NCBI RefSeq assembly: GCF_002571385.2
Contig: NW_019217845.1
Span: forward strand, 289,452-353,451
Source of the DNA: Stylophora pistillata
Lineage: Eukaryota
Direction: 5' to 3'
Length of the DNA: 64,000 nt
Shown here: positions 1 through 64,000 of the stretch, one piece after another
Layout of the letters: the number at the start of each line of letters is the position of its first letter
Position numbering within the stretch: position 1 is the first letter of the stretch
Program-made: the position numbers and the translations under genes
The notes under the pieces: generated by a model
Told to the model about the DNA's origin: nothing
Databases searched by the model: none
The model's input: only the letters and a program-made list of their open reading frames with translations

Positions 1-12300: not shown

Positions 12301-15135
12301 GTCGGCCTGGGGAGAGCCATTCAGAGACGAGTTCAAACCCAATTTGATACATCAAGGTGAGAATACTGAAGACGTGATTTTTCTACGACATAGGGTCAGT
12401 TGGTTTCATGGACGTAAGGTTTGACACCAAAAGCAACTTTCTTTTTTCATCAGGGAGAGGTATTCTAAGTATGGCAAATTCAGGACAGCATACAAATAAA
12501 TCCCAGTTGTAAGTATCGCTCTTTGAGAAACCTTCTACCTTTTTTTTTCTTGTCAGGAAATCTTGAAACACTGACCAGAAAGCTCGCAACCTATTTGTCA
12601 ATATACCATACATATATTGTCGGATAGTGGGCTCGAACCTAAGTTGAGTTTGCTTGACACTGCACGTGAGTGCAGTGGTACTTGTCGCTTTGAGTGTCTT
12701 TTTTCATAGAGAAGGTGCGAGAGAATAAAACGAAACGGTTGTGTTTATCGAAAGAAAACCTGAGATTGTGACTTCGGAATACTAAACTTCTACTGCCACG
12801 GAGGCATTCCCGGTACTGTTGAAAAAGAACTTTTTAAAAAATGAGAAAACTCATATTCTGATTTGTTTTTCCCAGCCTAGCTTACTTCCTACGTTCATTC
12901 AAAAATTCCTCTATACAAAAGTCTTTTCTTCTTCCTTGTAGCTTTATTACATATCGCTCCTGTCGTCATTTGGATGAAAAACATTCCGTGTTCGGCAGGT
13001 AATTATATCACTGTTTCTTTATCCTGCTGTGGTTGTTTTTGTCGTGTGTGTGTGTGTGTGTTTTTTTTCCATCCGAGGTTAATATCTCGGGGAACTAAGG
13101 ACTTTGATGTTTTATACCATGGTAGACATCCAATTGCGTTCTGAGGTAGCTATTGATTTATTGTTATTTTTTCTGCCTTTAGATTGGTTGGTGGGCTCGA
13201 AACATTAAGCGCTTTGGAAAGAGTTGAAACTGATGAGAAAGATCGACCCAAGGTATCAGTATGTAAAAGAATCAACTAACATTCAAAGAAGTTTAGTCCA
13301 TGACTGAATGTTAAACACGGTTGCTGACTGCTGAACGACGTTACTTGGCTTGGCCTCGCCTCATATAGCATCAATATTTTGACAACTAGTTTATGTGTTT
13401 CGTTTCTCACCCTTACATAATGTAGTCTTGCATCAGGAAGCACACCTTATGTTTCATACCCTGTATGTTTTAGGAAGTGATCAAACTTATCAAGGCCACG
13501 GTGTTTGTGAATCCTTTCGAAGAAGTGGATGCAGTGGTCAGTGGCATTCTTGCGCTTTTTTGAAGAAAATCCTAACATCTAAAACAAAATAATCACAACA
13601 GCCATCCAGTGTTTTCCCTTATTTTATGCACGAAAAAGGTAAAAGAGATTTTAAACCGTTAGAGCTATCCTTTTACCTGTTCAGTGTCCGATTTTAGACA
13701 TTTGTGTCCGATTTTGGACACTAGTGTCCGCTTTCGAACGCCAGTGTTCGATTTTAGACACAAGTATGTGATTTTGGACACTGGTGTTCGATTTTAGACA
13801 CAAGTATGTGATTTTGGACACTAGTGTCCGATTTTAGACACCAGTGTCTCGATTTTGTACACTAGTGTCTGATTGTAGACACTAGTGTTCAGAACAAAGG
13901 GAAATATTACAGAGAGGGATGATGGCTCAAATCACGATTGGCTTTAGTTTTTTATTTGACTGGTCGGGAAAATGCTTTGAAGTTCTTAGACCAATCACAG
14001 GAGGTTAAGTAAACCAAGGTTATCCGGGATTTCGGAAATCGTGTTTATATTATTTTCAGCTTCAAAAAGAGCGAGAGAAAAAGGAAGAAGAAGAAAAACA
14101 ACAGGTAAATTTGGAAAGTGTTTTGTTCCCAACAAGTCCTGGTTTGGTTTATACAGTTTATAATCTCTTGGTCCATGTTGTTTCCAAGTTTTTTTTGTCC
14201 TATCAAAAAAATCGAATGAACGCAGGTATAACTTCAAGCTTAAGTAGAACACTTGGATTTGATTGTTAATTCTCCCCACTAGCATATCTCTTTGTAAAAG
14301 TTATGAGAATTTCGTGTTGGATCACGTTGACAATTTTCACCTGATAAGTTTGAGTATTCTCATTACCTGTTTACTGGATAATGTATGGACATTATAGGGA
14401 GAAGTTACATTTTCATCACTTCTGGGAGTTAAATGGTTAATGTCAACAGCTGATTAAGGATGAAGGTTTCCCAGGTTTGTGCTACAACGAGCGGTAGATG
14501 CTTGTTTGGTAGTCAAACAACTATTGATGATAACAATGGTAACGAAATTAAACACCTGAATAGTGGATTGGAAAATGAACTTTGTTTAGTGATCACTGTA
14601 CAGTTCGTCTACAATTTGTTACTCGAAGCAGATCATAGGAACTATCCTTCTTTTTTTCATGCGTTTAGGAAGAAGCCGCCCGCAAAAAAGAAGCAGCTGC
14701 CACGCCAGCAGAAGCACCGAAGGTTTACCGGTCTGGAGTGGGGAAATATATTAAACAGAAAACAGCCTCAAGGTATGATACGATATATTCGTTTAAAATT
14801 TTGTTCAAAATTAGCTGGTGAGCTTGAGATGTTGTTGAAAAGTAATCATACGTTTAAAACTCAAAATACTCCCATCGAAATGCAAGATTGCGGCTTCTAG
14901 GTTTAGAAAGGAATTAGGAAAGACAATTCTTTGTCTACTTTCGAGAGTATCCAGTATTTCTGGAAGTTGCTTCAGCCTTTATGTTTCTTGCGAGAGACAC
15001 TACCATCGCAGTTCTTTTTATTCAATATTTTTGCCCAATTTTTTCAGGGATGCTGATACCGCTGACCTCACCCCGCAACAATCAAAGAAGAAAATTAAAG
15101 TATCTGGGGGATTCAAAGATTTCAGCTCGTGGTAA
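353..15135 (+). CDS. PPIL2: RING-type/U-box E3 ligase peptidyl-prolyl isomerase-like 2 (Cyp60); 5'-partial, multi-exon, one internal exon missing
   Basis: Hand-spliced GT-AG exons: 353-401, 5483-5545, 5867-5918, 6574-6625, 6716-6807, 7750-7839, [missing exon], 9600-9700, 9835-9885, 10124-10199, 10793-10840, 11277-11335, 11518-11578, 11876-11904, 12066-12099, 12294-12356, 12454-12508, 12942-12998, 13183-13252, 13474-13536, 14060-14104, 14669-14772, 15048-15135 (TAA). Peptides FRRLPFYCCSLSMQPF, NIVPYLKKYGKNPVTGE, YHCPVTFKVF, AHYSTGAVASSFTST, FHRSIKNFMIQGGDPTGTG, LSMANSG, GVGKYI and GFKDFSSW* match the PPIL2 U-box, cyclophilin domain and C-terminus. Exon phases are consistent except at 7839/9600. 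Confidence 0.95.
526..695. mobile_element. small MITE with CAGGG termini (hAT-like)
   Basis: Imperfect 16-bp TIR CAGGGCTcaACACTAA ... TTAGTGTccAGCCCTG. No clean TSD. Confidence 0.5.
830..895 (+). repeat. 66-bp perfect direct repeat, copy 1 (copy 2 at 5194-5259)
   Basis: ctaagctaatggatg...aagttatgaaatggt is identical at both sites. Confidence 0.95.
896..1105 (+). mobile_element. SINE body lacking its tRNA head (same family as 7924-8190)
   Basis: Aligns to the 7990-8190 copy (gtcttaaaataa...ctcggata...agggttaggggtaggagacgttaatttcccacgcac...). Confidence 0.8.
1605..1812. mobile_element. ~200-bp TTAA-ended MITE (piggyBac-like); related copies near 7161-7356, 24971-25166 and 27524-27755
   Basis: Ends resemble ttaaccct...agggttaa. 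Shared internal motifs (aatatcacccctgaatc, ggaaatgatca, aaattctc) recur across the window. Confidence 0.6.
1850..3101 (-). CDS. First three coding exons of an unidentified gene with an acidic N-terminus, antisense inside a PPIL2 intron; 3' part not found
   Basis: Exons 3101-3039 (gccATGG start, MADAGVLDPSDSQTTPRIGEK|gta), 2925-2868 and 2124-1850. All have GT-AG boundaries and compatible phases (0,1,0), giving an open D/E/S-rich peptide. Confidence 0.75.
3390..3425 (+). ncRNA. minimal type I hammerhead ribozyme motif (Penelope-like-element type)
   Basis: ggct-CTGACGA-a-gggc(taac)gctc-GAAA-cg-TC-agct. Contains the CUGANGA and GAAA cores, stem II, a minimal palindromic stem III (ACGT), a GUC cleavage triplet and stem I ggct/agct. 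Confidence 0.75.
3740..4340 (+). mobile_element. degenerate non-LTR retrotransposon 3' end
   Basis: ILGVTFQENCRFSIHI...ANKCLYILRTLRR...LFSALVLPK resembles the post-RT C-terminal region. Frameshifted; ends in an aataaa/(tatt)n tail. Confidence 0.75.
4531..5045 (+). mobile_element. degenerate CR1/L2-group LINE 3' end
   Basis: The frame from 4531 reads LEW...ILMYKTLHGMTPDYL...YRLRN...LPQPRTDYLKRSFLYSGAQLWNNLP...FKSKL*, with two in-frame stops, then a 3' UTR. Confidence 0.8.
5048..5162. repeat. 115-nt palindromic (hairpin) element with GCGAAGC apex
   Basis: 56-position stem symmetric about 5105, with no bulges. Three tandem GA/AG mismatches. Confidence 0.9.
5194..5259 (+). repeat. 66-bp perfect direct repeat, copy 2
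   Basis: Identical to 830-895. Confidence 0.95.
6830..7160. other. assembly gap
   Basis: N run. Confidence 1.
7871..7920 (+). repeat. 10-bp tandem repeat (TAAGAACTGC)x5
   Basis: Directly visible; abuts the SINE head. Confidence 0.95.
7924..8190 (+). mobile_element. tRNA-derived SINE
   Basis: Head has an A-box (TAGCTCAATGG) and a B-box-like GGTCCAAGCCC. The body recurs at 896-1105, 8193-8375 (inverted) and 9171-9295. Confidence 0.8.
8193..8375 (-). mobile_element. inverted SINE body copy forming a ~180-bp inverted repeat with 7994-8176
   Basis: Near-identical reverse complement, with a 16-nt spacer at 8177-8192. Confidence 0.9.
8376..8777 (-). pseudogene. 3'-truncated LicD/fukutin-family nucleotidyltransferase-fold membrane protein fragment
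   Basis: N-terminal TM helix followed by HWLMYGSVFGALRVQGPLPWDYDVDIG (LicD GS-x-GA-x-R...PWDxDxD motif). Preceded by a splice acceptor at 8787-8788; the ORF runs into SINE sequence at ~8375. Confidence 0.8.
9171..9295 (+). mobile_element. partial SINE body copy
   Basis: Near-identical to 8071-8190. Confidence 0.85.
13683..13890. repeat. 20-bp minisatellite (~10 copies, consensus CTAGTGTCCGATTTTAGACA) in a PPIL2 intron
   Basis: Period of 20 is visible; units are internally palindromic. Confidence 0.9.
14266..14440. mobile_element. TTAA-ended MITE, second family; related copies near 28449-28667 and 45014-45230
   Basis: Shared core gagaattt(g/c)gtgtt(a/g)gatca...ctggataatgta...ggagaagttacat...atcacttctgggagttaaa(t/g)ggttaa. 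Confidence 0.6.
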
Positions 15136-15192
15136 CACAAGGATGGCAGGTAATTCCGGTAAAGACATTCCACTCGTTCGTCCGTAAATTAA

Positions 15193-15973
15193 GGTGGCTG
15201 AACACAGTTTTCGCGCGCGCTTTTGCTGATGCAATTCAGCGCGCGCACAAGGATTGGAAAAAACAAACATGCCGTCAATAGAGCAGTCATTTTATTTACT
15301 CAAAACGTACCCGCACTATCTGTGCTATTTTTCTCTATAGTTGGCGCAGTGTATCGAGGGCTTTGATCTTTATTACAAAGATATGTTAGAAAAGTTAACG
15401 ATGCAAAGAACCCAGCAATTCTCAGCTTTTTCGTTATTACTGAAAGAACCCAGTTAAATGCAGCGCATGCGTAGTAAGTAAAAAAATTGCGACTAAATGG
15501 AAAATTGCTTTCTCGAAAATATGCTTATTTCTTGAGAACCACTCTTTAGAATTTCACGAAATTTGGCACGAAAATACTTTAGGAAATAAGTAACTGGAGT
15601 ATTGAAAAAATTTGATTTTAAACGAAGGAAATTCTAGAAAATCGAGTGAACCTTCAACAAGGGATAATTGAAGATCTCTTTGTTAAATTGTAAGCAAAAT
15701 GGTGTTAACTTGTGAGTATCGTTACAAGCTTGTTGCATGCAAGTTATAAAGAAAATCTAATGACTAGATTTTCTCCAAATAAACAAAACCGATTTTAATT
15801 GCCTGTTTATATCTATTCCCGTCGCCATGGCGACGGGACATACGTCAGCTGAACTATCAAAAAAAACAAAGTTTGTGTTGTTAACTTGCTGCCAGTTTTG
15901 GTGACCGAGAGATCAAGGGTTTTAGAGAAAATGGTGAAAGAAACAAATGTATCAAAAACTGTGTTCAGCCACC
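15193..15973 (+). mobile_element. 781-bp non-autonomous DNA transposon (Kolobok-like), copy 1
   Basis: TTAA|GGTGGCTGAACACAGTTTT ... AAAACTGTGTTCAGCCACC|TTAA: perfect 19-bp TIR and TTAA TSD. RR...YY termini with TTAA fit Kolobok better than piggyBac. Confidence 0.8.
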
Positions 15974-18196
15974 TTAAAAGAAGTACATTTGCTTTCCTGC
16001 TGCTAGTGGAAAGTCGGGGAGTCAGGTTTTTGCAGTCTTTTGCTATCAAACCTTGCAAGACTGGGAGCCATGGAACATAAACCGGAAGTGAAGCTTACCA
16101 CGTCCATCAGGGTGGTTACTTTGAGAGAGAGCTGTTCAACGGCAAAAAATCTTAACCAGCCAAATTTAATTACAAGTTATGGGTGGTTTGACGGTCTATA
16201 TCCTCAAAGAAATTTTAGTGGCTTCTTTTGATAGGATGTGTGAACCAGCCTCAAAATAAACTGCTGTTTACGTCTGTTCGCTTTGTACAACTGTAAAACA
16301 GTATTTTTTCTTTAAATCTTGCCAATTTGATGATTAACTTTTGTCAGTTGTGAATACTCAAGCTGTACAAAGCTATATGTAATAGTGCTCTTACTGTACA
16401 ACTTGTGATTATTACTTAAGTACTATCAATTTTTTGTTACATGCTATGACAAGTATTCCATTCAGATTCATCTCCCAAGTCGTGCCAGGTCAATAGCTAA
16501 CTGGCCATCGTTCAAAAGATCTTGCAAAAAGTAATCGTATGTCTCCATAAGTTGGATGTTTTTTTTTTTTTAGTTTTTTTCGTTTGGCCTGCATGCTAAG
16601 AAAGCAGCCTTCGGGAAAGGTGATCGGTTGCGGTCCCTATTGCTGATTATTTCCTCCCAATCCTTTATTCATCTCTTCACGTATAATTTAATTCGAAGCG
16701 GAGAAGTCGATTTCAGGCGAAGATTTATTTTTAAACACTTTTGAGATTATTTTTCGGTTGAAAAGGCGCGATGGTTCGTGAAATGCTCTCTAGACGCGTC
16801 TTAAACGCAGTATATACTCAGACATCACGCGCGCAAGATTTGAGTCTCCCCAACACCCACCATGCTGTTTTTCAATACTGTAAGTCAGTCACCCGAAAGC
16901 TTATCTTAGACTTATATTTTTAAAATAAAAAACCTTAACAAGATGTCAATGAAAAGTTGACTATTTATAAGCGTTCTGTGTTCAAGTCAGCTAGAGGAAT
17001 ATCGTTATTTCACCTCATTTTACATTTCGTGATCAAGCGGCCAACTTCACAGTGACGTGTGTCACGTCCTCTAAGCCACAAAATGTAAATTTCGCAGAAC
17101 GTGGAATTGATTTAATTTATCTCGTGACTGAAACTGAATTTATTTACACAAAACCGTGTAGTTTATAACTTCATTTTTTTCAGTGAAGCGTGTCAGATTT
17201 AAAAGGATTGTGAGAGATGATTGCAGTAAAACTCTTCGAGAAATAAAAATAGCGTGCACTGAATCACGTATTTACAACAGTGCAAAAAAGAAACAAAACA
17301 AAACGCTGGTTGATGAAGACATTGAATCCTTTCTACTTTAGTTCCTTCGAATGTTACTGTTTTAACATTAAAAAAATTCTTTAAGAATGAGGAAAAGCGT
17401 AATCCAAATTAAATTGTGTGACTTTTTCAGGCCAGGAATACTATGATCACTGTTGCGTGTATAAGGAACTTTTTTTTAAGGGGATTCATGTTTTGAATCA
17501 CTCTAAAAGTCACGCTACTGTCACAACGGGAAATGTCACGTAGACACCAGATATTTTCGTACAATTTTTTTTCGTTAACTTTCATGTCAAACGTATTTTT
17601 AATTGACCCTTTTTTAAAAGTATGGGTTAAAATCAAGGAAATTAATCGAATATGATTCATCCTTTGGTGAAATAAACGCAAATGCGTTTTCGTGATTAAA
17701 AAATCGTGTCGGTTTCGTGATAAACCCGCGGAAAACATCTCAGTTTTGAAGGGGTTGCTTTAGTATGCAAATTACTCGTTTACTTTAAATGTATGGCTCT
17801 GAGGAATAAAAGTTTCAGATTACCTCACGCATGAACGAGTCAACCTCGTTCGACTTCTGGGCATCAACTTCCGAAGAAACCATGGAACAGTTGACGGTAA
17901 AATACCACATTTTTTGTTGCTTTATATCCAGGAAATCGTTGTATAAAACGGTGTTTATTCGAATTGCGAGCTGAATACTCGGATTTTTCCTCCAACTTTG
18001 AGTTAACCTTGCAATCGCAAATTCGGCTCGAAATTATTCTGAATTTTTCCCTCGGAAATTACTCGGAAATTGTTAAACCTTTGTAATGAATATGACTTCC
18101 TGGTTAATCTGGTTCTCAATTTTTCTCTTAAAAGAAGTTGTCGTTTTGCTGTTTTGAAAATATTTCTCGTTCACTACTAAATTTCATATGTATTTA

Positions 18197-18964
18197 GGTG
18201 GCTGACACAGTTTTTGATACCTGTGTTTCTTTCACCATTTTCTCTAACACCCGTGATCTCTCGGTCGCCAAAACTGGCAGCAAGCAAGTTAACATCCCCA
18301 ATTTTTTTTCGATAGTTAAGCTGACGTATGTGCCGTTGCCATGGTGACATGAATAAATATGAACAGGCCTTTAAAATCGGTTTTGTGTATTTGTAGAAAA
18401 TCTAGTATTTAGATTTTCTTTATAATTTGTATGTAACGATACTCACAAGTTAACACCATTTTGCTGACAATTTAGCTGAGAGATCTTTAATTATCCCTTG
18501 TTGAAGGTTCACTCGATTATCTAGAATTTCCTTCGTTAAAAATTAATTTTTTTCAATACTCCAGTTACTTATTTCTTAAAGTATTTTCGTGCCAAATTTT
18601 GTGGAATTCCAATGAGTGGTTCTCAAGAAATAGGCATATTTCCGAGAAAGCAATTTTCCATTCAATCGCAATTTTTTGACTTAGTACGCATGCGCTGCAT
18701 TTAACAAGGTTCTTTCGGTAACGACGAAAAAGCTGAGAATTGCTGGGTTCTTTGCACAGTTAACTTTTCTTACATGTCTTTGTAATAAAAGATTAAAGCC
18801 CTCAATACACTGCGCCAACTGGAGAAAAGTAGCACAAATAGTGCGAATACGTTTTGAGTAAATAAAGTGATCGCTCTATTGATAGCTCGTTTGTTTTTTG
18901 AAATCCTTGTGCGCGCGCTGAATTGCATCAGCAAAACCGCGCGCGAAAACTGTGTTCAGCCACC
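18197..18964 (-). mobile_element. Kolobok-like MITE, copy 2 (inverted relative to copy 1)
   Basis: Full-length, diverged reverse complement of 15193-15973; ends GCCACC|TTAA. Confidence 0.8.
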
Positions 18965-19141
18965 TTAAATCAGAGTAGTTGAACATAATTGTCACAGAAT
19001 AAAAGAATGTAGTTAGAAGAAAACCAAAATAATTAAATCTGAACCCCTCATTCTATATATTAAAGTGACATAGGAACCCGAAATTGAAACCGTGTTTCAA
19101 AAATTAATGACAAATTTATCTTGTATTGGCATTTCTCTCAG

Positions 19142-19966
19142 CTCCCGACGATAGTTTCTCTCAATGTTGGCGGACATTTCTTCACCACTCGCCTTTCCAC
19201 GCTTTTGAAGGACGAAGGTTCCATGTTAGCTGCCATGTTCAGTGGGCGATACAAAGTTGAAATGGACAAAGAGGGAAGATATTTTATTGATCGTGACGGA
19301 AGATACTTTGGATATATCTTAAATTACTTACGTGACGCGTCACTTCCAAAACCATGCGTTGCGTTACAAGTGTACCGCGAAGCGGATTATTTCCAGTTAG
19401 AGCAACTTGTTCGTGAGCTTGAATGTTATCCATCACTTATCCCACATATTGTTATAAAAGAACAGAAAAGAGACTTAGCAGAAAGTTATCACCATTGGAA
19501 ACGCGTCCTTTTAGAAACTACACAACGAAAATTTCACAAATTTGTCAAATTCGCCGTTGGTCGTGATTGCGTGATAACTGTCACGCGATACGCTTCTAAA
19601 AAGGATTGCAGTCGTAGTGAAGGTGTCTGCAGAAGTTTTATCTCCCTTAGTGACGATACGAAAAATTATCAAAGTCATCAGTTCTTCAGCGTTAACGACA
19701 CTGGAGAGAAATTAGAGTATTACATTGGTTCCCATCTTCCAGCGGTTGATTTTATTGTCCCCAATGAAGAGATATCAGATTGTCATCAGTTTACGTCATT
19801 GGTAGAAAAAGATCTGCGCCTGGAAGGGTTCTGTGTCAGCGGAAGTTTATCGCATGCGTGGAAGTGTGTTCTGTGTGATATGACAGGAACTCTTCACCAA
19901 TTAGCTTTCAAGTGGGTTCTTCCATATCCGAACACGGACAGCGAGAAAATAATGAAACAGTTTTAA
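19142..19966 (+). CDS. BTB/POZ (T1-type) domain protein, KCTD7/KCTD14-like; main coding exon
   Basis: Acceptor ctcag|19142. IVSLNVGGHFFTTRLSTL...SMLAAMFSGR...GRYFIDRDG...ILNYLR...VYREADYF is a KCTD BTB domain, and the C-terminus resembles KCTD7/14. Start exon is uncertain: phase-0 candidates are 17882-17896 (MEQLT|gt) and 16862-16879 (MLFFNT|gtaagt). Confidence 0.88.
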   Translation, partial: LPTIVSLNVGGHFFTTRLSTLLKDEGSMLAAMFSGRYKVEMDKEGRYFIDRDGRYFGYILNYLRDASLPKPCVALQVYREADYFQLEQLVRELECYPSLIPHIVIKEQKRDLAESYHHWKRVLLETTQRKFHKFVKFAVGRDCVITVTRYASKKDCSRSEGVCRSFISLSDDTKNYQSHQFFSVNDTGEKLEYYIGSHLPAVDFIVPNEEISDCHQFTSLVEKDLRLEGFCVSGSLSHAWKCVLCDMTGTLHQLAFKWVLPYPNTDSEKIMKQF

Positions 19967-20468
19967 AGAATATTTTTCAATAATGACTTTAAGGAGCAAC
20001 ATTTTAAGTTATGCAAACAAGGACATCTTCAGAACGCTAAACCATTTTATTTTGCTTGATTCCGTTAAAGAACTAAGTGTGGAAAACTTTGAAGGATTTT
20101 AATCCTTAAAGCTTATATGCATAAGTTTGCTAGCTGGTTCCAATTGTAATTTTCAGTGCCACGGAAAATGTAAGCACTAATTTTTTAGGCCTGATTTCCA
20201 CCTCTCGATTTCTACCTCAATAACAGAAGCAGTTTGACTATCTTGCTACTTAGCTATCTCTTTTGAGATCAATCTCGTTTTCAGAGCCTGGGTTCCATTT
20301 TCCAGCGGGGTAAAAAAAACGAGGACTCTGGCAATATTATCGTTTTGAAATAAGCTAAAAAAATCTCCAGCTCAAACCAGAAAAAAGAAAAAAACAAAAA
20401 CAACCAGCACGATGTCACTCCTCGCTGCGGTAGTCTGACAGGCTCAAACTTGCCCAATCGGTTACCCA

Positions 20469-20477
20469 ACCGGAAGT
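20469..20477 (+). promoter_or_regulatory. ETS-type motif ACCGGAAGT in the putative promoter of the YqaJ-like gene
   Basis: Motif match with a nearby CCAAT (20455). A candidate 5'-UTR intron follows at 20508-20597. Confidence 0.35.
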
Positions 20478-20715
20478 AAAAGCTACATTTCTCCAAGTAG
20501 GGGTCGGGTGAGTGGAAGGATAAGAAGTAAATATTCTAAATCTTTGAAATGGTCTCTAATATAAAGCGAAACAAAATTCAGTAACTTGTGCTTGCAGGTT
20601 TTTAATATGCTATCTTGGTTCAAAGATTTATTGCTTTGATTTCCCAAGTTTCGCCTTACCTTACCCCTCCCCTGGAAGTGAAACATTTTGTTGCGCGAAA
20701 GCGCGATATATAAAC

Positions 20716-21855
20716 ATGATAATTTTCCGAAGCCGACACAAACGTCGAAACAGCAATATGGCAAGCGTAGGGAGCGTCTGTTCTCGACGGAAACTCGTAA
20801 TTTTTGCAAGCGAATTAGCCAGTGCCATTGGACGGCATAGATATCAATCCAGAGAAGAAACATTTCAGCGAGTTTGGCTTCGATCGCATCAGCAATCATT
20901 CGTTTTCGCGTTTGCTTTGAGGTTCCAAAGAGACGTTCGTCCGATCCTGGCAGGTTCAGAGGAATTGTTGATTCAGTTTCCATCTTTGGAAAAAGAAGAC
21001 GACATCGTCGATTTCGCTACCGTTGTAAGAAAGGTGATCTGTGACATGTCTTTCAGAAGATTGTATGGGCAGATTCTGAATTTTTTGAGAGAAAAGTTGT
21101 TGAAAAACAACAAAGAAGAACAAATCCTCGTGTCAGCAAAAGTGATCGAAGAAGTTCGAACTGAGGTGAAGACACTTTGTGAGAACGAAGAAAAACTCGT
21201 GGAATCTGCTGTGAAAGAAATTTGTGAGAAACAAGGACTCAACACGAAAGAAGTTGTCAAAGCAGTGGAGTCCAGAATTACTAAGGATCGCGGAACAATA
21301 TTAGAAGGCAGAGCTGTGCAAGAGTTTGAGAAAGCGAAAGGGATCGAAATCGAACGTCCGGTCGCACCCCATCTGTTCTACAGGGATATGGAGTACAACG
21401 GAGTACAGTGGAGTGTATGTGGTAAAGTGGATGCCGAGACAGAAGATAGCGTTATTGAAGTTAAAAACAGAAGAAACCGATTTATGTGCCCAGAGTATGA
21501 TTATATACAGCTCCAAACATACTTATTCATAAGGAGTAAGTCCAAGGGTGTCTTGCTGGAGAGATTGAAAGGTGAAAACAAAGAAACCTGTTTTGAATTT
21601 GATGATGAGCTCTGGGAAGAAGTGACCAATGACTTAGCTGAGTTTGTTGCTGAACTGTCAGATGCCATGAGCATGAGTAAAGAGGCATTGTATGGGTATT
21701 CATCACCAAGGAAACGAGGTCATGTTCAAGTGGGAGAAGCTATCGAAAAAGTTGGTAGGCAGGCAACAGATGAAGCGCAAGTGAAGAAGATTGCTGTGGA
21801 AAGAGTGGAAGAAGCTACCAATGTTACTGAGATACAGGATAATAATAATAATTAG
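20716..21855 (+). CDS. intronless YqaJ/lambda-exonuclease-like PD-(D/E)XK nuclease
   Basis: 379-aa ORF (the ATG at 20758 has better Kozak context). Motifs in order: IFASELASAIG, RGTILEGRAVQEFE, CGKVD (motif II), IEVKNR (motif III ExK), YIQLQTYL (QxxxY). Confidence 0.8.
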   Translation: MIIFRSRHKRRNSNMASVGSVCSRRKLVIFASELASAIGRHRYQSREETFQRVWLRSHQQSFVFAFALRFQRDVRPILAGSEELLIQFPSLEKEDDIVDFATVVRKVICDMSFRRLYGQILNFLREKLLKNNKEEQILVSAKVIEEVRTEVKTLCENEEKLVESAVKEICEKQGLNTKEVVKAVESRITKDRGTILEGRAVQEFEKAKGIEIERPVAPHLFYRDMEYNGVQWSVCGKVDAETEDSVIEVKNRRNRFMCPEYDYIQLQTYLFIRSKSKGVLLERLKGENKETCFEFDDELWEEVTNDLAEFVAELSDAMSMSKEALYGYSSPRKRGHVQVGEAIEKVGRQATDEAQVKKIAVERVEEATNVTEIQDNNNN

Positions 21856-35500: not shown

Positions 35501-37103
35501 TTTTCTGCACCCCAATGTTCAAGTTGTTTCCTCATGGGAGCTTCGACATATCATTAAAAAAAAAAAAATCACCCTCATTGCCACCCCTTTCTTCCACTTA
35601 CCCTCCCCTACTCTCAAAAAACGTAAATGAATCATTCTGACCAGCAAAATTTTATAAGTTTGCTGTTTAGATAAAACACTCCAACTCCCTCCCCCAAACT
35701 TTACCCCTCCTCTCTCCCTCCTCCCCCCTCGCTTTTTCTCATCAGAACCACTAGGGAGCTTAATAATACCATGCACTTCTAAGCTTTACGCATTTTCATG
35801 ATGCGTTCAGCAAAATGCAGTAGTCCGTCAAATTAATCAAAGAGAGGGTACTTGACAAATTTTATTTGCCATTCATTAGACGTAATGGTATTAAATTAAC
35901 TCATTTTAACCTCCCCTCGCTTGATGATCGTAGAAATGTTATGGTTATTTGTCTTTAAATTTTTAGGTCTTTTATGATAATTTGTTTTGCGGTCGGTCGG
36001 TGGAGTTGTTTATTTTCAAGCTTTATATGGGACAGGAAACATTTTAGCAACGCTTCAAGGTCCTTCAAGGACGTTTTTGTATTTGTCCAACCAACCCTTG
36101 TTCAAAACAGCTGGCTGGGCCAATATTTCTAAACACACGATGAATCGATTTTCGACAAAATAAGAAATTTTTTACCTCTAACAAAGACAAAATTCTATGA
36201 AAAACACGTGAGCTTCTTTTTCTCACCAAATCGTCTGCTAATTATAGGAGTTATTGTTAGTTTCCCTCCTTTCTTATTCTTCTGATAGTCAAATTATAGC
36301 GGTGCTATGCACGAATGCAATTGAAACAATATCTAATTTGCTTTTTTGGTTAATCTTATTTCTAATTGTTTGCTTTGCACGTCGACAAAATTTCGAAGAC
36401 TGCGTAACTATTTCAAGTGTTTATCGAGTATGGTGATGTATAAAGGTTCCCTTGAAATCGACGAAAGTGTTAATTTCTTGTCGAAGAAATTGTTAGTGAT
36501 CAATTTCATCAAGCGACCATCACTTAAGTTTTAGAGCGTGCCATTCAGGTTAAGCGAAGCTTAACACATTTACTAACTGCAAATTCATTAGCGCTATCCA
36601 CCTTTGTTGTTGGTTTTCTTCTTGAGGTAACTTAGCCTCTGGCAAATATCGTTTTTGCGCAATTAATACTGCTCTTCTGTGCCTCAAAGTTAATGAACGT
36701 TTTTCTGGCAAGTGATGGGGTTTGGAAAAAGATTTCTTGACAAGATACATGCGTGGAGAAAAAAACATACCGCAGAAAGCTACAGTAAAACCTATTAATT
36801 TTGATTCTTGAGGCCAAATAATTACGCTATTAAATTAAAATACCCCAAATTTATTCTTTACAATTATATGCAAATTTGGTTCGCGACAGAAGTTAGTCAA
36901 TATGTTTTTTCAGAAGCCCTTATATGAGAATTCACCCTTAAAAGTGTTTAACTTAATTATTTTTCACTTTACTGAATGTTTTTATTTCCGATCTCGAAAA
37001 AAAAGAAGGGATTTTCGTATTTATATATTTGTTGATGCACTTTGCTAAGTAACTAGTTCAATTTGAAACGATCCAAGTGTGACCTGTTGACAGTTACACG
37101 TTA

Positions 37104-37111
37104 TGACGTCA
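37104..37111. promoter_or_regulatory. perfect CRE palindrome TGACGTCA upstream of TTC28
   Basis: Motif ~550 bp upstream of the candidate TTC28 start; function not demonstrated. Confidence 0.3.
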
Positions 37112-37663
37112 CTGGAAGCTGGGTCGAGTTCTTCACCCAAATCGTCTCGAAAATGGTTGACTTACGGCGATTGTCCCGCGATGTAACATAATGAATCACA
37201 GATCTTGTATTGTATATTTGGTTGAAGCGAATGTTATACACAACAGGAAATACCTTAAGCCTTTGGTTCTGCTCCCCTGTGAGCTAAATGGGTGAAGCCT
37301 CAACGGACGACAAATTGCAGGTTTGACAATGCACTAATTCTGTGCATATTTGTAGGCCGCCAGAGTAGTTGAGTATATCGGATTATTTCGGTAAACTCGT
37401 GGCGTGTTTTGCGAAAGTCCTCACTCTTAACTAGTGAGAAACTGCTATGTTTTGAAACTGTTAACGCTGGAGTGCTTTCGGCCCATACTTCACCTCTAGT
37501 GATACCCATCTTGTAGTGGAAGTCTACAGTTCTGAAATTACATACGTAGCTGAAGATATGTAAGGAAGCGACAGTTTATAATTCACTATACTAGCTGGGT
37601 GTTGTGATATCGGTAGGTATTTTGGACGTACCTAAACTGAACTACAGGGAATTTTTATCCCAG

Positions 37664-40600
37664 ATGTACCGCTTAAGTTTTGGGGTAAATCTATGATGGA
37701 CTTCTTGAGTGTGTGGAGAAGTATGCGGTCATGAAATCTCACTTAAGTTACATTTTCATCTTTCAGCCGCAGCCCACAACAACTGAAGCCCGCTCGGTGT
37801 TTTTGGAGAAAGCAAAGCTAGCTGGAGAAGCTTGCTCGAGAGGAGAGTTTAAAAACGCTGTTGAACTGTATACAGATGCAATAAATCTCGATCCTCAGAA
37901 CCATGTTCTTTATGGAAATAGATCTGCTGCTTTCATTCGAACACGGCAGTTCGAACGCGCACTCGAAGACGGCAGATATGCTGTGCAACTCCAACCAAGC
38001 TGGTCAAAGGTAGGAAATTAGAGAGGAAATAAATGTGGCGTTACGCATCGACAGTATGCTGAAACTATGATAACGTTAATTTCAAGCTACAAGGAAATCA
38101 GTCATTTTCATTTAGCTTGGCGTAAATACTGTCAAGGCCGATCGCATAGTTAAAATGTTTTATATCTCAGCCCTTTAGAGCTAATTGTAATGTTTTCAAT
38201 AACCGCAAGCGAACAATGAAGATAGCTATAATTTTTGGCTTTCATGTGAACAGCACAGTCAAATACACTTTTTAAAAGAGAATGTATTTCACAGATGTTT
38301 TCAAGTTTGCTTATTTTCACCTCAAAATAATTGAGTACGTGTTTGTACTTTTCTGTGCGATGTTTCCTCACAAAGAAAATTACGTCCATTAACCTTACAC
38401 AATGATGAGAGTTTTCTGTAATTTATAGCATTTAGTACTATTTTGTAATAGCCTGCCCACTCCTGTTATATCATCAGATTTTCAAGTATCAAAAACAATT
38501 TTCTTTCAGCGATCTTTGTACTATAATTTTAGAAAGATGTAAACAGAAACTGCAACACGCGATGAAAACAATGTTTAAAGTTTGTTCTTTTAGTCGAGCG
38601 ACTAATCGGCGTTCAAGAAACCAAATACGTTCATTCACTCAACAAAAGATCGTGCAAATTTTTTTAGCCTTTACGGTTAATAAGATTACGGGATCGTTCG
38701 TGATGTACAGAGTTAAAGAATACAATCTCGTTTAATAAATATGTCGTTCGGTAAACATTCATTTCCGCCGAGGTATTTTCAACACGGTAAATGTTTATGC
38801 TGAAAATAGTTGTCCATTAGCTGGACCCCATGTGGTAAATTCTCTGTTGCGTGAACAAAATCTTACCTCTTCTGTGCGGATTTAAAATTACTCTTCAGTT
38901 GTAAGCGCTAAATCGAGTTTCCTGATTGACAAAAGAGTAGATAGATTCAGATGACCTAAATGTTTCGAAACTTGCTTTACGTAAATATTTGATGAGTAAT
39001 GTGTTGCAGTCTAGAAAACCCGTTTCAGCCTAGGAGCGGTTTTAACATGTGAAGTAGAATTGTATCTGCCAATATTTCCCACTCACATAAGTAAAGACGG
39101 GAAGAATAAGGATGATTAATATTATTGCGTAGTAACCCTGGGAAAGATCGCAATTATTGATTGAAGTAAACGGGTTTGTAAATTTCAATTTGGCAAACTT
39201 ATTGTAAATGGTACCACAAGTGGTTTCCTTAACTTAAAGTGAGGCATAATTTCTTAATTCGAGAGTCGGTTATCAAAATATTTTTTGGGCAGATTAAAAA
39301 AATAAAAATAATGAAATTAGCGACAGAACATAATTAACTGATATTGCATTGCCGTTTGAGATGACACAATTTTCAGAGCACAAAATTCAAATTTTGTTGT
39401 TGTTGTTTTTTTTTATAGAATACTTTGGTCTCTAAGATCAATTATACTTCAATTAATCAATTCGCCACAGGAGATCTGTTGCATAAAGGAGGTTTAGAAG
39501 AATAATAAATACTTAAAGAATCAAAATCCTGGAACCCATCTGTTGGAATCCTATACTACTTTAAATCATGCATTTGTTAAGACTACTGATGCAGTTGGTA
39601 GTCATTTTATTCCATGTATGCACACAATATGTATGCACACGTTTGGATGAAAATGTTTAGAGCTCTTCTGAGTACCTTAGCTTCATAGATTTTTTCACCC
39701 ATGTAGGTCTGACTCATTAGTTAAGTACAAGTACATTGTGCTGTTTTGAGCTTCATTGTGATTTCAACATGTATCAGGTTTGATACTTGCACAATACCAC
39801 TCTTATCTTATTTCAAGAAGTCAACACCAATGCTATTTTAGGTATTTTGGATTTATCCAGTTATGTTGGTTTTGTGTCAAGCACAAAGGTCAAATGCACC
39901 CAAGAGCACTTCAAATTGATTTTCAAAACAACATTTCTGACTCATTGTAAAAAGGCATGTTTCAGGCCATTGGTACTTGTCATTTAATCTCAATTTACAA
40001 TAACAGCAACTCAGACAAATTTAATGCAGTCATATCATCTTTTATGAAATGATTCATTGTAAATTTCCATTGTGGTGATGTAAACGTGTTTTTTGTTGTT
40101 TTGATAAAGATCCATTGATATAGCATATAGAATCTTCTAGAGTGGTTGTCCAGAATAATTTTGATTGCACTTGTATTTTGCTAAGAAATTGTTAGAAGTA
40201 ATATCAAACAAATTTAATGTCTCTCTTTGGAATTTAAAGTAGAATTCCACTGCCCTCTACACTTTGTGGCAGTTGAATGTACCTAAAAAGGGTCTCTGTG
40301 ATATAAATAAGATCAGCAAGATTTGTTTGATACATTTTTTCTAAAAATATACCCAAAGGCAATGATTTCCCAGGCTGAGTATTCTGTATTGTTCTGTTTT
40401 GACTGAGGTAAAGTGGAAATAAATTAGAAATGTCTGTCCAAATCAATCAGCGGGGAATATCTTGTATAACAGATTACAAGCTTGTTTCTTGTATTTTTAC
40501 CCCCTGTAAAGAGATTTTAACTGGCTTGAGTGACTTTTTAACTCCTTTTGTGAATAATTATTGCTTTGTTAACAAACTGGGGTTGATAATTTGTGAATAC

Positions 40601-43600
40601 TTCTATCTTTGTGGAAACATGGAATTAATACATTTTAGTAATGGCTCTGGGTTAAAAGCCATTGTACAAAGCTGTTATTAGTTTCCTTTTTTATTGTTCT
40701 TCAATTAAGTATGGAATATCAATATCTTTTGTGAGGGAAATTAATCATCAAGAGCTCTCCCCTTAAAGTCATGGCTGTTTATCACGTGACACATCTTGAG
40801 TTCTTCAGTCAATTAAGCACAGCTTTCTGAGAATGTTTTAGTCATTCTTTTTGTTTATTGAAAAAGAATTGTCCTGAAGTAACTCTAGAATCATTGATTA
40901 TTGACACTAACATCTGGTTTGGATAGGTAAATGCTCCCTAAAGATATCTTGATAAGTGATGGCTTTAACGGCTGCAAAACCATCTTGACTAAAGAAATCT
41001 GTATAGCGTTCTTTGTAGTGTCACCAGAAAATCTGTTTTAGGATGCTAACACTAAAATTAAAGAGATCTGATTTTAGAATCCAAAATACTGTTTCAAAAA
41101 TTTCAGCAATTGGGGATTTCATCAAATTTGTCTCTGCCACTGATAAAAGATCTAAGAAAAATGATTTTGAATGTCTAACCACTTGCAATAGAATCTGAAG
41201 TTCATGCAAGATTTCAAAGTTCACTTGACTAGATTTCACATAGGTCTTCCTTATTCTTAGATTTAGAAGTTAATTTTTTAGTAGCATTTATATATCCTCT
41301 ACTCTTCATGCTTTGAAAGAAAGTAAGTTTGTGACATTTTATCAGGCAGAGTCTCATTACAGTCATGTGTGTGACTGTAATTTGTTAGTTTTGAGAGATA
41401 TCCAAACCTCTTCCATGGTAGTTTTTTTCACCCCCTAAGTTTCCTGAATTTTGGTTTTAGCTTCTGCCCTGCACATTGTCATACAATGTTACAACTTGTT
41501 CTGGACAGCTTTCCCATGTGTTTCAACTCCTCCTTAAAGAAGATTGTTATCGACCAATTATTGCCGCCTTAAAAAATTTGATTACCTTAAGTTTGAAGTG
41601 ACTACACTGTGAAAACAGGAAAGTGATATATTCCATCCATCTTCACCAATAGCTGTATTTGACCCCACTGATGATTGAGTTTTACTTTAACACAAGTTTA
41701 TTATCTGTCGATAACTCTGACTTTTTCAACAGTGTTTCCAACCCATCTCCAGTGAAGTGTCAAAGGTGTTATTTCATAGTTTTAAAAGATAACTGTTGCA
41801 TAATTTTGCTTTCTTCATTAAACCTCTTGTTTGCATGCTATTGTTTTCAGAATAATTTTATGTTATGGGAAAGGTCTTGATGTAATGAATTAATTTATCT
41901 TGTAAAGTTGGAAAGATAAATGGTAATATTTGATGTTGTGACCCTCTAATAGTTTTCTTGAATCAAATTGTGCACTTATGAATTCATATAAATTGTTTGG
42001 TAGCAGAAATAAGTATTCTTTCTGAAATAATACTCAAATTGCATCACTGTAAGGAAGTTGTTTGTGGTTGTCCAAAGGCTGGATAATACTATCCATTGGT
42101 TAAATCTTTGTCCAGTGGTTAGCATAGTGTATTTTGCTGTCACTTGTCTGCTGGATAGCAATTTATCTGTTGGATAGCACTTTCCACCCTTTATACAACT
42201 GGCCCGGTTGTTAAAAGGGTGGATAATGCTATCCACAGGATAAATATCTATCCGGTGAATAGCGCAGTACATTTTGGTAACACTTATCTGCTGGATAGCA
42301 ATTTATCCGTTGGATAGCGTTATCCGCTCTTTGAACAACCGGGCCCTGGACCCAGTAATTTAACTTAATCAGTTGTTAGTTCAAGGAGTAGTTATTATTA
42401 AGCACGGTGAATCTTAGAAAAGGGTAGAATTTTTAAAGCAACACCAGACAAATTGCCATAGAAATTGTAAATTTAACCCGTCTTCAAGAAAGTCTTTTGT
42501 TTAGGAGTCTGACTGTTGATCCATTGGAAAGAAAGATATTACTAGTAGTTACAATAGAGAATCCCAGAAACAAGGATGGACACTATATAGAGTTAAACAT
42601 GTTGTCCTGCTTATGGGTTGGGGAGTTTCTCTTTCCTTCAAAATGTATCTTTTTCCATAATTTACAAACTGTTGTCATCCTTTTCTTTTTCTTAAATCTA
42701 TTAATCCTGTTATAAGGTAAATTTCAGTCTTCCATGACATGAGTTAAGATACATGTACACTGTGATGGTGAAATAATTTGTTGTTATTAAGTGCGCGGTA
42801 AAGGCTTTGAACGTAACAAAATGAAACAGTAGGCACTCACAGAAGTGCATGGAGCGAGAGTGAAAGGTAACTCAAGGTATTTTTGCACATCTTAGATGGA
42901 TGGACAGTACTCATTAAATCAAGTATTTCTCATCAAAGTTTGTGTTACAAAGGTTAAAGGTGACTGAAAGAATTCTAAGAGATCTTGAAGTGTTTTCGTG
43001 AGTTTACTTGAAATTTTTCCAAAAGTCATGGAAAAATCTAGTCTGATGATTATCATACAACACTGCAGAATAACAGATGCTTTTCACAGGCAGTCGACAC
43101 TACAAGATAAAATCCTGTGTGAATCAAATCTACATATGCAAGTGTTTTTCAGATTTAGATGCTGAAATAATTCATTGCCTCTAAACTTGCTGTAAAGGTT
43201 TTTCAGTGTAAAATTTATTGCTAGGTGTTGTTTACACCAGAATAGAGGGCTAAACTGTGAGACCATGCAATGATATAATTCTTGAAATACCACAATTACC
43301 TGTTATTGAATATCACAACTAACAGTTAATTAACACTCTGCACATTTTTCTCTAGCATGGTAACTAAAAGCCCAAATGACATCAGCAACTATTTGATGGT
43401 CTTTTTTTGAGAAGTTAAACTGTTGATTCAAGTAGCCGCTTCTTGTTTATGTTGTTGTCTAAAACCCTTCATTCTACACTCAGTTTGATGTCTAAGCTGT
43501 TTTACCTGTAATGAAAGGCAAATTCTATCTAGTTTAGGTTACTTCTACCATCTGTTTTGCGAGGATGGGAGAATTTTGTGATTCTTGAATTCCTTCAGTC

Positions 43601-46600
43601 AGTGACTTTCTGTCACCTTTAGTTTCGTTCACATTGTAAATTGCTGCATTTACAAGGTTGAGCTTTTGTAAACATAAGTAAATCATGGAAGTTAGTATTT
43701 TTCTGTTAAGGTTTGGCAAGTTTGAATGTAGTGTCACCTTTCAACCTACTATTTTCATAAAGAAGCTTTTGCTTACAGTAAAAACATTTTACATGTGCAA
43801 TGTTTATCAGATTGTCAGCTTCATCTCAGAGCCATTAGTGATAACTTTTGGCCATAAAAAAAGGGAAGCTTGTTCTTTTCCGTCAGTTTGATGATTGTGC
43901 GGCAATCTAATGGATCTAAGCCTTGGATGTGTCTGCTTTTAGTTTTTGCTTTAATTTCAGATAAATTTATTTCCCTTATAGAAAAAATGTCTTTTATCGC
44001 AAGTGTGCTTTAGAAAGTTTATTAAGTAGTTAAAGGAGAGAGTCAGAAACCTGGATGACCTCCATCAAAGAATTGGATAATTCGGTGGAAATTTCTGCCA
44101 AGGTAAGCATATTATGTGCTCAAGTTATTCATGTCCAAACAATACATGGCTGTGTGCCTATTTTCTTTTTAACATCTAAACCATGAACTTTCTAAGGGAT
44201 TTATAAGGTCAAACTGTCTTGTTTGTGAGCATATCTAGCACTTCAATTCCTAACTCGAAATCTGCATTCTAGCAAAGCAGAGTTAACTACTAAGCTTCCT
44301 GGTGATTTGAGAATTCAATTTCATTTTGAAATTAAAAGAGAGTTTTATTGTTAGCGAGCCATTGATTTTGTTCAACTCTTTAATTTACCCATGAGTAGCA
44401 AATGATTTATGAGTTTCAATGGAGTCTTTGTCTTCTCAGATGCATTTATATTAAGAATGGCACAATTTCCGATTGATACATCTGCTTTCAAAATCACGTC
44501 CTAAACAGCTGTTTTTGTAATTATGTGCATCTGCATCTCAATAGGAATCGCAGATGTGCAATGGCAACCACAGATGTTGCCCATCTTTTAATTTGTATAT
44601 TGCAAAACTTGCAGTTTACTCTTGAAACATCGTTTTTATAAATATCTTCTTGTCCCAACGTTTCCTATTTCCGTTTTCACAGCTTGTAATCGTTTTTGAA
44701 TCCCTGTTTTCTTAGAATTCTCTATACGGCACCTCTTTTGATAAATTTCTAGGAAACAGCATTCGCATTAAACCTAGAGTCAGGTCGTTTACGATCAAAT
44801 ACAATCTGTCATCGTGTAGGGAGTTAGAGTGAATTGTAAATTAAAGTATTTTAACAAATAAGATGTCACATACTTTTCATGTCCTCTAGGTGCAATTGAT
44901 TTAGCTTTTTTTTCATTTGGCTCTGCTGTAAATCCTTTTAATTTCAGTTCAATTACTATTAATTTCTTCAGGCATGTCTACAATGCTCTTTCTTACAACT
45001 TGCTGAAGTTTTTTTACCCTTGAGCTCTCGAGATATGACTGTTAAATCTCCCCTCTAGCTGGTACACATTTCACACATTTCCTTGTAAAGTAGTTACGAG
45101 AATTTGGTGTTAGATCAAGATAACTTCCTCCCGATACGATGGAGTATTCTCGTTACCTGTATACTCTAAAGTGTAAGGATATTACAGGGAGAATTTGCAT
45201 GTTAATCACTTCTGTGAGTTCCAGGGTTAAGCCAACTCCCTGTTGATAAAAATGAAAGAAATTTTCCAGGCAAACAAAGAAAAATTCGTTTAATCTATTC
45301 GCATCCAATCTTATTTCGGTTAATACTCATACTAGAGTAATTTGATTTACTGCTAAATTATCGTGAACATTTTAAGTGACATGCACGTAGTGAGCGAATT
45401 GATTTAGAATTGGAAAGTTATTTAGGTAACTAGATCACCGGCTTGGTTCAATAAGATCTGTTTTCACTAAGAATAATTTCAATTAAGTTTTGCTGTTTTT
45501 AGATCCAAGTTGAATACAGAGAAAATAGCGGTATACTTGAGCAATGTTTTTGCAAAAAGATGATCACGTCTGTCAACGACGTAATTCATTCTAAATGTTC
45601 AACTATCGGATGCAGTGATTTTGAAAATTTAATTAAAGCGTGCACGTTCGATACCTGAGCACAATCTCTGAGTACCATTTTGACTCCCTAGTCAATGTAT
45701 GGACGTTTTCGAAAGACTTTCCTTTCAAAGGTAACGCGAAAGCGCGCACAATTTGAAGTATCAAAATAAATTTCAATTTCGCAATAGTACTTTTCAAAGA
45801 CATGCTTCGGCATGACTCGTGCCATCATCCCGTTATTGTGTTGTATCTTTTAGAAGTATGCTGTAAAACTGTTGGAAGGATAGTCATGTTCCTATCTAAC
45901 TGGAGCATAACAAGGTCCTTGAATTTTGAGGCAAACTGAGCTGTAATTTCAGTTCAAAAGAAACAGATACAATAGTAGTTTCCTAAACAAAAGATCCGCA
46001 AAGAAATTTTCATTCGCCACTGAAACATTGATAAGAGATTAGAAAATAAATACATTTCCTTTACTGTCACCGGAGTTGCTTTTATTGAAGGAACCAATCA
46101 CATGATAGGTAACCAAGAAGACCAAATAAGGCATACATGATACAGAATTCAAAAGGAATTCAATGCTCACTTTCTGTAATCCGATTGGACAGTTTTGTAA
46201 GTGACCCTGATGACAGAATTCGTACTGTAAACAAAATTTTGCTCAGTAGGTCTTTCCAAAACTTTCATTTCACGCCTTTTCTCGTCGTATGATTAGGAAA
46301 GTGACGAATCTTAAATTACATGTAAGCTCTGATAATCGCCCTCAGCCTCCCCTCCGTTATTGCTTCGTCTTTTTGCACCTCGTCACTCAGAACTCTGGGT
46401 TGGAGATTACTCTCAGAGAAGAGAAGGAGTTCTTGAAAATAAAGATTGCTATTTTTTTTTATGCGCATATGGTTTAGAATACAAAGTTATCTTGGGTTGT
46501 GAGAACAAAGCCTGGATTACCCGCGTGGTTCATAACTGATCCGTTTTAAGCACGTGTTGCAGCCACGAAGCTGTCTGAAGATAGTTCGAATGTTTCTACG

Positions 46601-49600
46601 TTTACAAACGGCGATATTTGTACAACTGGTAACAATCATGTCTGTATAAATTAGATGTGGATAGCAAAAGGTAAACGAAACGAGAAGTAAAGTAGGTGCT
46701 GTTATCTATTGTGAAACATGTCTGATTTTAACAGCAATCAACGAACAGGGGAAGACTTGGATGTCTTAATGAATTCAGTTTTGAAGAGCCACTTTCGCCA
46801 TGTCTAATCCCGTATAATCTTACCTATTCTTAACCACTCTTTCAGAATGTACGTTGTTGTTTTTTCGGTATTTTTCTCTCGAAGTATCCTGTCATTGTGA
46901 AATTTCTGTATCTTTTTTAAAGGTAATTGCTTCCGCCTTTGTTTGATGCTTCCTCCAAGACACGCAACACAACTGTTATTGGAGAACTTTGAACAAATAT
47001 GATTAAAGTTGATAACATTGACATCTGCTGGTTGCAAAACGGTTACAAAGTTCCGTTTATATATCCAAAGTTAAGATTATTCCGTGAGATTCGCTTTGAT
47101 ACTCTCAATGAGGAGACAAAAAAGTTATCGCACGGTTCTTTGTCGCCAAATCGAGGTTTTTTTTTTATTTTGCAACTGGGTTTTCCAATCAAATTTTTCG
47201 TTGTTTTAGTGATGATACCAACGGCCGAAGCGTTCATTCGTTCAAGTATCTGCCATTGCGTTTCCAACACTAATTTTGTTACGCTTTGGAAAGGTCAATA
47301 ATAGTTCATATTCTTGAAATCCTGCTGATATTGTTGACGCGGTGGAGCTATAGGAAAAAGAAACGGGTTTTGTTGTTTTAATCTCCACAAACGTACTGCC
47401 CTTGAGTTTGTATAAACATTGCTGAAGCATGAGCTCTGTGAACTTGTTTTGACTGTAGACTAGCTTAAACGCGAATCGATGTTCTGTCGCGTGTATGATG
47501 GTTTTCCATTCAAACGAAATTGCAGCTGTCTATATGCGCTTTAAGCCTGACCATTGTGAAGGAAAGGTGTAAAGAAAATCGAATATTAAAAGAACAAGAG
47601 GGTACTTTGAGATATTGAAAAAGAACAGGTCGATTTTCTTTGTGCTATATATTTTCTTTCGGTGTTTCTCGATTATATTTGCGAGTGTCGTTGCTTGAAA
47701 TATTTGTAGGAGCACAAATTATATTTTTAAGGGTAGGTCTTTGCCGGAATTGAAAGAAAAATTAATGCAAATTTATTTCAGTTTTTGGTCGATCTATGCT
47801 TAAAGAGAGAGGAGAAACTTAAAACAAAATCTTATCTTTTTCTGGCTTTGTATTTCATTTTAGTGGCTGTTCAAAGTATTTTATAAGAAGTGAAATTTCA
47901 TAAACTGTAAATTGACGAAAAATCGTTGAATTGAGATAACAGAAAATATCACGGTGTAAATTTTTTTGTATTCTGTTTTATTCTGATGTGAACTTTTTTT
48001 TCAGCGTAACAGGGAACATTTCTTTTATTTGCTTTTGTTTCGGCGTTATTGTTAGCACCACTGGTGGATACAGTGTTTATTTAATTTTCCTTTAAGAAAA
48101 GACATTTACAATGAAGTTCTTTTGTCCTCTCTGACATTTTCCGCCCTCGGTTTATCATTGGTTCTTTCGGAGACAGTGTTGACAATTTTTTGGCTGCCTG
48201 CGAAGCTACAATAGATATATGGTGAGCCAAGGCTATAAATACCTCCTGGATAAATTTGAATTATATTTTCCGTCATCAAACTCTTTATGAGTTTTATTAG
48301 GTGTTATGAGTGTTTCGTTACGCTTCGCTTCAACAGTTTTTTCGCGGCTGTTGAGAGTCATGATAAATTAATATCCAATAGCAGCTATTTGTTTTGGTTA
48401 TTTGCTAACAAGGCTCTTGGCCTATAGCGTTTTGCTCTATAAGCTGGATTCCATGCGGATTTGGTTGTTTAAACTAGAGCGTATTCAAATGAATTGTGGT
48501 TGATCTTACTCGTTGTAGCTAGGCGCTCTATCACCTCTGTTTTAACGCCTCAATCGACCTGCCTGCGTTAAGGACGAAGTGTTGACGGGAAAATTAGAAT
48601 TTTACTTCAAGTTTTCAACAGCAACTGTCTTTGAAGAGTTGAGAGTTGATTGAGTCGACGGTTGAGAGGACCTGTAAATACAAGCTCCGAGTCATGGCGT
48701 TATTCTTCTCCGTACGATAAAGATAGAAACGACGAGTACAATCAATTGAGTTAATTCTTATTACACGAGAGGTTTGCGAAAAGGAATATCATCTTGGCTA
48801 TCCTTGGTGGATGTAGTGAAAGCTTACTTCGACAGCAACGTCGAGGACAACGAGTTTCACTGAAGGGCTGGGAGTGACAAAGCTTGGATATTTTAAGTTG
48901 GTACCGCAAATTACTCGAACTCGAGAGCCAAAAAACCACACATATTAGTGACTCGTTGAGGAATCTATCGTAGGTACGCAACGACGAATAACTTACCGTT
49001 GTAGCCATATTGTTTCGAATTTTCTGGCTTCAAAGTTCACGCAGTAATTCGAACACATGTAGTGACTGGAAGATCTGCGATCAAAGCGCCATGAAATGAA
49101 ACGACATGCTTTCGTGAAGAAGAACACAGTTCCTTCGTTGAAACGCGATGATCATGGATATGTTTTTGGTGTTAATAGTTGGGTAAGTCAAAACAAAGGC
49201 AGTTTAAAGTGTCTCTCATTAGAGGTTTCGTGCAATAAAGGCGTAACGTAGCTCATTACAAGCAAGATGTAAATAACCCATGAAAAAGAAACTTGTCTTC
49301 AATGATTATCGATTAAGGTAAACCTTTTTGGATTTTACCACAGACTAGCATAACGAAGGATATTTTTCTTTTGTAATGGCTTCCCCAAAACTGATTTTCA
49401 ACTGTGTCCTTGCTTAGATTCTTAGAAATTCAATTTAAGCATCGTGACTAGGTGTTACGTTTCCACTGAATTATTTAAAATGTTTTTGTGAATTCTTTGC
49501 TGGGTGCAAACGAAAGTGTGAAGGTAACCTTTTTACTGCCCCACAGATTATACAAGGAAATCGTTGTAGAAATTTGGGAACTCACCACAATTTCGTTCAC

Positions 49601-52600
49601 CATGAAACTACTGCTGACCTCAGTTCATTTGAAATGCCGACTGAAAATGTCATGCTGTCTCAAAATACAATTTTATTCTACATATTTTAAAATTTCCATC
49701 GGTGTAAGTGGCCTCTAAGAGTCTTTTTTTCCCTTCGATTTTTTACATTTGTATTTGGTGTAAGTATGATTTTTTTTTTACATTCCTACATTGTTACTAC
49801 TTGATGCCAGTGAAATGATAGCAAAATTGAATTATGGAAATTTTGATACGTTAGGTAGAGTCGCTATTGTCTGCATTTTATCCGTATTGTACAATTACTA
49901 TTCACGTGAATGAACATTGTTCATTTCAAGTACTGTGTTCTCATAATTTCCGGGCAGCAAATTCAAAGTCTTGACTTGGAATGCTTTTAAATGTTTTGTC
50001 TTGTTCAATAACTAAGGGGGATATGAACTCTGTAAATATTTTGACATAAATAGTTGCGGGTAACCGATCTTTTTCAGGCAACTTTTACCGTTAAGGACTC
50101 TTGGAAGCTGTTTAGAGTGTTTTTAAATTGCATAGAAGTAAAAACATCGAGTGTTTTTTTGTATTTTTGTTTGTGCTCCTAGTTAGAAGAATTTTAGTGG
50201 TATCTTGAAAATTAGACGAAATTTGTGTAAGGTGGTCTATCGACGGTGACAAATCTCTCCATTTACTGAATATGACTATTTTTTTTAGAAATACTGAACA
50301 GAAACAAATTTCAGGTTTAATCGTAAATGAACTTCGCTATAGTTATATGATGTAGGTAACTTTGAATTGAATTCAACTGAAGAATTAGTGTTCTTAAAAA
50401 ACCCGTGAGCTTTTATACAATATCAATTAATTAAAGATATATGAACCGCACGCAATTATTTATGATCAAACTTTGGAATTCGCATTTGAAAAAGTAAGGG
50501 GATCTGTTTCATTCTGGTGAATTTTAAACTTAGTTTCAAGATTCATTATTCTTTTCTGCAAACACACTGAATGTTTTTCCAGTTCTGTTGTTCGTGGACG
50601 TATTTTTAGCCAGTAATATTGCATTTGTCCTATCGTAATGGCCATTAAACCAAGTGCAATATCTGAAATTTGGCGCCGTTTCATTGTCACTACTTCAATA
50701 TCACTGAAGTTTTTCTGTCAGAAAAGTTAGGACGCTACCAGAATACGGAATGAGTTGAATTTTGATCATTAAAATATTGCTTTTATTTTTATTTGCACGC
50801 GTCCACACTTCTATCCAGTAGCATGAATCTTATCGCGCTCGATGTAAAAAAAAAAAAGCAAGATTCCTCATATCTATCAGATTTATTCCCTTTTGATGGA
50901 AAGTTATGAGATATATGTCGTTAGTTATTCGGTTTCTATGTGAACAAAAAGCATGGGAGGTTATGAATGAGGATCCTTTGTTTATCGCACTTCAGGTAAG
51001 AATTGGAATTTCAGGTTATGAAATTGCAGACAAACCTTTATATTTTTGAATTCTTAGATACCTACTCGCCTTATAATCTCGCCCCACTTATAAATGGCTT
51101 TCCTCGCGAAGTCTATTAAATGGTATTTAGTAGATTAGTAACGATAATTGATTGAAGACAGTCAATTTCTAAACAACTGCTGCTTTCATTATGTTCTTAA
51201 ACGTGCAACTAGTTTATAATCAGGAATTATTTCGAGCTTGATGGAAATTATAATGTGTGCTTTCTCCTCGTCTGTGTTTTCCTGTGCGATGTTTTGATAC
51301 ACGATCTTACAATGTTTACGCGTAAGTGATACCAGCGGAAGCCAAATCGTGCAGTATTTCCTATCTCCGGAATAAGAACATTGCAGAATCTCTCCGTCTT
51401 GGTTCAGTTATGACATTGATCGTTGTATTTATGTAGTTTCTAGACAAATCCTTAGCTTCTTTGAGAGAACTTTCGAGATTTTTTGTGCAACGGGTGTAGG
51501 GAAAGATCCACTGAATAAAATTTAGTGGAATTGTTATTTCTCGTTGAAAATTAATATCTTCTTCAGCAAAGTGCCTTTTATTTTGTGTCTGTATGATTAG
51601 GTTGTCACTTACCACAGAAGTTCGCGGTACAGGAAGGAAATAAAAAGTAAAGTTCTATATGTAGTGACAAAATTTACCAACTGGGAGACTGAAGCATGAA
51701 ATATAAACATGTCTAGTTATGCTGTGTTTTCCTTCGTTGCTTGTATGTCAACAAAAGCGAAAATTTAATTAAAATTTCCCGGCTTATCTCTTAGCAGTTT
51801 GGGTGGCAGGTTATGCGGATAATGCAATGTTATATTTAGCTAATAAATATTCCATTACTCCAGTGCAAATGCGTATCAGTTTTCGTGATGTAATGTCGCT
51901 TAGAGCGCAAATCTATGCAAGGCTTTAGTCTGCTAAGGGCAACGTTAAATCAACTTTGGCGGTATTCTGATGAAATGGAAGTCCAGGTTTGTGTTGGTAC
52001 ACTCCTAATAAGTTTCTACGAAGAGATTTTTATCAAAAGTGAATCTTGCTGAATCACGAAAGGGTCATCTTAAGAGTTTTGTTCAAAGTGAGATTTATTT
52101 ACAACGGAAGTTGCGAATTTTTGATACGTAGTTCTTTTATTTCGTCAGTTTTTTTGCTTGTTGGGGTCTGTTCGAGCATGAAATAAGATGAACGATGCTT
52201 TTAGAAGATCAGAATTAAGGAAATGTTGTAATACAGTCAACAGGGATGGAAAGGTGTCCGTAACTCTCGCTTTTTATTTCCACAAGTCAAAGATCGCACA
52301 TTTAAAATAATTTCTGGAGGAATAGGACCTACGGCAACTTAGAATTCATTGCGTTATTCTGCTTGATTTTGATTTAACTACTATTCCTTTTTAACAAGTA
52401 GCGTCTTTTGAAGTCATATTTTAAAAGAAAACGCCTCTGTAACGCCCATTGTGTCTGACGTATTGTTGTCGTTTCCAGGCCTATTACCGTCAAGGAGTGG
52501 CGCTACAGTGCCTGGGTCGGCATGCGGATGCCCTTGGAGCCTTTGCGTCTGCGCTTGCGCAGGATGATAAAAGCCCTCAACTGCTGAACTCTCTGACTGA

Positions 52601-55600
52601 AGCCGCGATGAAGTCCCCACTGAGAGGTAAATATCGTATTTCAAGAACTCACAAGAGTATTTATGAATATGCAACTAGACCCCGTGGAGCGAAAAGAGAG
52701 ACAAAGTGTTTCCGAAAATGTGTTCGCTCCGAGTTCCATAGCAACACTTTCATAAATCTACTTGCTTGCAGTTCGTGAAAGGACAGGAACCTGAAGACAT
52801 AAGCGCTTCAGTTAACAACTGAGACATTCCTAACTCCAATACNNNNNNNNNNNNNNNNNNNNNNNNNNNNNNNNNNNNNNNNNNNNNNNNNNNNNNNNNN
52901 NNNNNNNNNNNNNNNNNNNNNNNNNNNNNNNNNNNNNNNNNNNNNNNNNNNNNNNNNNNNNNNNNNNNNNNNNNNNNNNNNNNNNNNNNNNNNNNNNNNN
53001 NNNNNNNNNNNNNNNNNNNNNNNNNNNNNNNNNNNNNNNNNNNNNNNNNNNNNNNNNNNNNNNNNNNNNNNNNNNNNNNNNNNNNNNNNNNNNNNNNNNN
53101 NNNNNNNNNNNNNNNNNNNNNNNNNNNNNNNNNNNNNNNNNNNNNNNNNNNNNNNNNNNNNNNNNNNNNNNNNNNNNNNNNNNNNNNNNNNNNNNNNNNN
53201 NNNNNNNNNNNNNNNNNNNNNNNNNNNNNNNNNNNNNNNNNNNNNNNNNNNNNNNNNNNNNNNNNNNNNNNNNNNNNNNNNNNNNNNNNNNNNNNNNNNN
53301 NNNNNNNNNNNNNNNNNNNNNNNNNNNNNNNNNNNNNNNNNNNNNNNNNNNNNNNNNNNNNNNNNNNNNNNNNNNNNNNNNNNNNNNNNNNNNNNNNNNN
53401 NNNNNNNNNNNNNNNNNNNNNNNNNNNNNNNNNNNNNNNNNNNNNNNNNNNNNNNNNNNNNNNNNNNNNNNNNNNNNNNNNNNNNNNNNNNNNNNNNNNN
53501 NNNNNNNNNNNNNNNNNNNNNNNNNNNNNNNNNNNNNNNNNNNNNNNNNNNNNNNNNNNNAAAAAAATGAGCAGTTCTCAACTGGCTCTCAGTCTGGCGG
53601 CTATGTTCCAACGGCGGAACATAGCGGCTCTGTGCCAACGGCGGAACATGGCGGCTCTGTGCCAACGGAGGAACAACGTCTTAGTTTGTTCTTAAAATGT
53701 TGGTTAATCTCAGCTTGAATGTTCTCATAAAAAGGTTGTTATAAAAATTAAAGGAAAAAAAAGGGTGTACATTAGCGTTTAGTCCCCCTCAAACACTGAC
53801 CTCTGCCATTTATAAACTATATTGCCTAAACTCCGAAAAAAGGTCCCTCTTCGGGCGGAGCAATCCCGTGTGATTCACCATAGGAAGTATTTCCCAGGCC
53901 CCGATGGAACGAGCGCAGTCATGACAAAGTTCCTTGCTCGAAAAACAATATTCGTCAGCCCGGCCTAAATTTTGCATTAAAAAGTATGGAACAGAAAACG
54001 AAACATCCCTGTTAAGAAATTGCAGTACTGACGAACACGATCCATAAATCAAAACCACAAATATTTGCCCCAAGAGTAGATTATTGTGCCTTCACGCGAC
54101 TGAAATTAAATACCAAAATCCTTTAATCCATAGGTATTCCGTTGCAAAAGATTGCAATACGATTAGTTCTAAGGCTTGTAGGAGCAATGCAACACTGAAA
54201 ATTACAATAATAGCACACAGTTGTTTTTTAAATTCTCAGAGGTGTTTTCATTTCAGACTCTTCTGAGTATTTCCTTGAAAATCGTGAGAACAGACGCCTT
54301 TTCCAGTCTTGTGTCTTATCTCGTAACCTTTCGTCTGACCTAGAGATGGTCCTTTATCCGTTTCTCTAATCCGCTTATAACGGCAAGTGCGCCAACAGGA
54401 AGAATCATAGGGACACCTTGAACGAGGATAGGATTTCAGGACGACAGTTCTGCCCTTGCGCTCTTAAGGTCATTCTGGCGCACACTGGTAAAGGAGTCTT
54501 GTTCAGCAAAACTCTTCATTTCTTTACAATTTCTGAGAAGCTGTGGTACACAATATTGTGGAAAGGTCCGTTGTATGCCCCTCTGAGTGAAAATGGATCT
54601 TAAAGTCATCTTGTGTGAATTTGAAACGGTGTCTGATGGAGAAGACATAGACGATCATTGAACTAATTAAAGCGTAAATTCCACTAATCGTGTAAAAAAT
54701 ATCAGTAGTCGCTATGGAATCACTTGTCTCGTGGAATAAAACATGGACAGAAGCGTTCAAAGCTGGCAGAAATTGTTCGTTGTTTTATTCTTGAACTAAA
54801 TGCAAAATCTACGCCGTAGAAATTTGCTGAGAATAGTTATTGATTTGTCATACGATCAAGTCTTTATCAAGCGTATTCTTTCGGCACAACAAACGTCTAC
54901 GTGACTTCATGTCAGTTGAGCACATATAATAAATGGCGATTTTTTTGATATGTGCTCTTAGAGGTACTTAAAAAAAAACCTACTTTACTATGCCGAAATA
55001 TACATTACTACATCTGTCAATACTTAGACCTCACTGAGAAGAAAAACATTACTTACAAAAAAGGCCGAAAAATACTGGGCATCACAGCTCTTTTTTGTGT
55101 TTGCTTTTGCGCAAATCGGTAGGAAAAAACATGCGATTGTTTAATAATATTCAGTGTAATCCGGCAAGAAGTTGTTGTTTAAGTCAGTAAGATGCTCAAA
55201 AGTTGAAGAGATTTTCCCAAGATACGCTATCTTAATCCTTGAGATACTTCACTATCGGTTCCGTTACCCTTCCCTTTGTTTCTTATAAGACATGTTCAAC
55301 TGTCGAACTTACGGCCCCGACATCACTAATTTGTTTTTAAAGGGATCTGTTTTCGTCTCAGCCGAAACGAAAGAAAATATTGTCGCCAAGTTGTTGTTGT
55401 CGCTTTCTTTTCATCTCTTGACACTGAAAATTTGCATGCCATGCGTTTTCGCCCTAATTGCTGCCGGCCGTATGGGATGCTTTTTTCGTCACCCTTTTCA
55501 CCTGTCCGCACTAGAAATGGAGCGTGTCCAAAAAGATACGTTGACAAATTGTTTCACTTTTGAATCATTCTCCGTTTTCATCCAAGTGATTGAGGCAAAA

Positions 55601-58600
55601 AGGTGGAATCATGTAGTACGTATTTTCAAATGAAAACCCATACATTTAGAGATGAAGGGGCCTCAGTTAAAGGATGCATGACTTACGCCTACACCATTTC
55701 GAAGACTGTTTACCCATGCAATACTAGTTTTATTGACCTCTAATAAATTAGTGTCGGAATTCGCAGTTGATTTGGCCGCGAAGCCAACATTCGCCACATC
55801 TGGTTTAGTCGTAAACATTCATCAAAAACCACAATGAATGTTAAACGTAATGAAAAGACGCCTCTCTTACTCTCATCGCCTTACTCGGTGTTGACCTTGC
55901 CAGACGCAAGCTCAGAGAAGTAGTTCTCCCAAAGTACTGCCGTAATTTTGTTGTAATCCAAGTTGCGAGAATTAAGTGCACTATATCTTAGTGTTTTTTT
56001 GTTTTTCTGTCTTCACAGCTACTCTCGAGCCAATCTACAACCAGCTTAAAGGCATGAAACTTGACAAGAGCGCCTTTGTAATGATATCAGTTATCGGACA
56101 GGAACTTCTCTCTGTCGGACATGTAACTGCAGCTATAGATTGCCTCGAGGCTGCTTTGAAAGTTGGGACTTGCGGATTACGTCTCCGTGGTTCTGTCATC
56201 TCGGCCCTTAGTACAGCTTATTGGAAACTTGGAAATGTTAAGAAGGCGATGGAATACATGAGACAAGATCTAGAAACGTCACAGTCTTTGAACGACAAAG
56301 GCGGCGAGTGCAGAGCTTATGGCAATCTAGGAGGGGCGTATTACTCACAGAGAATGTACAAAGAAGCTGTGGAACATCAGAAAAGCCAACTAGATCTTGC
56401 TTTGACAATTAAAGATCGTAAAACAGCTGCTAGTGCCTTGAGTTCTCTAGGGCATACATATGTCTCGTTGTCTGATTACACAAATGCTATTTCGAGTCAT
56501 AAACAATCAATGCAAATCTATAAGGAGTTGAAAGACAAGCAAGGCGAAGCGAGAGAACTCGGAAACATCGGCGCTGTACATGTCTTGTTATCGGATTATG
56601 ACAACGCGATAAAATATCACCAAGAACATTTGAAAATTGCGGTTGAGATGGGAGACAAGGCCGAAGAAGGTCGGGCCTATAGCAACTTAGGGAGCGCTTT
56701 CCATTACAAGAGAGACTTCGACAAAGCGATCCAATTTCACAAGCAGGTCCTGGACGTGGCGAAGAAGACCAAAGATTCTTTTATGGAAGCGCGAGCTTAT
56801 GCTGGTCTAGGACATGCTCTGAGATGCAAAGGTGACTTAGAACAGGCAGTATCTTTTCACGAATATCAACTTGCTTTGGCGATAAAACTCAAAGATCGAG
56901 CGACCGAGGGGAGAGCGCTTTCCAATCTGGGAGTTATTTTTCAGCAGAGGGGGCTTTACGGACAAGCCCTAAAGCTCCACAAAAAACACCTGGCTATTTG
57001 CAAGGAGTTAGAGGACCGAGCGGGACAGGGGCGAGCCTATGGGAATATGGGCTGCGCTTACAGCGCTTGCGCTAGGTATGAACAGGCTATTAAGTTTCAT
57101 AAGCAAGAACTGATGATTTCTAAAGAAGTGAACGATCGGCCGTCAGAAGCCTGCACGCATGGAAATCTTGCAGTGGCTTATCAAGCGATTGGAAGTCTGG
57201 ACAAGTCTTTGAAACATTATCAACAACATCTAATTATTTCGCAAGAAATCGGTGATCAGTCAAATGAAGCCATCGCTCTGAGTAATTTGGGGAATTACTA
57301 CAGTTCTTGCGGAAATTTCACAAAAGCTATTCCTTTTTACGAAAACTTTTTGTCCGTCGCGAGACATATGCGGGATCGTGTAGGCGAATGCAAAGCTTGT
57401 CACAATCTGGGATTTGCTCATTACTCGTTAGGCAATCACTTAGATGCAGTACCCTACTACGAGAGAAACATTGAAATAGCGAAAGATCTGGAAGACAGGA
57501 CAAGCTTAGGACGTGCGTATTGTAATCTAGGACTGGCCTACAGTGCAATCGGCGTACAGGATAAAGCGCTGGAGTGTCAAAAAGAATTCCTAACCGTTTC
57601 ACAGGAGGCCATGCAAGTCCAAGGCGAATTTAAAGCTTGCGGAAACATTGGTGATATTTATGTGACGCTGGGTAACACAAATCAGGGAATACGGTTCTTC
57701 CAGGAACAGCTACAAGTCGCCAAGAAAGCGCAGGATACTGCTCTGGAGAGCGAAGCGCACGGAGCCTTGGGTAGCGCTTTTCGGACTGCGCGTGATTTTG
57801 AAAGGGCGTTGGCCTGCTTCCAAAGGGAGTTAGAATTCAGGAGAACTGCGCATGATTCTGTTGGTATTTGTAAGGCGTTAAGCAATCTCGGCTCAGTTCA
57901 CAGCAGCTTACAACAGTATCACGATGCTTTAACGTCCTATTCTGAAGAGCTTTCCATTGCCAATGAACTTGATGACTGTATTCTACAAGCAGAAGCTTGT
58001 GGTAACCTGGGAATCACAAAAATGAACACTGAAGATTATCAAGAGGCGCTGGGATTTTTTGAAAAGCAGATCGCCACGTTGGAACAGGTCACAGGTGCCG
58101 TACTTGAAAGCGGCCGTGCATACGGGAATTTAGGTGAATGTTACCACGTGCTGGGAGACCATGAAGAAGCCGTGAAGTGTTACGAAAAATATCTTGCTGC
58201 TGGGCAGCAAATGGAGAGTGCTGCTGACCAGGATAAGGCCTACCGCGGACTAGGGAACACGCACAGGACAATGGGAAATCTGCAACAGGCTCTGGTGTGT
58301 TTCGAGAAGAGATTAGTCGTTGCGCACGAGTTGACTGATTTTCATTCCAAAGGAACAGCTTACTGCGAGTTGGGAAACATGCACAAGATTCTTGGCAACT
58401 ACGAGCAAGCGCTTGCATGCTTCGAGCAACAGTTGTCCTTGGCGAGGGAGTGTAATGATACCATTAATGAAGGAGACGCCCTCTGTGGACTGGGGCTCGT
58501 GAATCAGAAGATGGGGGAGTACGAAAAGGCGTTGAAACTACACGAACAAGAGATGACAGTCGCCGAAAAACAACGAGATCTCGGCCGCCGCGGCCGGGCG

Positions 58601-61599
58601 TCGTTTCATCTCGGAATGACGCACGAAATTCTCGGAAATTACGAACAAGCGGCAATCTACCAAGGCCAACATCTAAACATCGCCTCGCAAATGAACGACA
58701 AAGCAGCGAAAGCGCAGGCGTACAGTTCACTGGGAAGAACGCATCATGCCCTGGTAAACTATTCCCAGGCTATTTCATACCTCAACAAAGGCCTTGCGAT
58801 CGTGGAGGCTCTTGGGAGGAGTGAAGACGAGGCACGAATACGTCATCGATTAGGTTTGTCACATTTGGCTGACAATCAGATAGACGCATCGCAGTTTCAT
58901 CTTTTCCGCGCGGCGGAATTATTGGAGAAATTGCGCGAAGAAAGTATTAGTAATGGCGAGTATAAATTGTCTTTGTATGAGCTTCAAGCTGCGACTTACC
59001 AAGTTTTACAGCGAGTTTTAGTCACTATGGGCAACCACAAGGAGGCGTTGGCAGTCGCCGAGCGAAGTCGGACCCGAGATTTTATCGATTTGCTTCAAGA
59101 ACGGCAGGGAAAAAATCGATCAGAGAACGGGATTCCGAAGTATTTGGAAAATACGTTGACGACACCTGAACAAATTACAGACTTGGTACGCAGTCAAAAG
59201 GCAAGTGTGTTGTACTATTCCATAGCCGCAGGACACTTGTACAGCTGGCTCATTACTCCGAACAAAGGTATTGTGAAGTTTCACGACTCTCTTCTCTCGG
59301 ATGGAGACCATGACAACGAGATTTCAGTTGATTTAGATCAAAGTAGCAGCGCAGCTTACTCGCACACCTCTACTCTGTTAGATTCGTACATCACCCAAGT
59401 ACGGGACGCTCTTGGAGTTGAACCGCATTTAAACTTGAACCGTACAACCAGCTTGTCCGAGAGTGAAGTTGACGACACCTGGGAACGAGACAGTGTTTTC
59501 AGTGCGAGCCCTTTGTCATACATGTCAGGGGATGATGATGATACCATAAGCGTGTCGTCTTTGTCACTTGGCGGTCACAGTTTCCGGTCAAATCCGAGAA
59601 GTAGCTTCCTGTCGGCGAAGAACGTCCGAAAATTGAATGGGGTAAGAAGTAGTAACAAGAAACTCGGCTGGTCGGGGAAGCCACCGCTTCGTGCTTTGTA
59701 CGAACTCTTGATTGCTCCCATGGAGGTTGCTCTACCTGCTTCTTCGTCCTTCGAAAGCGAAGATTCCGAACTTGCGTTGGTTCTTCAAGGTGATCTGTAC
59801 CTGGTTCCGTTCCCTGTTTTAAAAGGGAGCCTTTCTAAAGAATATCTTTTCCGTCGGTTTAGACTTATCATTGTTCCTTCACTACAAGCTCTCGCCTCGA
59901 ACATCAAAACACTTATGTTGAGGAAGAGTGGACTCGATACATCTTCGGTAACGGTCATCGGAAACCCGAAGGTCCCGACGACGTTCGGACAATGGGAATC
60001 GAACCCGAGCGCTGAACACGAAGCTAAGATCGTGGCTGAACTCTTCAACACGAAACCTCTACTCGGCGGTGTTGCGACCAAGAGCGAAGTCGTCCGAAAG
60101 CTACCGAAAGCGGAGTGCATTCATTTTGCCACTCATGTCTCGTGGAAACTATCGTCTCTTATTCTTTCGCCTCAAAATTCCGATGACAAATCGGTAGCGC
60201 CTGCAGGATCACCTGAGAGAGCGAGTCTGGACTTTCTTGGTGACATGAGTCCTGACGAGGCACCGGCTTTGTCTGAATTCCTTCTCACAGCAGCCGATAT
60301 CTTAGACCAGAAATTATCGGCAAAACTCGTTGTCATTGGCGCCGCGCACAACCACTCGTCGCGCAATCGGATAACATCGGATGGTGTGATTGGATTAACG
60401 AGATCGTTTTTGTCGGCTGGAGCACAGAGTTTGTTGGTTGCCCTGTGGCCTGTCCCAGACCTGGCGTGTAAGTTACTGCTGAAAGCGTTCTACGGCGGAC
60501 TCCTTCAAGGAATGATGGCAAGTCAGTCTTTGTGTCAGGCCATGCAAGTAGTTCAGGGAACAAAGCAGTTTTCACATCCGTCAAACTGGGCTGGATTTAT
60601 CCTTGTTGGTGGAGACACAGCTCTGACGAATAAAGAAGCACTAATGAGTAGCGCTATTTCCAAACTGTTGGACAATCCTGTGAATTGCCGAGATGCACTG
60701 AAAGTCCTTGTTCATCTGGTACGTGAAACTTTGTACTCCCCAACAAAGTAACGTGTTTGTCATTTGGGCCTTGTATTGTCCTGACAAACGACCATAATGA
60801 TCAATAGATTAGTTCTGTATGTGCATATAGTGCAAGTATAGTCTAAGTCTGTACTCGAGCCCAGTGTCCTACCCAGCCTGGCTTATCCCGGTTTTCTTGA
60901 CACGAAGCAACTAGGAGTAATACTACTCCCCCTTGGGTGGGATGCTAGTCCACCACAAGTCCCCTACCCCCACCCCCTCCAACATTTCATCAGGCTTCCT
61001 ATGAGTTTCTGTTACTGCTTCTCTCGTTCGTGGGAACAGCACTCAGAGGTGTGTGACCGTTAGAATTTCTTCATTATGAATCGTTGTAGTGTTAAGATTG
61101 AGAACGAATTAGGAATGTATTCATTCTCAAAGTCAAAATGCAAAGACGTGTGAACTAACTTGCTCTTATTGAAAGCAAATTCTAAAATTTTGCTAGGTCA
61201 GTGATTTTAAGTAGCCCTTCTGAGATGCCTTTGTTCGGCCTTCAGTGAAGTGCTTCCAGTGAACTAACTCACTCGTTCATTCGCTCTTTGCCTTTAGGTG
61301 GACAAGGCGCAACAACGGATTCGCTCGGGTCAGCGGTCGTCCATGTACACAGCAGATGCAAGCATCAATGCTAAAGTCAAGGGAGCCAGCGGTTGGCGAG
61401 AATTGCTCAAGCTTCTTGGCTTCCGGTTTCAGAAGGCCGCCAACGGACTTCCGGACTCAGTCTTCTTTCCAACAGTATCCAGTGGAGTGACAGACAAGCT
61501 GGCCGATGCAAGTAACCATCTACACGCTCTACTGGGTGAGTTAACACTCGGTGGTAACAAAGATTATTTTTATAATAAATTTTTTGTAAAAGTTCCTTT

Positions 61600-61638
<39 letters not shown>

Positions 61639-64000
61639 TTTAGAAGCTTTCTTGAACTTTTTCTCGTGTTTTTTTTCTAGAAGGGGAGGAGGACGATGGT
61701 TGGGGACGCTTTATTCTCACGGGGCATCTATCCCCCAGGGGTTTAAATGATTATACCCAGCAGTAGAGTGGTGTCCCTTTCAACAGAATGATACGTCAGC
61801 GTCGTTCTTGTAAGAGCAGCCGTAGAAGATCTACTCAACTTTTGACCCGCTCCCTCGAAAACTTGACAATAAAGTGAATAGTTTTCCTTGAAAAACTCGA
61901 TATTTTTTTTTCCCCTCAGGATTGAGTCCCACCACTCTGCAGGCGCTGGCCAAACTCGTGAATGCGCGCACAGTGAACACAGCTTTAGTCGCTTTGGTGA
62001 GTCAAAAATAGTTTTTTACTGATCAATGTGCGTAGTACAGCGTCCTGCGTTAAAAACACCAAGCTGCGTGCAGGTTCTCATCTCAAACAATTGGCTGAAA
62101 ATAGGCATAACTAAAGGAGCGCTCACAACGAAAAGCAATTTACGAGAAAAAGAAATATTCTTCACTTCTGCGTATTCTCGATGAGGAATTTCAGTTTGTG
62201 ACCAGAGGAAATTTTGAGAACTATTCTAAATCTTGCCGACTGTGTGAGATAACGTTCAGTTGGTAATGTGTCTTTCCTGTAAGTGTTTCGTTTGTCAGTT
62301 TGTCAGTACGCATATTATATTAACATATTTTATATCAACGTGTGACTTGAAGCTGTTATTTGTTTTACGAAAACATTGAGTTTGTTTTTCCTCTCTTTGT
62401 GTTACAGTTTAGCCAGGTTTTGTCATGTTTCGCCCAAGGAATGAACAATGTACAGGTGCCCCTAAATCTTAAGTTATGGCGTACGTCTGGCTGTCACGAG
62501 CTGTTGGCCTCTCTCGGCTTTGATCTGATTGGTGTGGGCAAAGATGAAGTGATGCTTAGATCCGGCAAAGCCAACAGCAGACGCGCTGTACAGTGCACTG
62601 TGCAGGCCTTGTGTGCTCTCACAGGTAAACATACAAGTTATGGTAATTTTACCAACGTGCTCGGCTGATCTTGCAACAAAGAAAGCCTTGTTAAACAGGT
62701 TTATTTTCAAGCTGGCATCTTTGCGGACGGCTTGCATCTCAAGAGAATAACGTGGCATGTTGTATGGAAACAACGTTGTAAACATGCTCTGTGATTGGTT
62801 ACCGAAAAGCATGCGCTGTTATTAGTCAATCGGAACGGGGATGTTGCGCTTTCAGATAATTAGGAGGGTTAGGTGTCTCACGTTTGGCACCCTTAGATGC
62901 ACCGTCAGTATACTTGCGAGAAAGGCGAAACTTACTATGAACACAACCTTATTTTGTTTTGTTTTTTTTCAGATTCAGAAAATCCCGCAGAAAAGGAAGA
63001 TCCTACCTTTAAACTGTCTAAAGTTCATTCCGCTTCGACTGTCATCTCCAACTTATCACTCAAATCAGCTTCTATCGACTCGGATCTTGATACAAAGTCC
63101 AAAGATTTTGACCTTAGTTCCAACGATGTTAGCAATTTAAGGAGCTCTAGTAAGGGTTCCAAAACTACAATCACCTCCAGGCCAGTGAAAACTGAGGCTC
63201 GTCCTTCCAACGAGTCGATAAACTCGGCAGCAGTAGAGGAAGCCGAGAGAAGAAGCTTTCGCGCTCTCTCCAAATCACAGCCTTTGCTTGTAAACAGGAA
63301 TCATTCGAACGCTGTAAACCCCTATTCAAGTTTCAACGGACACGTGCGCAGTGCCGTCAAGCAACAGTCAACCTCGTCTGTCGTGGATCATACGCGAAAT
63401 TCTTCAGTAGCCGACCCATCCGACTCAGACGTCGATAGTTACTCGGACATTGTCGGTCAGCGCTCGTGGAAGGATTCGTCAAATCGGCAAACTGTCGATC
63501 TTACGGAGGATAGCTCTCTGTCAAATACTAGACAATCAATTTTAAATGGTGTTTCGCTCTCAAGGGTAACTAATTCCAATCCAACGGGGAGTGTTGTTGC
63601 TTTTCCGATACAACAACGTCGAGCTAAGGAAAATCAAGCAAGAACTGAAAAACAGGTGGTGGCGAGTACACCGAATCAAAGTCACAAGCCGGGTGTTAAT
63701 GGTACGAGACCTAAGCCTATATCTGGGTATCTACCGGATGCTTCTTATATCAATGGGGACAGGGTACACCGAGGGGAGTCCCTAAATGAGGAAGGCTATC
63801 AACGAGGAAGGCCTCAGGGAAGGAGTCGGAGCGAGAGCCAGGAACCTGTCTCTAAAAACGGACCTTATAGCCGATCGAAGTCAATTCCAAGGCAGAGAGA
63901 GAATGGGTCGAGTGATGAGGAGGAAACTACGCATGCTCGTGACAGACGTTGGGCGAAGAGTAGTACAGACTTGAGAACTCATCGTGTAGTAACTGCCATT
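37664..64000 (+). CDS. TTC28: tetratricopeptide repeat protein 28 (TPR array + CHAT domain + low-complexity tail); 3'-partial
   Basis: Exons: candidate start 37664-37684 (MYRLSFG|gt, uncertain), 37767-38009, 52479-52626, 56019-60718, 61298-61535, 61920-61996, 62408-62624, 62973->64000; phases consistent. N-terminal TPRs (LYGNRSAAF, WSKAYYRQGVAL), many GRAYGNLG-type repeats, CHAT region (IHFATHVSWKLSSL, HPSNWAGFILVG) and TTC28 C-terminal motifs. Confidence 0.93.
42066..42346. mobile_element. two adjacent copies of a short palindromic MITE
   Basis: Repeated ggttgt(c/t)(c/a)aa...ggataa...tatcc...ctggatagcaatttatc... The second copy has TIR ggcccggttgtt ... aacaaccgggcc. Confidence 0.65.
52843..53560. 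other. assembly gap
   Basis: N run. Confidence 1.
53596..53676. repeat. 27-bp tandem repeat x3 (GGCGGCTCTGTGCCAACGGCGGAACAT)
   Basis: Directly visible beside the gap. Confidence 0.85.
60845..60985 (-). mobile_element. probable SINE 3' fragment in a TTC28 intron
   Basis: ctaggagta...tactcccc...gggatgctagtcca motif resembles a common cnidarian SINE. Recognised from memory only. Confidence 0.4.

Follow-up and report, generated by a model that had tools for sequence, protein, structure and literature searches.

The window analysed here, a 64,000-nucleotide stretch of the Stylophora pistillata genome, contains an intronless gene for a predicted nuclease behind the last exon of a KCTD/BTB gene. 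The ORF listing and translation give a 379-codon frame that is open throughout (20716–21855, +), as an earlier note on this DNA, an intact single-exon ORF of 379 aa, had it. The features discussed below are as follows.

19142–19966 (+): last coding exon of the upstream neighbour, a KCTD/BTB gene (BTB_2, E 3e-18), with a splice acceptor
20436–20455 (no strand assigned): candidate p53-family response element, 2 × RRRCWWGYYY, with 2 mismatches in the window and a perfect second half-site
20470–20477 (+): ETS-type motif CCGGAAGT, with a matching GCGGAAGT at that place in L044 and L045 only
20693–20700 (−): E2F-type site TTTCGCGC; the corresponding position in orthologues carries TTTCCCGC on the + strand
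20707–20714 (+): TATA box, 51 bases before Met15
20716–20757 (+): upstream extension of 14 codons, likely untranslated, with a polymorphic stop at codon 5; not kept in orthologues
20758–21855 (+): coding sequence from the likely start Met15; 365 aa, intronless, predicted PD-(D/E)XK nuclease with a lambda-exonuclease/Cas4-like fold
20884–21246 (+): helical insert in the model, residues 57–177, evolving faster than the core
21304–21522 (+): predicted active-site segment with E197, D239, E248, K250, R252, Q265 and Y269, from invariance in 73 of 73 homologues and the fold match
21703–21717 (+): SPRKR at the start of the disordered tail, a predicted CDK site and nuclear-localisation-like motif
23904–24090 (−): likely last exon of the downstream neighbour, a GDPD-family gene (weak GDPD_2 match, E 8e-4, under the cut-off)

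Gene model and neighbours

The start at 20716 did not survive comparison. Orthologous proteins begin at the equivalent of Met15 in the protein alignment, the TATA box lies too near the first ATG, and C20728T converts codon 5 to TGA in 4 of 7 runs (X8, X13, X14 and the DNA-like X16). The TATA box occupies the same place in orthologues, so the transcript would start 3′ of the first ATG; because the stop allele sits at codon 5, the true start is most likely Met15 (20758), with a product of 365 aa. Among the variants listed, at least nine besides C20728T fall in the frame (3 synonymous and 6 missense, none at catalytic residues), and the two indels, of 9 and 3 bases, are both within the tail. With 4 of 4 candidates scored, the only match in the species' own genome is the window itself; the gene has no second copy there.

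The neighbours had been described as ordinary animal genes, which holds for the BTB/KCTD exon (BTB_2, E 3e-18) but less clearly for the GDPD gene, where the match is weak (E 8e-4). A likely short first KCTD exon (17882–17896; MEQLT, GT donor) matches the start of a Pocillopora verrucosa KCTD21-like protein. Elsewhere in the window, an intronic high-copy stretch holds a LicD-family fragment (8349–8774, −); there are also a reverse-transcriptase fragment (30953–31822, −) and, by eye, a tandem repeat with a unit of about 300 bases (29850–30500).

Fold and active site

An AlphaFold2 model built from 26 homologues has a mean pLDDT of 79.5, with most of the core above 90; residues 1–23 and 330–379 are disordered in it, and the tail has pLDDT below 50. 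Comparing the structure, as the earlier note had proposed, matches the model to the lambda-exonuclease-type nuclease fold. The best solved structure is LHK-Exo (Z 14.0, rmsd 3.1, 172 aligned residues), followed by Haemophilus phage exonuclease (Z 12.4), lambda exonuclease and mimivirus R354 (11.5 each) and Cas4 SSO0001 (11.1); MGME1, Exo5 and herpes alkaline nuclease have the same fold (Z 8.7–9.5). SSO0001 was the top match in one Foldseek search (E 3.5e-5), and in a second the best full-length fold matches were viral (E 1e-10 to 2e-9). The long helical insert is also there in the model, helical over residues 57–177.

The catalytic motifs noted previously are all present: GKVD at 236–239, EVK at 248–250 and QxxxY at 265–269. 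All 73 aligned homologues, and likewise the rows of a 145-row alignment, share G193, E197, D239, E248, K250, R252, Q265 and Y269 without exception, and the active-site segment aligns, weakly, with the motifs of SSO0001 Cas4 and LHK-Exo (E 0.028 and 0.3). An E-bearing helix is followed by D...ExK and then QxxxY, the layout of the lambda-exonuclease/RecB-like branch of PD-(D/E)XK enzymes. Because of the modelled fold match and the invariant catalytic residues, the reading of the protein as a nuclease of this class and branch holds, with its activity predicted.

The family label 'YqaJ' is not borne out for the protein itself, which has no match to YqaJ (PF09588) at E ≤ 1 and misses the Pfam cut-off of 22 bits; 6 of 26 aligned family members do match it (best E 6e-5), and the viral relatives in loci L002 and L010 exceed the cut-off with 27.4 and 31.6 bits. 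Pfam and PHROGs return no significant family for the protein, and a sequence search of the PDB finds at best SSO0001 (E 0.37). Motif II is GKVD, unlike the ASPDG type that we take to be usual for YqaJ; G236 and D239 are conserved across the family, and the motif resembles that of Cas4/RecB-like enzymes.

The protein has likenesses on two sides. Lambda exonuclease, LHK-Exo and R354 (PF09588) are its best solved-structure matches (Z 11.5–14.0 over 167–172 residues), and its ASE motif presumably resembles the ITASE of lambda exonuclease, but it differs in having no Pfam YqaJ match, GKVD in place of ASPDG and a 120-residue helical insert. The GRxD and QxxxY motifs of the RecB-like enzymes Cas4 SSO0001, Exo5 and MGME1 align with it, and NCBI labels the Exaiptasia orthologue 'Cas4', but the coral family has neither a CRISPR context nor the conserved four-cysteine iron–sulfur set of Cas4 and Exo5: cysteine positions disagree across the seven family members listed, one of which (P0107) has only two. 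A homotrimer prediction (three copies of residues 22–330, alignment unused), aimed at the ring-shaped trimer of the YqaJ family, scored 0.17 against a mark of 0.32 and weighs neither for nor against such a trimer. In the tail, SPRKR is what we take to be a CDK site and a nuclear-localisation-like motif; [ST]Px[KR] occurs there in 17 of the 23 cnidarian-clade proteins checked and is missing in 6.

Orthologues and selection

A protein search gave 40 matches among 5,710 candidates, 38 of them at 38–98% identity and then two stramenopile proteins at 26–27%. Named orthologues come from Pocillopora verrucosa, Oculina (72%), Desmophyllum (72%), Exaiptasia (38%), Actinostola and Nematostella, and further rows that we call cnidarian are labelled by similarity; on these sequences, both Scleractinia and Actiniaria have orthologues of the gene. 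Of 20 metagenome loci, eight are coral-like. The coding region is intact in all 7 coral loci readable from the start codon.

The dN/dS comparison that had been suggested indicates purifying selection. By the Nei–Gojobori method, the window against six loci gives 0.12–0.18 overall, 0.05–0.07 in the nuclease core and 0.14–0.33 in the helical insert, at a dS of 1.1–1.7 that is near saturation (L049 is saturated); three closer pairs give 0.22–0.28. Synteny across corals, also suggested, is borne out in part: the KCTD neighbour lies upstream in L043, L044 and L045, but there is no KCTD match in L046 (3.4 kb of flank) or L048 (6.6 kb), and the flanks of L047, L049 and L050 are too short. On the GDPD side, the coral loci offer less than 1.7 kb of downstream flank.

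Several observations concern the wider set of proteins. Anemone-type proteins split into two subclades (P0039 and P0103; P0038 and P0271), possibly paralogues, and a contig of 98,898 bases carries two Nematostella records that are 92% alike. The 90% cluster of P0003 mixes the nuclease with the neighbouring KCTD protein, either a clustering artefact or a fused gene call somewhere. P0102 and P0247, 301-aa proteins without the tail on contigs of 12.6 kb, group with the cnidarian proteins (starred), and knowing their host would put a date on the gene's entry.

Transcription

Twenty runs from 10 studies contain this stretch, with RNA on record for only 2. Contigs from X8, X2 and X3 carry at least 14 GT..AG joints upstream and then run unbroken through the KCTD exon and the nuclease frame; because of these joints we treat the three runs as RNA. 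The possibility that the RNA-type runs are DNA is ruled out by their splice joints. X14 yields a single contig from 19141 to 22128, and the contigs of X13 and X1 begin at 19139, where the DNA-like run X16 continues. The RNA check proposed earlier thus finds contigs of RNA-type runs over the nuclease frame and, since they run through it, the frame is transcribed, whether from its own promoter or as KCTD read-through, between which contigs cannot tell.

The candidate 5′-UTR intron at 20508–20597 fares worse. In all six RNA-type runs the main contigs read straight across it without splicing, it is not among the joints listed (15 of 72 and 15 of 21), and the aligned orthologues L043, L046 and L048 do not share its acceptor; as assembled contigs lose minor forms, we call it unsupported. 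Over 17046–18139, which likely holds the first KCTD exon, no RNA cover is seen in contigs, which cannot prove absence.

Further upstream, a multi-exon cyclophilin gene (7748–15149), PPIL2-like by eye, has a stop codon that precedes its final donor by 14 bases, and in the X8, X2 and X3 contigs it is joined by splicing to the KCTD exon (at 19142). A single contig path covers three reading frames, cyclophilin, KCTD and nuclease, as read-through or an operon-like unit.

A conserved upstream layout

The frame is preceded by p53-type, E2F-type and TATA motifs that recur in coral loci; the comparison is of coral loci, with no anemone promoter among them. The p53-type motif, spotted by eye after the loci were fetched, consists of two copies of RRRCWWGYYY, which we take to be the p53-family consensus. 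It lies about 320 bases before the start in the window, at −313 to −357 across six loci and at −165 in L049, whose protein is only 46% identical. In all seven coral loci with sufficient flank, the second half-site is perfect; L047, with only 151 bases of flank, and L050, with none, fall outside this set. Mismatches number 2 in the window, L046 and L048, 1 in L043 and 0 in L044, L045 and L049. Because L044 nearly duplicates L045 and L046 nearly duplicates L048, the number of independent lineages is about five.

Among 1,000 simulated flanks per locus, an equal match arose 0, 0, 0, 0, 10, 11 and 22 times. The 398 Mb of the species' own genome contain 56 perfect elements, a rate of about 6e-5 per 400 bases, against 23 for a reversed control. 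A third half-site is present in L044 and L045, and in L048 the element still accompanies the nuclease gene though no KCTD match lies within 6.6 kb upstream. On its own, the element of the window does not exceed chance expectation over the 64 kb (4 found against 2.15 expected). One of its mismatches falls inside the CWWG core, and A20440G, an allele present in 5 of 7 runs, further weakens the first half-site, which may therefore be decaying in S. pistillata. The genome has three p53-family loci, and a perfect p53-type element at G000:C316:55836-55855 lies about 4 kb upstream of a p53-family gene, which could reflect self-regulation.

Closer to the gene, a site of what we take to be the E2F consensus is found between −65 and −87 in 7 of 8 loci (expected by chance in 10–25 per 1000 per locus), and the TATA box lies at −51 to −62 in 7 of 8 and at −80 in the eighth. 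The host-like ETS/CCAAT promoter of the earlier note is retained only for its ETS-type half, CCGGAAGT at 20470–20477; the CCAAT at 20454–20458 lies partly within the end of the p53-type element, and 5 of 5 aligned orthologues lack it there. The conserved p53-type/E2F-type/TATA layout is stronger evidence of a promoter than CCAAT and a UTR intron, and host wiring through conserved upstream motifs is well supported. As a candidate p53-family target, the gene has a conserved element near its promoter that is weak in the window's own species.

Viral relatives

The giant-virus homologues that the earlier note had recollected do exist, in IMG/VR loci, ESM Atlas clusters and Foldseek matches. The nearest ESM Atlas clusters are 84–100% viral, mostly Nucleocytoviricota, for the coral protein and an oomycete protein alike, and scans of IMG/VR gave family matches in 41 of 86, 2 of 207 and 8 of 21 loci. 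Most of the nine viral-contig loci whose neighbours were scanned have giant-virus markers beside the homologue, such as major capsid proteins, topoisomerase II, L1R, D5 primase, RNA polymerase, VLTF3 or PolB. Nucleocytoviricota proteins with EVKNR, YqaJ-like or PD-(D/E)XK (iridovirus A0A068QKG1, entomopoxvirus A0A916P1H1 and IMG/VR loci L002–L042 and L078–L087), share with the coral protein the full-length fold including the helical insert, the N-terminal ASE motif, G[RK]xD, ExKxR and QxxxY. They differ from it in sequence (about 25–30% identity), in the disordered SPRKR tail of the coral protein and in the setting of the coral gene, a host locus behind p53-, E2F- and TATA-type motifs. With coral-tuned queries, viral-contig scans gave 0 of 7, 0 of 60 and the 2 of 207 just mentioned; none of 50,697 phage records matched, and a prokaryote-genome scan with coral-tuned patterns only gave 0 of 101, so distant prokaryotic members may exist.

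The family extends to other eukaryotes. Its profile matches 959 representatives at E ≤ 0.001, and a conserved family of about 290 aa occurs in many oomycete genera and the diatom Thalassiosira; the Phytophthora sojae hypothetical protein PHYSODRAFT_488301 belongs to the same family (E 1e-68 with profile A1). A 662-aa homologue fused to an R3H domain lies between syntaxin and ERGIC genes on a contig of 67% GC (L058:6666-8651) and would be a further, eukaryote-looking member.

The phylogeny called for by the earlier note was built on 183 core columns as two careful trees, the second of 54 rows; 23 rows were dropped from the first, 10 as long branches (L058 among them) and 13 as near-copies or surplus, and long branches led us to discard a 233-row FastTree and a 73-row quick tree. 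The cnidarian clade, P0102 included, is starred (100/93 and 97/90), and the oomycete/diatom family is starred as a clade together with rows that lack species names. Both trees place viral-contig proteins on the branches nearest the corals, unstarred (95/78, 93/84; 92/68), and differ in the sister group of the coral clade. A clade joining cnidarian and stramenopile rows costs only 1.3 and 2.7 log-likelihood units when forced and is not rejected by AU tests (p 0.47 and 0.41), for a stramenopile group picked after the first tree that includes six rows without species names.

Origin of the gene

Single copy, under purifying selection, covered by RNA and with host promoter motifs, this is a fixed host gene. 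The earlier proposal of a domesticated viral nuclease is supported as far as it describes a gene that the host has kept for long, to judge by its copy number, orthologues, selection, RNA cover and conserved promoter, and whose nuclease family is abundant in Nucleocytoviricota; capture from a virus stays a hypothesis, given the oomycete/diatom family and a joint clade that the AU tests do not reject (p 0.47 and 0.41). We lean slightly towards a viral origin, by acquisition from a giant virus before stony corals and anemones split. Octocoral mtMutS is a precedent, a giant-virus DNA-repair gene fixed in an anthozoan lineage (PMC8438181); it differs in being mitochondrial, of the MutS family and of viral origin confirmed by the authors of that paper, whereas the coral nuclease gene is nuclear.

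Two other histories would lead to the same host function. Hexacorals, stramenopiles and some protists may have kept an ancient eukaryotic nuclease family that most animals lost and that viruses took from their hosts. We consider this unlikely. In its favour are the conserved and starred oomycete/diatom clade, the AU results and the homologue on the eukaryote-looking contig L058; hexacorals also kept MSH1, a gene absent from other cnidarians and from bilaterians (PMC8438181). Against it, no named match appeared outside Hexacorallia among animals, fungi and choanoflagellates (in up to about 8,000 candidates per search, most matches being nameless), neither careful tree unites the two eukaryotic groups, and each of the 7 coral loci that could be read from its start has an unbroken coding region. 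That the anthozoan ancestor received the gene from an alga or another protist is less probable still. Algal-derived DNA-repair genes are described in anthozoans (PMC4878875) and the AU tests permit a cnidarian–stramenopile sister pair, but the stramenopile proteins P0040 and P0041 are only 24–25% identical to the coral protein and form a separate clade, the best trees set cnidarian and protist proteins apart, and no dinoflagellate-named match was seen.

Of the sources weighed, the most remote is a YqaJ gene from an ISL2EU-type DNA transposon, whether domesticated or mobile to this day. ISL2EU elements encode YqaJ (PMC4482050), and the genome holds at least 150 repeat-borne YqaJ matches, many with open frames and identical scores. 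The nuclease gene is single copy and outside those 150 rows; at the 12 best repeat-borne loci profiles A1 and A3 reach at best E 0.3, and four of the 12 have GASPD..E[VI]KCP against GKVD..EVKNR here. As the earlier note had observed, no TIRs lie nearby: none of the 25 longest of 68 inverted pairs over 17000–26000 forms TIR-like arms around the gene, whose upstream neighbour is conserved in 3 loci. With its single copy, no kinship to repeat-borne YqaJ and no TIR-like arms, a transposon gene is largely refuted. The identical-score open-frame domains themselves suggest recently active YqaJ-carrying transposons in this genome.

Proposed function

Taken together, we give a probability of about one half to the following reading: a DNA exonuclease, predicted to depend on metal and likely of giant-virus descent, is likely induced by p53-family and E2F factors and trims nuclear DNA ends, and so likely takes part in the response to DNA damage. 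UV or similar damage would bring a p53/p63-type factor to the element at about −320, and E2F would tie expression to S phase. Transcription would start just 3′ of the TATA box and translation at Met15, and the SPRKR tail would bring the protein to the nucleus under CDK control. There, E197, D239, E248 and K250 would bind Mg2+ and DNA ends would be digested 5′ to 3′, the direction in which lambda exonuclease, Cas4 SSO0001 and Exo5 digest them, so that 3′ overhangs would remain for homology-directed repair. In Nematostella, the nvp63 protein binds the vertebrate p53 consensus, and UV raises this binding in polyp lysates (PMC1964547).

The same p53-induced nuclease, of whatever origin, could instead destroy DNA, in apoptotic clearance or against invading viral DNA, or serve mitochondrial DNA. 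We hold this to be rather unlikely. It would fit the UV-induced germ-cell death driven by nvp63 (PMC1964547) and the shared fold of MGME1, Exo5 and herpes alkaline nuclease (Z 8.7–9.5), and in P0041 and P0191 of the stramenopile clade the long N-terminal leaders resemble, by eye, targeting peptides; but the coral protein has only about 12 residues before its first strand and a tail motif of nuclear type, and an E2F-type site would better suit a gene of replication or repair than one of DNA destruction.

More specifically, a giant-virus exonuclease may have been captured by the hexacoral ancestor and rewired as a direct p53/p63 and E2F target for end-resection under UV stress, a scenario we hold tentatively, as one with the odds somewhat against it. 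Sunlit corals undergo heavy UV and oxidative DNA damage, and to our knowledge little is known of the targets switched on by coral p53-family proteins; no paper on such targets was found by title. No paper on the nuclease gene was found by title or abstract start, and the orthologue accessions are absent from main texts, though the supplements of virus–eukaryote transfer screens may list the family. Table 1 of PMC4878875 names no such nuclease, with three entries given only as 'predicted' or 'hypothetical protein' and unmatched.

If capture and rewiring are correct, the gene would be among the first candidate native p53 targets in a non-bilaterian animal, and a response element before a lineage-restricted nuclease makes a direct test in Nematostella possible. 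The sequences describe an old gene of hexacorals, from an uncharacterised nuclease family rich in giant-virus members, with p53-, E2F- and TATA-type motifs conserved upstream. If its viral origin fails, what stands is an uncharacterised nuclease family common to corals, oomycetes and giant viruses; if it holds, the gene would be the nuclear counterpart of octocoral mtMutS, a giant-virus DNA enzyme in a core animal stress circuit.
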